Made by a program: the position numbers and the translations under genes. 64,000 nt of DNA from Candidatus Nanopelagicales bacterium (GTDB lineage: Bacteria > Actinomycetota > Actinomycetes > JAHEKZ01). The stretch is taken from the NCBI GenBank assembly GCA_038316135.1, contig JBBQAL010000001.1, positions 1,308-65,307 on the forward strand. Reading direction: 5' to 3'. Shown here one piece after another: positions 1 to 64,000 of the stretch (position 1 is its first letter; every line of letters begins with the position of its first letter). The notes beneath the pieces were generated by a model, which had not been told where the DNA came from, searched no databases, and was given only the letters and a program-made list of their open reading frames with translations.

Positions 1-1672
1 GGCTGCGGCCCATCCACGTTCCGATGACCACGCCGAAGAACATGACTGCGGCAGTGGCGACCAGAGTCATCGAGAGGGTCACCATCGAGTCCTGCCAAAG
101 GCCAACACTGAAGATGAGAGTGAGGCAGACAGCGGTGGGTAGCAGTGCCTCGGCGGCGCCGAGGTAAGACCCGACTGCAAGCAGTGCGACAACCACCAGC
201 CAGTAGGGGATCCAGGCGACGTCGGGCACCTGGGCGGCGTAGTATCCCGCGGCCAGAACAGCAGCAGCGCACATGGCCGCACCACTGATGACGCGCGTCC
301 GGTCTCCTTGGCCGGCCCCGCCAAGAAGCGCCGCGATCGCCAGGATCGCAAGTGCCACCAGCCACCATGGGGAGTTGGCCATCAAGTCCTCAAGCGGGTT
401 AAGCACCCACACGGTGGCCGTGTTGTTCACCCACTCGGTAAGCGAGCCGGCGGCATCGGTGAATGCTTTGGTCCAGTCGTTGACGCGAGTAGCTATCTGC
501 TGTCCGGTGTCGGACTCGGGAAAGATCGACCAGCGAAGCTTTGAGCGGGAGGCAATAATGCAGCCCAGCGTGACTACAGCCAGCACTCCGAGCACGATCC
601 AGCGTCGTCGTTCGCTGCTACCGGCGCGTGCTGTCATCTCAGCCCGCTGGCCGGCCCGCACCGCCGCGCGATCGAGCAGGATGGCAAGGATGACCAAACA
701 CATGCCGGCCACAAAGGCAACGCCAATGTTCAGGGCATTCAGTGCCCGAACAATCGGGAGCCCAAGGCCGGGCCCGGCGATGAAGGCAGCGATAACTGCC
801 ATGGAAAGCGCCGCCATCACCGTCTGGTTGAGGCCAACGATGATGGTTCGTCGGGACATCGGCAGCTGCACCTTGGCCAACAGCTGACGAGACGTTGATC
901 CCATGGAGGCGGTTGCCTCTACCGTCGTGGGAGAGACCGTGCCCAAGGCGTGCGCCGTAATGCGTACGAGCGGTGGCAGCGCGTAGACCAACGTCACCAT
1001 GACGGCGCCCGCATTCCCAATTCCGAAGAGCAAGGCAAACGGTGCGAGGTACGCAAACGAGGGCATCGTCTGCATGGCATCGAGAACTGGCGTTATGGCC
1101 GCGGACGCTCGGCTGCTTCGGAACATCCAGATCGCGAGAGGGATGCCGAGGAGTACGCAAATAGTGACCGAAACGCCAGTGATGATGAGGGTGTCGATCG
1201 AGTCTTCCCAGTAACCCAGATACCCCACTGCCAAGATGGTGACCAGGCTGAGGATCGCGATGCGGACGCCGCTGAGGGCGTATGCGACGAGAACGACGAG
1301 CGCAACGACACCCAGCCACCCGATTTGGGCGGTATCGAGGGCGCGGTCGGGATCAGAGACGAAAATCTGTTGCAGGGTTGTGACTACCCAGTTGAGTGCG
1401 TCGCTGATCCAGACAAAGGGCTGGAGCAACAAGTTGCCATTGAACTTGGCCTCTTGGACGTTGCGGAAGAGGTCGGACAGCCATTGCTGGAATCCGGTGA
1501 GCTCGGCATTGGGCAGGTCTTGGGTGTTCTGTCCCTGCAGGAACTTCGCAAGGATCGCCCAGACGATGAGAACGATCCCGAGCGCCATCCAACGGCGCCG
1601 GTTCGTCCGTTCCGCTAGGTGTTCTGGAGCCTCATCCATGGGGTGTTCAAGCTCGGCCAGCTCAATCGTCAC
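1..1672 (-). CDS. ABC transporter permease, glycine betaine/choline (ProW/OpuAB) type, two permease domains fused; distal part runs off the window
   Basis: Absent from the ORF track because it is open at the window edge. My minus-strand translation from GTG 1672 to base 1 has no stop codon. That GTG forms a GTGA overlap with the upstream ATPase stop; ATG 1639 is an alternative start. The product begins [28 protein letters not shown]. It has a ProW-like EAA-loop segment ([35 protein letters not shown]), then a second hydrophobic permease repeat ending ...[33 protein letters not shown]. Confidence 0.8.
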
Positions 1673-2742
1673 GATGGCGTCTCCTCCGCGACAATGACGC
1701 GCAGGATGTCGTCCTGGTCGACGACTCCGAGCAACTGGCCGTTCTCGACCACTCTTACTGGGTCGGCTGAGTCGATAACCCGACGGGCCGCATCACGCAC
1801 AATGGTGTTCGGCGCCATCTCAGGTCCAGTCATGGATTCATCCACCCGTGGAGGCCGCATCACCCAGCGCAAGTTCAACACATGCGAGCGAGGTACTTCG
1901 CTCACGAAGTCCCGGACGTAGTCATCTGCCGGTGCACCGACGACCTCTGCGGGCGTTCCCATTTGAACCAGCGCACCGTCGCGCATGATCAGGATGCGGT
2001 CACCCAACTTCAGGGCCTCGGCCAGATCGTGGGTGATGAAGACCATCGTCTTGCCCACCTCGTGGTGCAGCCGAATGACCTCGTTCTGCATGTCGCGGCG
2101 GATCAGTGGGTCGAGAGCCGAGAACGGCTCGTCGAAGAGCAGCACCGAAGGATCGACTGCAAGTGCACGCGCCAGGCCGACGCGCTGCTGCATGCCACCC
2201 GAAAGCTGGTCGGGGTAGGCGTTCTCGTTGCCGGACAAGCCAACAAGGTCGACCATTTCCTGCGCCCGCGAGCGGCGCTCGGACTTCGAGACACCCCGAA
2301 CCTCCAACCCGTAGGCGATGTTGTCGATCACCTTGCGGTGCGGGAGCAGCCCGAAGTGTTGGAAGACCATGGACACGTGGTGACGGCGAAGCTCACGTAG
2401 GCGGCTCTCCGACATGGCGACCACGTCTTCACCGTCGATGAGGACGTTGCCAGCTGTCGGTTCGATCAGCCGAGTGAGGCAGCGCACCAGTGTCGACTTA
2501 CCCGATCCCGAGAGTCCCATCACCACGAAGACCTCGCCGGGTGCGACGTCGAAACTCACGTCGCGCACGGCGGCGGTGCAACCGGTCTTGGCGAGCAGCT
2601 CGGAGCGCGAGAGGTCGGCGTCCGGCGAGCCGACAATCTTGTCGGCGCGGGGGCCGAAGACTTTCCAAAGACTGCGAACGTTCAGGGCAGACTGCCCGTC
2701 AGTGGATGCGGCGGTGCCCTGCTCGTCGATCGTCGCCGTCAT
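1669..2742 (-). CDS. proV: Glycine betaine/proline/choline ABC transporter ATP-binding protein (ProV/OpuAA type) with C-terminal CBS-like region
   Basis: 357-aa ORF. Walker [13 protein letters not shown] signature [15 protein letters not shown], Walker [16 protein letters not shown] overlap with betA upstream. Confidence 0.9.
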
Positions 2743-4439
2743 GAGGCAGCTCCTTCGTTACGGGGATCGCCTGGTGGATAGAGCGGGGTGCCCTCGCGGT
2801 AGCGGTAGAACGGGGCGTCCGACGGCGCCAGCGGTGTTTCGCCGTTGATGAGGTCGGCTGCCTTCTCGGCGAGCATCATCACCGGGGCGTAGATGTTTCC
2901 GTTGGTGACGTAGGGGAATGAGCTGGCGTCCACCACGCGTAGGCCTTCGACGTCGTAGACCTTCATGGACGCGGGATCGAGGACGGCGTCGTCGCCGACT
3001 CCCATCTTGGCGGTGCATGAGGGGTGCAGCGCGGTCTCGGCGTCCTTGCGCACCCAGTCGAGAATCTCGTCATCGGTTTCGACGGATGCCCCAGGGGAGA
3101 GCTCCCCATCGTTGAACGGGCCGAACGCAGGCTGGGTCAAGATGCTGCGGGCGACCTGAATGGCCTCGACCCACTCGCGTCGGTCCTGATCGGTGGAGAG
3201 GTAGTTGAACTGCATCGACGGGTGTTCCATCGGGTCGGTGGAGCGGATCTTCACCCAGCCGCGTGCATCGGAGTACATCGGGCCGATGTGCACCTGGTAC
3301 CCGTGGCCCTTGGTCGGTGACGTGCCGTCGTAGCGAATGGCGATGGGTAGGAAGTGGAACATCAGGTTGGGGTAGTCGACCTCGTCGTTGCTGCGCGTGA
3401 AGCCGCCGCCCTCGAAGTGGTTGGTGGCGCCGAGCCCCTTGCGCTGGAAGAGCCACTGGGCTCCGATCCCTGGGCGCTTCCACCAGGCAAGCCCCGGCGC
3501 GATCGAGACAGGCAGCTTGCTCGCGTACTGGATGTAGACCTCGAGGTGGTCCTGCAAGTTCGCCCCGACCCCGGGGAGGTCGGCCACAACTGGGATCCCC
3601 AGCGATTGCAGGTGCTGTGCGTCACCCACTCCGGACAACTGCATGAGCTGGGGAGTGTTGATCGCTCCGCCGCAGAGGATGACCTCACCCGCCTTGACCG
3701 AACGCTTCAGGCGTCCGGCGCGGACGTACTCGACGCCGACGGCGCGCTTGCCTTCGAAGACAACCTTGGTGGCGTGGGCCAGGGTCTCGACGTCGAGGTT
3801 CTTCCGGTCCATGACCGGGTGCAGGTAGGCGCGAGCTGCGCTGAGCCGTCGTCCCTTGTGGATGTTGCGGTCGAACTTGGCGAACCCCTCTTGCCGGTAG
3901 CCGTTGACGTCGTCGGTGAGGGGGTAGCCGGCCTGCTGGGCCGCCTCGAAGAAAGCGCCGAAGAGCGGGTTCGTGGCGGGCCCCCGTTCGAGCACCAGGG
4001 GCCCACTGCCGCCGCGCCACTCGTCAGCGCCGGCAAGGCAGGTCTCCATGCGCTTGAAGTAGGGCAGGCAGTGGGCGAAGTCCCAGTTCTCCATGCCCTT
4101 GTCGGCACCCCAGCGCTCGTAGTCCATGGGGTTGCCGCGCTGGAAGATCATTCCGTTGATGCTGCTGGAGCCACCGAGCACCTTGCCGCGGGCGTGGAAG
4201 ACCCGGCGGTTGTTCATGTGCGGCTCGGGGTCGGTCTCGTAGCGCCAGTCGTAGAACCGGCTGCCGATCGGGAAGGGCAACGCGGCCGGCATGTGGATGA
4301 ACGGATCCCAGATGAAGTCTGGGTGCCCGGCCTCGAGCACAAGAACCGAGGTGCCGGGGTCAGCGCTCAGTCGGTTGGCAAGTGCGGACCCCGCTGACCC
4401 GCCGCCGACGATGACGATGTCGTAGCGCTCATCGCTCAT
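2739..4439 (-). CDS. betA: Choline dehydrogenase (GMC oxidoreductase)
   Basis: 566 aa. N-terminal FAD fold [23 protein letters not shown] signatures [14 protein letters not shown] and HPSCTAKMG. Sits between betB and the betaine-type ABC transporter. Confidence 0.9.
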
Positions 4440-4476
4440 CTTTGGACTCCATCGTTCGAAGGGGGCGTTCAGTCAT

Positions 4477-5946
4477 TCATTCACTGAACCAGTGCTGAGG
4501 GGCCGGCGCGGTGTTGCGCCAGATGTGCTTGGTCTCTTGGTACTCCGCAAGCCCGTGGTGCCCGAGCTCGCGGCCGAAGCCGGACTGCTTGTAACCGCCC
4601 CATTCGGCCTGCGCCACATATGGGTGGTAGTCGTTGATCCATACGGTGCCAGCGCGAAGCCCGGCTGCCACGCGGTCGGCCTTGGCGGGGTCGCTGGTCC
4701 AGACCGCGCCAGCGAGGCCGTAGTCGGTGTCGTTGGCGAGTCGAAGTGCCTCGGCCTCGTCGGTGAATGTCTCGACGGTGAGCACCGGCCCGAAGGACTC
4801 TTCGCGCACGACCTGCATGTCGGCCGTGCAGCGGTCGAACACCGTCGGTGGGTAGTAGTAACCGTCGGCGAGCTCGGGAGCATCTGGCCTGGCTCCACCG
4901 CAGCGAAGCACCGCTCCCTCGGCGATACCAGCGGCGACGTAGGCCTCGACCTTCGCCCGGTGCCCTTCGGAGGTCAGTGGACCGGTCTCGGCGTTCTCGT
5001 CGAAGGGGCCCCCCATGCGAATCGCAGACGCCCGGCGAACCAGCTCGTCGACGAACTCATCGTGGATCGACTCCTCGATCAGCAGGCGTGCCCCCGCTGA
5101 GCAGACCTGGCCGGAGTGGAGGAACACCGCAGTCAGGGCCATGTCGAGGGCAGCAGCGCGGTCGGCGTCGGCGAAGACGATGTTCGGGTTCTTGCCGCCG
5201 AGCTCGAGCGAGACCTTCTTCACGGTGGGTGCGGCGGCCGCCATGATGATGCGCCCGGTGATGAGTCCACCCGTGAACGAGACCAGATCGACGGCAGGGT
5301 GTGTCGACAGCAGCGCTCCAACGTTGGGGCCGGTGCCGAGCACCAAGTTCGCAACGCCGGGAGGCAGCCCCGCGGCGTCCAGTTCGCGCATCAGCAGGAT
5401 TGCGGTCGAGGGGGTGAGCTCACTCGGCTTGAGGACGAAGGTGTTGCCAGCCGCCAAAGCGGGAGCGACCTTCCACGACGTCTGCAGCAGCGGGTAGTTC
5501 CATGGGGTGATGAGCCCGCAGACACCGACCGGTTCGTGAACGATACGACTCTCGACGTCAGGACGGTCGACTTCGATGGTGCGGACGTCGATCTCGGCGG
5601 CAAGCTTGGCGTAGTAGCGGAACACCGAGGTGATGTCGTCCATATCGTACTCGGCCTCGACCAGCCGCTTCCCGGTGTCGAGGGCTTCGGCCCTGGCGAA
5701 CTCGGCTCGATGACGTTCGAGGGCGTCGGCGACGCGGTCCAGCAGCGCACCGCGGTCAGCGGCAGAGGTGGTCGGCCAGGGGCCGGTGTCGAACGCACTC
5801 CTGGCGGCCGAGATGGCCGCTTCGGTATCTGCACTCGTTCCCTCGTCGACGGTTGTGACGACTGAGCCGTCGGCGGGGCAGCGGATCTCGCGCGTGTTGT
5901 GTTCACGCGCGTCGGTCCATGCTCCGCCGATGAAGAAGTCGGGCAC
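4477..5946 (-). CDS. betB: Betaine-aldehyde dehydrogenase (ALDH family)
   Basis: The track ORF 4477..6510 is over-extended. I place the start at GTG 5946, preceded by GAGAGGAG, giving 489 aa that begin VPDFFIGGAWTD. ALDH motifs VSLELGGKNP and catalytic FLHSGQVCSAG. Confidence 0.88.
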   Translation of the reverse strand: MPDFFIGGAWTDAREHNTREIRCPADGSVVTTVDEGTSADTEAAISAARSAFDTGPWPTTSAADRGALLDRVADALERHRAEFARAEALDTGKRLVEAEYDMDDITSVFRYYAKLAAEIDVRTIEVDRPDVESRIVHEPVGVCGLITPWNYPLLQTSWKVAPALAAGNTFVLKPSELTPSTAILLMRELDAAGLPPGVANLVLGTGPNVGALLSTHPAVDLVSFTGGLITGRIIMAAAAPTVKKVSLELGGKNPNIVFADADRAAALDMALTAVFLHSGQVCSAGARLLIEESIHDEFVDELVRRASAIRMGGPFDENAETGPLTSEGHRAKVEAYVAAGIAEGAVLRCGGARPDAPELADGYYYPPTVFDRCTADMQVVREESFGPVLTVETFTDEAEALRLANDTDYGLAGAVWTSDPAKADRVAAGLRAGTVWINDYHPYVAQAEWGGYKQSGFGRELGHHGLAEYQETKHIWRNTAPAPQHWFSE

Positions 5947-6075
5947 GCGGCTCCTCTCGGTCTGAGTGCCCCTCACCCTGCATTGGGCATCACCTCCCGT
6001 CAATAGAACGTTGCGGTGCCGTGACGTTGGTTCCACACGCTGTCGGCGCCGGAGGATTCGGTCTAATCTCCCTGC

Positions 6076-6519
6076 ATGACCGATCAGCAGCGTGGGTTCG
6101 CCGCTCAGTACTTCAACCAGACCTGGGATTTGATCGACCAGGCGGCGCGCACCCCAGCCGATGACCGCCAGATGTTGACTCTTGCCATGGCCAGTCGGGC
6201 CCTCTGGGACGACATCGGTGCCGATGAGCAGTTGATCACCGGCGATTGGCAGGTGGCCCACGTTGCTGCGCTCACTGGTCACGCCGATTTGTCGCTGGAT
6301 TTTGCCGCAGCCGCCTACGAGCGGGCGTCCAACGCCGATGTCCCGCTTTGGCTGAAGGCATCGACCTGTGAGGGATTGGCCAGGGCACATGCGGCGGCCG
6401 GCCATGAGGCAGAGCGTGACGCCTGGGTGCTGAAGGCTCGAGAGCTGCTTGAGCAGGTTGGCGATGCCGACGACCGTGCCTTGATCGAGGGGCAGTTGGC
6501 CACTGTCCACGGCGCCTGA
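6076..6519 (+). CDS. Hypothetical protein (helical, 147 aa)
   Basis: Clean ORF with ATG start. No motif I can assign. Composition looks coding (MTDQQRGFAAQYFNQTWDLIDQAART...). Confidence 0.6.
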   Translation: MTDQQRGFAAQYFNQTWDLIDQAARTPADDRQMLTLAMASRALWDDIGADEQLITGDWQVAHVAALTGHADLSLDFAAAAYERASNADVPLWLKASTCEGLARAHAAAGHEAERDAWVLKARELLEQVGDADDRALIEGQLATVHGA

Positions 6520-6579
6520 TCCCTGCCGCGGCCGTTCCGGCCGTTGATCAGTTGATCAATGGGTCAGTGGTGCTCTGGT

Positions 6580-7818
6580 TCAGCGTCCCTCGAGTGCGTC
6601 GCGAATGGCGAGCAGTTTCGTCTGCGACTCGGCGAGCTCGTCGGCCGGGTCGGAGCCTTCGACGATGCCGCAGCCGGCGTACATGCGCAGTGAGTGCGCA
6701 TTATCGGGGTCCATCTGAGCGCAGCGCAGAGCAATACCGAACGCCCCGTCACCCCTCGAGTCGATCCAACCGACTGGTCCGGCGTACCGACCGCGGTCCA
6801 TTCCCTCCAGTTCTTGAATCACCGCGCGGGCTCGTCCGGTCGGGGTGCCACAGACTGCCGCCGTCGGATGCAGGGCTGCCGCGAGTTCGAGCACTGACTC
6901 GCCGTTGGCCAGGCGCCCGGTAATGTCGGTCTGCAAGTGCTGGACGTTGGCGAGGCGAACAACCTCCGGTGCTCGGGGCACGACCAGGTCGGAGCAGAAC
7001 GGTCCGAGGTTCTCCGAGACAGATCGCACGGCCAGCTCATGCTCGACGCGGTCCTTGTCGGACGCGAGGAGGTCAGCGGCGTGCTGGGCGTCGACAACGG
7101 CGTCGCTTCCTCGAGGGGTCGTGCCTGCCAGAACCCGTGAGACCACGTGGTCCCCGGTGCGTCGCACCAACAGCTCGGGGGTGGCACCGATCAGGCCGTC
7201 GACGGCGAAGGTCCAACAGCTCGGGTAGGTGTGCGCGAGAGGAGCAAGCAGGGCTCGCGGGTCGAGAGCGTGCTGAGTGCTGGCGACGAGGTCGCGGGCC
7301 AGGACGACCTTTTTGAGGGTTCCGCCGGCGATGCGATCAACGGCTGCGGCCACGGCCATTTCGTATCCGGCAGAGGTGACGGTGCCGTCGCTGTAGCGGA
7401 TCTGACCGGGTGGGCTGACCGGTCCGCGTGGAGACAACGTTGCATCGGCGTCGCCGATCGTGGTGATCCACGAGGCGCCATCCCGGCGTCCAACGATGAC
7501 GTTCGGGACGATCATCACCGAGTTGCCGGGGCCGTCGTCGAAGGTGAACGACCCGAAGGCGACGGGGCCGGTTCCGGGAACGTGCACCTGGTCGTCGATG
7601 TCGAGGGACCGGACCAACTCGCGCCACCACTGCGCCGCACGGGCGAAGCGGTCAGGGCCGGCCACGGTGAGCCGGGCGGCCTCACCCCAGGCAGCGAAAC
7701 CATCGGTGCCGCGGGTCCAGGCGACGAGGGGCTCGTCCGGGAGGGTTTCCAGCAGTGGGCCGGGGTCTGCGATGGGGATGGAGCGCACAACGGTGCGGGT
7801 ACGGGCCGTGGTGCTCAC
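6580..7818 (-). CDS. menF: Isochorismate synthase (menaquinone-specific, MenF type)
   Basis: Chorismate-binding family C-terminal motifs: PTAAVCGTP, GMDRGRYAGPVGW, GCGIVEGSDPADELAE. Start is uncertain (GTG 7818 chosen; the track ORF extends to 7881). Confidence 0.85.
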   Translation of the reverse strand: MSTTARTRTVVRSIPIADPGPLLETLPDEPLVAWTRGTDGFAAWGEAARLTVAGPDRFARAAQWWRELVRSLDIDDQVHVPGTGPVAFGSFTFDDGPGNSVMIVPNVIVGRRDGASWITTIGDADATLSPRGPVSPPGQIRYSDGTVTSAGYEMAVAAAVDRIAGGTLKKVVLARDLVASTQHALDPRALLAPLAHTYPSCWTFAVDGLIGATPELLVRRTGDHVVSRVLAGTTPRGSDAVVDAQHAADLLASDKDRVEHELAVRSVSENLGPFCSDLVVPRAPEVVRLANVQHLQTDITGRLANGESVLELAAALHPTAAVCGTPTGRARAVIQELEGMDRGRYAGPVGWIDSRGDGAFGIALRCAQMDPDNAHSLRMYAGCGIVEGSDPADELAESQTKLLAIRDALEGR

Positions 7819-7917
7819 AAGGCAACAGCCTAGGCCTGGTTCAGCAGGTCGGCCCACCGACCGGCACCCTGAGTCCCCCATGGAGCGCCGCGTCCGCTAT
7901 GACGGCAGACTTCTGCT

Positions 7918-8610
7918 GTGACACGCGCCCACCTCGACAAGCAGCCGATCGATGTGGCTCAGATGTTCGACGATGTCGCCTCGAAGTACGACATCACCAA
8001 CGACGTGCTGTCGCTGGGCCAAGACCGACAGTGGCGCCGAGCCGTGGTCGCAGCCGTTGAACCCCGGCAGGGGGAGCGGATACTCGACCTGGCCGCAGGA
8101 ACCGGGACGTCGTCTGTTCCTTTCCACGAGCGGGGTGCCTTCGTCGTTCCGTGTGACTTCTCGCAGGGCATGCTCGCCGTCGGCAAGCAGCGCCGCCCCG
8201 ACCTCGCGTTCGTCGCTGGAGACGGGCTGAAGTTGCCGTTTGCCGATGCCAGCTTCGATGCTGTGACGATTTCGTTCGGGCTCCGCAACTTGCACGACAC
8301 CGAAGCCGGGCTGGCCGAGTTGCTGAGGGTCACGCGTCCTGGCGGGCATCTGGTGGTCTGCGAGTTCAGCCACCCCACCTGGGCCCCGTTCCGGACGGTT
8401 TACAGCGAATACCTGATGCGGGCACTACCGCCGGTTGCTCGAGCCGTATCCAGCAATCCGGAGGCCTACGTCTACCTTGCTGAGTCGATCAGGGCTTGGC
8501 CCGACCAGCGGGGTCTCGCGGCGCTCGTGCAGCAGGCCGGATGGCATTCGGTCGCCTGGCGGAACCTCTCAGGGGGCATCGTGGCCCTCCACCGCGCCAC
8601 GGCCCCCTAG
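7918..8610 (+). CDS. menG: Demethylmenaquinone methyltransferase (UbiE/MenG family)
   Basis: 230 aa. N-terminus [28 protein letters not shown] motif [10 protein letters not shown]. Confidence 0.9.
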
Positions 8611-8635
8611 CTGTGGGGCGTCGACCCCCAAAGGG

Positions 8636-9997
8636 CTAGTAGACGCCGCGGAGGGTCTTCATCGCTGACGCGACCACCTCGCGGTCGGTCCAGGTGTTCA
8701 GGTCCCGTCCGGCGTCGCCGACGGTGAAGCCGACCAGCGCCGGGGTTCCGACGACAGCTGAGAGGTCGTACCAGTCGAGGAAGCGGCCCTGCGGCGTGCC
8801 GACCAGCCCCATCACGTGCGCGCCGACGTCCCAGAACTTCCGGTCAAACCGCAAGATGACCTTCTCCATGCATCCAGACCCCATGAGACCGACCGCATTG
8901 CTCACTGCCGCCGGAAGCCCGGGGCGGAAGTCGATGACGCCTGCGCGCACGGCCGAGAGTGGGAGCGCGAGCACCACGCCGTCAGCTTCCAGAGTGCCGC
9001 CGTCGGTGCCCACTTTGATCCGCCTGCTGCGCCAGTCGACGCTGCGCACGGGGCGACCGCGGTGGATCCGCAGTCCCTGAGCCAGCCGTTTGGGCAGCCG
9101 GTCATAGCCGCCAACGACGAAGGCCTCACCGCCGCGAACCCACCGGCCTTGGTCGAACCAGGCGAGGTCGAGCGCGTCGGCGTCGTCGGCGTACTCGTGT
9201 TCGATCTCCCACCCGAGCGTGAAGCGCTCGACATCGTTACGCGGGAAGTTGCGCGCGGCCAGGGCATCAGCCAGAGGTGTCCCTGGGGTGAAGTCCGGAC
9301 GCCGGGCGTCCCGAATGATGCGCCACATGCGGTCGAAGGCATCGTCGACAGCGCCGGCGGAGATCCGCGACCCGTCAGCTCGACGGAAAACAGCCGTGCC
9401 CCACTTCGTCAGGTAGAGGTCGCACCCGACGTCGCGCAGCGGGCCTTTGATCGGGTTGTTGCGAAGCCCGTGCAGCCACGCGGCACCGAGTTCAACCGGT
9501 CTGTTCCACGACCGGTCGGTGAACACCCGGCCGCCGACGCGTCCTCGTGCCTCCACGACCGTGACCGTGTGGCCTTCAGCCTTCAGCCGTTGAGCCGCAG
9601 CCAGGCCGGCAACTCCGGCACCAACGACGACGACGTCCGAGCGACGTCCGATTCGGTTGTCGAGGCGCCTGGCGGCGAGTCGACCAGACTCGTACGCACC
9701 GTGAACCGTTCCTGGGTAGGCCAGGCTCAGGGCCTCGCCGGCGAAGACCAGCCGGTCAGAGATCATCGCGTAGGTCAGGTCGGCCCTGGTGGACCGGCTG
9801 GCGCCGACGGCGAGGGTTGCGTAGGAACCCCGGGCCCATCGGTCGGTCCACCACCGGGTGACGATGGCGTCGCGCGGGTCAGGAACACCACCGGCGGCTG
9901 AGGCGCGAAGAACCGGTCCAGCTGCGACGGCAGCGGAGCTGGCCGCAGCAGCCCCCAGGAACGAGCGTCGGGTCCAGGCCGGTCCTGCTTCAGTCAT
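8636..9997 (-). CDS. Tat-exported flavin-containing amine oxidase family protein with apparently permuted segment order
   Basis: Twin-arginine signal: TRRSFLGAAAASSAAVAAGPVLRASA. The canonical C-terminal FAD segment (TRWWTDRWARGSYA...RLVFAGEA...GTVHGAYESGRLAA) lies at residues ~45-115. The dinucleotide fold (DVVVVGAGVAGLAAAQRLKAEGHTVTVVEARGRVGGR) lies at ~120-155. Confidence 0.8.
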   Translation of the reverse strand: MTEAGPAWTRRSFLGAAAASSAAVAAGPVLRASAAGGVPDPRDAIVTRWWTDRWARGSYATLAVGASRSTRADLTYAMISDRLVFAGEALSLAYPGTVHGAYESGRLAARRLDNRIGRRSDVVVVGAGVAGLAAAQRLKAEGHTVTVVEARGRVGGRVFTDRSWNRPVELGAAWLHGLRNNPIKGPLRDVGCDLYLTKWGTAVFRRADGSRISAGAVDDAFDRMWRIIRDARRPDFTPGTPLADALAARNFPRNDVERFTLGWEIEHEYADDADALDLAWFDQGRWVRGGEAFVVGGYDRLPKRLAQGLRIHRGRPVRSVDWRSRRIKVGTDGGTLEADGVVLALPLSAVRAGVIDFRPGLPAAVSNAVGLMGSGCMEKVILRFDRKFWDVGAHVMGLVGTPQGRFLDWYDLSAVVGTPALVGFTVGDAGRDLNTWTDREVVASAMKTLRGVY

Positions 9998-10084
9998 CGG
10001 ATCTTCCTCCTCTCAGCTCCCGCCGCGAGCGCCACTTGCTTGCATTGTCGGAATCGAAGGGGTGCGAATACACTGGATACGCTC

Positions 10085-10098
10085 GTGAATGCATTCAC
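10085..10098. promoter_or_regulatory. Perfect 14-bp palindrome GTGAATGCATTCAC in a divergent intergenic region (candidate operator)
   Basis: Read directly from the sequence. Lies 38-51 nt upstream of the proposed reductase start and 88 nt from the amine oxidase start. AT-rich relative to its surroundings. Confidence 0.3.
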
Positions 10099-10135
10099 AA
10101 AGTCGATCTCCCTTGCCGCCAGCCGAGGATCCTCC

Positions 10136-11416
10136 GTGCCGCACCTGACCAGCGACCGCAGCGCCGACGTCATCGTCGTCGGCGCCGGTCCAGCCGGTTC
10201 CACCACTGCCTATCACCTGGCGCAGTCCGGCCTAGACGTCCTGCTCCTCGAGAAGACCGCTTTCCCTCGCGAAAAGGTCTGTGGCGATGGGTTCACGCCG
10301 CGCGCCGTCAAGCAGATCCTCGCTATGGGCATCGACCCCGATCCAGCTGACGGCTGGATCCGCAACCAGGGGCTACGCATCATCGGCGGCGGGATGCGTC
10401 TCGAACTTCCGTGGCCAGACCTCGCCTCCTACCCCGACTACGGGCTGGTCCGCACCCGCGAGGACTTCGACGAGATCCTCGCCAGGCAAGCACAAAAAGC
10501 TGGGGCCAGGCTCCACGAGCACACCGCCGTCACTGGTCCCGTGCTCGATGCCCTTGGGCGCATCGTTGGCGTCAGTGCTCGAACGTCGGACGCCGACGGC
10601 GGCCGCGGCGCCGAGGTTGAGTTCCGGGCGCCGCTGGTCGTGGCGGCCGACGGCAACTCGACGCGGTTGTCCCTCTCGATGGGCCTGCGCAAGCGTGACG
10701 ACCGCCCTATGGGGGTCGCTGTCCGCACCTACTACACCAGCCCTCGGCACGCCGACGACTGGCTCGAGTCGTGGCTCGAGCTCTGGGACGGCGACCGGCT
10801 GCTGCCGGGCTATGGCTGGATCTTCGGTGTCGGAGACGGCACGGTGAACGCCGGTCTCGGCATCCTCAACTCGTCGTCGGCGTTCGGCAAGGTCGACTAC
10901 AAGGATCTGCTCAGACGCTGGCTCGACACCACGCCGGAAGAGTGGGGGTTCCGCGAGGAGAACCGCACCCAGCCGATCCGCGGCGCTGCCCTGCCCATGG
11001 GGTTCAACCGCACGCCGCACTACACCCGCGGGCTGGTCCTCGTCGGGGACGCCGGCGGCATGGTCAACCCCTTCAACGGTGAAGGAATCGCCTACGCCAT
11101 GGAGTCAGGGTCGATGGCAGCCGAGACGATCGTCCAGGCGCTCGGTCGGCCGACGGCCGATTCCCGTGAGCGGGCCCTCGAGGCTTATCCCCTTGCGCTC
11201 AAGGACGCCTATGGCGGCTACTACACCCTGGGGCGGGTCTTCGTGAAGCTGATCGGCAACCCCAATGTGATGAAGCTGGCCACCCGCCATGGGCTGCCGC
11301 ATCCCACGCTGATGCGCTTCACCTTGAAGCTGCTGGCCAACCTCACCGACCCGAGGGACGGGGACGCCATGGACAAGGTGATCAACGCCCTCACGAAGGT
11401 GGCTCCGGCGGCGTGA
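10136..11416 (+). CDS. Geranylgeranyl reductase family flavoprotein (MenJ-like menaquinone side-chain reductase candidate)
   Basis: DVIVVGAGPAGSTTAYHLAQSGLDVLLLEK...KVCGDG. Start placed at GTG 10136 after GAGGA; the track ORF starts at 10040. Adjacent to men genes. Confidence 0.8.
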   Translation: MPHLTSDRSADVIVVGAGPAGSTTAYHLAQSGLDVLLLEKTAFPREKVCGDGFTPRAVKQILAMGIDPDPADGWIRNQGLRIIGGGMRLELPWPDLASYPDYGLVRTREDFDEILARQAQKAGARLHEHTAVTGPVLDALGRIVGVSARTSDADGGRGAEVEFRAPLVVAADGNSTRLSLSMGLRKRDDRPMGVAVRTYYTSPRHADDWLESWLELWDGDRLLPGYGWIFGVGDGTVNAGLGILNSSSAFGKVDYKDLLRRWLDTTPEEWGFREENRTQPIRGAALPMGFNRTPHYTRGLVLVGDAGGMVNPFNGEGIAYAMESGSMAAETIVQALGRPTADSRERALEAYPLALKDAYGGYYTLGRVFVKLIGNPNVMKLATRHGLPHPTLMRFTLKLLANLTDPRDGDAMDKVINALTKVAPAA

Positions 11417-11525
11417 CCGGTGCCCACCACCCCACCCTGGACCTCCCCGCCAGCGGCCCTAGGATGATCGGCGGTCAGTGGCCCAACTCTCGGGTCGACG
11501 CAGGACGCGAAGGGAGCGGCCCGCA

Positions 11526-11885
11526 GTGAATCCGATTGTCCCGATCCTGTTCCTCGGCGTACTCGCCTTCGGGTTCGCCGCGTTCTCTATCCTCGCGGGG
11601 TCAGTGTCGGGTCCTAAGCGCTACAACCGCGTCAAGTTGGACTCCTACGAGTGCGGTATCGACCCGACGCCACAGCCGATCGGTGGCGGTCGTTTCCCCG
11701 TCAAGTACTACCTGACCGCCATGCTCTTCATCTTGTTCGACATCGAAATCGTCTTTCTGTATCCGTGGGCCGTCGCCTTCGACCAGTTGGCGATCTTCGG
11801 CCTGATCGAGATGCTCCTCTTCATCGTCACCCTTGGCGTCGCCTTTGCCTATGTATGGCGCCGTGGGGGGCTGGAATGGGATTAG
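11526..11885 (+). CDS. nuoA: NADH-quinone oxidoreductase subunit A
   Basis: 119 aa from GTG 11526 (after GGGAG). Motifs YECGIDP and FDIEIVFLYPWA. The track ORF starts at 11478. Confidence 0.9.
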   Translation: MNPIVPILFLGVLAFGFAAFSILAGSVSGPKRYNRVKLDSYECGIDPTPQPIGGGRFPVKYYLTAMLFILFDIEIVFLYPWAVAFDQLAIFGLIEMLLFIVTLGVAFAYVWRRGGLEWD

Positions 11886-11918
11886 CCCACCGGCCGAGCC
11901 AGCGCAGGAGGAAAACCC

Positions 11919-12473
11919 ATGGGTCTTGAGGAACAGCTTCCGAGTGGATTCTTGCTGACTTCGGTCGAGAAGTTCGCCGGATGGGCACGTTCGGGGTCGC
12001 TCTGGCCGGCGACCTTCGGCCTGGCTTGTTGTGCCATCGAAATGATGGCAACCGGTGCCGGTCGCTACGACCTCGCCCGATTCGGCATGGAGGTCTTCCG
12101 GGCGTCACCGCGCCAGGCGGACCTGATGATCGTGGCAGGGCGGGTCAGCCAGAAGATGGCACCGGTGCTTCGTCAGATCTACGACCAGATGGCCGAGCCA
12201 AAGTGGGTCATCTCGATGGGAGCCTGCGCGTCCAGTGGTGGCATGTTCAACAACTACGCCATCGTGCAGGGCGTCGACCACATCGTCCCGGTCGATATCT
12301 ACTTGCCAGGCTGTCCACCGCGCCCTGAGCAACTGATGGACGCGATTATCAAGCTGCACGAGCAGATCAAGAACGAGAAGCTCGGCGCCCAGCGGGTCGA
12401 GTGGCAGCGCGAGCTCGAGGCGTCGGCGCTCACTGCGGTTCCGACCAGCGAGATGAAGGGTCTGCTCAGGTGA
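11919..12473 (+). CDS. nuoB: NADH-quinone oxidoreductase subunit B
   Basis: N2-cluster ligands present: [26 protein letters not shown]. Confidence 0.95.
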
Positions 12474-13168
12474 GCGAGCACGAGACCACTCCTGAGGTCG
12501 TCCCTGCCGGGACGCCGACGATCGACGTTGTCGACGTCCGGTCAGGCATGTTTGGCGCCAATGATGGTGGCGACACGTCTGGGTTCGGCGGCTTGGTGCG
12601 CGCGGTCTCGGTGGCGACTGCTGCCAGTCGTCCTTACGGCAGCTGGTACGACGAGGCAACCGACGCTCTCGAGCGGGCCTACCCCAAGTTCTCCGAGGCG
12701 ATCGAGAAGGTCGTTGTCGAGTTCGGCGAGCTCACGTTGCACATCCGGCGCGAGTACCTGCTGGAAGTCGCCCAGGTGCTACGCGACGATGCAGCGTTGC
12801 GCTTTGAGATGTGCATGGGGGTGAGCGGCGTGCACTGGCCAGGCGACTCCGACCGCGAGCTGCACGCGGTTTACCCCTTGGTTTCGTACACTCACAACCG
12901 TCGGCTCAAGCTAGAAGTTGCCTGCCCCGACGCTGACCCACACATCCCGTCGCTCTACTCGGTCTACCCCAGCAACGACTGGCACGAGCGCGAGACCTAC
13001 GACTTCTTCGGGATCATCTTCGACGGGCACCCGTCGCTGTCCCGCATTCAGATGCCAGACGACTGGTCGGGGCATCCGCAACGTAAGGACTACCCCCTCG
13101 GCGGAATCCCTGTCGAGTACAAGGGCGCCGAGATCGCACCGCCGGACGAGCGGAGGCAGTACTCCTGA
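12470..13168 (+). CDS. nuoC: NADH-quinone oxidoreductase subunit C (30 kDa)
   Basis: GTGA overlap with the nuoB stop. Motif [18 protein letters not shown]. Confidence 0.9.
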
Positions 13169-14553
13169 TGACGACAACCGGCCCTTACGAAACAGCAGAC
13201 ATTGGCGAAGCTCCACCGACGACCGGCGACCCGTACGCCGAGTCGCGTGACACCACCGACGGTCGGGTCTACACCGTGAGCGGTGGCGATTGGGATGCGT
13301 TCGCGGCCGAAGCCGCAGAGATGGCCGAGGGCGCGCTTGTCGTCAACATGGGTCCACAGCACCCTTCGACGCACGGCGTTCTTCGACTCATCCTCCAGAT
13401 CGAGGGTGAAACGGTCACCGACACGCGATGCGGTATCGGTTACCTCCACACCGGTATCGAGAAGAACCTCGAGTTCCGCACGTGGACCCAGGGCGTCACG
13501 TTTGTGACGCGAATGGACTACTTGTCGCCGTTCTTCAACGAAACGGCTTACTGCATGGGTGTCGAGCGCATGCTGGGCATCACCGACGAGGTGCCCGAAC
13601 GAGCTCGCCTGATCCGCATCCTGATGATGGAGCTCAACCGCATCTCCTCACACCTGGTCTGCATCGCAACCGGCGGCATGGAGATCGGTGCGCTGACGGT
13701 CATGACGATCGGCTTTCGTGAGCGAGAGCTCGTGCTCGACCTCTTCGAGCTCATCACCGGCCTGCGTCTGAACCACGCCTATGTCCGTCCCGGTGGCGTC
13801 GCCAACGACCTGCCATCAGATGGCATCGAGAAGATCCGCGACTTCCACAAGCTGATGAGCAAGCGCGTCAACGACTACATCAAGCTCTGCAACGAGAACC
13901 CCATCTTCAAGGGCCGCTTGACCGATGTCGGGTACCTCGACCTCGCCGGCTGTATGGCGTTGGGGATCACTGGACCCATTCTTCGGTCGACCGGCCTTCC
14001 CTGGGACCTGCGCAAGACGCAGCCGTACCTCGGTTACGAGGATTTCGACTTCGAGGTTCCCACCTGGGACACCTGTGACGCGTACGGCCGTTTTCGGATT
14101 CGCCTGGAAGAGATGGTGCAGTCGCTCCGGATCATTGAGCAGGCCGTTGACCGACTCGAGGAGGTCGGCCCGGGGCCGGTCATGGTCGACGACCCCAAGA
14201 TCGCCTGGCCCGCGAAACTGTCCATCGGCTCCGACGGACAGGGCAACAGCCGGGAGCACATCAACAAGATCATGAACGAGTCGATGGAGGCGCTCATCCA
14301 CCACTTCAAACTCGTGACCGAAGGGTTCTCGGTACCGGCCGGACAGGTCTACTCCGCCGTTGAGTCGCCGCGGGGCGAGCTCGGCGTGGTGATGGCCAGC
14401 GATGGGGGTACGCGCCCATACCGAGTGCACTACCGAGACCCATCGTTCAACAACCTCCAAGCCGTTGGGGCGATGTGTGCCGGTGCCCAGATCGCCGACG
14501 TCATCGTTGCTGTCGCCTCTATCGATCCCGTCATGGGCGGCGTGGACCGCTGA
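13168..14553 (+). CDS. nuoD: NADH-quinone oxidoreductase subunit D (49 kDa)
   Basis: 461 aa. Motifs [15 protein letters not shown] and [10 protein letters not shown] at the C-terminus. Confidence 0.95.
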
Positions 14554-14582
14554 CCCCGACTGAAGACAGACGAAGGACACCC

Positions 14583-15263
14583 ATGGCCATCTCAGAGACC
14601 ACCCGGGCGCAGATGCGCGAGGTGCTGGTCGGCTATCCCCGGAAGCGGTCGGCTCTGATGCCTCTGTTGCATCTGGCGCAGGCCGACGAGGGCTACATCA
14701 GTCAGGACGGCATAGCAATTGTCTCCGAGATGGTCGAGCTCACCGAGGCTGAGGTCACGGCAGTCTCGACCTTCTACACGATGTACCTCAAGCGCGAGAG
14801 CGGACGCGTGCGGGTCGGCGTCTGCATCAACTCGCTGTGCGCCGTTCTCGGCGGCGACGAGATATGGGATTCCTTGGTCGACCACTGCGGGGTCGGTAAC
14901 AACCAGACGACCAACGACGGCGCCGTCACCCTCGAGCGCATCGAGTGTCAGGCAGCGTGCACGCATGCGCCCGTCATGACGGCGAACTGGGAGTTCCTCG
15001 ACGACATGACGGTCGAGAAAGCCAAGCAGGTGGTGGACGACGTACGCGCGGGGCGACCCGTGCAGAGCAGTCGTGGCCCCGTTGTGCGCACCTTCGCTGA
15101 TGCCGAGCGCACGATCTCCGGTGTCGACGACGGCTTGACCGCTGAAGGTGAGATTCGCGACGACCGGATGCTGGCCGGGTTGAGACTTGCTCAGGCCAAC
15201 GGTGACGCCGAGCGCAGCGCGGAAGCGGAACGTCAGGGTGCCGCGAACGTGAAGGGACGCTGA
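14583..15263 (+). CDS. nuoE: NADH-quinone oxidoreductase subunit E (24 kDa, 2Fe-2S)
   Basis: ATG 14583 chosen because the track ORF start at 14475 overlaps nuoD. Cysteine ligands in VCINSLCAVLGG and ECQAACTHAP. Confidence 0.9.
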   Translation: MAISETTRAQMREVLVGYPRKRSALMPLLHLAQADEGYISQDGIAIVSEMVELTEAEVTAVSTFYTMYLKRESGRVRVGVCINSLCAVLGGDEIWDSLVDHCGVGNNQTTNDGAVTLERIECQAACTHAPVMTANWEFLDDMTVEKAKQVVDDVRAGRPVQSSRGPVVRTFADAERTISGVDDGLTAEGEIRDDRMLAGLRLAQANGDAERSAEAERQGAANVKGR

Positions 15264-15264
15264 C

Positions 15265-16566
15265 ATGCCGCTGACGCCAGTTCTCTCAGCTCACTGGGAC
15301 GAGGCCGACTCCTACACGATCGACGGATATCGTCGCCACGGTGGATATGACGCGCTCGCGATTGCGTTTGCCAAGCAGCCCGATGACGTCATTCAGCTCG
15401 TGAAGGACTCCGGCTTGCGAGGCCGCGGTGGGGCAGGGTTCCCCACCGGCATGAAGTGGGGTTTCGTGCCGCAAGGTGATGGCAAGCCGCACTACCTCGT
15501 GGTCAACGCTGATGAGTCAGAGCCGGGCGCATGCAAGGACGTCCCGTTGATGCTGGCGAACCCGCACTCACTGGTAGAGGGCGTCATCATCGCCTCCTAC
15601 GCGATCCGGGCTCACCACGCGTTCATCTACGTCCGCGGCGAGGTTCCGCACGCGATCCGCCGCGTGGCAGCTGCAGTGCGCGAGGCTTATGCGGCTGGTT
15701 ACTTGGGGAGCAACATCCAAGGGTCTGGCTTCGACCTCGACGTCGTTATCCACGCTGGTGCTGGCGCCTACATCTGCGGTGAAGAGACGGCGCTGCTCGA
15801 CTCGCTGGAGGGCTTCCGCGGCCAGCCGCGGCTCAAGCCGCCCTTTCCCGCGGTTGCCGGACTCTACGCGTCGCCAACGGTGGTCAACAATGTCGAGACG
15901 ATCGCAAGCGTCCCGTCCATCGTCACCAACGGCGCTGACTGGTACACGTCGTACGGCAGCGAGAAGTCGCCAGGGGTCAAACTCTTCGCGGTCTCTGGAC
16001 ACGTGGAGCGGCCGGGCATCTTCGAAGCTCCCATGGGCACGACAATGCGCGAGCTGCTGGAATGGGCCGGCGGCATGCGTAAGGGCCATCGCCTGAAGTT
16101 CTGGGTGCCGGGTGGGTCCAGCGTTCCGCTACTCACCGAAGAGCATTTGGACGTCCCCTACACCTACGAAGATATCGCGGCGGCCGGGTCGATGCTCGGC
16201 ACCGGCACCCCGATGGTCTTCGACGAGACGACCAGCGTCACCCGCGCGGTTACTCGATGGCTGGAGTTCTACAAGCACGAGTCGTGCGGCAAATGCACGC
16301 CGTGCCGCGAGGGAACCTACTGGCTGGTCGACCTGCTGCGGCGACTCGAGAGTGGTGCGGGCTCGGAAACCGACATCACCCGTATCAACGAGGTGTCCGC
16401 CCAGATCATGGGTCGGTCGTTCTGCGCTCTCGGTGATGCCGCAGCGACGCCATTCCCCGGCGCCATCAAGTACTTTGCTGACGAGATTGCTCTCGGCACG
16501 CACACCGCCGCAGCAGATCTGTTCGACCCAGTGGCCGCCACCGTCTTCGCGGGAGTGAACGCCTGA
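15265..16566 (+). CDS. nuoF: NADH-quinone oxidoreductase subunit F (51 kDa; FMN/NADH site)
   Basis: GLRGRGGAGFPTG and the N3 cluster motif ESCGKCTPCREG. Confidence 0.95.
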   Translation: MPLTPVLSAHWDEADSYTIDGYRRHGGYDALAIAFAKQPDDVIQLVKDSGLRGRGGAGFPTGMKWGFVPQGDGKPHYLVVNADESEPGACKDVPLMLANPHSLVEGVIIASYAIRAHHAFIYVRGEVPHAIRRVAAAVREAYAAGYLGSNIQGSGFDLDVVIHAGAGAYICGEETALLDSLEGFRGQPRLKPPFPAVAGLYASPTVVNNVETIASVPSIVTNGADWYTSYGSEKSPGVKLFAVSGHVERPGIFEAPMGTTMRELLEWAGGMRKGHRLKFWVPGGSSVPLLTEEHLDVPYTYEDIAAAGSMLGTGTPMVFDETTSVTRAVTRWLEFYKHESCGKCTPCREGTYWLVDLLRRLESGAGSETDITRINEVSAQIMGRSFCALGDAAATPFPGAIKYFADEIALGTHTAAADLFDPVAATVFAGVNA

Positions 16567-18941
16567 TGACCGTGACTACGCCGTCGACCACGGGGGACGC
16601 GCTCGAACCACACACAGATCTGGTGACACTGACCATCGACGGTGTTGAGACGGCGGTGCCCAAGGGGACGCTGATCATCCGCGCGGCTGAGCAGCTCGGC
16701 GTTGCTGTTCCGCGGTTCTGCGACCACCCGCTGCTCAACCCGGTCGCTGCCTGCCGCATGTGCCTCATCGAGGTTGAGGGCATGCCCAAGCCTCAGCCCG
16801 CGTGTGCGGTGACCTGTTCAGACGGGATGGTGGTCAAGACGCAGATGACCTCTCCAGTTGCTGATGAGGCGCAGCGCAGCGTCATGGAGTTCCTCCTCAT
16901 CAACCACCCGCTCGACTGCCCGATCTGCGACAAGGGTGGCGAGTGTCCCTTGCAGAACCAGGCGATGACCAACGGGCAGGGCGACACTCGCTTCGACGGT
17001 CCGAAGCGCACCTTCCCCAAGCCGATCAACTTGTCGGCTCAGGTGCTGCTCGATCGTGAGCGTTGCGTCTCCTGTGCCCGGTGTACTCGATTCGCTGAGC
17101 AGATTGCCGGCGACCCGTTCATCGAGCTGCTTGAGCGCGGTTCGCAGCAGCAGGTCGGAATCGCCGCTGATGTCCCCTTCAATTCCTACTACTCAGGCAA
17201 CACGATCCAGATCTGCCCTGTTGGTGCCCTGACCAGCGCCATGTACCGGTTCCGGTCACGTCCCTTCGACCTCGTGTCGACCCCCACCGCTTGTGAGCAC
17301 TGCGCCTCCGGCTGTTCGCTTCGCACCGACTCGCGCCGCAACGCCGTGATGCGCCGACTCGCCTCCGTCGACCCCGAGGTCAATGAAGACTGGAACTGCG
17401 ACAAGGGCCGCTTTGCTTTCCGATACCTGGAGTCTGACGTCCGACTGACCACCCCGATGGTGCGCCTCGACGGTGTGCTCCAACCAGCATCGTGGGATGA
17501 AGCGCTCGTGTCGGCAGCAGCCGGGCTAAAGGCGGCGGCCGGCAAGGCGGGCATCATCACCGGTGGCCGTCTCATGGTCGAGGATGCCTACGCATACTCA
17601 GTCTTTGCCAGACGAGCGCTGAGCACCAACGACATCGACTTTCGCCCTCGGGGCTCGTCCGCTGAGGAAGAGCAGTTCCTGGCCAGCCGGGTGGCTGGTG
17701 CAGGTCTAGGACCCACCTACGCCGACCTCGAGAAGGCTCCGACTGTTCTGCTCGTCGCTTTCGAGCCCGAGGACGAGTCGCCGATCGTGTTGCTCCGGCT
17801 CCGCAAGGCTGCCAGTGCGGGAACTCGGGTTCTCTCGGTCGCACCGGCGGCGAGCCGTGGACTGGCCAAGACCAACGGCGCCTGGATCCCGGCTGCCCCG
17901 GGATCGGAGCCGACCGTCATCGACGATCTCGATGCGGAGACCGTGACCGCGCTCAGTCAGCCGGGGGCGGTCGTCCTCGTCGGCCAGCGCGCTGCGGCAA
18001 CCGCGGGGTTGCTGTCTGCTGTCGGACGACTGGCCGACCGAACTGGTGTCGCTTTGGGCTGGGTGCCGCGCCGTGCCGGTGACAGGGGTGCTGTTGAGGC
18101 GGGTGTGCTCCCCACACTGCTTCCTGGCGGGCGTCCCGTTGCTGATGCTGCTGCGCGTGTTGACACCGCAGCCATTTGGGGTGTTTCGGAGATTCCCGAG
18201 GCCCCCGGACGCGATATTCCCGAGATGCTGGCGGCCATTGAAGGTCGTGAGCTGGCGGCACTGGTCGTTGGTGGGGTCCGGATCGACGACTTGCCGGCTG
18301 ACGCCGAAGCCGCCCTGCGCGCAACAGAGTTTCTCGTCGTTCTGGATACCCACGCCCACGGGCTCGTCGAACTCGCCGACGTCGTCTTCCCGGTAGCGGC
18401 TGCTCCGGAGAAGGCTGGGACGTTCATCAACTGGGAAGGACGCCGACGCCCGTCCTCACAGGCACTACGCACGAACCTGATGTCAGATGCACGAGTACTG
18501 GCTGCACTTGCCGGTGAGCTTGGCGTCGACGGTGTGGAAGGAGACCCAGCCAGGCTGCGCACGCAACTGGCGGAGTTCGCTGGGTGGGAAGGCGTTCGCG
18601 TCGATTCCCCAGACGTCACGGCCGCCACCGCAGAACCCGGTCCCGGACTGCTGCTGGCCACGTGGCGTCCCCTTCTTGAGGCAACCGTGCTGCAGGAGGG
18701 CGAGCCTTATCTGGCAGCAACAGCCCGTGGTCGCGAGGTGTGGTTGTCGGCCGTCGAAAGTGAAGCTGTGGGCGCTACGGAGGGGCAGTTGATCACCCTG
18801 ACGAGCGCCAGCGGTAGCGTCACTGCGCCGCTCGTGGTCGCTGAGACTGCCGAAGGCACTGTTGTCGTCACCGGGGATGCCCACCGTGTCCTTGGCCAAA
18901 GCGGCGAACGAGTGCAGATCGCCGTGGAAGGACAGGGATGA
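16566..18941 (+). CDS. nuoG: NADH-quinone oxidoreductase subunit G (75 kDa)
   Basis: 791 aa. 2Fe-2S and 4Fe-4S motifs: [37 protein letters not shown]. Confidence 0.95.
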
Positions 18942-20248
18942 GACTCGAACTGAGCGTTGCTGATGCGCTTGCCGAGACACCGTGGTGGCTCTCGGTGGCC
19001 AAAGCGCTCTTCATCTTCGTCTTCCTTGTGCTGAGCACACTGATCATGATCTGGGCCGAGCGACGAGTGGTGGCCCGAATGCAGCAGCGCGTCGGGCCGA
19101 ACCGTGTTGGCCCCTTCGGGCTCTTGCAGGGGTTGGCCGACGGCATCAAGCTGGCCTTGAAGGAAGACATTATTCCGACCACCGCCGATAAGGCGGTCTT
19201 CATCCTGGCGCCGATCATCTCGGCCACAACGTGCTTCCTGGCGTTCGCCGTCATCCCTTTCGGTCCGGTCGTCACCTTCTCGATCGGCGGCACCGAGTAC
19301 ACCACCGCGCTGCAGCTCACTGACTTCCCCGTCTCGGTCCTCTACGTCCTGGCCATCACCTCGATCGGGGTCTACGGGCTGGTTTTGGCCGGCTGGTCGA
19401 GCGGCTCTACCTACCCGCTGCTCGGCGGCCTTCGTTCGTCTGCGCAGGTCATCTCCTACGAGATCGCAATGGGGCTTTCCTTTGTCGCGGTCTTTCTCTA
19501 CTCCGGCTCGATGTCGACGTCAGCGATCGTGGCTGCGCAAGACCGCCTGTGGTTCGCGATCATTTTGCTTCCATCCTTCCTCATCTACCTCGTCTCGATG
19601 GTTGGTGAGACCAACCGGGCACCGTTCGACCTGCCTGAGGCCGAAGGAGAGCTGGTCGGTGGCTTCCACACCGAGTACAGCTCGCTGAAGTTCGCCCTCT
19701 TCTTCCTTGCCGAGTACATCAACATGTTCACGGTCGCTGCCCTGGCCACGACCCTCTTCCTCGGTGGGTGGCAGGCGCCGTGGCCGCTCGGCGGCGCGAT
19801 CTGGCCGGGTGCCAACGAGGGCTGGTGGCCGGTGCTGTGGTTCGTTGCAAAGCTCTGGATCTTCATGTTCGTGTTCATCTGGCTGCGCGGAACGTTGCCC
19901 CGCATGCGCTACGACCAGTTCATGAAGTTGGGTTGGAAGGTTCTCATCCCGCTTTCACTGCTCTGGATCGCCGTGGTGGCAACGGTTCGGGCCATCTCCA
20001 ACGAGGCATCGTTTGATCGGCAGGACATCTTGGTGTGGGGCGGCGCCACGTTGGTCGTGCTGCTCGTCATCAGCTTTGCCTGGGACTACATCGTCGGACG
20101 CCAGTCCGAAGAGATTCACGAGGAACCCCAACACTTCGACCCGTTCGCTGGTGGGCACCCGGTTCCACCGCTGCCGGGGCAGGAGCCAGTAACGGTCTCA
20201 GTTGCAGCGACTTCCGTTGGACCCGACAAGGAGGAGCTCGATGCCTAG
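18938..20248 (+). CDS. nuoH: NADH-quinone oxidoreductase subunit H
   Basis: ATGA overlap with nuoG. ND1-like motifs: [25 protein letters not shown] and [17 protein letters not shown]. Confidence 0.95.
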
Positions 20249-20789
20249 CTTCCTCGACCCCATCGCGGGTTTCGGTGTCACGTTCACCACGATGTTTCGC
20301 AAGGTGACGACCGAGGAGTACCCGGAAGAGCGAAAGCCGATGATGCCGCGTTTTCACGGCCGGCACGTCCTCAATCGGTACTCCGACGGTCTCGAGCGTT
20401 GCATTGGCTGTGAGCTCTGTGCGTGGGCGTGTCCAGCTGACGCCATCTACGTCGAGGGCGCCGGGAACACCGACGACGAGCGCTTCTCGCCCGGCGAACG
20501 TTACGGCCGCGTCTACCAGATCAACTACCTTCGCTGCATCTTCTGCGGGATGTGCCTGGAGGCCTGCCCCACCCGAGCCCTGACCATGAGTCATGAGTAC
20601 GAACTTGCTGACAACAATCGAGCTGACCTCATCTTCGAGAAGCAAGACTTGCTTGCCCCGCTGAGCACCGGAATGGTTCCGCCCCCACACGACATGGCTT
20701 CCGGCACCACCGAGCAGAACTACTACGCCGGCGAGTTCGACCAGCCAGGCACCTCCGATCCAACAGATCGCCGTGGTGAAAATCCATGA
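20241..20789 (+). CDS. nuoI: NADH-quinone oxidoreductase subunit I (2x4Fe-4S)
   Basis: ATG 20241 after GAGGAG. Cluster motifs [12 protein letters not shown] and [12 protein letters not shown]. Confidence 0.93.
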
Positions 20790-21571
20790 TCGAGCTCCTC
20801 TCCACCGCGCCACCGACGTCAACCGGCGAGGCAGTCGCCTTCTGGGTCCTGGCACCGATTGCGGTGGTCGCCGCTGTCATGATCCTGCTCAGCCGCAAGG
20901 CAGTTCACAGCGCGCTCTGGATGGCCACCACGATGATCGTTCTTGCCGTCCTGTTCATCATGCAGGGCGGAATCTTCTTGGGCGTCGTGCAGGTGGTGGT
21001 CTACACCGGCGCTGTGATGATGCTCTTTCTCTTCGTCCTCATGCTCGTTGGTGTAGATGCTTCTGACTCGTTTGTCGAGACACTGCGTGCGCAGCGGGTG
21101 GCGGGAGTCCTGCTGGCGCTCGGCTTGAGCGGCATGCTGGTCGCTGCGATCAGCCGCGCGGCATTTCCAGCTGCACCCGGTATCGGCGCTGCGAATGATG
21201 AGGCCGGCGGCCACGTCGAGGCGATCGCCCAGGCGATCTTCACTCGGTACGTCTTCACCTTCGAGGTTGTGAGCATCGTGCTCATCACCGCTGCTGTTGG
21301 GGCGATGGCGCTGACCCACAAAGAGCTGCTCAGCCCCCGCAAGCTGCACGGAGAGCTCTCGATCGAGCGGGTCCGTGGTCAGCACCCGACTCCGTACCCG
21401 AGCCCAGGGGTGTATGCCCAGCACAACGGGGTCGACACGCCGGCGCTGCTGCCGGACGGGTCTGCATCAGAAGCCTCAGTGCCTGACGAGCTGCGTCGCC
21501 AGGGCACGGTGCGATACACCGAGCTCGAGGCAACCCGTGAGCAGGAGTCGGACGGAGGGACGCCGCGATGA
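20786..21571 (+). CDS. nuoJ: NADH-quinone oxidoreductase subunit J
   Basis: ATGA overlap. Hydrophobic ND6-like N-terminal half with a long C-terminal tail. Confidence 0.88.
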
Positions 21572-21867
21572 ACCCCGAGAACTACCTGTACCTAGCGACG
21601 ATTCTGTTCGCGATTGGCTCAGTGGGCGTCCTGGTTCGCAGGAACGCGATCGTGGTGTTCATGTGCGTCGAGTTGATGCTGAACGCCTCCAACCTCGCGT
21701 TCGTTTCGTTCGCCAGGCTTAACGGCAACATCGACGGCCAGATTGTTGCGTTCTTCGTGATGGTGGTCGCCGCCGCCGAAGTGGTGATCGGTCTTGCCAT
21801 CATCGTCACCATTTTCCGAACCCGCCGATCGGCATCTGTCGACGACCCCAACCTGTTGAAGCTCTGA
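21568..21867 (+). CDS. nuoK: NADH-quinone oxidoreductase subunit K
   Basis: 99 aa, ND4L-like: [11 protein letters not shown]...[11 protein letters not shown]. Confidence 0.93.
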
Positions 21868-21928
21868 TCGCCATGACATCGCACTGTGATCAGGGTGGGC
21901 CTCTGCCCCAGACCCCGGAGCGTGCCCG

Positions 21929-23863
21929 ATGACCTCTGCAGCAGCCGTTCGCTGGAGCGAAGGTGGCGGCCAGCTGATCGCTCAGGCCACCGGCGTGTTC
22001 AGCCTGACCTGGCTGTTGATCGCCCTCCCCTTGTGTGGTGCTGCGGTGCTGCTGCTCGGGGGACGCCGCACGAACTCATTCGGCCCGGCTCTTGCGACGC
22101 TGCTGGTCGGATCGTCGTTCGTCCTTGGGTTTGTTCTCTTCGTACAGATGCTCGGTCAGTCCGCGGAAGAACGTGCCTTCGACCAGAGCCTCTTCACCTG
22201 GGCGCCGATCGGCGACTTCAGTGTCGACGTCGGCTTCCAGCTCGATCCCTTGTCCATGGCGTTCGTTCTGCTGATCACGTTCGTCGGCGGCCTCGTGCAT
22301 GTCTACTCGCTCGGGTACATGGCCGATGACCCCGACAAACGTCGGTTCTTCGCCTACCTGAACCTCTTCGTCGCCTCCATGCTCTTACTCGTCCTTGCGA
22401 GCAGCTATGTACTTGTGTACGTCGGCTGGGAGGGCGTCGGTCTGGCCTCCTATTTGCTCATCGGCTTCTGGAACGCCAAGCCCGAGTACGCGACTGCCGC
22501 CAACAAGGCGTTCGTCATGAACCGCGTCGGTGACATCGGGATGTCACTCGCGATCATGTTGATGGTCACGACCTTCGGAACGACTGCGTTTTCCGGCGTG
22601 TTTGCCGGCGCGAGCGAAGCCGGTTCTGGAGTGCTCTTAGCGCTCGGCCTCCTCCTCCTCCTGGCCGCAACCGGCAAGAGTGCACAGATGCCGCTGCAGG
22701 CCTGGCTGGGTGACGCGATGGCCGGCCCGACGCCGGTGTCGGCCCTGATCCACGCGGCAACCATGGTCACCGCAGGTGTCTACCTGATCGTGCGGTCGAA
22801 CCCGATCTTCGACCTCTCCGACGGTGCCCGCCTGGCTGTCGTTCTGGTCGGTGTGCTCACGCTGCTCTTCGGGGCGTTCGTCGGAACCGCCAAGGACGAC
22901 ATCAAGAAGGCCCTGGCGGCATCGACGATGAGCCAGATCGGCTACATGGTATTGGCTGCGGGTCTGGGGCCGGCGGGGTACGCGTTCGCGATTCTTCACC
23001 TGATGACACACGGCTTCTTCAAGGCGGGGCTTTTCCTCGGAGCGGGGTCGGTCATCCACGGTATGGACGGTGAGGTGAACATGCGGCGGTACGGTGCACT
23101 GCGCAAGGTGATGCCCATCACCTTCATCACTTTCGGCGCCGGTTACCTCGCGATTATCGGCATCCCTCCGTTCGCTGGCTTCTTCTCCAAAGATAAGATC
23201 ATCGAAGCCGCGCTGGCCGACAGCATCTGGGTCGGGATCGCCGCGATCCTCGGTGCGGGAATCACCGCCTTCTACATGAGCCGCGTGATGTTCATGACCT
23301 TCTTCGGCGAGAAGCGCTGGGCCAAGGGCACCCACCCGCACGAGTCGCCTGGGTCGATGACGATTCCGATGGTGCTGCTCGCCATCGGTTCGGTGGTGCT
23401 CGGTGCGGTGCTCGTCATCGGCGGTCGCTTCGTCGGCTGGCTCGAGCCGGTCGTCGGATCTGCTGAGGAGCACGAGTTAGCCATCCCGCTATTTGCAATC
23501 ACGGCCATCATCGTCGCGGTCTCCCTCGTCGGCGTCGCCATCGCCTACGCGATGTACCTCCGGAATCCTGTCCCGCTTGAGGCGCCGACCGGGTCGGTCA
23601 TGACCCGCGCGGCCCGACAGGACTTCTACCAAGACGCAATCAACGAGTCGCTTTTCATGCGTCCCGGGCAATACCTGACGAGATTCCTGGTCTTCTTCGA
23701 CAACAGGGTTATCGACGGGTTCGTCAACGGGTCGGCAGCGCTGATCGGAGGCGGGTCAGCCCGGCTGCGACGGTGGCAGACCGGTTTCGTGCGTTCCTAC
23801 GCGCTGTTCATGCTGGCCGGGGCCGTACTGGTCGTCGGCGCTCTCGTACTCGTGAGGCTCTAA
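21929..23863 (+). CDS. nuoL: NADH-quinone oxidoreductase subunit L
   Basis: 644 aa antiporter-like subunit ([25 protein letters not shown]). The start may lie about 20 codons further downstream. Confidence 0.92.
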
Positions 23864-23864
23864 C

Positions 23865-25409
23865 GTGAACGACTTTCCGGCACTGACCACCCTTGGCGTC
23901 CTGCCATTTGTGGGTGCATTGGTCGTGGCTGCGCTGCCACGTGGTCGCGAGCTGCTGGCTAAACAGATCACGCTCGCGGTGACCCTCGTCATGCTTGCGC
24001 TCACTGTCGCGATGGCTTTTGCCTTTGAGCCGAACGCCGCTGAACCGTTCCAGTTCGTCGAGAAGACGCCGTGGATCGAACAGTTCGGCATAAGTTACGC
24101 GGTAGGCGTCGACGGAATTGCCCTGGTGCTGATCGCGCTGGCCGTCTCACTCGCACCGGTGGTCATCCTGGCCGGTTGGAACGACGCCGACGACAACGAG
24201 CAGCATCGGCCACAGACCTACTTCGCGCTGCTGTTGGCATTGCTCGGCTGCATCGTCTATGTCTTTGCAGCCACCGACCTCTTCTTGTTCTACGTGGCTT
24301 TCGAGGTCATGCTGCTCCCGGTCTACTTCTTGATCGGTATGTTCGGGCGCGGCCAGCGCACCTACGCCGCGGTAAAGTTCCTGCTGTACAGCCTGTTTGG
24401 CGGGTTGCTGCTTCTGGCGGCTTTGATCGGCCTCTACGTCATTTCCGTGCAAGAACTGGGTACCGGCACCTTCGACTGGACACTGCTCGCTGGTATGCCC
24501 ATCGATCCAGACACCCAGAAGATCCTCTTCGCCGGATTCTTCTTCGCATTCGCCATCAAGGCACCTATGGTCCCCCTGCACACGTGGTTGCCGGACGCCG
24601 CTGCATCTGCAACTCCTGCGACCTCAACGCTGCTTGTGGGTGTCCTCGACAAGGTGGCAACGTTTGCGATGCTCCGCCTTGTCATCCCGATCTTTCCGGA
24701 CGCCTCCGAGTGGGCTGCGCCCTTCGTGGTGACGCTGGCCGTCATCAGCATTATTTACGGTGCTCTCGTCGCGATCGGTCAGACCGACATGTACCGGTTG
24801 ATCGCCTACACCTCGGTGTCGCACTTTGGCTTCATCATCTTGGGAATCTTCGCCTTCACCGAGATCGGCGGCTCCGGTTCGGTGGTCTACATGGTGGCTC
24901 ACGGCCTATCAACGGCGGCGCTCTTCATCGTCGCTGGCTTCCTGGTCAAACGCCGCGGCTCGAGCCTGATCCCGTCGTTCGGTGGGGTGCAGCGGGTGGC
25001 GCCGATTCTGGCCGGGTTCTTCCTCTTCGGCGGTCTGGCCAGTCTTGCCATGCCGGGGATGGCCAGCTTCGTCGGTGAGTTGACCGTGCTGATCGGGTCC
25101 TACCAGCGCTGGCCAATGGCAGCGGCCATCGCGGTCATCGGGATCGTGCTCTCGTCTCTCTATGTGCTCCTCATGTACCAGCGGGTCGCGACGGGCCCCG
25201 CGACCGAGAACGTCAAGGGCATGCGCGACGTGTCCCCGCGCGAGCTTGTCGCGTTCGCACCGATCATCGCGCTGACGATCGCCGTCGGCGTCTTTCCCAA
25301 GCCAGTGTTCGACGTGGTGAATCCCGCGATCGAGCGCACTTATAGCTTCCTGCACGTCGAGCCCGTCGAGCCGGACGTGCCTGTAACTGACGGGGAGGGG
25401 ACCAAATGA
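23865..25409 (+). CDS. nuoM: NADH-quinone oxidoreductase subunit M
   Basis: GTG start 1 nt after the nuoL stop. Motif HTWLPDAAASATPATSTLLVGVLDK. Confidence 0.93.
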   Translation: MNDFPALTTLGVLPFVGALVVAALPRGRELLAKQITLAVTLVMLALTVAMAFAFEPNAAEPFQFVEKTPWIEQFGISYAVGVDGIALVLIALAVSLAPVVILAGWNDADDNEQHRPQTYFALLLALLGCIVYVFAATDLFLFYVAFEVMLLPVYFLIGMFGRGQRTYAAVKFLLYSLFGGLLLLAALIGLYVISVQELGTGTFDWTLLAGMPIDPDTQKILFAGFFFAFAIKAPMVPLHTWLPDAAASATPATSTLLVGVLDKVATFAMLRLVIPIFPDASEWAAPFVVTLAVISIIYGALVAIGQTDMYRLIAYTSVSHFGFIILGIFAFTEIGGSGSVVYMVAHGLSTAALFIVAGFLVKRRGSSLIPSFGGVQRVAPILAGFFLFGGLASLAMPGMASFVGELTVLIGSYQRWPMAAAIAVIGIVLSSLYVLLMYQRVATGPATENVKGMRDVSPRELVAFAPIIALTIAVGVFPKPVFDVVNPAIERTYSFLHVEPVEPDVPVTDGEGTK

Positions 25410-26962
25410 TGCCTCACCTCGTGGAACCGTTCGCCCGCCCGTCGTTCGAGTACCAGCTACTGGCTCCCATGTTGATCGTGTTCGGGGGCGCCATCACCGG
25501 TGTTCTCGTCGAGGCCTTCGCGCCGAGAGGTGCGCGCCGTAGCATCCAGCTGGTCCTGAGCCTGCTGACGTTGGTTGTTGCGTTCGTCGCGCTACTCGTT
25601 TGGACCAGGCCGGATCTGGGCCAGATCGCGGCATCGGGGAACGTTGCCATCGATGGTCCTGCCGTGTTCTTCCAGGGCACCATCCTGATTCTGTCGTTTC
25701 TGGGCTTCTTGCTTTTCGCCGAGCGTGGAGTCGACTCGGCCGGAGATGCATTCACACCATCGGCGGCGACGATTCCGGGCAGTGCGTCAGAGCGTGAGCT
25801 GACTGCGGCCGGTGTTTCGCAGACCGAGGTCTGGCCACTGGCGCTCTTCTCGGTCGGTGGCATGATGCTCTTCGTCTCCGCCGACGACCTGCTGAGCTTC
25901 TTCGTCGCCCTTGAGGTCATGTCACTGCCGCTTTACCTGCTCGTCGGATTGGCTCGTCGCCGCAGGTTGCTGAGTCAGGAAGCCGCGCTCAAGTACTTTC
26001 TTTTGGGCTCCTTCTCGTCGGCATTCTTGATCTTCGGGTCGGCCTTCTTGTTCGGGTACTCCGGCTCAATCTCGTTTGCGGGCATCTACGACTCGCTGTC
26101 GAGTGGGGTTGACCTTGACCCGCTTCTCCTCGTCGGTACCGGTCTGATCTCGATCGGCCTGTTCTTCAAGGTCGGCGCTGTGCCGTTCCACTCCTGGGTT
26201 CCGGACGTGTATCAAGGTGCACCGACGCCGGTTACCGCTTTCATGGCTTCAGCGACCAAGGTCGCGGCCTTCGGTGCCATGCTCCGACTCTTCTACGTGG
26301 CGCTGGGTGACTATGACTGGAACTGGCGCCCAATGTTCTGGGTCGTCACGATCATCACCATCGTGGTCGGTTCGATCTTGGCGATCACTCAGACTGACAT
26401 CAAGCGGATGCTTGCCTACTCATCCGTGGCCCAAGCCGGCTTCATCCTGATTGGCGTGACTGCTGCGTCAGACTCGGGTCTGTCGAGCACAATGTTTTAC
26501 CTCGCGGCCTACGGGTTCGCGACGATCGGAGCATTTGCTCTGGTGACTCTGGTCCGTGACGGCACAGCTGAGGCGACACATCTGTCGCGATGGGCCGGGG
26601 TTGGGCGTCGTTCGCCGGTAGTCGCAGGAGTTCTCGCATTGTTCCTGCTGTCTTTCGCAGGGATCCCTCTCACCAGTGGGTTCATCGGGAAGTTCGCGGT
26701 ATTCGAGGCTGCCATCGACGGTGGCGCTACACCCCTGGCGATTGTTGGAGCCATCTTCAGTGCGGTCGCGGCGTTCTTCTATGTGCGCGTCATTGTGCTG
26801 ATGTACTTCTCCGATTCACCGGAGGATGCGCCAACCATCGCAGTTCCGAGCTCGCTCACAACGCTCTCCATCGCCGTTTGCGCGGCTGCCACGGTGGCTC
26901 TCGGCGTCTTCCCCGGCCCGGTCCTCGATCTGGCTGAGCAGGCCGCCTCGTTCGTCCGCTGA
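25406..26962 (+). CDS. nuoN: NADH-quinone oxidoreductase subunit N
   Basis: 4-nt overlap with nuoM. Motif FHSWVPDVYQGAPTPVTAFMASATK. Confidence 0.93.
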   Translation: MMPHLVEPFARPSFEYQLLAPMLIVFGGAITGVLVEAFAPRGARRSIQLVLSLLTLVVAFVALLVWTRPDLGQIAASGNVAIDGPAVFFQGTILILSFLGFLLFAERGVDSAGDAFTPSAATIPGSASERELTAAGVSQTEVWPLALFSVGGMMLFVSADDLLSFFVALEVMSLPLYLLVGLARRRRLLSQEAALKYFLLGSFSSAFLIFGSAFLFGYSGSISFAGIYDSLSSGVDLDPLLLVGTGLISIGLFFKVGAVPFHSWVPDVYQGAPTPVTAFMASATKVAAFGAMLRLFYVALGDYDWNWRPMFWVVTIITIVVGSILAITQTDIKRMLAYSSVAQAGFILIGVTAASDSGLSSTMFYLAAYGFATIGAFALVTLVRDGTAEATHLSRWAGVGRRSPVVAGVLALFLLSFAGIPLTSGFIGKFAVFEAAIDGGATPLAIVGAIFSAVAAFFYVRVIVLMYFSDSPEDAPTIAVPSSLTTLSIAVCAAATVALGVFPGPVLDLAEQAASFVR

Positions 26963-26963
26963 C

Positions 26964-27953
26964 ATGAGCGAACTCGATCTGGGACAAATAGACCCGGGGC
27001 TTGCTGCGTCGCTGACTGATCGACTCGAACAAGTTGAAAAGCTGCTGCGCGGCAGTCTTGAGTCTGACTACCCGTTCGTCACCGAAGCATCTCGCCACCT
27101 GGTCGATGCCGGTGGCAAGCGCTTCCGCCCGCTTTTGGTACTGCTTGCCTCACACTTCGGCGACTCCATGGCCGATGGAGTGGTCCCGGCCGCGGTTGTC
27201 GTTGAGTTGACCCACCTGGCCACGCTCTACCACGACGACGTCATGGACGAGGCTGCGTTGCGCAGGGGCGCGCCATCGGCGAACGCCCGCTGGGACAACA
27301 CGGTGGCAATTCTCACCGGTGACTTCCTCTTCTCCAGGGCTTCTGAGTTGCTGGCTGACCTTGGCCCGGATGCGGTGCGGATTCAGGCACAGACTTTCGG
27401 CCGCCTCGTGGTCGGTCAGATCAAAGAGACCCTCGGGCCATCGGACCACGACGACCCCATTGAGCACTACCTTGCCGTGGTCGCGGACAAAACCGGGTCG
27501 CTGATCGCTACGTCCGGACGCTTCGGCGCGCTGATGTCGGGCGCAACCCCTGAGGTCGTTGAGGTGATGACCACTTACGGGGAGCAGATTGGCGTCGCCT
27601 TCCAGCTCGCCGACGACGTGCTCGATGTCAGCAGCGAGAGTCGTGAGTCGGGCAAGACGCCGGGTACCGATCTTCGTGAAGGCGTTCGGACGCTTCCTGT
27701 GTTGCACGCACTTCGGTCGACCGACCCAGCTGACGTTGAGCTGCAGGAGCTCCTGCGCGGTGACCTCGCTGATGACGTTCGACATGCACGAGCACTTGAG
27801 TTGCTGCGTGCCAGCGATGCCATGCGGCGGTCGCGCGCCGACCTCCAGCGCCATGCTGACGCGGCACGCGAGGTGCTTCGACCACTACCTGTCGGAGCAG
27901 CCAGGTCCTCCCTGGAGTCGCTCTGCGACGCGGTGATCTCCCGCGTCGGCTGA
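26964..27953 (+). CDS. Polyprenyl diphosphate synthase (trans-IPPS; menaquinone side-chain synthase candidate)
   Basis: ATG 26964, 1 nt after the nuoN stop; the track ORF 26826 overlaps nuoN. Asp-rich motifs LYHDDVMDE and FQLADDVLD. Confidence 0.9.
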   Translation: MSELDLGQIDPGLAASLTDRLEQVEKLLRGSLESDYPFVTEASRHLVDAGGKRFRPLLVLLASHFGDSMADGVVPAAVVVELTHLATLYHDDVMDEAALRRGAPSANARWDNTVAILTGDFLFSRASELLADLGPDAVRIQAQTFGRLVVGQIKETLGPSDHDDPIEHYLAVVADKTGSLIATSGRFGALMSGATPEVVEVMTTYGEQIGVAFQLADDVLDVSSESRESGKTPGTDLREGVRTLPVLHALRSTDPADVELQELLRGDLADDVRHARALELLRASDAMRRSRADLQRHADAAREVLRPLPVGAARSSLESLCDAVISRVG

Positions 27954-27979
27954 CACCACCTGCACTCAGCCAGCGTGGG

Positions 27980-28906
27980 TTAGTGCGCCTCCTGGGCGCG
28001 TTGGTCAATCTCCAGATCCACCCGGGTCCGTCCGCGGTGCACCGCAGCCATGGAGTCAACGGCCAAGATGACCAGCGCAGCCCAAACCAGGGCGAAGCCG
28101 ACCCAGCGGGAGGCTGGCATCGGTTCGTTGTAGACGAAGACACCGATGAGGAACTGCAGGATGGGCGCGGAGTACTGCAGGAGTCCGATCCAGGTGAGGG
28201 GTATTCGGGTAGCGGCGGCCCCGAAGAACAGCAGCGGAATGACCGTGATCACACCGAGGGAAGCCAACAGGGCAGCCATCTTCGGTCCGTCCGTGGCCAT
28301 CGCACTTGATCCGGTGACCAGGAGGAAGCCGAGATAGGCAGCCGCGACAGGTGTCAGAATCGCGGTCTCGGCCGACAGGCTCTCGACGGCTCCCATGTCG
28401 AGCGTCTTTTTGAGCATGCCGTAGGTGCCGAAGCTGACCGCCAGTGTCAGCGCGATCCAGGGAAGCCCTCCGTAGTCGACGGTCAGAACGATGACGGCGA
28501 CTCCACCGAGCCCAACGGCGGCCCATTGGACGGCTCGCAGTCTCTCTTTGAACAGAACCACTCCGAACAGCACGCTCACGAGCGGGTTGATGAAGTAACC
28601 GAGTGAGGTTTGGACGACCTGCCCGCTGTTGACGCCGAATATGTAAACCCCCCAGTTCAGGGCGATGGTGACGGCGGCGGCCGGAAGCAGCAACATGCGT
28701 CGTCGATCTCGGAGCAATGGCCTGATCCATGACCATCGGTTTGTAACCGTCAGGACGATGAGCAGGACGACCAGAGACCAGACGATCCGATGGGCCAGAA
28801 TCTCGAGCGGCGTAGTGGGCTCAAGCAGCGGGAAGTACAGGGGGAAGAGGCCCCACAGCAGGTAAGCGCTCAGCCCATAGATCAGTCCACGACGGCGTTC
28901 CTGCAC
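27980..28906 (-). CDS. rarD: EamA/RarD family permease
   Basis: 308 aa, about 10 TM segments. N-terminus GLIYGLSAYLLWGLFPLYFPLL is typical of RarD. Confidence 0.8.
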   Translation of the reverse strand: MQERRRGLIYGLSAYLLWGLFPLYFPLLEPTTPLEILAHRIVWSLVVLLIVLTVTNRWSWIRPLLRDRRRMLLLPAAAVTIALNWGVYIFGVNSGQVVQTSLGYFINPLVSVLFGVVLFKERLRAVQWAAVGLGGVAVIVLTVDYGGLPWIALTLAVSFGTYGMLKKTLDMGAVESLSAETAILTPVAAAYLGFLLVTGSSAMATDGPKMAALLASLGVITVIPLLFFGAAATRIPLTWIGLLQYSAPILQFLIGVFVYNEPMPASRWVGFALVWAALVILAVDSMAAVHRGRTRVDLEIDQRAQEAH

Positions 28907-28945
28907 GAGGTCATCCTGTCACCCTGCCGAGAAGCAGCGAGTCGG

Positions 28946-30058
28946 TCAGGCCTCGACGGTCCAGGTGTCCTTGCCGGCGATCAAGTCCTCGAGCACTGGC
29001 CGGTCGCCGATGCCCTGGTCGTCGACGGCCGAGGCGATCTGTTCGTGGAGCAGGTCGTCGTAGGTAGCGCGATGGACGTCTCGGTAGGTCCCGATTGCGG
29101 TCGTGCGCAAGGTGCTGGGGTCGGCAAGCCGGGAAAGAGCGAAGGCGACCTCCGGGTTGGGAGCATGAGCATCGTGGACGATCAGCCGCTTGGTGCCGTA
29201 CTCAGCAGCGTCGACCACGCGCAACGTCCCATCGGGCATCCGAGCTACGCCATGCTGCCCTTCGGCTCCGAACCGAATCGGCTCGCCGTCCTCAAGTCTG
29301 ATGACGGCGTCGTCCTTCGTATCAGGCGACTTCAGTAGCTCGAAGGCACCGTCGTTGAAGATGTTGCAGTTCTGGTAGATCTCGACCAGCGCAGTGCCTC
29401 GATGGTGGGCTGCTGCTCGTAACACTCCGGTCAGATGCTTGCGGTCGGAGTCGATGGTGCGGGCGACGAAGGAAGCCTCGGCGCCCAGCGCCAGTGAGAC
29501 CGGGTTGAACGGAACGTCGAGCGAGCCGAGTGGCGTCGACTTCGTGATCTTCCCCTGCTCAGATGTCGGTGAGTACTGACCCTTGGTCAGTCCGTAGATG
29601 CGGTTGTTGAAGAGCAGCACCTTGAGGTTGACGTTTCTGCGCAAAGCATGGATCAAATGGTTACCGCCGATCGAGAGCGCATCACCGTCGCCGGTGACGA
29701 CCCAAACCGAAAGGTCGGGACGCGAGATCGCCAACCCGGTGGCGATAGCGGGCGCCCGGCCATGGATGGAGTGCATGCCGTAGGTGTTCATGTAGTACGG
29801 GAAGCGAGATGAGCAACCGATTCCGGAGACAAAGACGATGTTCTCGCGTCGGATGTTCAGTTCGGGAAGGAAGGACTGAACTGCCGCCAGCACGGCATAG
29901 TCGCCGCACCCAGGGCACCACCGAACTTCCTGGTCGGTCTTGAAGTCCTTGGTGGTCAGTGGCTCGTCGACCGTCGGGATTCCGGCGAGCGGGTCGACGT
30001 GAGAATCCTTGCCGGCCGCCGCGGCGACGAGCCCGAACCCGGGCACTGGACTATTCAT
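28946..30058 (-). CDS. korB: 2-oxoacid (2-oxoglutarate):ferredoxin oxidoreductase, beta subunit (TPP-binding)
   Basis: Motifs RWCPGCGDYAVL and GDGDALSIGGNHLIHALRRN. Overlaps the korA stop. Confidence 0.9.
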   Translation of the reverse strand: MNSPVPGFGLVAAAAGKDSHVDPLAGIPTVDEPLTTKDFKTDQEVRWCPGCGDYAVLAAVQSFLPELNIRRENIVFVSGIGCSSRFPYYMNTYGMHSIHGRAPAIATGLAISRPDLSVWVVTGDGDALSIGGNHLIHALRRNVNLKVLLFNNRIYGLTKGQYSPTSEQGKITKSTPLGSLDVPFNPVSLALGAEASFVARTIDSDRKHLTGVLRAAAHHRGTALVEIYQNCNIFNDGAFELLKSPDTKDDAVIRLEDGEPIRFGAEGQHGVARMPDGTLRVVDAAEYGTKRLIVHDAHAPNPEVAFALSRLADPSTLRTTAIGTYRDVHRATYDDLLHEQIASAVDDQGIGDRPVLEDLIAGKDTWTVEA

Positions 30059-31940
30059 CGGTGGCTGCCTCCTGGATCACAGATGCCAGTTCGGCCGCCT
30101 TGAACGGCAGACCCCTTACCTGGGTGTAGGACACCACGTCGACCAGGAACCTTCCCCGCAGTAACAGGGCCAGCTGTCCCAGGTTCATCTCGGGTAGAAG
30201 AACCTTGCGGTAGCCCTTCAGCACCTGCTCGGTGTTCTCCGGAAGCGGGTTGAGGTGCCGGAAGTGAGCCTGCGCCACGTGCAGACCCGCGTCTCGACAG
30301 CGCCGCACGGCTGCGCCAATCGGCCCATAGGTTGACCCCCAACCGATCACAAGGATCTCGGCGTCCCCGTCTGGGTCGTCGACTTCGAGGGCAGGGATCG
30401 ACGCTGCGATGCGATCGACCTTCGCTTGGCGGGTCCGCACCATCAGATCGTGGTTCGCCGGGTCGTAGGAGATATCGCCGCTTCCGTCCTGTTTCTCGAG
30501 ACCGCCAATGCGGTGCTCCAGCCCTGCGGTGCCGGGGGCGGCCCAAGCGCGAGCCAGTGTCTGGGGATCTCGTAGGTATGGCCAGAAGTCCTCGGTACCG
30601 TCGGCGGCCACGTGGTTGACGGCCGTGGAGAAGGCCGGGTCGATCGATGGCAGTTCATCGAGGTCGGGCAGTCGCCATGGCTCTGATCCATTGGCCAGGT
30701 ATCCGTCGGACAACACGATCACCGGTGTCCGGTAGGTGATGGCGATGCGGACCGCCTCGACCGCGGCATTGAAACAGTCGCTCGGGGAGCGTGGCGCCAC
30801 AACCGGAACCGGCGCCTCACCGTTTCGGCCGTAGAGGGCCTGCAGAAGGTCAGATTGTTCAGTCTTGGTGGGCAGTCCGGTCGATGGTCCGCCACGTTGG
30901 ATGTCGCAGATGACTAGCGGCAACTCCAGCGAGACGGCCAGTCCAATAGTTTCTGCCTTCAGCGCCAAGCCGGGACCGGACGTGGTTGTAACTCCGAGGT
31001 GTCCACCGAACGCCGCTCCAAGAGCGGCGCCGACGCCGGCTATCTCGTCTTCGGCCTGGAAAGTGCGCACACCGAACCGCTTGTGCTTGCTGAGCTCATG
31101 CAGGATGTCCGACGCAGGGGTGATCGGGTAAGAACCGAGAAACAGCGGCAGCGAAGAACGCCACGAGGCAGCAAGCAGCCCGTACGCCATGGCCAGATTG
31201 CCACTGATGTTCCGGTAGCGGCCGGGGCGAACCGGCGCCGGTTTGATCTCGTAGGAGACGGAGAAGTCTTCGGTCGTCTCGCCGAAACTCCAGCCGGCTT
31301 CGAATGCGATGGTGTTCGCGCGCAGGAGTTCGGGCTTGCTGGCGAACTTCTTCTTCAGGAAGGTGATGGTCCCTTCCGTTGGGCGGTGATACAGCCAACA
31401 CAGCAGACCGAGGGCGAACATGTTCTTGGCCCGCTCGGCGTCCTTTCGGGTCACGTCTACGTCCTTGAGCGCCTCGACGGTCATCGAGGTGAGGGGAATC
31501 GCATGCACCCGGTAGGCATCGAGAAGGCCGGTCTCCAGAGGGTTCTCGTCGTAGCCGACCCGGGTCAGGTTGCGCTTGGTGAACTCGTCGGTGTTGACGA
31601 TGAGATCTGAACCCCTAGGAAGTTCTGGGAGGTTTGCCTTCAGGGCGGCAGGGTTCATCGCCACCAGCACGTTGGGGGAGTCTCCCGGCGTCATGATGTC
31701 GTGATCGGCGAAGTGCAGCTGGAAGGCCGAGACGCCGGGGAGAGTCCCAGCCGGCGCCCGGATCTCGGCGGGAAAGTCCGGCAGGGTCGCTAGGTCATTG
31801 CCCAGCAGCGCGGTCTCACTGGTGAATCGGTCGCCGGTCAGCTGCATGCCGTCACCGCTATCGCCAGCGAATCGGATGATCACTCGATCCAGCTGCACAA
31901 TCTGTTTCGGCTGTTTGGGCTGTTTCGGCTGTTTGGGCAC
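30051..31940 (-). CDS. korA: 2-oxoacid (2-oxoglutarate):ferredoxin oxidoreductase, alpha subunit
   Basis: 629 aa. N-terminus IRFAGDSGDGMQLTG. Start is uncertain: GTG 31940 would give MPKQPKQPKQPKQ, while an internal GTG about 14 codons downstream is also possible. Confidence 0.88.
   Translation of the reverse strand: MPKQPKQPKQPKQIVQLDRVIIRFAGDSGDGMQLTGDRFTSETALLGNDLATLPDFPAEIRAPAGTLPGVSAFQLHFADHDIMTPGDSPNVLVAMNPAALKANLPELPRGSDLIVNTDEFTKRNLTRVGYDENPLETGLLDAYRVHAIPLTSMTVEALKDVDVTRKDAERAKNMFALGLLCWLYHRPTEGTITFLKKKFASKPELLRANTIAFEAGWSFGETTEDFSVSYEIKPAPVRPGRYRNISGNLAMAYGLLAASWRSSLPLFLGSYPITPASDILHELSKHKRFGVRTFQAEDEIAGVGAALGAAFGGHLGVTTTSGPGLALKAETIGLAVSLELPLVICDIQRGGPSTGLPTKTEQSDLLQALYGRNGEAPVPVVAPRSPSDCFNAAVEAVRIAITYRTPVIVLSDGYLANGSEPWRLPDLDELPSIDPAFSTAVNHVAADGTEDFWPYLRDPQTLARAWAAPGTAGLEHRIGGLEKQDGSGDISYDPANHDLMVRTRQAKVDRIAASIPALEVDDPDGDAEILVIGWGSTYGPIGAAVRRCRDAGLHVAQAHFRHLNPLPENTEQVLKGYRKVLLPEMNLGQLALLLRGRFLVDVVSYTQVRGLPFKAAELASVIQEAATDE
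31902..31937. repeat. 9-bp tandem repeat x4 (ctgtttcgg/ctgtttggg alternating; equivalently an 18-bp unit x2)
   Basis: Read directly: ctgtttcgg ctgtttggg ctgtttcgg ctgtttggg. On the minus strand it encodes (PKQ)4 if GTG 31940 is the korA start. Confidence 0.9.
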
Positions 31941-32020
31941 GGTTCCATGCTACGTCGAGGCTGGCCTCTACGATGGGTTGAAAAGTGCCCTGAGGTGGCG
32001 GACAGGTGGAGGAGGCCGGG

Positions 32021-32395
32021 ATGGACGAGGGATACCTGGGCGGTTACGCAGTCGTCGCCGCGGCCGTAGCCCTCGGCGTGGCCTTCGTGGCAACCGGGCT
32101 GCTGGCGAACCGACTGCTCCGCCCCGTTGTGGCCAGCGCCGAGAAGTACACCACGTATGAATGTGGCCTCGATCCTGTTGGTGACGGTTGGGCGCAGACC
32201 CACATCCGGTACTACGTCTTCGCCTATCTCTACGTGATCTTTGCCGTTGACGCCGTGTATCTCTTCCCCTGGGCGACGGTCTTTGACGCAGCCGGATACG
32301 GACTTGTGACCCTGGTCGAGATGGTTGTCTTCATTGGGTTCCTGGCAACAGGCATCGGATATGCCTGGCGGCGCGGCGTCCTGAGGTGGGTGTGA
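32021..32395 (+). CDS. nuoA2: NuoA-like subunit, second (truncated) complex-I-type operon
   Basis: ATG 32021 after GGAGGAGG. Motifs YECGLDP and [12 protein letters not shown]. Confidence 0.85.
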
Positions 32396-32396
32396 G

Positions 32397-32942
32397 GTGA
32401 CTGCCGTCGATCTTCCGGCTCCCCGAGTCGGCGCATTGTCATCGCTGGCCCCGAAGCCGATGCGCTTGGTGCTCAACTGGGGGCGGCGCTACAGCCTGTG
32501 GGTCTTCAACTTTGGGCTCGCGTGCTGCGCCATCGAGTTCATAGCGACATCGATGAGCCGCTACGACTTCATGCGACTTGGCGTGATTCCGTTCGCGCCG
32601 AGCCCTAGGCAGGCCGACCTGATGGTGGTCTCGGGCACGGTGACCGACAAGATGGCACCAGCCATCAAGCGGCTGTACGAGCAGATGCCAGAACCCAAGT
32701 ACGTCATCTCGTTCGGCGCCTGCTCCAACTGCGGCGGCCCCTACTGGGACAGTTACGCGGTGACCAAGGGTGTCGACCAGATCATCCCGGTCGATGTCTA
32801 CGTTCCTGGCTGCCCGCCTCGCCCGGAGGCGTTGCTGCAAGGAATCATGAAGCTGCAGGAGAAGATCGCTGGTGAAAACGTCGCTACCCGCTACCGACCA
32901 TCGGCCGGTGCCCTGCGGCGACCTCTGGTGGAATCGTCGTGA
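32397..32942 (+). CDS. nuoB2: NuoB-like subunit (N2-cluster cysteines retained)
   Basis: [27 protein letters not shown]. Confidence 0.9.
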
Positions 32943-33547
32943 GTGATGTAGGCGATGCCCCCGAGCGGTGGCCGGGCCTCGAGTCGATCACGGCCGCGGC
33001 ACGGTTAGCAGGTGTCGACGTCGAGGTCAGCGAGAACTTCGGCGACGTGACCGTGACCCTCAGCCCGGACCAGTGGGTTGCCGGCCTGACGATGCTCCGC
33101 GATGGGCTGGCGTTGACTTTCTTCGACTGGCTGTCAGCCGTGGACGAGGGCGACGCTACGGGATTTAGCGTCTTCTGCCACCTCTACGACCCGAAGAGCC
33201 ATGCCCATCTGCTCGCTCGCACGACACTCCAGGCAAACGATCCGTCGCTGGCCACGGCCACCGGCATCTTCCGCGGCGCAGCGTGGCACGAGCGAGAGAC
33301 GCACGAGATGTTTGGCATCGACTTTCCGGGCCATGCCCATCTGGCGCCCCTACTGCTCTCCGATGAGTTCGTCGGGCATCCGCTGCGTAAGGACTTCATG
33401 CTGGCCGCGCGCGCGTCAAAGCCATGGCCAGGGGCGAAAGAGCCGGGTGAGTCTGGTGATGGTGCCCCGAGCCGCCGTAGGATGCAGCCTCCCGGGGTTC
33501 CTGACCCCTCGTGGGGCCCCCGCACCTCCGGCAGTACCGATGACTGA
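32939..33547 (+). CDS. nuoC2: NuoC-like (30 kDa) subunit, not fused to any NuoD
   Basis: GTGA overlap with nuoB2. Motif [20 protein letters not shown]. 202 aa with a low-complexity tail. Confidence 0.85.
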
Positions 33548-34490
33548 CGTGCTCGAAGCCGGCCTCCGGCTCATGGTGGTATTTGCCGCCTTTCTCACTC
33601 TGCCGTTGCTCGTCGGGCAGCTCGAGCACAAGGCGATGGCGCACATGCAGTCCCGGGTGGGCCCGATGTACGCAGGGGGCTTTCACGGCTGGGCGCAGTT
33701 GATTGCCGACGGTGTGAAGTTTTCGCAGAAAGAGGCCATCGTTCCGGATGCGGCTGACCGCACCATTTTCGGACTTGCCCCGGCGTTGGCCCTGCTTCCG
33801 TACTTCATCGCCATGGTCGCCATCCCCATCGGCCCCGGCCTGGTCGGCCAGGAGATCGACGCCGGTGTCTTCTTCGTCCTCGCCGTCATGGGGATTGGTG
33901 TCATCGGGACGCTCATGGCCGGGTGGGCCAGCGCAAACAAGTACTCAGTACTCGGTGCCGTTCGTCAGGTATCGCAACTCATGGCGTACGAACTGCCCTT
34001 TGTTCTTGCTGCTGCGTCGGTCGTGATGGCGGCAGGGTCGTTGGGGTTCACCGACATCGTCGACGCGTGGCAGCCCTGGTGGCTGATCTGGCAGCTGCCG
34101 GCCGGCGTGGTCTTCTTTGTCGCCGGCCTTGCCGAGCTGAACCGCCCGCCCTTCGACATGCCTGTTGCCGACGCCGAGATCATCTTTGGTCCGTACACCG
34201 AGTACACCGGCTTGAGGTTCGCGCTCTTCCTGCTCGCCGAGTACGCCGGGATCGTGCTGCTCTGCTTCCTCACCTCGGTGCTCTTCCTGGGTGGCTGGAA
34301 CGGCCCCTTCGGTGACTCGTGGCTGTGGACGTTCGCGAAGGCGGGCGTGCTTGCCTTCGTGGTGGTCTGGCTACGCGTGAGCTACCCACGTCTTCGGGCT
34401 GACCAGCTGCAGAAGCTTGCCTGGCAAGTCCTGATCCCGGTGGCCTTGGCTCAGCTGCTCCTTACCGGGGTGGTGGTTCTCGCATGGTGA
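33540..34490 (+). CDS. nuoH2: NuoH-like subunit
   Basis: ATG 33540 overlaps the nuoC2 stop at 33545-33547. Motifs [26 protein letters not shown] and [16 protein letters not shown]. The track ORF start at 33201 is a frame-overlap artefact. Confidence 0.88.
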
Positions 34491-35050
34491 AGAACAGGGA
34501 AGAGCGAGTAGGTAGCAAGGGCGCCGGTCTCTTCAAGGGGCTGGGCATCACCCTGTCGACGATGACGAAGCGGTCGATCACCGAGCAGTACCCGGACGTG
34601 CAGCCGGAGCTACCGCCGAGAAGCCGCGGTGTGATTGCGCTACTTGAAGAGAACTGCACCTCCTGCATGCTCTGTGCTCGAGAGTGCCCCGACTGGTGCA
34701 TCTACATCGACTCACACAAAGAGGTTATCCCGGCGACAGAGGAGGGCGGCCGCGAGCGTTCGCGGAATGTCCTCGATCGATTCGCCATCGACTTTTCGCT
34801 CTGCATGTACTGCGGGATCTGCGTCGATGTCTGTCCCTTCGATGCCCTCTTCTGGTCGCCGGAGTTTGAGTACTCCGAGTTCGATATCCGTAACATGACC
34901 CATGAGAAGGAGCGGCTGGGGCAGTGGATGGCAACTGTTCCGCCTCCTCCCGCTCTTGATCCTGCTGCCGCCGAGCCGAAGGAACTCCTGGGCGTCCGGA
35001 AGAAGGCTGAGGCGGCGACGCTCCCCATCGAGCCGGGCAGCGCCTCGTGA
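34484..35050 (+). CDS. nuoI2: NuoI-like 2x[4Fe-4S] subunit
   Basis: [12 protein letters not shown] and [12 protein letters not shown]. Confidence 0.88.
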
Positions 35051-35574
35051 GCGAACGTTCTCTGTTGTCGCCTACGGGGGTTGACATCGTCTTCACTCTG
35101 CTCGGCCTCGTGGCCGTTGCAGCAGCGCTGATGGTCGTCACGACGAAGCAGATTGTGCATGCTGCGCTTTGGCTCGTTGTCTCGCTGGGTGCAGTCGCGG
35201 GTTGTTACCTGGTCCTGACCGCGGAGTTCGTCGCGTGGATGCAGGTGCTGATCTACCTCGGTGCAGTCGTCGTCCTGTTGCTCTTCGGAATGATGCTGAC
35301 GCGCGCGCCGATTGGACCATCTGAAGAGCTGACGGGTGCCAATCGGGTCGTGTCCCTCTTCGCAGCTCTGGCGATCACGGCGGTGCTGGGCGTCCTCATC
35401 GTTGACGCCTTCGCTACCACGATGATCGATATTGACGGTCAGAAGTCAACGGCCTCGGTGGTGGGAGCGTCGCTCTTCCGCTACTGGGTTCTTCCCTTTG
35501 AAGCGCTGTCAGTCCTGCTGCTGTCGGCACTCGTGGGGGCTATCGCACTATCCCAGTCGGACGAGGAGGCGTGA
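35047..35574 (+). CDS. nuoJ2: NuoJ-like subunit
   Basis: GTGA overlap. 175 aa, hydrophobic, ND6-like. Confidence 0.8.
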
Positions 35575-35889
35575 GTGCACCTTTCACTTCCGCTGCTCCT
35601 GTCGGTCGCGCTCTTCGGCATCGGCGTCTACGGCCTGCTGGTGCGACGTAACGCGATTCTGATTCTGATGTCGGTCGAGCTGATGCTCAACGGAGTCAAC
35701 GTCAGCCTTGTTGCGTTCGATGTGTACTGGGCTGACGTGCTCCACGCTGGCCAGTCATTGGCAATCTTCGTCATCACCATCGCGGCTGCAGAGATCGGTC
35801 TCGGTCTGGCGATCTTGCTGCTTCTCTTCCGTGCGCGGAACACGATCGCTATCGATGAAGCGACCGAGCTGCACGAGGACGCGTCATGA
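35575..35889 (+). CDS. nuoK2: NuoK-like subunit
   Basis: 104 aa: SVELMLNGVNV...AAAEIGLGLAI. Confidence 0.85.
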   Translation: MHLSLPLLLSVALFGIGVYGLLVRRNAILILMSVELMLNGVNVSLVAFDVYWADVLHAGQSLAIFVITIAAAEIGLGLAILLLLFRARNTIAIDEATELHEDAS

Positions 35890-37733
35890 CGACGGCGCTT
35901 CTCATGGTGCTGGTCCCCGCCCTCGCCGCGGTACTGGGGCTGATGCTGGGCGGGATGTCGCGGGCCTTAGCGGCTGCAGTTGCGGTGGTGGGCACGGCGT
36001 CGGCATTTGCCATCGCTGTCTTCCTGGCGCTGCAAGCGCCGTGGGTGCAGCCGCTCATCGGGGCTGGTTTTGGCGAAGGCACCCTGCCCCTTGGGGCGAC
36101 TGTTGTTGACGGCCTCGCTAGCACTGTTGCACTCATGGTCTGCTTCGTCTCGTTGCTCGTGCAGATCTACTCGATTGGCTACCTGCGCGACGAGCTGCGG
36201 TACTCCAGCTATGCGGCGTTCATCTCTCTGTTCACGGCGGCGATGTTGGCCGTCGTCGTGGCTGGCGACCTGCTTCTGTTGGTCATCGGCTGGGAGGTCA
36301 TGGGCCTCTGCTCTTACCTGCTGATCGGACAGCAGTGGGAACAGGAGGAGGCCAGGCGAGCAGCGGTCAAGGCATTCCTCGTCACGAAAGTCGGTGACAT
36401 CGGTTTTATCATTGGCATTGTTGTTCTGATCGGGGCGACGGCGACCACGCTGCTACCTGGCGCTGTCCAAGCCGCTGCTGACGATCCGACTGTCGCAACC
36501 GTGGCCTCCGGGCTGATCTTGCTCGGGGTTCTGGGTAAGTCTGCTCAGTTCCCACTGCATGCCTGGCTGCCCGATGCGATGGCCGGTCCATCGCCGGTGA
36601 GCGCGCTGATCCATGCGGCCACCATGGTGGCCGCCGGCGTTTACGTGGTGGCCCGGCTCTACCCGATGTACCTGGCGGCACCTGCGGTTCTGACGGCCAT
36701 GGCGGTGATCGCCTGCGTCACGATGCTCGGTGCTGCGGTGATCGCGGTCGTCCAGGACGACTTGAAGCGAGTCTTGGCCTGGTCAACAGTCAGCCAGCTG
36801 GCCTACATGGTGGCGGCCCTCGCGCTCGGTGCTCGCGATGCCGCGATCTTCCACATGCTTTCGCACGCCTTCTTCAAGGCGTTGCTCTTCCTTGCCGCAG
36901 GGGCGGTGATCCATGCCGTCGGTAGCGGCGCGCTGCGTGACTTGGGTGGGCTTCGGCGGTCGATGCCGGTCACCTTCTTCACCATGACGATCGGACTGCT
37001 CGCCCTGGTGGGCGTCTTTCCACTGGCCGGGTTCTTCAGCAAAGAGTCCGTGCTGGTTGCGGCTGAACACGCGGCCGACGGGGATGCAGCAGTCGCCTCG
37101 TGGGTGGGCTGGACCGTTCTGGTGGTGTCCATCCTCACCATCGCCGTGACTGCCGCCTACGCACTGCGACTCTGGCTGCTGACCTGGTCTGGCCAACGGC
37201 GGGACGCCAGCGAAATTCACGAGGCGCCAGCGGTGATGTACGTACCTCTCGTGGCGCTGGCGGTGCCTGTCGTCATGTTCGGGTTCAGCGCTCTTGAGCG
37301 TGGCTGGCTTCCGACCTGGATCCAGGCCACCGCGACCGAGCCGCTCAGGACGGTAGAGGCGTTGACCCCCGAAGCCGCGACCGTAGCAATGTCGGTAGTG
37401 GCGGTCATCGTCGGTGCCGGGACCACCCTGGTCTTCCGGCGCCGCGAGGTGTTCGCGCGTGGTCGCGCCGGCTCCTTCGTGGCCGGTGGGTTCGGCTTTG
37501 ATGCGGTCTACGAAGGCCTGGTCGTCCGTCCGTTTCTCGTGGCTGTCGGTTGGGTGACTGCCTTCGACCGAACTGCGATTCAGCGGTCGGTCTCGGGGGT
37601 TGGCGTTGCAACGTTGAGCGTCGGCTCGCTGCTGCAGCGCCCCTATCGCGGAGACGTTCAGCGCTACGTCTCCGCCGCCGTAACCGCAGTTGTCGTCGCC
37701 GTTGTTGTCACACTGGTGGCGGTAGCCACATGA
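35886..37733 (+). CDS. nuoL2: NuoL-like antiporter subunit
   Basis: 615 aa. Motif [27 protein letters not shown]. Confidence 0.88.
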   Translation: MTTALLMVLVPALAAVLGLMLGGMSRALAAAVAVVGTASAFAIAVFLALQAPWVQPLIGAGFGEGTLPLGATVVDGLASTVALMVCFVSLLVQIYSIGYLRDELRYSSYAAFISLFTAAMLAVVVAGDLLLLVIGWEVMGLCSYLLIGQQWEQEEARRAAVKAFLVTKVGDIGFIIGIVVLIGATATTLLPGAVQAAADDPTVATVASGLILLGVLGKSAQFPLHAWLPDAMAGPSPVSALIHAATMVAAGVYVVARLYPMYLAAPAVLTAMAVIACVTMLGAAVIAVVQDDLKRVLAWSTVSQLAYMVAALALGARDAAIFHMLSHAFFKALLFLAAGAVIHAVGSGALRDLGGLRRSMPVTFFTMTIGLLALVGVFPLAGFFSKESVLVAAEHAADGDAAVASWVGWTVLVVSILTIAVTAAYALRLWLLTWSGQRRDASEIHEAPAVMYVPLVALAVPVVMFGFSALERGWLPTWIQATATEPLRTVEALTPEAATVAMSVVAVIVGAGTTLVFRRREVFARGRAGSFVAGGFGFDAVYEGLVVRPFLVAVGWVTAFDRTAIQRSVSGVGVATLSVGSLLQRPYRGDVQRYVSAAVTAVVVAVVVTLVAVAT

Positions 37734-39238
37734 CCTCGTCGTGGTTGCTCCCTGCTCTTCTCCTGGTCCCCCTTCTGGGCGCCTTGGTGATGCTGCTTGC
37801 CGGACGTCGTGCCGAGCGTTGGGCTACCTGGTTCGGGGTTGGCGTGCAGTCGGCCGGCCTGCTGTTGACGCTCGTGGTCATGGCGCAGTTCAGCCAGACA
37901 CAGTCCGGCGCTATGCAGATGGTCGTCGAGGAGAACTGGATCCCCGAACTTCTCGTGAACTTCCGTCTCGGTATCGATGGCATCTCGCTGCCGCTGGTAG
38001 TCCTGACCTCGTTGCTGGGCTGGTGCGCGGCGGTCTACACGGTGCGGCCTGGCGCCGAGCCAGGGCGAGATCGCGCATTCGTCGGCCTGCTCCTGCTGCT
38101 GCAGGTCGGGATGCTCGGCACCTTCATGGCGCTCGACCTCATTCTCTTCTTCCTCTTCTTCGAGGTTGTGCTCGTGCCGATGTGGTTCCTCATCGCGTTT
38201 TGGGGAAGCGGTGAGCGCCGCCGCTCGGCGAACACCTTCATCCTTTTCACGGTTCTCGGCTCGGTCGTCATGCTGCTGGGCTTCCTCGTCGTCATCGTCG
38301 AGACCGGGTCAGCGGACATGGTCGCACTGGCGAACGGGTTGGGCGCGCAGATGTCGACAAGCGCACAGCTGACCGCCGCTCTGTTGATCCTGGGCGGCCT
38401 CGCCGTAAAGACACCGATGTGGCCACTGCACACCTGGCTTCCGGACGCACACACAGCGGCGCCGACGGTTGGTTCGGTGCTACTGGCGGGGGTGCTGCTG
38501 AAGATGGGCACGTACGGGATGGTGCGCATCGTCGTCCCGACTCTCCCGGACGCGATGCTGAGTATCGCTCCGTATCTCGCGGCGTTCGCCGTTGTCGGGA
38601 TTCTCTATGGTGCCCTGGCAAGCTACGGGCAGGATGACCTGAAGCGCCTGATCGCGTTCTCATCAGTGGGGCACATGGGATTTGTGCTCCTCGGTATCTC
38701 GACCCTTTCGGTCGTTGGTATCAACGCTGCTCTTTTCGGCAACATCGCCCACGGACTAATCACCGGCCTGCTGTTCTTCGTGGTCGGAGGCATCAAGCAG
38801 CGAACCGGAAGTACTGCCTTTGCCGAACTTCCCCGTGCTTTGTATGCCTCAGCACCACGACTGGGATTCCTCCTGGGCTTTGCGGCAGTGGCCAGCCTCG
38901 GGATGCCGGGCCTTGCCGGCTTCTGGGGAGAGTTCCTCGCTCTCGTTGGTGCGTACCACCCACTCGTGCCGGAACGGTTGTTCTATCGAGCGATGCTCGT
39001 GCTTGCCGCCATCGGCATGGTGCTGGCCGCTGCCTACTTCCTCAGGGTGTTGAGGCGCGTTGGTCAGGGCCCTGCACCCGAGAGACAGCTGGACGACGTT
39101 GCCACCGACGAGTGGCTGTCCTGGACCCCACTTGTCGCACTCATTGTGATCCTTGGTGTTGCCCCCTTCCTGCTCTTACAGGTCACTGAACCGGCGGTCC
39201 GGGTTGTGGTGGAGTCGGTAGCTGGTGCGCTCCCATGA
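37730..39238 (+). CDS. nuoM2: NuoM-like antiporter subunit
   Basis: ATGA overlap at 37730; the track ORF 37550 overlaps nuoL2. Motif HTWLPDAHTAAPTVGSVLLAGVLLK. Confidence 0.88.
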   Translation: MTSSWLLPALLLVPLLGALVMLLAGRRAERWATWFGVGVQSAGLLLTLVVMAQFSQTQSGAMQMVVEENWIPELLVNFRLGIDGISLPLVVLTSLLGWCAAVYTVRPGAEPGRDRAFVGLLLLLQVGMLGTFMALDLILFFLFFEVVLVPMWFLIAFWGSGERRRSANTFILFTVLGSVVMLLGFLVVIVETGSADMVALANGLGAQMSTSAQLTAALLILGGLAVKTPMWPLHTWLPDAHTAAPTVGSVLLAGVLLKMGTYGMVRIVVPTLPDAMLSIAPYLAAFAVVGILYGALASYGQDDLKRLIAFSSVGHMGFVLLGISTLSVVGINAALFGNIAHGLITGLLFFVVGGIKQRTGSTAFAELPRALYASAPRLGFLLGFAAVASLGMPGLAGFWGEFLALVGAYHPLVPERLFYRAMLVLAAIGMVLAAAYFLRVLRRVGQGPAPERQLDDVATDEWLSWTPLVALIVILGVAPFLLLQVTEPAVRVVVESVAGALP

Positions 39239-40698
39239 CCATCCAGTCGATCGACCTCCTGACGCTGTCCCCGACCCTGGTTGTAGCGGTCGGCGCTCTC
39301 CTGGCGCTGGTGGCCGAGCTGGTCACAGGGCGCGGTCAGGTCGCGATTGGTGTTGGCCTGGCCGCCTTGGTGGCGGCCACACCTTTCGCGGTTCTCGCCA
39401 GTGGCGAGCAGACCCTCTGCAATGGCACTGACGCATCCTGCGCCTACGTTGTCTCGCCACTGGCTGTCGCGCTGCAGTTGATCGTGCTGGTGAGCACGGC
39501 TGTGGTGCTGCTGATGGCTTCGGCAGATGTGGCCGACCGAACCGTCCCAGGCGGAGAGTTCGTCTTTCTCATTCTCTGTTCGGCGGCTGGCGCAGTTCTG
39601 GTACCAGCGACCAATGACCTGGTGACCTTGATCGTGGCACTCGAGGTGGTGTCCTTGCCCACCTTTGCGCTCGTCGCCCTGAGGCGGGGCGAACCGCGGG
39701 CGGCCGAGGCAGCACTGAAGGCGTTCATCTTCTCGATCGTCTCCGTTGCCGTGTCGCTCTACGGGATATCCCTGCTGTACGGAACGACGGGTGTCGTCGC
39801 GTTCGAGCAATTGGCCGCTGCCGCAACTCTCACCGATCCGACTCCGTTGGGTACCGCGGGACTGGTCATGGTGCTGGCCGTGATCGGGTTCAAGATTGCG
39901 GCGGTGCCCTTCCACGCCTGGGCGCCTGATACCTATCAGGGTGCGACAGTCCCTGTTGCTGCTTACCTCTCGGTGGTCTCCAAGACCGCGGGGTTTGCAG
40001 CGCTCCTCCTCGTGACCTGGACGTTCGCGGGGTGGAGCGAGGTCTGGGCCCCGGTTGTCGCCGTTCTTGCTGGGCTGACGATGCTCGTCGGCAACACAGT
40101 GGCCCTGAAGCAGCGGCAAGCGGTGCGGCTGCTGGCCTGGTCGTCGATTGCACAGGCCGGCTACATCCTGGTGCCGCTTGCGGCGGTAGCCGGTTCGGTC
40201 GGGTGGGGTCCGGGAGTGACCGGTGCAGTCATCGGCTACCTGGTTGCCTACGCAGCGATGAACCTAGGCGCCTTTGCGGTGGTCACGATAGTGGCCAGGC
40301 GTGCTGGTGCCGAGTGGCTGGCTGACTACCGAGGGCTGGCGTGGCGCAGCCCCTGGCTGGCCGTTGCACTTGCGTTCTTCCTGGCCAGCCTCGCCGGTCT
40401 GCCACCGGGGCTGATCGGCCTGCTGGTGAAGGTGCGCGTGCTGGTCGTCCCGGTCGATGCCGGGGTGTGGTGGCTCGCAGTCGTCATGGCGGTCGCCACG
40501 GTGATCGGTTTGGCCTACTACCTGGCGTGGGCTGCACTGCTCTTCCGGCGTCCGGAGACTGCTGGCGACGAAGGCTTGACGGGCCGACTGGCGGTTGGGT
40601 CCAGGACGCAGGCGGTTGCTGTCGCCGTTTGCCTGGCGTTGACCGTCGTATTCTCGGTGGCGCCTTCACTGGCCCTCGGCCTGGTCGACCGACTCTGA
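39235..40698 (+). CDS. nuoN2: NuoN-like antiporter subunit
   Basis: ATGA overlap. Motif FHAWAPDTYQGATVPVAAYLSVVSK. Confidence 0.88.
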   Translation: MTIQSIDLLTLSPTLVVAVGALLALVAELVTGRGQVAIGVGLAALVAATPFAVLASGEQTLCNGTDASCAYVVSPLAVALQLIVLVSTAVVLLMASADVADRTVPGGEFVFLILCSAAGAVLVPATNDLVTLIVALEVVSLPTFALVALRRGEPRAAEAALKAFIFSIVSVAVSLYGISLLYGTTGVVAFEQLAAAATLTDPTPLGTAGLVMVLAVIGFKIAAVPFHAWAPDTYQGATVPVAAYLSVVSKTAGFAALLLVTWTFAGWSEVWAPVVAVLAGLTMLVGNTVALKQRQAVRLLAWSSIAQAGYILVPLAAVAGSVGWGPGVTGAVIGYLVAYAAMNLGAFAVVTIVARRAGAEWLADYRGLAWRSPWLAVALAFFLASLAGLPPGLIGLLVKVRVLVVPVDAGVWWLAVVMAVATVIGLAYYLAWAALLFRRPETAGDEGLTGRLAVGSRTQAVAVAVCLALTVVFSVAPSLALGLVDRL

Positions 40699-40741
40699 CG
40701 TCCACAGGTGATTCTCAGCCGCAGATGATAAGAGTGGAGTC

Positions 40742-41596
40742 ATGAACCGCTACTTCAACGGAGTCAAGACCGCCTTCCTACTGGCCCTCATGGCCGCCGT
40801 CATCATGCTGATCGGCCTGTGGCTCGGAGGTACCCAAGGTCTGGTCATCGCCTTTGTCATCGCGCTCGGTATGAACGCCTTCTCGTATTGGAATAGTGGG
40901 TCGCTCGCGATTCGCGCGATGAAGGCACGCCCGGTGACCGAAGCCGAGCAGCCGACGATGTACCGAATCGTGCAGAACCTCGCGATGCAGCAGGGCGAGC
41001 CGATGCCCCAGCTCTACGTGTCACCGACGATGGCGCCCAACGCGTTTGCCACCGGCCGCAACCCCCAGAACGCCAAGGTCTGTTGTACCGAAGGCATTCT
41101 GCAACTACTCGACGAACGAGAGCTGCGCGGCGTCCTGGCCCACGAACTCGCCCACGTCTACAACCGTGACATTCTCATCGCATCGGTTGCTGCGACCATG
41201 GCCGCAGTGATCATGTTCGTTGCACAGTTCGCCTGGTTGCTGCCGATCGGTGGCGACCGCGAGCGGGGGAACATCATCGGCTCGTTGGCGCTGATGATTC
41301 TCGGGCCGATTGCCGCGTCACTGATCCAGTTCGCGATCAGCAGGTCGCGCGAGTTTCAGGCCGACCAGTCAGGAGCGGAGTACACCGGCGACCCCATGGC
41401 TCTGGCTTCTGCGCTTCGAAAGCTCGAGCAAGGTACGCAGGCTGCGCCGCTGCGTCCCGAGCCAGAGTTGGAGACGGCAAGCGCGTTGATGATCGCCAAT
41501 CCGTTCCGGGCTACGGGCATGACCAAGCTCTTCTCGACGCACCCCGCGACCGCCGACCGGGTTGCGCGCCTTGAGGAGATGGCCGGCTACCGGTGA
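40742..41596 (+). CDS. htpX: HtpX-family M48 zinc metalloprotease
   Basis: HELAHVYNRD (HExxH), N-terminal TM helices, 284 aa. Confidence 0.9.
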   Translation: MNRYFNGVKTAFLLALMAAVIMLIGLWLGGTQGLVIAFVIALGMNAFSYWNSGSLAIRAMKARPVTEAEQPTMYRIVQNLAMQQGEPMPQLYVSPTMAPNAFATGRNPQNAKVCCTEGILQLLDERELRGVLAHELAHVYNRDILIASVAATMAAVIMFVAQFAWLLPIGGDRERGNIIGSLALMILGPIAASLIQFAISRSREFQADQSGAEYTGDPMALASALRKLEQGTQAAPLRPEPELETASALMIANPFRATGMTKLFSTHPATADRVARLEEMAGYR

Positions 41597-41603
41597 TTGA
41601 CTA

Positions 41604-41642
41604 ACTGATCAGTCAGTCAGTAGCATCGGCAGACTGATCAGT
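41604..41642. promoter_or_regulatory. Two identical perfect 10-bp palindromes ACTGATCAGT (41604-41613 and 41633-41642); candidate operator pair
   Basis: Read directly. Centres are 29 bp apart. The second copy abuts the GGAGG SD of the downstream flavoprotein gene. Confidence 0.4.
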
Positions 41643-41652
41643 GGAGGTCTTC

Positions 41653-43245
41653 ATGGCTCAGCGGTATGACGCCGTCGTCATTGGCGGGGGACACAACGGG
41701 CTCGTTGCAGCTGCCTACCTCGCGAAGTACGGCAAGCGGGTGGTCGTGCTTGAGGCACGCCACAAGACAGGCGGCGCTGCCGACACCAGTCAGCCCTGGC
41801 CGGAGGCGCCCGAGTTCAAGGTGACGACGTTGTCGTACACGATGAGCCTGATGCCGGAGTACATCCTCAAGGACCTCCAGCTGGCCAAGTACGGATACAA
41901 GATCAACCCACTCGGTCTCGGCTACCTGCCGACGCCTGACGGACGGTCGCTGATCAGCGACGGTCCCCGTCAGTACGACTCGTTCGCACAGTTCTCTAAA
42001 AAGGACGCCGACGCCTACGGCCCGTACTTCGAGTGGATCGGCCGGGTCGCCGGCATCTTGCACCCGTTGCTCGACAAGACCCCGCCACACGTTGGTTCCA
42101 AGAAGATCGGTGACATCAAAGATCTTGGCCAGCTCGCCTGGACGCTCCGCAAGCAGATCGACGAGCGCACCGTCGCCGACATCACCAGGCTCTTCACGAT
42201 GAGCGCGGCTGACCTGCTCGACCGTTGGTTCGAGAACCCGGTGGTGCTCGGATCGTTGGCGGTAAACGGGATCATTGGTACCTGGGCCGGCCCGATGAGC
42301 CCAGGAACCGCCTACGTCCTGATGCACCACTCGGTGGGAGAAGAGGCCGAGGGCAAGGTTTCATCCTGGGGCATGCCCGAGGGCGGAATGGGCGCGGTGG
42401 CCGATGCCTGCCGGTCGGCGGCGGAGTCGTTCGGCGCCGAGATTCGGGTGAACTCGCCGGTCAGCCAGGTCACCATCAAGGACGGACGTGCCACCGGCGT
42501 TGTGCTGGACGACGGTGAGGAGATCTCTGCCGACTTGGTCGTCACGACGTGCCACCCGCAGATCACCTTCCTGGACCAGATAGAACGTCATCACCTGCCG
42601 GACGACTTCGTTCACGACATCGAGAACTGGCGATCCCGGTCAGGCACGGTGAAGATCAACCTTGCCCTTGATCGGCTTCCGGAGTTCACCGCCGACCCAG
42701 GGTTCGACAAGGACATCCACGGCGGCGCCATCTTCATGATGGACGACCTCGAGTACCTCGAGACCGCATTTCAGGAGGCCAGAGCAGGCAAGCCGGCAAC
42801 GCTGCCGTTCTCCGACACCGAGATCCCGACGGTGTTCGACCGAACCCTTGCCCCTGAGGGGAAGCACATCATGTCGATGTTCACCCAGTGGGTTCCCGAG
42901 TCATGGAGCAAGGAGCCCCACGACGACGAGCTCAAGGCCTACGCCAACCGGCTCTACGACCGCTTCGACGCGGTGGCCCCAGGTTTCAAGGACTCGATCC
43001 TGCACGAGCAGATCATCGGCCCGCACGAGATGGAGCGAGACTTTGGCCTGATCGGCGGCAACATCTTCCACGGCGAGCTCACCGTGGATCAGCTCTTCCA
43101 CATGCGCCCAGCCGTTGGGTACGCCGACTACCGAACTCCGATCAAGGGGCTCTACCAAGGCTCCAGTGCCACCCACGCCGGTGGTGGCGTCACGGGAATG
43201 CCCGGTCACCACGCCGTCCGCGAGATCAGGCGCGACAAAGCCTGA
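41653..43245 (+). CDS. Phytoene-desaturase-family (CrtI-like) NAD(P)/FAD-dependent oxidoreductase
   Basis: ATG 41653 after GGAGG. Motif YDAVVIGGGHNGLVAAAYLAKYGKRVVVLEARHKTGGAA. 530 aa. Confidence 0.8.
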   Translation: MAQRYDAVVIGGGHNGLVAAAYLAKYGKRVVVLEARHKTGGAADTSQPWPEAPEFKVTTLSYTMSLMPEYILKDLQLAKYGYKINPLGLGYLPTPDGRSLISDGPRQYDSFAQFSKKDADAYGPYFEWIGRVAGILHPLLDKTPPHVGSKKIGDIKDLGQLAWTLRKQIDERTVADITRLFTMSAADLLDRWFENPVVLGSLAVNGIIGTWAGPMSPGTAYVLMHHSVGEEAEGKVSSWGMPEGGMGAVADACRSAAESFGAEIRVNSPVSQVTIKDGRATGVVLDDGEEISADLVVTTCHPQITFLDQIERHHLPDDFVHDIENWRSRSGTVKINLALDRLPEFTADPGFDKDIHGGAIFMMDDLEYLETAFQEARAGKPATLPFSDTEIPTVFDRTLAPEGKHIMSMFTQWVPESWSKEPHDDELKAYANRLYDRFDAVAPGFKDSILHEQIIGPHEMERDFGLIGGNIFHGELTVDQLFHMRPAVGYADYRTPIKGLYQGSSATHAGGGVTGMPGHHAVREIRRDKA

Positions 43246-43264
43246 CCCCCACGTGTGAGGCGCT

Positions 43265-43759
43265 TCAGCGGTAGTTGACGTACTGCAGAGCTACGTCGAG
43301 TTCCTTGCCGTCAAGTAGTCGCTGGATCGTCTGAAGGTCGTCGCGACTCTTACTGGTCACCCGCAGCTCGTCCCCTTGGATCTGGGCCTTGATGCCCTTG
43401 GGCCCCTCGTCCCGGATGATCTTGCCAATCTTCTTGGCGTGCTCCTGGCTAATGCCCTGGGAAAGTGTCCCACTGATCTTGTACTCCTTGCCCGATGCGG
43501 CAGGGTCGCCGGCATCGAGGTGCTTGAGCGACACCTTGCGCTTGACCAGCTTGTCCTTGAAGACGTCGAGTGCTGCCTTAACCCGCTCCTCGGAGTTGGC
43601 CCGGACCTCGATCCCCAACTCGCCCTGCCACTCGATAGACGCGCCGGTGCCCTTGAAGTCGTAGCGTTGGCTCAGCTCTTTGGCCGTCTGGTTCAAGGCG
43701 TTGTCGATCTCCTGACGGTCGACCTTGCTGACGATGTCGAACGAGGACTCCGAGGCCAT
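43265..43759 (-). CDS. yajQ: YajQ-family (UPF0234) nucleotide/c-di-GMP-binding protein
   Basis: 164 aa. Begins [32 protein letters not shown] and ends ...LQYVNYR. Confidence 0.85.
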
Positions 43760-43858
43760 GGGGTTCCTTCCGGGCTGGTCTGGCGTGCTGAACGGTCAGC
43801 GTATGCGCGATGGGTGGCTGCGGTATTGTGGTCGTCCGCCGCCCAGCGCGGCAAGCCT

Positions 43859-43940
43859 GGCAGGTTGCCCGAGTGGCCAAAGGGAGCGGACTGTAAATCC
43901 GCCGGCTCAGCCTACGTTGGTTCGAACCCAACACCTGCCA
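43859..43940 (+). tRNA. tRNA-Tyr (GTA), long variable arm
   Basis: Folded by hand. Acceptor ggcaggt/acctgcc. Anticodon loop ctGTAaa. T arm gttgg-ttcgaac-ccaac. CCA is not encoded. Confidence 0.9.
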
Positions 43941-43944
43941 CGCC

Positions 43945-43976
43945 TAAGAACCCCCGACTCCGGTCGGGGGTTCTTA
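43945..43976. terminator. Perfect 14-bp stem / 4-nt loop hairpin (taagaacccccgac-tccg-gtcgggggttctta); likely bidirectional terminator
   Basis: Starts 5 nt after the tRNA-Tyr 3' end. Its right arm contains the TAA stop of the minus-strand Ser-repeat ORF. Confidence 0.6.
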
Positions 43977-44291
43977 CGTTCGGCGGGCGGTCGCCGCCAC
44001 GACCGTCGCCAAAGTTGCGAGCCCCACAACTGTCCCGATCAGGCGCCAGCGCCCCGTTGGAGTCCCCATGACGGCCCCGGCGGTCGCTGACGACATGAGG
44101 GACCCGGCGCTTGCCGCCGACAGGGCCGAAGCCGCAGACGCCGCTGAGCCGATCGACAGGACCGATGCCACCGATCCGACCGAACAGATGCTGGCCGCTG
44201 ACCCAATGGACCCGATCGACCCGATGCTGCCCTGGGACGCGATGGACAGGAACGAGTCGGTGGATGCGAGTGAGAGCCGGGAGTTCGTCAT
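43974..44291 (-). CDS. Candidate small tail-anchored protein with (Ser-x-x)x22 triplet repeat, 105 aa
   Basis: ATG 44291. Sequence: MTNSRLSLASTDSFLSIASQGSIGSIGSIGSAASICSVGSVASVLSIGSAASAASALSAASAGSLMSSATAGAVMGTPTGRWRLIGTVVGLATLATVVAATARRT. Ser occurs at every third residue from 4 to 67, encoded by both TCN (19) and AGC (3) codons. C-terminal hydrophobic helix followed by RRT. The stop lies inside the hairpin. No clear SD. An antisense plus-strand frame shares the same third codon positions, so strand assignment is not certain. Confidence 0.45.
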   Translation of the reverse strand: MTNSRLSLASTDSFLSIASQGSIGSIGSIGSAASICSVGSVASVLSIGSAASAASALSAASAGSLMSSATAGAVMGTPTGRWRLIGTVVGLATLATVVAATARRT

Positions 44292-44399
44292 GGGCGAATT
44301 GTGGCTGGCGGGGAAGGATCGCGATAGTGGCTGGCGAGGCCGATTTCTCGGGCGGCGTCGGCCCCGTGTAACCTGTCTCCGCTCGGGAAGCCGAGTGAG

Positions 44400-44472
44400 G
44401 CCCCAATAGCTCAGTCGGTAGAGCGTCTCCATGGTAAGGAGAAGGTCTACGGTTCGATTCCGTATTGGGGCT
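44400..44472 (+). tRNA. tRNA-Thr (GGT)
   Basis: Acceptor gccccaa/ttggggc. Anticodon loop atGGTaa. T arm tacgg-ttcgatt-ccgta. Confidence 0.9.
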
Positions 44473-44519
44473 CGGGGCCTGGCCATCGATCCTCACCGGT
44501 CGCGGCGCCAGGTTCGGTC

Positions 44520-44593
44520 GGCGGAGTAGCTCAGGTTGGCAGAGCAAGCGGCTCATAATCGCTGTGTCGCCGGTTCAAATCCGGCCTCCGCTA
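44520..44593 (+). tRNA. tRNA-Met (CAT), elongator type
   Basis: Acceptor ggcggag/ctccgct (first pair G-U). Anticodon loop ctCATaa. T arm gccgg-ttcaaat-ccggc. Confidence 0.85.
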
Positions 44594-44644
44594 CTCAGCA
44601 GGTAGGCAGTCCAGCAACACCCAAAAGCAACCCTAGGAGTCCCG

Positions 44645-44809
44645 GTGGCCAAGAGCGACGTTCGGCCGAAAATTACGATGGCCTGCGCGGACTGCAAGAA
44701 CCGCAACTACATCACCAAGAAGAACCGTCGGAATGACCCCGACCGGATCTCGCTGCAGAAGTTCTGCCCCAACTGCGGCAAGCACACCGAGCACCGCGAG
44801 ACTCGCTAG
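44645..44809 (+). CDS. rpmG: 50S ribosomal protein L33
   Basis: Below the ORF-track size cutoff. My translation from GTG 44645 (after AGGAG): [54 protein letters not shown]. Zinc-ribbon CxxC...CxxC form. Confidence 0.93.
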
Positions 44810-44827
44810 TCGCGGTCTGGTGACGCG

Positions 44828-45661
44828 GTGACCACTCCGCATCCGGCGGCTGCGTCAGGCCGGCTGACCGGACGAGTCGCTGTGATCACCGGCGCTGGAC
44901 GCGGTATCGGTCGCTCCACCGCCCTCCGCCTCGCTGCCGAGGGGGCGTTCGTCGTCCTCGGTGACCTCGATCGAGGGCCTCTTGAGGCGGTGGCGGCCGA
45001 GCTCCCCGGCCCCGTGACCGCCACGTACGCCGGCGACACCGCCGACGCCGAGCAGGCGAGTGCCTTGATCCAGACGGCCATCGACGCGTTTGGAACCGTG
45101 GACATCCTGGTCAACAACGCCGGGACAACACGCGACCGCATGTTCCACCGCCAGGACGCTGCCGACCTGGACGCTGCGATGGACGCCAACCTACGCACAG
45201 CGTGGAACGCGACTCAGGCTGCACTGAGTGTCATGCGACCTGCTGCGAAGGCCGAGATCGCCGCGTCAGGTGCTGTCGACCACCAACGCAAGATCGTCTT
45301 CACGTCGTCGGTAGCTGCCCTCACCGGTAATCCCGGCCAGGCCAACTACACCGCGGCAAAAGGGGCGATCATCGCCCTCGTTCGTACTCTCGCCCAGGAA
45401 CTGGGTCCGTTCGGCATCAACGTGAACGCTGTTGCTCCTGGCTTCATCGAGACGAGGCTCACCGCGGAGAAGGGTGCGGCGCGTGACGTCGGCATCCCCC
45501 GTGAGATCCGCGAGTCCATCCGCGGCATGATCAGTCTCGGCCGCTTCGGGCAGCCGGAGGACATTGCCGCGGCGACGGCGTTCCTGGCATCGCCCGACAG
45601 CGACTATGTCTCAGGGGTCACGCTCCCGGTTACCGGGGGCCAGTTCGGAGGGATGGGCTGA
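44828..45661 (+). CDS. Short-chain dehydrogenase/reductase, 3-oxoacyl-ACP reductase (FabG)-like
   Basis: VAVITGAGRGIGRSTA, NNAG, and a YTAAK catalytic Tyr-x3-Lys. Confidence 0.85.
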   Translation: MTTPHPAAASGRLTGRVAVITGAGRGIGRSTALRLAAEGAFVVLGDLDRGPLEAVAAELPGPVTATYAGDTADAEQASALIQTAIDAFGTVDILVNNAGTTRDRMFHRQDAADLDAAMDANLRTAWNATQAALSVMRPAAKAEIAASGAVDHQRKIVFTSSVAALTGNPGQANYTAAKGAIIALVRTLAQELGPFGINVNAVAPGFIETRLTAEKGAARDVGIPREIRESIRGMISLGRFGQPEDIAAATAFLASPDSDYVSGVTLPVTGGQFGGMG

Positions 45662-45663
45662 GC

Positions 45664-46110
45664 ATGGCGCTCAATGTCGAGCTCGTCGGCAAGCAGTACC
45701 CACCGCAGACCTACGAAGTCGCGCGCGAGAAGATCCGTGAGTTTGCCGCGGCAGTCGGCGACGACAACCCCGCCTACCGCGACGTGGATGCCGCGCTGGC
45801 GCTTGGCCACGGTGATCTGGTCGCGCCGCCTACCTTCGCTGTCGTCGTCACGCGTGGGCCGCAGCTCGAGGTCATCGACGACCCCGAGCTCGGCCTCGAC
45901 TTCTCTCGCGTCGTTCACGGTGACCAGAAGTTCCAGTACACCCGCCCCATCGTGGCCGGCGAGGTGCTGCAAACGACTGCATCGGTCCACTCGGCACGGA
46001 CGATGGCCGGTAACGACATCCTGACGATTCGAAGCGACGTCGCAGACCAAGCCGGAGCCCCGGTTGTCTCCGTGTTCGCCACCCTTGTGGCCAGAGCAGT
46101 GGAGGGCTGA
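45664..46110 (+). CDS. MaoC-like (hot-dog) dehydratase, HadA-like non-catalytic subunit
   Basis: 148 aa. As I recall from mycobacteria, the rpmG-hadA-hadB order matches this position. Confidence 0.75.
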   Translation: MALNVELVGKQYPPQTYEVAREKIREFAAAVGDDNPAYRDVDAALALGHGDLVAPPTFAVVVTRGPQLEVIDDPELGLDFSRVVHGDQKFQYTRPIVAGEVLQTTASVHSARTMAGNDILTIRSDVADQAGAPVVSVFATLVARAVEG

Positions 46111-46113
46111 CCG

Positions 46114-46542
46114 GTGGCAGCAACGGTGCGCGCCAACGACGTGGAGGTCGGAACCGAACTTCCGCCGCAGTCCTTCACCCTGCATCGAGTCGACCTCGTC
46201 AAGTACGCCGGTGCCTCTGGCGACTTCAACGTCATTCACTGGAACGAGCGAGTGGCCACCGAGGTTGGTCTACCGAACGTGATCGCACACGGAATGCTCA
46301 CGATGGCCGAGGCGGTGCGGGTGGTCACCGACTGGTGTGGTGACCCAGGTGCCGTGATCGAGTACAGCACCAGGTTCATCAAGCCGGTGCCCGTTCCTGA
46401 CGACGGTGTCGGTGCCTCTGTTGACGTCGGCGGCAAGGTGATCGAGGTTCTTGACGCCGGGCGCGTCAAGGTTGAGCTCACCGCCACCTGCGACGGCGTC
46501 AAGGTCCTCGGTATGGCGCGCGTCGTCGTCCAACTCACCTGA
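46114..46542 (+). CDS. MaoC-like (3R)-hydroxyacyl dehydratase, HadB-like catalytic subunit
   Basis: Hydratase motif SGDFNVIHWNERVA...GLPNVIAHG. Confidence 0.8.
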   Translation: MAATVRANDVEVGTELPPQSFTLHRVDLVKYAGASGDFNVIHWNERVATEVGLPNVIAHGMLTMAEAVRVVTDWCGDPGAVIEYSTRFIKPVPVPDDGVGASVDVGGKVIEVLDAGRVKVELTATCDGVKVLGMARVVVQLT

Positions 46543-47573
46543 TGCTCGAGCGCACCGACGGCTCGCTCGCTTCGCTGACCACCCTCCGGGTCGGCGGGAG
46601 AGCAGCGCGACTCGTCGAAGCATCGACGCGCGAAGAGTTGGTCGATGTGATTCGAGGCGAAGGACGTGACGGTTGCCTCATTCTCGGCGGCGGATCGAAT
46701 CTGGTGGTTTCCGACGCCGGGGTCGAAGTCCCGGTGATCGCAGTGCGTACCACTGGGGTTGAGGTCGACTTCGTGGCTGAGCGCGCGCTCATCGACGTCG
46801 CGGCAGGTGAGCCATGGGACGCACTTGTTGCGCGCTGCGTCGCGGAGGGGTGGGCGGGGATCGAGGCGCTCTCGGGCATTCCGGGTTCGGTCGGGGCGAC
46901 GCCGATTCAGAATGTGGGCGCCTACGGTCAACAGATAGCTGATGTTGTGGTCAGCGTCGACGTCCTCGACCGGGTGACCGATCGCATCCACGCCATGACC
47001 GCCGCCGAGTGCGGGTTCGGTTACCGCACCAGTGTGTTCAAGGCCCACTCGGACAGGTTCGTGGTGTTGTCGGTGCGGCTTCGGCTCCCAGTGTCCCGGC
47101 AGGGTGCGCCCGTTCTTTACACCGAGTTGGCTCGGCGTCTTGCTGTCGAACCCGGTGAATCCGCCCCGCTCATCGACGTGCGTGCCGCGGTGCTCGACCT
47201 ACGTCGTGCCAAGGGAATGGTGCTCGACGACGCCGACCACGACACTTGGTCGGCCGGCTCGTTCTTCACCAACCCGGTACTGGCGCTGGCTGACGTTCCG
47301 GCCCACGCCCCACAGTGGCTGCAGGACGATGGGCGCGTAAAGACGTCAGCGGCCTGGCTGATCGAGCAAGCCGGATTCCCCAAGGGCTTCGGCGACGATG
47401 TTGGCACCGGTGCCGCGACCCTCTCGACCAAGCACACGCTGGCCGTCACCAACCGCGGGGGAGCCACCACCGAAGACATCTTGTTGCTCGCTCGCACCGT
47501 GCGGGCTGGTGTCCACGACAGGTTCGGCGTGACCTTGCATCCGGAACCCACGCTGGTCGGCGTCGATCTCTGA
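46542..47573 (+). CDS. murB: UDP-N-acetylenolpyruvoylglucosamine reductase
   Basis: LTTLRVGGRAARLVE, GGGSNLVV, GIPGSVGATPIQNVGAYG, AGSFFTNP. Confidence 0.92.
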   Translation: MLERTDGSLASLTTLRVGGRAARLVEASTREELVDVIRGEGRDGCLILGGGSNLVVSDAGVEVPVIAVRTTGVEVDFVAERALIDVAAGEPWDALVARCVAEGWAGIEALSGIPGSVGATPIQNVGAYGQQIADVVVSVDVLDRVTDRIHAMTAAECGFGYRTSVFKAHSDRFVVLSVRLRLPVSRQGAPVLYTELARRLAVEPGESAPLIDVRAAVLDLRRAKGMVLDDADHDTWSAGSFFTNPVLALADVPAHAPQWLQDDGRVKTSAAWLIEQAGFPKGFGDDVGTGAATLSTKHTLAVTNRGGATTEDILLLARTVRAGVHDRFGVTLHPEPTLVGVDL

Positions 47574-47601
47574 CTGAGCGTTTCTCACCCCAGTCCGTCG
47601 T

Positions 47602-48672
47602 TCACAGGTTGGGGGAGAGCCAGGAGTCGATGCCGGCGAGGATGTTATTGCGGTGCGACTCCGGAGCCAAGGAGGCATTGACCGATGATCTCGCGAGATC
47701 GGCAAGCCCATTGTCGTCGAAGCCGTGCACGTCGCGGGCGGTCTCGTACTGGGCGGTGAGTCTGGACCCGAAGAGCAGCGGGTCGTCGGCACCCAGGGCT
47801 ACCGGTACGCCCGCTTCGACCAGCGTGCGGACGGGCACATCCGCCAGGGTGTCGTAGACCCCGAGCGCCACGTTCGAAGCCGGGCAGACTTCCAGAGCCA
47901 CTCCGTCATCAGCGAGACGTTTCACCAGGTCGGCATCCTCGACACTGCGCACTCCGTGTCCCACCCTGGCTGCCCCCAGAACGTCAAGGCACCTGCGAAC
48001 ACTGTCGGCTCCGAGAAGCTCACCGCCGTGCGGGACGCCGGCTAATCCGGCATGGCGGGCGATTCGAAATGCCTCGGCGAAGTCGTCGGCGTTGCCCCGG
48101 CGTTCATCGTTGGCGAGCCCAAACCCCACGACCCCGTGATCGGCGTAGCGCACAGCAAGCCGGGCCAACGTCCGGGCGTCCAGGGGGTGGCGGGTGCGAT
48201 TGGCGCCGACGATCACCCCGATTGCCAGGCCGGTCGACGCCGATGCTGCGCGGACAGCGTCCAACATGAGCTCGAAGGTGGCAGTCAGGCCGTCGAAGCG
48301 CATGGCATAGCCAGAGGGATCGACTTGGATCTCGAGCCATTGGGACCCGTCGGCCACCTCGTCCTCAGCCACCTCGCGGACGAGTCGAAAGATGTCGTCC
48401 GGATCGCGGAGTACTGATCTGGCCGTGTCGTAGAGCCGCTGAAACCGGAACCAGCCGCGTTCATCGGTGGCCCGTAGCTCCGGAGGGTCGTCCGACGTCA
48501 GAGCCTCTGGCAGGTGAACGTGGTGGCGCTCGGCCAAATCCAGCAGCGTGGTGTGCCGCATCGCTCCGGTGAAGTGGAGATGTAGGTGGGCCTTGGGCAG
48601 TGCTCGCGCGTTTCGGGAGGGGCTGCTCTCGTCTTCCGCACCTGCCACGAGTCCAGGGTATGCACCTGGCAC
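47602..48672 (-). CDS. add: Adenosine deaminase family protein
   Basis: LPKAHLHLHFTGAM, RVGHGV, LEVCPASNV, LGADDP. Confidence 0.85.
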   Translation of the reverse strand: MPGAYPGLVAGAEDESSPSRNARALPKAHLHLHFTGAMRHTTLLDLAERHHVHLPEALTSDDPPELRATDERGWFRFQRLYDTARSVLRDPDDIFRLVREVAEDEVADGSQWLEIQVDPSGYAMRFDGLTATFELMLDAVRAASASTGLAIGVIVGANRTRHPLDARTLARLAVRYADHGVVGFGLANDERRGNADDFAEAFRIARHAGLAGVPHGGELLGADSVRRCLDVLGAARVGHGVRSVEDADLVKRLADDGVALEVCPASNVALGVYDTLADVPVRTLVEAGVPVALGADDPLLFGSRLTAQYETARDVHGFDDNGLADLARSSVNASLAPESHRNNILAGIDSWLSPNL

Positions 48673-48685
48673 AGCCCTAGGGACC

Positions 48686-48726
48686 TTGGTCCCGAAGGAG
48701 CCGGGACTATATACCCTGGGGGGTAT
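48686..48726 (+). promoter_or_regulatory. Candidate promoter (TTGGTC-N16-TATATA) overlapped by the inverted repeat ATACCC-TGGG-GGGTAT (48711-48726), a CsoR/CstR-type operator look-alike
   Basis: Read directly. The palindrome lies 89-104 nt upstream of the SQR-like ATG. It is the most AT-rich spot in the intergenic region. Confidence 0.4.
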
Positions 48727-48814
48727 CGGCTCTGAACCCTAGCGTTGGCCTTGGAAGTCCCCCACGGATCTTGAGGGTCCTGGTGGAGAACCCACGAAGG
48801 CTCGGGAGTACACG

Positions 48815-50062
48815 ATGAAGCGCCTACTCGTACTCGGCGGCGGTACCGCTGGCACCATGGTGGTCAACAAGCTCCGCCCGCGTCTGGCCCGTGGTGAGTG
48901 GCAGATCACCGTTGTCGACCAGCGCGACGTCCACTACTACCAACCTGGGTACCTCTTTATCCCGTTCGGCGCCTACCGGCCCGACGAGGTCGTCAAGCCC
49001 ACCAAGCGCTTCATGCCAGAGGGTGTCGACCTCCTGCACGGCGAGATCGACCGGGTCGACGCAGAGGCCGGCCACGTGTTGCTCGTGGACGGGACCGTGC
49101 TCGAGTACGACCAGCTGGTGATCGCCACCGGCACGACGCCGCGTCCGGCCGAGACTCCCGGAATGGACGAGGGCGAGTGGCGCAAGAGCATCCACGAGTT
49201 CTACACCCACGAAGGAGCCACCGCCCTTGGCGAGAAGCTCAAGACGTGGGAAGGCGGACGCCTCGTCGTGCACATCGTGGACATGCCGATCAAGTGCCCG
49301 GTCGCGCCGCTTGAGTTCACCTTCCTGGCCGACTCATTCTTCCGCGAGAACGGGATTCGCGACCAGGTCGAGATCGTCTACGTGACGCCTCTCCCTGGCG
49401 CATTCACCAAGCCCATTGCCTCCAAGCACCTCGGCGGCATGCTTGACGAGCGCAAGGTTGCTCTCGAAGCCGACTTCATGGTCGAGAGCATCAACCCCGA
49501 GACGAAGACGCTCGTTTCCTACGACGAGCGCGAGGTGCCGTTCGACCTGTTGGTCACCATCCCGCTGAACATGGGCGCTGACTTCGTGGCGAGGTCTGGC
49601 CTCGGTGACGACCTCAACTACGTCAAGGTTGACAAGCACACTTTCCAGTCGACCCAGTTCGACAACATCTTCGCGATCGGTGACGCGTCCAACATCCCGG
49701 CGTCGAAGGCCGGATCTGTCGCGCATTTTGCCGTCGACATCTTCACTCATAACTTCCTCCGGCACGTCGATGGCATGGCGATGGACGAGAAGTTCGACGG
49801 CCACGCCAACTGCTTCATCGAGTCTGGCAACGGCAAGGGCATGCTGATCGACTTCAACTACGACACCGAGCCGATGACGGGCAAGTACCCGCTCCCAGGC
49901 GTCGGACCGTTCAGCTTGCTCAAGGAGACCGAGCTCAACCACTGGGGCAAGTTGATGTTCCGCTGGATCTACTGGAACGTCCTGCTCCCCGGCAAAGAGT
50001 TGCCGCTGCCGGCCCTGATGTCGATGGCCGGCAAGGAAGTCCCGGATGAGGTGGCGTCATGA
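48815..50062 (+). CDS. Sulfide:quinone oxidoreductase-like NAD(P)/FAD-dependent oxidoreductase
   Basis: LLVLGGGTAGTMVVNKL; candidate redox cysteines in PIKCPVAPLE and GHANCFIESG; FAIGDASN. 415 aa. Confidence 0.8.
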   Translation: MKRLLVLGGGTAGTMVVNKLRPRLARGEWQITVVDQRDVHYYQPGYLFIPFGAYRPDEVVKPTKRFMPEGVDLLHGEIDRVDAEAGHVLLVDGTVLEYDQLVIATGTTPRPAETPGMDEGEWRKSIHEFYTHEGATALGEKLKTWEGGRLVVHIVDMPIKCPVAPLEFTFLADSFFRENGIRDQVEIVYVTPLPGAFTKPIASKHLGGMLDERKVALEADFMVESINPETKTLVSYDEREVPFDLLVTIPLNMGADFVARSGLGDDLNYVKVDKHTFQSTQFDNIFAIGDASNIPASKAGSVAHFAVDIFTHNFLRHVDGMAMDEKFDGHANCFIESGNGKGMLIDFNYDTEPMTGKYPLPGVGPFSLLKETELNHWGKLMFRWIYWNVLLPGKELPLPALMSMAGKEVPDEVAS

Positions 50063-50763
50063 CCACGCTTGCCACTGAACGCTCGGCGGACGAGCGCCTC
50101 GACCTGCTCACCGAGCAGGTGGCGCTGATCGCCGAGGAGATGCGTCAGCAGCGTCTGCAAAGAGAGCGCTGGGCAGACCTCGTCTCCGACTCCGCACCGG
50201 TCGTAAGCGGCGCATTCGACATGGTGAGTCGCGAGCTCGAGTCGCTCAGTGGAGACGTCACCATCGAGGATGCGGTGCAGTTGGCACGCTCCGTGGCCCG
50301 AGCCGTTCCGACGATGGAGGCTCTGCTGCGACAGTTGGAGTCGCTCAGCACGCTCGGTGGTGAGATCGTCCCGCTCGCCACGCCAGCGATGGCCAGCCTG
50401 ACGTCCGCTCTCCAGGGGCTCGACGACAAGGGCTACTTCACCTTCGCAAAGGGCGGCGCTGACATTGTCGACAAGGTGGTGTCCTCGTTCACCGAAGACG
50501 ACATCGACGCGCTAGGCGACAACGTCGTGCTGATTCTCAACACGGTGAAGGAGATGACGCAGCCCGAGGTGATGACCTTGCTGCAGCGCACGGCGCTGAC
50601 CGCCCAGGACGTTGACGACGAGTTCGCCGAAGCGCCGTCCACTTTCGCTCTGCTCAGACAGATGCGAGACCCACAGACCCGCCGGGGCCTTGGTCGTGTG
50701 ATGACCATGCTCCGCACCATCGGTGCCGAACAGCCGGCGCCGAAGACCGACACAGAGAGGTAA
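50059..50763 (+). CDS. DUF1641-like helical protein
   Basis: ATGA overlap with the SQR-like gene. 234 aa, acidic and helical. The C-terminal half (TEDDIDALGDNVVLILNTVKEMTQPEVMTLLQR) resembles DUF1641 as I recall it. Confidence 0.6.
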   Translation: MTTLATERSADERLDLLTEQVALIAEEMRQQRLQRERWADLVSDSAPVVSGAFDMVSRELESLSGDVTIEDAVQLARSVARAVPTMEALLRQLESLSTLGGEIVPLATPAMASLTSALQGLDDKGYFTFAKGGADIVDKVVSSFTEDDIDALGDNVVLILNTVKEMTQPEVMTLLQRTALTAQDVDDEFAEAPSTFALLRQMRDPQTRRGLGRVMTMLRTIGAEQPAPKTDTER

Positions 50764-50767
50764 GACC

Positions 50768-51082
50768 ATGCCAGTCACGACGATCAACGGCCGCGAGATC
50801 CACGTTGACGACGAAGGTTTCCTGACCGAGTTCGACGAGTGGGACGAAGACCTCGCGAAGGTCCTCGCCGCCAACATCAGCGTCGATCTCACCGACGAGC
50901 ACTGGGTTGCCATCAAGTTCGCCCGCGACGACTACAAGGCGCAGGGTGAGACCCCAACCATCCGTCGAATGTCCTCGGTCGGCGGTGTCGACACCAAAAA
51001 GATGTTCCAGCTCTTCCCGAAGAAGCCAGCCAAGAAGATGTCCTACATCGCTGGTGTCCCCAAGCCCCACGGCTGCGTGTGA
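50768..51082 (+). CDS. TusE/DsrC-family sulfur-relay protein (single C-terminal Cys)
   Basis: ATG 50768. 104 aa. The diagnostic C-terminus is GVPKPHGCV, and no second Cys lies 10-11 residues upstream. Confidence 0.8.
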   Translation: MPVTTINGREIHVDDEGFLTEFDEWDEDLAKVLAANISVDLTDEHWVAIKFARDDYKAQGETPTIRRMSSVGGVDTKKMFQLFPKKPAKKMSYIAGVPKPHGCV

Positions 51083-51111
51083 GCGCGGCAACCAGCGAAG
51101 GAGAGTCAGTC

Positions 51112-51642
51112 ATGACAACCGCAACCCAAGCCCCCCTCATCCCCAACTTTGATGACGACGAGACTGATCGCAAGATCGCCTTCATCTGCAGCAAGGGCAA
51201 CCTCGACATGGCCTACCCGGCCTTGGTGCTCGCCAATGCTGCCCTCGGTGAGGGCATCGAGACGCACCTGTTCTTCACTTTCTGGGGCTTCGACATGATC
51301 ACGAAGTCTCGGATGCACGACCTGAAGTTCAGCCCGGTCGGCAACACCGCGATGCACATGCCCATCGGAGACGTTCGAATTCCTCAAGCGTTGGCGCCAC
51401 TCCCCGGAATGCAGCCGATGGCGACCAAGATGATCAAGGACCAGATCGCCGCACTCGGCGTCCCCGAGGTGCCGGAGTTTCTCGACCAGATCGTTGCCTC
51501 CGGCGGCCACCTGTGGGCCTGCCGCATGTCAGCCGACATGAACAAGCTCTCCGAAGAAGACCTGTACGACGGAGTCGAGGCCATCATCAACGCCTCCGAC
51601 TTCATCGAGATGACCGACGGCGCGCAAATGCTCTTCATCTAG
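51112..51642 (+). CDS. DsrE/DsrF-like (DrsE_2-type) sulfur-transfer family protein
   Basis: ATG 51112 after GAAGGAG. Motifs KIAFICSKGNLDMAYPALVLANAA and GGHLWACRMSADM. Confidence 0.7.
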   Translation: MTTATQAPLIPNFDDDETDRKIAFICSKGNLDMAYPALVLANAALGEGIETHLFFTFWGFDMITKSRMHDLKFSPVGNTAMHMPIGDVRIPQALAPLPGMQPMATKMIKDQIAALGVPEVPEFLDQIVASGGHLWACRMSADMNKLSEEDLYDGVEAIINASDFIEMTDGAQMLFI

Positions 51643-51841
51643 CGCGTCACGCCTGCCGGGCCTGACCTCGACGTCGGGCTCAGCAGGCTCAGGGACGCCG
51701 TTGTGGGGGCTTTGACTGGCACCCCGGGCAACGTGCGGCGGCCCCGGCCGACTCCGTGGGGGAGCCTCCGGCCGGGGCCGCATCCTGTGCGGACGTCGCA
51801 CAGCAGCATTCGGCAACCGCCAGCGCGTTCTAGCGGCCTTT

Positions 51842-51883
51842 GGAAGACGAGACTGTCGTCGGGGCACCCGTGCGGTCTTCCAG
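51842..51883. repeat. 42-nt hairpin-forming element, copy A (ggaagacg-N25-gtcttccag)
   Basis: ggaagacgagactgtcgtcggggcacccgtgcggtcttccag. Shares both ends, the internal gtcgtc and the exact length with copy B. Confidence 0.6.
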
Positions 51884-52027
51884 ACTCCCGGGATGGTCGG
51901 CCGATCGCGTGGGAGCGTCGACGAGCCGTTGCGGCCGCGGTGCATCCCCAGTGCCGCCCACCCGGGTTCGTCCCCAGACGGGCTCGGTGGGGGACACCAT
52001 CGGATCGGAATGCCGCACTCTGCGGCG

Positions 52028-52906
52028 ATGCCTGCTGTGGAAACCGTTTTGACGGTTGCTGATGCCTGTCAGCGCTTTGGCGCGGGTCGCGTCCGTTGGA
52101 TGGTGACGAGCGGTCGCTGGCAAAGCCCTGCCCGTGGTGTGGTCGTGCTCCACTCCGGGCCGATGTCCGCAGATGAGGTCGTCCAGAGTGAGGTCTTCGC
52201 CCATGGGCCGCGAGCGGTCCTGGGGGGTGTCTCCGCGGCTTCAGCGGATGGGCTTCGGGTGCTAGGTGCGCCGGCTGTGCACATTCTCCTTCCGCACGGG
52301 AGCCGCGATCTTCACCGGCCGGGAGTCGTGGTTCATCGAAGCCGGACACTCGGTCAGGCCGACATTCACCCCGCTCGGGCGCCCCGCCGAACACGGTTGC
52401 CGAGGTCCGTGGTCGATGGGGCGTCGTGGGCAGCTACCGACCTCGGCGCGCAGGCATTGCTGGCTTCGGCTGTTCAACAGAAGCTAGTGACCCCGAAAGC
52501 GCTGTCGTCCGTGGTCGAGCGGCTACCCCGACTACTGCGACGAGCGATGATCGCCGAGAACATTCGCGACGTCGCAGGCGGCTCGCTGAGCGAATACGAA
52601 CTGCTCTTCGTCAGGCTCTGCCGTAGGTACCAGCTTCCAACGCCCGATCGTCAGCGCCGAAGACGTGATGCAACAGGACGCTGGCGCTACCTCGATGCTG
52701 AGTTCGACGAAGTGTGCCTCGTCGTCGAGATCGACGGCCAGCAGCACACGGAGGTCCTTGCGTGCTGGGAGGACATGATGAGGGACAACGACCTCGTTGC
52801 TCGGGACGGTAAGTGGGTCATGCGGATTGCTGGCTTCGCGCTGCGACGTGAGCCTGATCGCGTTGCCGACGTCCTGGGGACCTTCTTCGAGCGACACGTG
52901 CCGTGA
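52028..52906 (+). CDS. DUF559 (Vsr-like endonuclease fold) protein with AbiEi_4-like N-terminal domain
   Basis: N-terminal segment: RVRWMVTSGRWQSPARGVVV. C-terminal segment: YLDAEFDEVCLVVEIDGQQH...DMMRDNDLVARDGKWVMRI. Start is uncertain (ATG 52028 chosen; the track ORF starts at 51893). Confidence 0.7.
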   Translation: MPAVETVLTVADACQRFGAGRVRWMVTSGRWQSPARGVVVLHSGPMSADEVVQSEVFAHGPRAVLGGVSAASADGLRVLGAPAVHILLPHGSRDLHRPGVVVHRSRTLGQADIHPARAPRRTRLPRSVVDGASWAATDLGAQALLASAVQQKLVTPKALSSVVERLPRLLRRAMIAENIRDVAGGSLSEYELLFVRLCRRYQLPTPDRQRRRRDATGRWRYLDAEFDEVCLVVEIDGQQHTEVLACWEDMMRDNDLVARDGKWVMRIAGFALRREPDRVADVLGTFFERHVP

Positions 52907-52924
52907 TGACTGACGGCGTCCTGC

Positions 52925-52966
52925 GGAAGACGTTGCCGTCGTCATCGCGGCGGTTTCGTCTTCCAG
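52925..52966. repeat. 42-nt hairpin-forming element, copy B
   Basis: ggaagacgttgccgtcgtcatcgcggcggtttcgtcttccag. Begins 19 nt after the DUF559 stop. 29/42 identical to copy A by my hand alignment. Confidence 0.6.
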
Positions 52967-52981
52967 TGGGGCAGAAGTGAT

Positions 52982-54220
52982 CTACTGGGCGTCGGCGATG
53001 AGCTTTCCGAAGCGGGTGACGCCTTCGACGATGTCGTCATCGCCAAGCGCGTACGACAGCCGCAGGTAGCCCGGTGTCCCGAAAGCTTCGCCTGGGACGA
53101 CCGCCACCTCGGCAACGTCAAGTGCCACGTCAGCAAGCGTGAGCGATGAGTCGATGGTCGTGCCGTTGATGCTCTTGCCGAGAACACCCTTCACCGACGG
53201 GTAGGCGTAGAAAGCGCCATCTGGCTCGGGACACGTGACCCCCGGGATGTCGTTGAGCATCGAGACGATAGTGCGCCGACGCCGGTCGAAGGCGACGCGC
53301 ATCTCGGCGACCGCGTCCAAGGGGCCGGACACGGCTGCGAGTGCGGCCACCTGAGCGATGTTGCTGACGTTGCCCGTGGAGTGGGACTGCAGGTTGGTGG
53401 CGCCCTTGATGATGTCCTTCGGGCCGATGACCCAGCCAACGCGCCAGCCCGTCATGGCGAAGGTCTTGGCCACGCCGTTGACGACCACGCAGCGATCGGC
53501 GATCTCGGGGACGAGAGTGGGCATCGACGAGAAGGTGACGTCGCCGTAGACCAAGTGCTCGTAGATCTCGTCAGTCAACACCCAGATGCCATGTTCGACT
53601 GCCCAGTGCCCGATGGCCGCGATCTGCTCGGCGGAGTAGACCGCGCCCGTGGGGTTCGACGGCGAGCTGAAGATGAGCATCTTGGTGCGTGGGGTACGAG
53701 CCGCCTCAAGCTGCTCGACCGTTGCCCGGTAGCCGGTGTTCTCGTCGGTGATGACCGGAACGGGCACGCCACCGAAGATGGAGATCGCCTCTGGGTAGGT
53801 CACCCAGTAAGGCGCCTGGATGATGACCTCGTCGCCGGGGTCGACCAGGGAAGCGATCGCGGCGAAGATGGCGTGCTTACCGCCATTGGTCACCAGCACT
53901 TGGGACGGCTCGACCTCAAGGCCGGAGTCGCGAAGCGTCTTGACGGCGATGGCTGCGCGCAGTGCCGGCAGGCCCGCAGCCGGGGTGTATCGGTGCCAAC
54001 GCGGGTCGGCCGCGGCCGCCGCGGCCGCTTCGACGATGTAGTCGGGGGTCGGGAAGTCCGGCTCTCCGGCGCCGAAGCCGATCACTGGACGCCCTGCTGC
54101 CTTCAGCGCCTTGGCCTTGGAATCGACGGCGAGGGTGGCCGACTCCGCAATGGCGGCCACTCGGGCAGAGAGGCGGTTGACCGGTGCGGAGGGCGAGGAG
54201 GGCGAGGAGGGCGCAGTCAT
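52982..54220 (-). CDS. aspC: Pyridoxal-phosphate-dependent aspartate aminotransferase (class I)
   Basis: [34 protein letters not shown] (PLP lysine), LRLSY. Confidence 0.88.
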
Positions 54221-54424
54221 AGTTCATTGTCCCACTGGCCGGCTCACCCTAGGCAGGGTGTTCCACGCATCCCTGGTGCGGCCGTACCCGCGGTTCGACG
54301 GCGCCCGCCTCGACCCCGTACACTCACCGCCGGTGGCATTTGCCATGGTTCTGCCATGCCCGGACTCCTGTGAAGACCCTCACAGGACCCTGGCTTTGCA
54401 GACCCGGACCCCTCTGCCACCTGG

Positions 54425-54497
54425 AGGGCAGTAGCTCAATTGGCAGAGTCCCGGTCTCCAAAACCGGTGGTTGGGGGTTCGAGTCCCTCCTGCCCTG
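54425..54497 (+). tRNA. tRNA-Trp (CCA)
   Basis: Acceptor agggcag/ctgccct. Anticodon loop ctCCAaa. T loop ttcgagt. Lies immediately upstream of secE, which is the conserved position. Confidence 0.9.
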
Positions 54498-54560
54498 CAC
54501 GTGGCGACAACCGTCGTCAGGTCAACGCGAGTCCGCCTTGGCGGGCGTGATCTAGGTCAG

Positions 54561-54818
54561 GTGAGGCTGGTGGCTGAGTCGCGCGGGTCGACCGCCACGC
54601 CCGAGCACGGCCAGTCGGCGCAGAAGAAGGGTCTGATCGCCAGGATCTTGCTCTTCTACCGCCAGGTTGTCGCGGAGATGCGCAAGGTCGTCTGGCCGAC
54701 GCGCAACGAGTTGATCACCTACACGATCGTCGTCGTAGTGTTCGTCGCTATGTTTGCCGCGATCGTCCTGGTGTTCGACATCGGCGTTGCCAAGGTTGTC
54801 AGAGCCATTTTCGGCTGA
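54561..54818 (+). CDS. secE: Preprotein translocase subunit SecE
   Basis: Motif [30 protein letters not shown]. Start is GTG 54561 or 54570. The track ORF start at 54471 overlaps tRNA-Trp. Confidence 0.88.
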
Positions 54819-54849
54819 CCGTAGAACTGATCGTCAGGAGTTTCGTACA

Positions 54850-55617
54850 GTGTCCGAGCTTGAAACCGGCGCAACCGTCGACGTGACCGACGACGCACCC
54901 GTCGACGTGACCGACGACGATGCTGTCCAGGTGACGCCAGATGGCGCGACAGCTGAAGGGTCAGTGACCGACGGCGAGCCTGTCGAGGGCGAAGACGCAG
55001 AGTCCGAGCCTGAGGTCGACCCTCGGGAGGAGTTCCGCGAGCACCTGAACAGCCTTCCCGGCGATTGGTACGTCGTGCACTCGTACGCCGGTTACGAGAA
55101 CCGGGTTAAGCACAACCTCGAGAACCGTCGCACGTCGCTGTCGATGGAGGAGTTCATCCACGACGTTCAGGTTCCGCAGGAAGAAGTCATCGAGATCAAG
55201 CAGGGCCAGCGTAAGCAGGTCAAGCGCAACAAGTTCCCCGGGTACGTGCTGGTCCGAATGGACCTCACCGACGAGTCGTGGTCAACGGTTCGGCACACCC
55301 CAGGTGTCACGGGTTTCGTCGGTCATGCACATCAGCCGACTCCGCTCACCTCAGATGAAGTCATTTCGATCTTGTACGTGGAGCCGGAGGCCGCACCAGG
55401 CAAGGCGTCGGCCGGCGGTGGGCTAGCCAAGGCCGAAGCCACGCTTGTCGACTTTGAGGTGGGTGAATCCGTCACGGTCATCGACGGAGCCTTCGCCACG
55501 CTCCCCGCATCGATCAACGAGATCAACCCGGACGCCCAGAAACTGAAGGTGCTCGTGTCGATCTTCGGACGCGAGACGCCTGTCGAGCTCTCGTTCGACC
55601 AGGTTGAGAAGCTCTAA
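54850..55617 (+). CDS. nusG: Transcription termination/antitermination factor NusG (acidic N-terminal extension)
   Basis: GTG 54850 after CAGGAG. Motifs [25 protein letters not shown], and the KOW segment [18 protein letters not shown]. Confidence 0.92.
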
Positions 55618-55664
55618 ACCCCCGCCCAGACTGCCCGCAGTTCCCGAAGAGAAGGACCCACGCA

Positions 55665-56096
55665 ATGCCCCCCAAGAAGAAGGTCTCCGGCCTCATCAAG
55701 CTTCAAATTGAGGCTGGCCAGGCCAACCCAGCCCCGCCCGTTGGCCCAGCCCTCGGCCAGCACGGCGTCAACATCATGGAGTTCTGCAAGGCCTACAACG
55801 CGGCGACGGAGTCGCAGCGAGGCAATGTGGTTCCGGTGGAGATCACGGTCTACGAAGACCGCTCCTTCACCTTCATCACAAAGACTCCTCCCGCCGCCAA
55901 GCTCATCCTCAAGGCAGCCGGCCTCGACAAGGGATCCGGCGTTCCGCACAAGGACAAGGTTGGATCGCTGACCCGCGAGCAGGTCCGCTCGATTGCCGAG
56001 CAGAAGATGGCCGACCTCAACGCCAACGACCTCGATGCCGCTGAGAAGATCATCGCCGGTACCGCACGTTCGATGGGCGTCACCGTCAGCGAGTAG
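55665..56096 (+). CDS. rplK: 50S ribosomal protein L11
   Basis: [45 protein letters not shown]. Confidence 0.97.
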
Positions 56097-56228
56097 CTCG
56101 TAATACCTTCCAAGTTCCAAGCACGAAGCAGTTGGTACGACAGCAATCGGCAAGCGTGGGAGGGCCGCCGGCCCAGTCACCACAACTGACGGCGCCGCTT
56201 ACGAGCGGCCCAGAATGGAGTCAGAGTT

Positions 56229-56942
56229 ATGAAGCGAAGCAAGGGTTACCAAGCTGCAGCAGCCAAGATCGAGGCCGACAAGCTGTACGCACCTCTGGAC
56301 GCAGTGCGTCTGGCAAAGGACACTTCGCCGATGAAGAACCCGGCAACGGTCGAGGTTTCCATGCGTCTAGGCGTTGACCCGCGCAAGGCCGACCAGATGA
56401 TCCGGGGAACGGTCAACCTGCCGCACGGAACGGGTAGGACGGCTCGAGTCATCGTCTTCGCCGCAGGCGAGAAGGCCGAGCAGGCACGTGCTGCTGGCGC
56501 CGACGAGGTCGGCTCCGACGACCTGATCGAGAAGGTATCCGGGGGCTGGACCGACTTCGACGCTGCCGTCGCGACCCCGGACCTGATGGGCAAGGTCGGC
56601 CGCCTGGGCAAGGTGCTGGGTCCGCGTGGCCTAATGCCAAACCCGAAGACCGGAACGGTCACCATGGACGTTGCTAAGGCCGTTGAGGACATCAAGGGTG
56701 GCAAGATCGAGTTTCGCGTCGACCGGCACTCCAACTTGCACCTGGTGATCGGCAAGACGTCCTTCAGCGAGGAGCAGTTGGTGGAGAACTACGCCGCGGC
56801 CCTTGAGGAAATCCTTCGGCTCAAGCCCTCCAGCGCCAAGGGCCGCTACATCAGGAAGATCGCGCTCTCGACCACGATGGGTCCTGGGATCCTGGTCGAC
56901 CCGAACCGGACGCGCAATGTCACGGGTGACGACAACGCCTGA
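56229..56942 (+). CDS. rplA: 50S ribosomal protein L1
   Basis: [10 protein letters not shown]...; motifs [10 protein letters not shown] and [16 protein letters not shown]. Confidence 0.97.
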
Positions 56943-57181
56943 CTAGACACCCCGTTTTGACCAGCTAACGGCCGACCCCGTACGCTGAGGCCACCAAAGA
57001 CCGCTGGTCACCTGAGGGCTCGTCCCGCAGGTCGAAGGCCCGCAAGAGCGGGCGGCCCGCCCAGGTAAACGAGAGTCCTGCCCAGACGCTACGTGCGTCC
57101 GGTCACGCCCCGTGCGCCTGCGCCGGGGCGTTCGTCGTTGTGAGGGCCCGGATCCAGCGATCCGACCACGTAAGGAGATCC
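56943..57181 (+). promoter_or_regulatory. Probable rplJ-rplL 5' leader (L10(L12)4 autoregulatory leader region)
   Basis: 239-nt ORF-free GC-rich spacer containing several self-complementary stretches (e.g. ggcccgcaagagcgggc, gcgcctgcgccggggcg). L10 leaders are an established class. I did not derive a fold. Confidence 0.35.
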
Positions 57182-57886
57182 ATGGCGCGGGCTGACAAAG
57201 CAGCTGCCGTTGCAGAGCTTGCGGGACACTTCCGCGACTCCTCCGGCGCCGTGCTCACCGAGTACCGCGGTTTGAGCGTGAAGCAGCTCAAAGAGCTGCG
57301 CACCGCTCTCGGTGGGAACGCCACCTACGCCGTGGTGAAGAACACGCTGACCAAGATCGCGGCCAAGGACGCCGGGGTTGAGGGGCTGAGCGACATGCTC
57401 GTCGGCCCATCGGCTATCGCTTTCATCACTGGTGACCCGGTGGAGACGGCGAAGGGTCTGCGTGACTTTGCCAAGGCCAACCCCGAGTTGCTGATCAAGG
57501 GCGGTGTGCTCGACGGTAAGTCGCTCACTCCGGCCGAGATCGACAAGTTGGCATCGCTTGAGTCGCGCGAGGTCCTTCTCGCCAAGCTCGCCGGTGCCAT
57601 GAAAGCGTCGCTGTCTGGCGCTGCCGCGCTCTTTGCCGCTCCGCTGTCGCAGACAGCGCGCGTCTTGGGCGCACTGCAAGAAAAAGCACAGCAAGACCCG
57701 TCGGTCCTCGCAGGCGGTGCCGGTACGCCGGCTCCCACCACAGCACCGACCCCAGAAGTTGAGGAGGCTCCCGCTGAAGCGGACGCCGCTCCAACCGCTG
57801 AGGTCGAGGCACCCGTTGACGGGGCCCCAGAAGCAGAGGCACCAGCCGCTGCCGCTGAGGCCGAGGAGACAACCCCCGAGGGCTGA
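57182..57886 (+). CDS. rplJ: 50S ribosomal protein L10 with ~60-aa Pro/Ala/Glu-rich C-terminal tail
   Basis: ATG 57182 after AAGGAG: [36 protein letters not shown]. The tail is ...[30 protein letters not shown]... Confidence 0.93.
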
Positions 57887-57949
57887 CCGCCCGGTAGGAA
57901 CCCCATCAAACAGAGGCCCCCGGGCCGACGACATGGAAGGACGCCGATC

Positions 57950-58339
57950 ATGGCGAAGATGAGCACCGATGAACTCCTCGACGCGTTCAAGGAGATGACG
58001 CTGATCGAGTTGAGCGAGTTCGTTAAGCAGTTCGAAGACACCTTCGACGTCACAGCTGCTGCCCCAGTCGCCGTCGCCGCCGCACCAGCGGCCGGTGGCG
58101 CTGGAGGCGGCGAAGTTGCCGCTGAGCAGGACGAGTTCGACGTCGTCCTCGAAGCTGCTGGCGACAAGAAGATCCAGGTCATCAAGGAGGTGCGTGCCCT
58201 CACGAGCCTCGGCCTGAAGGAAGCCAAGGACCTCGTCGAGAGCACTCCTAAGCCTGTCCTGGAAAAGGTTGCCAAGGACGTTGCCGAGAAGGCCAAGGAG
58301 GCCCTTGAGGGCGCCGGCGCCACGGTGACCCTGAAGTAG
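57950..58339 (+). CDS. rplL: 50S ribosomal protein L7/L12
   Basis: [32 protein letters not shown]...KEAKDLVE...GATVTLK. Confidence 0.97.
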
Positions 58340-58355
58340 CACTTCAAGCACCCAT

Positions 58356-58389
58356 CGAACGGCCTGCCCCCCAGGGGGTGGGCCGTTCG
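58356..58389 (+). terminator. GC-rich hairpin after rplL (cgaacggcc-N16-ggccgttcg) followed by gcgTTTcc; attenuator/terminator candidate
   Basis: Read directly. 17 nt after the rplL stop. The short T tract is typical of actinobacterial terminators. Confidence 0.5.
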
Positions 58390-58865
58390 GCGTTTCCGGA
58401 GGCACTCGGCCGACCTCCATCGCGACAACCGGGGACGGGTGGCGCCCATCGGCAAACAGGTCACAACCCGGCCGATGTGCTTGACGCGCCCGGGGTTCTG
58501 GCCTCATAGTCGTCGCCAGTGCTCGTTGCGTACCCGAGTCGACGTGCCCCTCCGGGGGTGGCGATGACCCTGGACGTCCGACCAGGTCGACCCAGCAAGG
58601 TTCGACCGAAGGAGGCGCGACTGGACAGCCGCGGCCGCATGCCGCTATGCTGTCGCTTTGCGCTGCCCTGACCCCTCATCTCAGTTTGTTCACTTCGTGT
58701 GCCCCGAGCGCGCGTGCCCTGTGCCTGCAGTCCGGTTGCTGAGCCCTGACCGACTGTCAACACGGTGTGCACCTGCCTGCAAGGCGTCCGGAGCGGCCCT
58801 GCTGGACCCGCGGAGCGGGGGTCCGACCGGCTGCGCGCGGTAAGTCGAGCCTGGAAGGACGCCTC

Positions 58866-62336
<3,471 letters not shown>

Positions 62337-62418
62337 GGTTGTGCCGGAGCACGCAATTTGCTCCGGCCACCTACAGGCAGCCCTGACGACGACTAGATCC
62401 AAGAAGGACTGGTAAAAC

Positions 62419-64000
62419 GTGCTCGACGTCAACTACTTCGACGAACTGCGAATCGGTCTTGCTACTGCTGACGACATCCGTCAGTGGTCGCACGGTGAGG
62501 TTAAGAAGCCGGAGACCATCAACTACCGCACCCTGAAGCCGGAGAAGGACGGCCTCTTCTGCGAGAAGATCTTCGGACCCACTCGCGACTGGGAGTGCTA
62601 CTGCGGCAAGTACAAGCGGGTGCGCTTCAAGGGCATCATTTGTGAGCGCTGTGGCGTCGAGGTCACCCGCGCCAAGGTTCGCCGTGAGCGGATGGGCCAC
62701 ATCGAGTTGGCGGCTCCCGTCACGCACATCTGGTACTTCAAGGGTGTTCCGAGCCGGTTGGGCTATCTGCTCGACCTCGCCCCGAAGGACCTCGAGAAGG
62801 TCATCTACTTCGCGGCCTACATGATCACCTGGGTCGACGAGGACTCCCGGCACCGCGATCTGCCGTCGCTGGAAACTAAGATCGGCCTCGAGCGCGAGAA
62901 GCTCGAGAAGAAGCGGGACGCCGACGTCGAGGGGCGCCAGAAGAAGCTCGAGACCGATCTGGCAGCTCTTGAGGCTGAGGGTGCCAAGGCCGACCAGCGC
63001 CGCAAGGTCCGCGAGTCAGCCGAGCGCGAGATGAACCAGATTCGCAAGCGCGCCGACCTGCAGATCGATCGCATCACAGCCGTCTGGGACCGCTTCAAGG
63101 GTCTGAAAGTCCAGGACCTCGAAGGCGACGAGATGCTCTACCGCGAGATGCGGGACCGCTTTGGCATCTACTTCAAGGGCGGAATGGGAGCTGCGGCGAT
63201 CAAGGCTCGCCTTGAGTCCTTCGACCTCGAGGCTGAGGCCGCCCGCCTGCGCGAAATCATCGCCACCGGCAAGGGCCAGAAGAAGACCCGCGCGCTCAAG
63301 CGCCTCCGGGTTGTCTCGGCGTTCTTGTCGACCCGCAACAGCCCCATGGGAATGGTGCTCGACGCCGTGCCGGTCATCCCGCCGGACCTGCGCCCCATGG
63401 TGCAGCTCGACGGCGGTCGGTTCGCCACGTCCGACCTCAACGACCTCTACCGTCGGGTGATCAACCGGAACAACCGGTTGAAGCGCCTTCTCGACCTCGG
63501 TGCTCCCGAGATCATTGTGAACAACGAGAAGCGCATGCTCCAGGAAGCCGTTGACGCGCTGTTCGACAACGGACGTCGTGGGCGTCCCGTCACCGGACCG
63601 GGCAACCGTGCGCTCAAGTCGCTGTCGGACATGCTCAAGGGCAAGCAAGGGCGTTTCCGTCAGAACCTGCTCGGTAAGCGCGTCGACTACTCGGGCCGTT
63701 CGGTCATTGTGGTCGGCCCGCAGCTGAAGCTGCACCAGTGCGGCCTGCCCAAGCAGATGGCACTCGAGCTCTTCAAGCCGTTCGTCATGAAGCGTCTGGT
63801 CGACCTTTCGCACGCGCAGAACATCAAGAGCGCCAAGCGAATGGTCGAGCGCCAGCGCCCCGTGGTGTGGGATGTCCTCGAAGAGGTCATCGCCGAGCAC
63901 CCAGTGCTGCTGAACCGTGCCCCAACGCTTCACCGGCTCGGTATTCAGGCCTTCGAGCCACAGTTGGTTGAGGGCAAGGCCATCCAGATCCACCCGCTGG
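62419..64000 (+). CDS. rpoC: DNA-directed RNA polymerase subunit beta' (5' part; continues past the window)
   Basis: Absent from the track because it is open at the window edge. From GTG 62419 after AAGAAGGA: [38 protein letters not shown]...[23 protein letters not shown] (zinc motif)...[16 protein letters not shown]. Confidence 0.95.

Follow-up and report, generated by a model that had tools for sequence, protein, structure and literature searches.

A probable uncalled gene for a serine-triplet protein between tRNA-Tyr and tRNA-Thr in an actinobacterial genome, and the new family to which it belongs

Several described systems resemble, in one respect or another, the small serine-rich protein that is the subject of this study. 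The His-Xaa-Ser repeat protein HxsA (NF038313) is, like this protein and its homologues, small and built on a strict every-third-residue repeat that includes Ser, and Hxs systems carry radical-SAM maturases. The collagen-like Scl proteins (PF01391) likewise keep a strict period of three over at least 60 residues, with a recurring small residue and a fixed number of triplets, and the snow-flea antifreeze protein is a polyproline-II bundle with a Gly-x-x tripeptide repeat. The tail-anchored small membrane proteins of Actinobacteria form a class that is defined by topology and not by homology. Finally, type I toxins are usually shorter than 60 aa, consist mainly of one membrane helix and come with a dedicated antisense RNA.

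The window (the whole stretch of DNA that was analysed, 64,000 nucleotides) contains on its minus strand an ORF of 105 aa that runs from an ATG at 44291-44289 to a TAA at 43976-43974, in the spacer between the plus-strand genes for tRNA-Tyr (GTA; 43859-43941) and tRNA-Thr (GGT; 44400-44473). We think that the data as a whole are best explained if this ORF (44291 to 43974) is a genuine protein-coding gene that had previously not been called, and we would put the probability of this reading, which is based on sequence comparison, at about 0.82. In a collection of 15 billion proteins there is no called protein for it, nor for the overlapping ORF of the plus strand that is discussed below. The first-pass annotation had drawn attention to the ORF because Ser occupies each of its 22 triplets, and the same coordinates and residues are obtained when they are re-derived: Ser stands at residues 4, 7 and so on up to 67. 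These triplets make up a domain (residues 4-67; 44091-44282, minus strand) that is of nearly fixed length, with position-specific conservation, throughout the family described below. In the window protein the second position of the triplet is Ile (6), Ala (6), Val (3), Leu (2) or another residue (4), the third is Ala (7), Gly (7), Leu (4) or another residue (3), and a super-repeat of nine residues (S-x-L-S-I-G-S-V-G type) is recognisable. A linker (residues 68-80, SATAGAVMGTPTG; 44052-44090, minus strand), which falls in the alignments on a weakly conserved "AVMG-x-P" stretch of the family, leads to a C-terminal hydrophobic helix (residues 81-104; 43980-44051, minus strand), a putative membrane anchor that is followed by Thr105; the hydrophobic stretch thus ends in the basic RRT.

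The periodic Ser residues had been said to come from both codon families, and a recount agrees, with 19 TCN codons and 3 AGC codons (residues 22, 34 and 61). It is because of the TCN codons that GC1 (0.54) is lower than GC2 (0.70) in the minus ORF, which is the opposite of what is seen in normal genes of the window, and because of AGC and ATT codons that a DNA pattern written for S-I-G-S-I-G-S-A finds no match in the window. A plain DNA repeat as the source of the Ser period is rejected, since Tandem Repeats Finder sees only weak and short arrays (9 nt and 27 nt) in the spacer.

The window protein has many relatives. Following a search proposed in the first-pass annotation for both candidate peptides, we obtained 146 homologues of the minus-strand protein (word-indexed search, down to E=3.7e-15) as against one match for the plus-strand peptide, at the same locus in a relative; profile searches collected 1271, 595 and 35 clusters (50% identity) at E≤1e-3, 1e-10 and 1e-30, respectively. 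Genomic loci, located with a consensus peptide, amount to 114 confirmed by tblastn, all in Actinomycetota, and the 80 that were fetched cover Actinomycetes, Acidimicrobiia and Thermoleophilia, with Streptomyces, Micromonospora, Kribbella, Rhodococcus and Actinomyces among the carriers. Cultured strains that carry it include Virgisporangium aurantiacum, Streptomyces pseudovenezuelae DSM 40212, Kribbella kalugense VKM Ac-2570, Janibacter anophelis NBRC 107843 and Rhodococcus wratislaviensis NCTC13229. The core of the family is a row of some 22 Ser-x-x triplets whose register is fixed and which are grouped into nonapeptide units of the type given above, with an aliphatic residue in position 2 and Gly, Ala or Leu in position 3 (…S-x-D-S-F-L-S-I-A-S-x-G-S-V-L-S-I-G-S-V-G-S…), and with triplets containing Trp or Arg at both ends. 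The window protein is 72% identical to the family consensus (E=3e-22), its Ser domain aligns without gaps to 32 members at 40-60% identity, and its linker, helix and basic end (SATAGAVMGTPTGRWRLIGTVVGLATLATVVAATARRT) resemble those of Solirubrobacterales-type members (L025, L028 and L046, for example).

Some members can be found under accession numbers (WP_239152838.1, WP_435839082.1 and WP_436774430.1 are good exemplars), and three RefSeq species have the Ser frame annotated by PGAP under the name "hypothetical protein". The family has no entry in Pfam, NCBIfam, PDB, PHROGs and PADLOC, and a full-text literature search, in part poorly targeted, found no description of it. That the family was not recognised at first is therefore understandable, no curated family covering the window protein; it lies outside every curated library and the literature that was searched. 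Its genes stand alone: among the 80 loci there is no conserved neighbour gene, and no RiPP or defence context was found. A tRNA gene directly adjoins the family gene in only 2 of these 80 loci, and the tRNA context of the window gene is incidental. Searches of phages, viruses and plasmids gave no match, a weak negative because the low-complexity filter of the two BLAST searches among them could hide matches.

How does this protein compare with the systems mentioned at the outset? With Gly-X-Y and Gly-x-x proteins it shares the logic of three separate faces, but the invariant residue is Ser and not Gly; in the family consensus 8 of the 22 triplets have Gly in third place (in the window protein, 7 of 21), and the Ser domain of the window protein has no Pro. 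The collagen model PF01391 is matched by 1 of 113 members, at E=0.0086, and the window protein has no Pfam match. In the low-confidence AlphaFold2 models of the Ser domain there is no polyproline-II bundle like that of the snow-flea antifreeze protein. Nor does the protein look like a type I toxin, since the product has 105 aa with a non-membrane domain of 64 residues and no Rfam antitoxin reaches its threshold (istR has 21.5 bits for a cut-off of 45).

With tail-anchored proteins it shares the lack of an N-terminal signal peptide (no hydrophobic core is present in its first residues, MTNSRLSLAS), one hydrophobic helix that lies no more than about 30 residues from the C-terminal end, a basic end and a small stand-alone gene. 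The structure prediction suggested by the first-pass annotation and a hydropathy analysis both point to a single C-terminal hydrophobic helix. AlphaFold2, run on the window protein and on a very regular member (P0115), predicts a helix at residues 81-104 of the former with block-mean pLDDT of 75-91 (75-95 for the C-terminal helix over the two runs), in keeping with the helix followed by RRT that had been noted at first, and Kyte-Doolittle hydropathy reaches a mean of 2.02 over the best stretch of 18 residues. The window product is thus predicted to be a single-pass membrane protein with this helix as putative anchor. Of 314 family members, 159 have a hydrophobic C-terminal segment; about half of the members lack it, so that not all of them would be anchored in the membrane, and this also separates the family from the tail-anchored class. 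In these 159 members the mean net charge is +0.92 before the segment and +2.36 after it, so that a C-terminus inside the cell is favoured. This bias of +2.4 after the helix argues for an N-out/C-in orientation, as opposed to that of classical cytoplasmic tail-anchored proteins, although the topology call is weak because Arg residues also precede the helix. With the C-terminus inside, the nearly uncharged Ser domain would be exposed on the outer side of the membrane.

Selection on one frame can be distinguished from selection on the other in a codon-threaded alignment of 79 members. In 20 of the 22 Ser columns both TCN and AGY codons occur (one column is split 34/35), and when such mixed columns are read antisense they yield Asp/Glu in one case and Leu in the other. 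Pairwise BLOSUM62 scores average 2.85 per column in sense versus 2.06 in antisense, or 1.90 versus 0.96 for the columns that are neither Ser nor Gly, and entropy is lower at the second codon position (0.79) than at the first (1.20). Columns with L/I/V/F in the sense frame turn into R/S/M/N/I/K in antisense and Trp columns into His/Gln; the hydrophobic and Trp columns are coherent in the Ser frame only. Between orthologues, where the first-pass annotation had advised looking at substitution patterns, the differences fall at the three codon positions as [5,4,28] and dN/dS is 0.11 in sense versus 0.22 in antisense, which favours the Ser frame; YajQ, a bona fide neighbour, has the same asymmetry (0.04-0.12 in sense versus 0.09-0.37 in antisense). 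At the level of these codon comparisons, selection is seen to act on the Ser-x-x reading frame. The original proposal that the minus-strand protein is under selection is thereby upheld, family codons, dN/dS, leaderless geometry and full-length architecture all being in agreement.

The leaderless geometry just mentioned is a property of the sequence upstream of the start codon. In 70 family loci there is a position-specific signal with A at both −11 and −8, R at −9 and T at −7, and the pattern nAnnnT is found at −13 to −11 in 54 of them, versus 8.3% of control ATGs (p≈2e-44). The window gene has a −10-like hexamer, CACAAT (44298-44303, minus strand), exactly 6 nt 5' of its ATG (CACAAT-N6-ATG), and the same hexamer occurs in the orthologue L001. 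Such a box suggests that the gene would be transcribed from its own promoter into a leaderless mRNA, for which no Shine-Dalgarno sequence is needed; this would account for the lack of an obvious one, which had been noted as a weakness of the minus frame.

At the other end of the gene is a perfect, GC-rich hairpin of 14 bp (43945-43976; −37.7 kcal/mol, z = −6.9), whose base includes the TAA. This element, already described in the first-pass annotation as shared with the 3' end of tRNA-Tyr, does sit on the 3' side of that gene, starting 4 nt past it, the tRNA end itself being reached only by a weaker outer helix. Equivalent hairpins follow tRNA-Tyr in two relatives that have no Ser ORF (L083 and L084). 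We suppose that it may be a bidirectional terminator without U tract, at which transcription of both the Ser gene and the convergent tRNA-Tyr would end. Hairpins are not enriched downstream of family genes with respect to random GC-rich windows (p=0.75). A consensus scan of the spacer for promoters and terminators returned nothing; the hairpin escapes it for want of a T run, and the −10 box for want of a −35 partner. Directly 5' of tRNA-Thr, a block (44334-44399, plus strand) that may be the thrT-metT promoter or leader bounds the Ser gene without being part of it; it is kept in all orthologous spacers, including an ORF-less one of 172 nt, and is weaker in one of 118 nt. The Ser gene thus sits between the tRNA-Tyr hairpin and the tRNA-Thr block, antisense to both.

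It could be argued that the family is real but that the window copy is a non-functional relic, still intact by chance. Six related tRNA-Tyr/tRNA-Thr spacers were compared, and they give some weight to this idea: the Ser gene is absent from two (L083 and L084, with spacers of only 118-172 nt) and carries frameshifts or other lesions in three, namely L082 (frameshifted and degenerate, in a relative with a YajQ 95% identical), L086 (an N-terminal frameshift) and L001 (two compensating frameshifts across the helix). The first-pass annotation had considered that its proposal would fail if orthologous spacers did not conserve the Ser period; this is partly what is observed, with three damaged copies and two absences, but the copy of the sixth relative (L085) is intact. 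The window copy itself retains a −10 box, an ATG, 22 of 22 Ser, the linker, the helix, the basic end and a stop codon within the hairpin, and in comparison with L001 and L085 its dN/dS is 0.11-0.33 at a dS of 0.6-0.8. We therefore consider a relic to be unlikely. Since close relatives carry an intact, a damaged or no copy, the Ser gene is dispensable and, on this comparison, it is an accessory gene, whose copy in the window could be on its way to decay.

Another possibility is that the product is the precursor of a ribosomally made, modified peptide, with the Ser residues as modification sites, as in Hxs or lanthipeptide systems. NF038313 (HxsA4 in NCBIfam) is indeed the only curated model with recurrent weak matches to the family (79 of 113 members, best E 1.3e-7). 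All these matches are nevertheless far below the cut-off of 55 bits (the window protein has 15.9 bits, E=0.018), the Ser-triplet domain has no His periodicity (that of the window protein has no His at all), and the family differs from HxsA by its additional aliphatic and Gly positions and, often, by a C-terminal membrane helix, which would be atypical for a precursor. Among the 80 loci there is no conserved neighbour, be it a radical-SAM enzyme, a dehydratase or a cyclase, and a scan of 20 neighbours of family genes for radical-SAM domains was negative. This explanation seems to us very unlikely.

The reverse reading of the locus, in which the Ser frame is the shadow and the plus strand carries the gene, deserves discussion because several of its features look right. 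The plus ORF (44068-44409, 113 aa, rich in Asp/Glu and Pro) has its third codon positions in common with the minus ORF, encodes Asp/Glu (19) or Leu (3) where the other strand has its periodic Ser, has a GGAG 5 nt 5' of its ATG and ends 10 nt inside tRNA-Thr, all as first reported. Its GC1/GC2/GC3 values (0.69/0.55/0.77) are those of real window genes, and by the rule GC3>GC1>GC2 the antisense frame looks coding in 48 family loci as against 8 for the sense frame. The gene-like GC1>GC2 of the plus frame follows from the TCN codons for Ser on the other strand. However, its single database match, P0001, is the same locus in a relative, where the frame continues through tRNA-Thr and tRNA-Met (the shadow frame has thus been called as a gene across two tRNAs in one public assembly), and the C-terminal third of the plus ORF is out of frame between that locus and the window. 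The ORF also crosses the conserved tRNA-Thr promoter block; its ATG is the reverse complement of the V-M codons of the linker, in a weakly conserved column that is not fixed as Met in the family; its periodic residue would have to swap between Asp/Glu and Leu in 20 of 22 columns, its remaining columns mix I/M/T/S/R/K/N, and its dN/dS is double the value obtained for the Ser frame. With one match, read-through of tRNAs and incoherent column chemistry, the plus ORF is judged not to be a gene, and this reading is largely refuted. As in other shadow ORFs of high-GC genomes, the third codon positions of the real gene are shared, and the frame stays open because the sense frame has no Tyr, His or Gln codons. 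What is unusual here is that the shadow has the more gene-like composition, in addition to its GGAG-ATG, so that rules based on composition pick the wrong strand.

It could also be that the spacer encodes no protein, its open frames having arisen by chance through high GC: it is flanked by tRNA genes, DNA of 64% GC often has long shadow ORFs, and the weak 9-nt and 27-nt arrays could suggest a DNA repeat or a structured RNA. This is hardly tenable, considering that orthologue substitutions are concentrated at one codon position, that homologues occur at unrelated loci across the phylum with conservation of protein and not of DNA, that Rfam has no match in the spacer region beyond the tRNAs and that relatives do well on a spacer of 118-172 nt.

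Returning to the reading that we prefer, a selected Ser-x-x protein, the conformation of its repeat domain calls for caution. The idea put forward initially, a polyproline-II or 3-10 helix with all Ser on one face, finds no support in AlphaFold2, whose two runs disagree on the domain, one giving a low-confidence α-helix and the other coil (block-mean pLDDT 42-64). A left-handed β-helix hexapeptide or β-solenoid was rejected, there being no Pfam match and no strands in the predictions. In a direct-coupling analysis (Meff 203), 16 of the top 60 non-local couplings are at separation 9 and no antiparallel pattern is visible; these couplings are most simply seen as an artefact of the evolution of the nonapeptide repeat and not as contacts. 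The models thus do not predict a stable monomeric globular fold, and the domain probably acts as a periodic surface, either extended or self-associating, on which Ser, aliphatic residues and Gly/Ala each have their own positions. One may speculate further, with the odds clearly against us, that it represents a new periodic architecture, Ser-laddered and three-faced, extended or self-assembling at the actinobacterial membrane, which would need to oligomerise or to bind a partner in order to fold.

Whatever the answer on this last point, several hundred clusters of proteins in three classes of Actinomycetota have been missed by the curated family libraries. The locus calls for caution in annotation, since the true frame has the "wrong" composition (GC1<GC2) and no Shine-Dalgarno sequence and its shadow has the "right" signals, and the family is a sharp example of a conserved leaderless promoter geometry. 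Since AlphaFold2 cannot fold the Ser domain, this domain is a clean target in the search for a new fold or principle of assembly. If the three-faced architecture were real, it would be unlike any known fold, and current structure predictors would be blind to it; it may then have a biology of its own, such as the binding of a regular envelope polymer or the formation of a lattice at the membrane surface.

The first-pass annotation had described, on the minus strand, an ORF of 105 codons built of Ser-x-x triplets, and this observation is confirmed in full. The ORF runs from an ATG at 44291 to a TAA at 43974 (window GC, 64%) within the 458-nt spacer between tRNA-Tyr (43859-43941, plus strand) and tRNA-Thr (44400-44473), with YajQ (43265-43759, minus strand) on one side and tRNA-Met (44520-44594), rpmG (L33; 44645-44809) and then a short-chain dehydrogenase on the other; its product is MTNSRLSLASTDSFLSIASQGSIGSIGSIGSAASICSVGSVASVLSIGSAASAASALSAASAGSLMSSATAGAVMGTPTGRWRLIGTVVGLATLATVVAATARRT. 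Ser occupies every third residue (4, 7, ... 67; 22 of 22 triplets), encoded by 19 TCN and 3 AGC codons, and the TAA lies within the base of a perfect 14-bp hairpin (43945-43976; −37.7 kcal/mol, z −6.9). A search of the region against Rfam returned the tRNAs and no other match.

The peptide has 146 matches (E down to 3.7e-15), all small (about 80-180 aa) and of one architecture, in which a short, variable N-terminus precedes S-R-W-S-L-W-S-x-D-S-F-L-S-I-A-S-x-G-S-V-L-S-I-G-S-V-G-S-…-S-R-W-S-L-L-S. Across 33 members the Ser domain aligns essentially without gaps, with 16 invariant Ser/Gly positions, and the residues at the third position of the triplets recur as L-G-G, which produces a nonapeptide unit, S-x-L-S-I-G-S-V-G; some members are near-perfect (SAGSILSIG)n arrays, and the number of triplets ranges from 13 to 31. 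A scan of one genome per species with the consensus peptide confirmed 114 loci, of which 80 were fetched, and all 80 come from Actinomycetota; carriers include Streptomyces, Kitasatospora, Kribbella, Micromonospora, Salinispora, Janibacter, Frigoribacterium, Herbiconiux, Rhodococcus, Actinomyces, Bifidobacteriaceae, Corynebacterium, Acidimicrobiia, Solirubrobacterales and Gaiellaceae. Searched with a profile, 1.84 billion representatives yielded 1271 clusters at E≤1e-3, 595 at E≤1e-10 and 35 at E≤1e-30, nearly all of 85-230 aa and with no recurrent fusion.

That the family could not be recognised from the sequence holds against the databases too: Pfam, PDB, PHROG and PADLOC have no match (the PDB matches are artificial TGS linkers), RefSeq labels members only "hypothetical protein", and a full-text literature search for the family found no relevant description. 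The only recurrent curated match is NF038313, a His-Xaa-Ser repeat model, which hits 79 of 113 members below threshold (15.9 bits for the window protein, against a cut-off of 55 bits) because only the period-3 Ser is in common. The protein would work in the manner of tripeptide-repeat proteins, collagen-like or PPII-type; as an identification, collagen itself was rejected on its defining tests, as were Hxs, hexapeptide β-helices and type I toxins. We judge the family to lie outside every described kind, and what is new is the family and its architecture, the mechanism not being part of that claim.

A rival reading is that the opposite strand codes. A plus-strand ORF (44068-44409, 113 aa) overlaps the Ser ORF fully, with third codon positions in common and Asp/Glu or Leu opposite every Ser; it has a GGAG 5 nt upstream of its ATG, and its stop lies 10 nt into tRNA-Thr. 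Its GC1/2/3 of 0.69/0.55/0.77 resembles that of real genes of the window, while the minus frame has 0.54/0.70/0.81, a misleading signature that arises because TCN codons begin with T and have C as their second base. Base composition therefore points to the wrong strand, and homology to the opposite one: the single match of the plus peptide among 5.8 billion proteins is P0001, which a related metagenome bin carries at the same locus; its frame continues through tRNA-Thr and tRNA-Met, and its C-terminal third is out of frame relative to the window. This 162-aa public gene call (L001, 3001-3489; ENA ERZ25039524 contig_7058) is the shadow frame of the orthologous spacer, mis-annotated because that frame has a gene-like composition. 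By the GC3>GC1>GC2 rule the antisense frame looks coding in 48 of the family loci L002-L081 and the true frame in 8, so that composition-based gene finders are at risk on genes of this family.

Codons were threaded onto a protein alignment of 79 family genes; since the two frames have third positions in common, positions 1 and 2 are those that can tell them apart. TCN and AGY codons occur together in 20 of 22 Ser columns (1494 TCN and 149 AGY in total; one column has 34/35), a mixture that on the opposite strand would be Asp/Glu versus Leu, and the few Cys, Ala and Thr residues found there are what one would expect of single-step intermediates between the two codon families. In aliphatic columns the entropy of sense position 2 (T) is near zero and position 1 is free; one such column reads L58 I18 V2 F1 in sense versus R25 S19 M10 N8 I8 K7 in antisense (mean pairwise BLOSUM62 3.10 versus 0.30), and Trp columns become His/Gln mixtures on the other strand. 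Mean pairwise BLOSUM62 over the domain is 2.85 in sense versus 2.06 in antisense (1.90 versus 0.96 in non-Ser, non-Gly columns), with 50 of 64 columns favouring sense. Orthologous copies in the same spacer differ at 5, 4 and 28 sites by codon position, with dN/dS of 0.11 in sense versus 0.22 in antisense (0.26-0.33 versus 0.46-0.53 for more distant pairs), and YajQ, a bona fide neighbour, has the same asymmetry (0.04-0.12 versus 0.09-0.37). Because codon columns, BLOSUM62 scores and orthologue dN/dS all favour it, the Ser frame is the selected frame; selection on the minus-strand protein, which the first-pass annotation had proposed, is borne out by these data and by the homologues. The plus ORF is rejected as a gene and is a shadow of the Ser frame; it stays open because Tyr, His and Gln codons are nearly absent from the sense frame. 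We put the probability that the window ORF is a real gene of the Ser-triplet family at about 0.8-0.9, and the main interpretation first offered for it is supported.

A plain DNA repeat can be dismissed, as had been argued, since Tandem Repeats Finder detects only weak, short 9-nt and 27-nt arrays. The 27-nt array (44067-44122; 2.1 copies, 79% match) spans the linker and the last part of the Ser domain; its period is that of the nonapeptide unit, which fits a domain that lengthens and shortens in nonapeptide steps.

In an alignment of 70 family loci on the ATG nearest the Ser domain, the sequence ahead of the start shows nothing distinct but one sharp peak at −12 to −7, with A at −11 in 41 of the 70, R at −9, A at −8 in 38 and T at −7 in 40, and nAnnnT at −12±1 is found in 54 of the 70 versus 8.3% of 8119 control ATGs (p≈2e-44). 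In the window a −10-like hexamer, CACAAT (44303-44298), is followed by 6 nt and the ATG, an arrangement repeated in L001. Leaderless mRNAs, common in Actinobacteria, have this spacing of 6 nt between −10 hexamer and start codon, which would explain the lack of a Shine-Dalgarno; the gene would be expressed as a leaderless mRNA from its own −10 box. On that side a block of about 66 nt upstream of tRNA-Thr (44334-44399, plus strand) is kept in all orthologous spacers, even in an ORF-less one of 172 nt and more weakly in one of 118 nt; it probably serves as promoter or leader of thrT-metT(-rpmG), and the shadow ORF reads straight across it. The tRNA-Tyr hairpin, kept in relatives without the ORF, bounds the other side. 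Bounded on both sides, the Ser unit thus stands as a gene of its own, oriented divergently to thrT and convergently to tyrT.

The Ser domain is 33% Ser, 13% Gly and 35% L/A/V/I, with about 3 K/R and 1.5 D/E per 69 residues, mainly in the Trp/Arg-containing end triplets. A C-terminal hydrophobic segment is present in 159 of 314 members; the remaining half have short Arg-rich tails (16% Arg) without a helix. The proposed membrane-anchor helix agrees with AlphaFold2 (alignments of 113 and 53 sequences), which is confident there alone (block-mean pLDDT 75-95) and gives the Ser domain block means of 42-64, one run predicting a low-confidence helix and the other coil. Net charge averages +0.92 in the 12 residues before the segment and +2.36 after it (159 members), so that the positive-inside rule weakly favours a C-in/N-out topology. 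Couplings from direct-coupling analysis (effective number of sequences, Meff, 203) lie mostly at separation 9 and are attributed to repeat evolution, not contacts. The data establish the gene, its family, the reading frame and the anchor-like helix. For topology, conformation and role we infer a working model in which a leaderless, C-terminally anchored small membrane protein would display a nearly uncharged, three-faced periodic Ser domain, either extended or folding only on self-association or on a partner; the membrane-anchored, outward-facing periodic surface strikes us as a rather doubtful proposition.

Genomic context across the family gives no functional lead: among the 80 loci no neighbour is conserved beyond genus-level synteny, and those scanned in ten diverse loci have no relation to one another (DnaK, EF-G, SSB, MarR, LuxR, MFS, HlyIII, amidase, ABC-F, adenylate cyclase). 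A tRNA directly adjoins the gene in two of the 80, being a convergent tRNA-Ser in L038 (3376-3468) and a tRNA-Val just upstream in L073 (2775-2849), too few for us to call an association. In Salinispora fenicalii (L003, 1403-2710) the neighbour is a "putative ice-binding-like adhesive domain" protein (PF20597, E=3e-47), probably a coincidence, worth noting because the Ser domain is a periodic hydroxyl surface.

The homologues of YajQ (best named, "MAG: Actinomycetia bacterium"; cultured genera only about 75% identical) place the window in an uncultured actinomycete lineage. The short-chain dehydrogenase (44828-45661), between rpmG and a hadAB-like dehydratase pair (FAS1_DH/MaoC), is a second presence/absence polymorphism of the neighbourhood, present in the window, L086, L084 (split, 226 + 44 aa) and L001 (called at 142 aa) and absent from L082, L083 and L085. 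Orthologous spacers, fetched via YajQ or via the ORF itself (L001, L082-L086), uphold the expected conservation of the Ser frame where it is kept, but not its presence throughout. L085 (YajQ 89%, spacer 526 nt) has an intact ORF of 117 aa with the hydrophobic helix. L001 (461 nt) has an intact Ser domain and two compensating frameshifts; relative to window 43980-44060, its spacer (2870-3330, minus orientation) carries insertions of +2, +3 and +1 nt, which replace the membrane helix, rich in Ala, Val and Gly, by a tail rich in Arg, the frame being regained before the stop codon. Since a frameshift in such GC-rich codons yields an Arg-rich tail, frameshifting may interconvert the two forms of the family. 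L086 has a one-base frameshift near the N-terminus, L082 (YajQ 95%, 449 nt) is frameshifted at several points and shows Ser→Phe/Leu substitutions, and L083 (92%, 172 nt) and L084 (89%, 118 nt) lack the ORF. No family feature is missing from the window copy. Where it persists, the gene is under purifying selection, yet it has repeatedly been lost and is dispensable.
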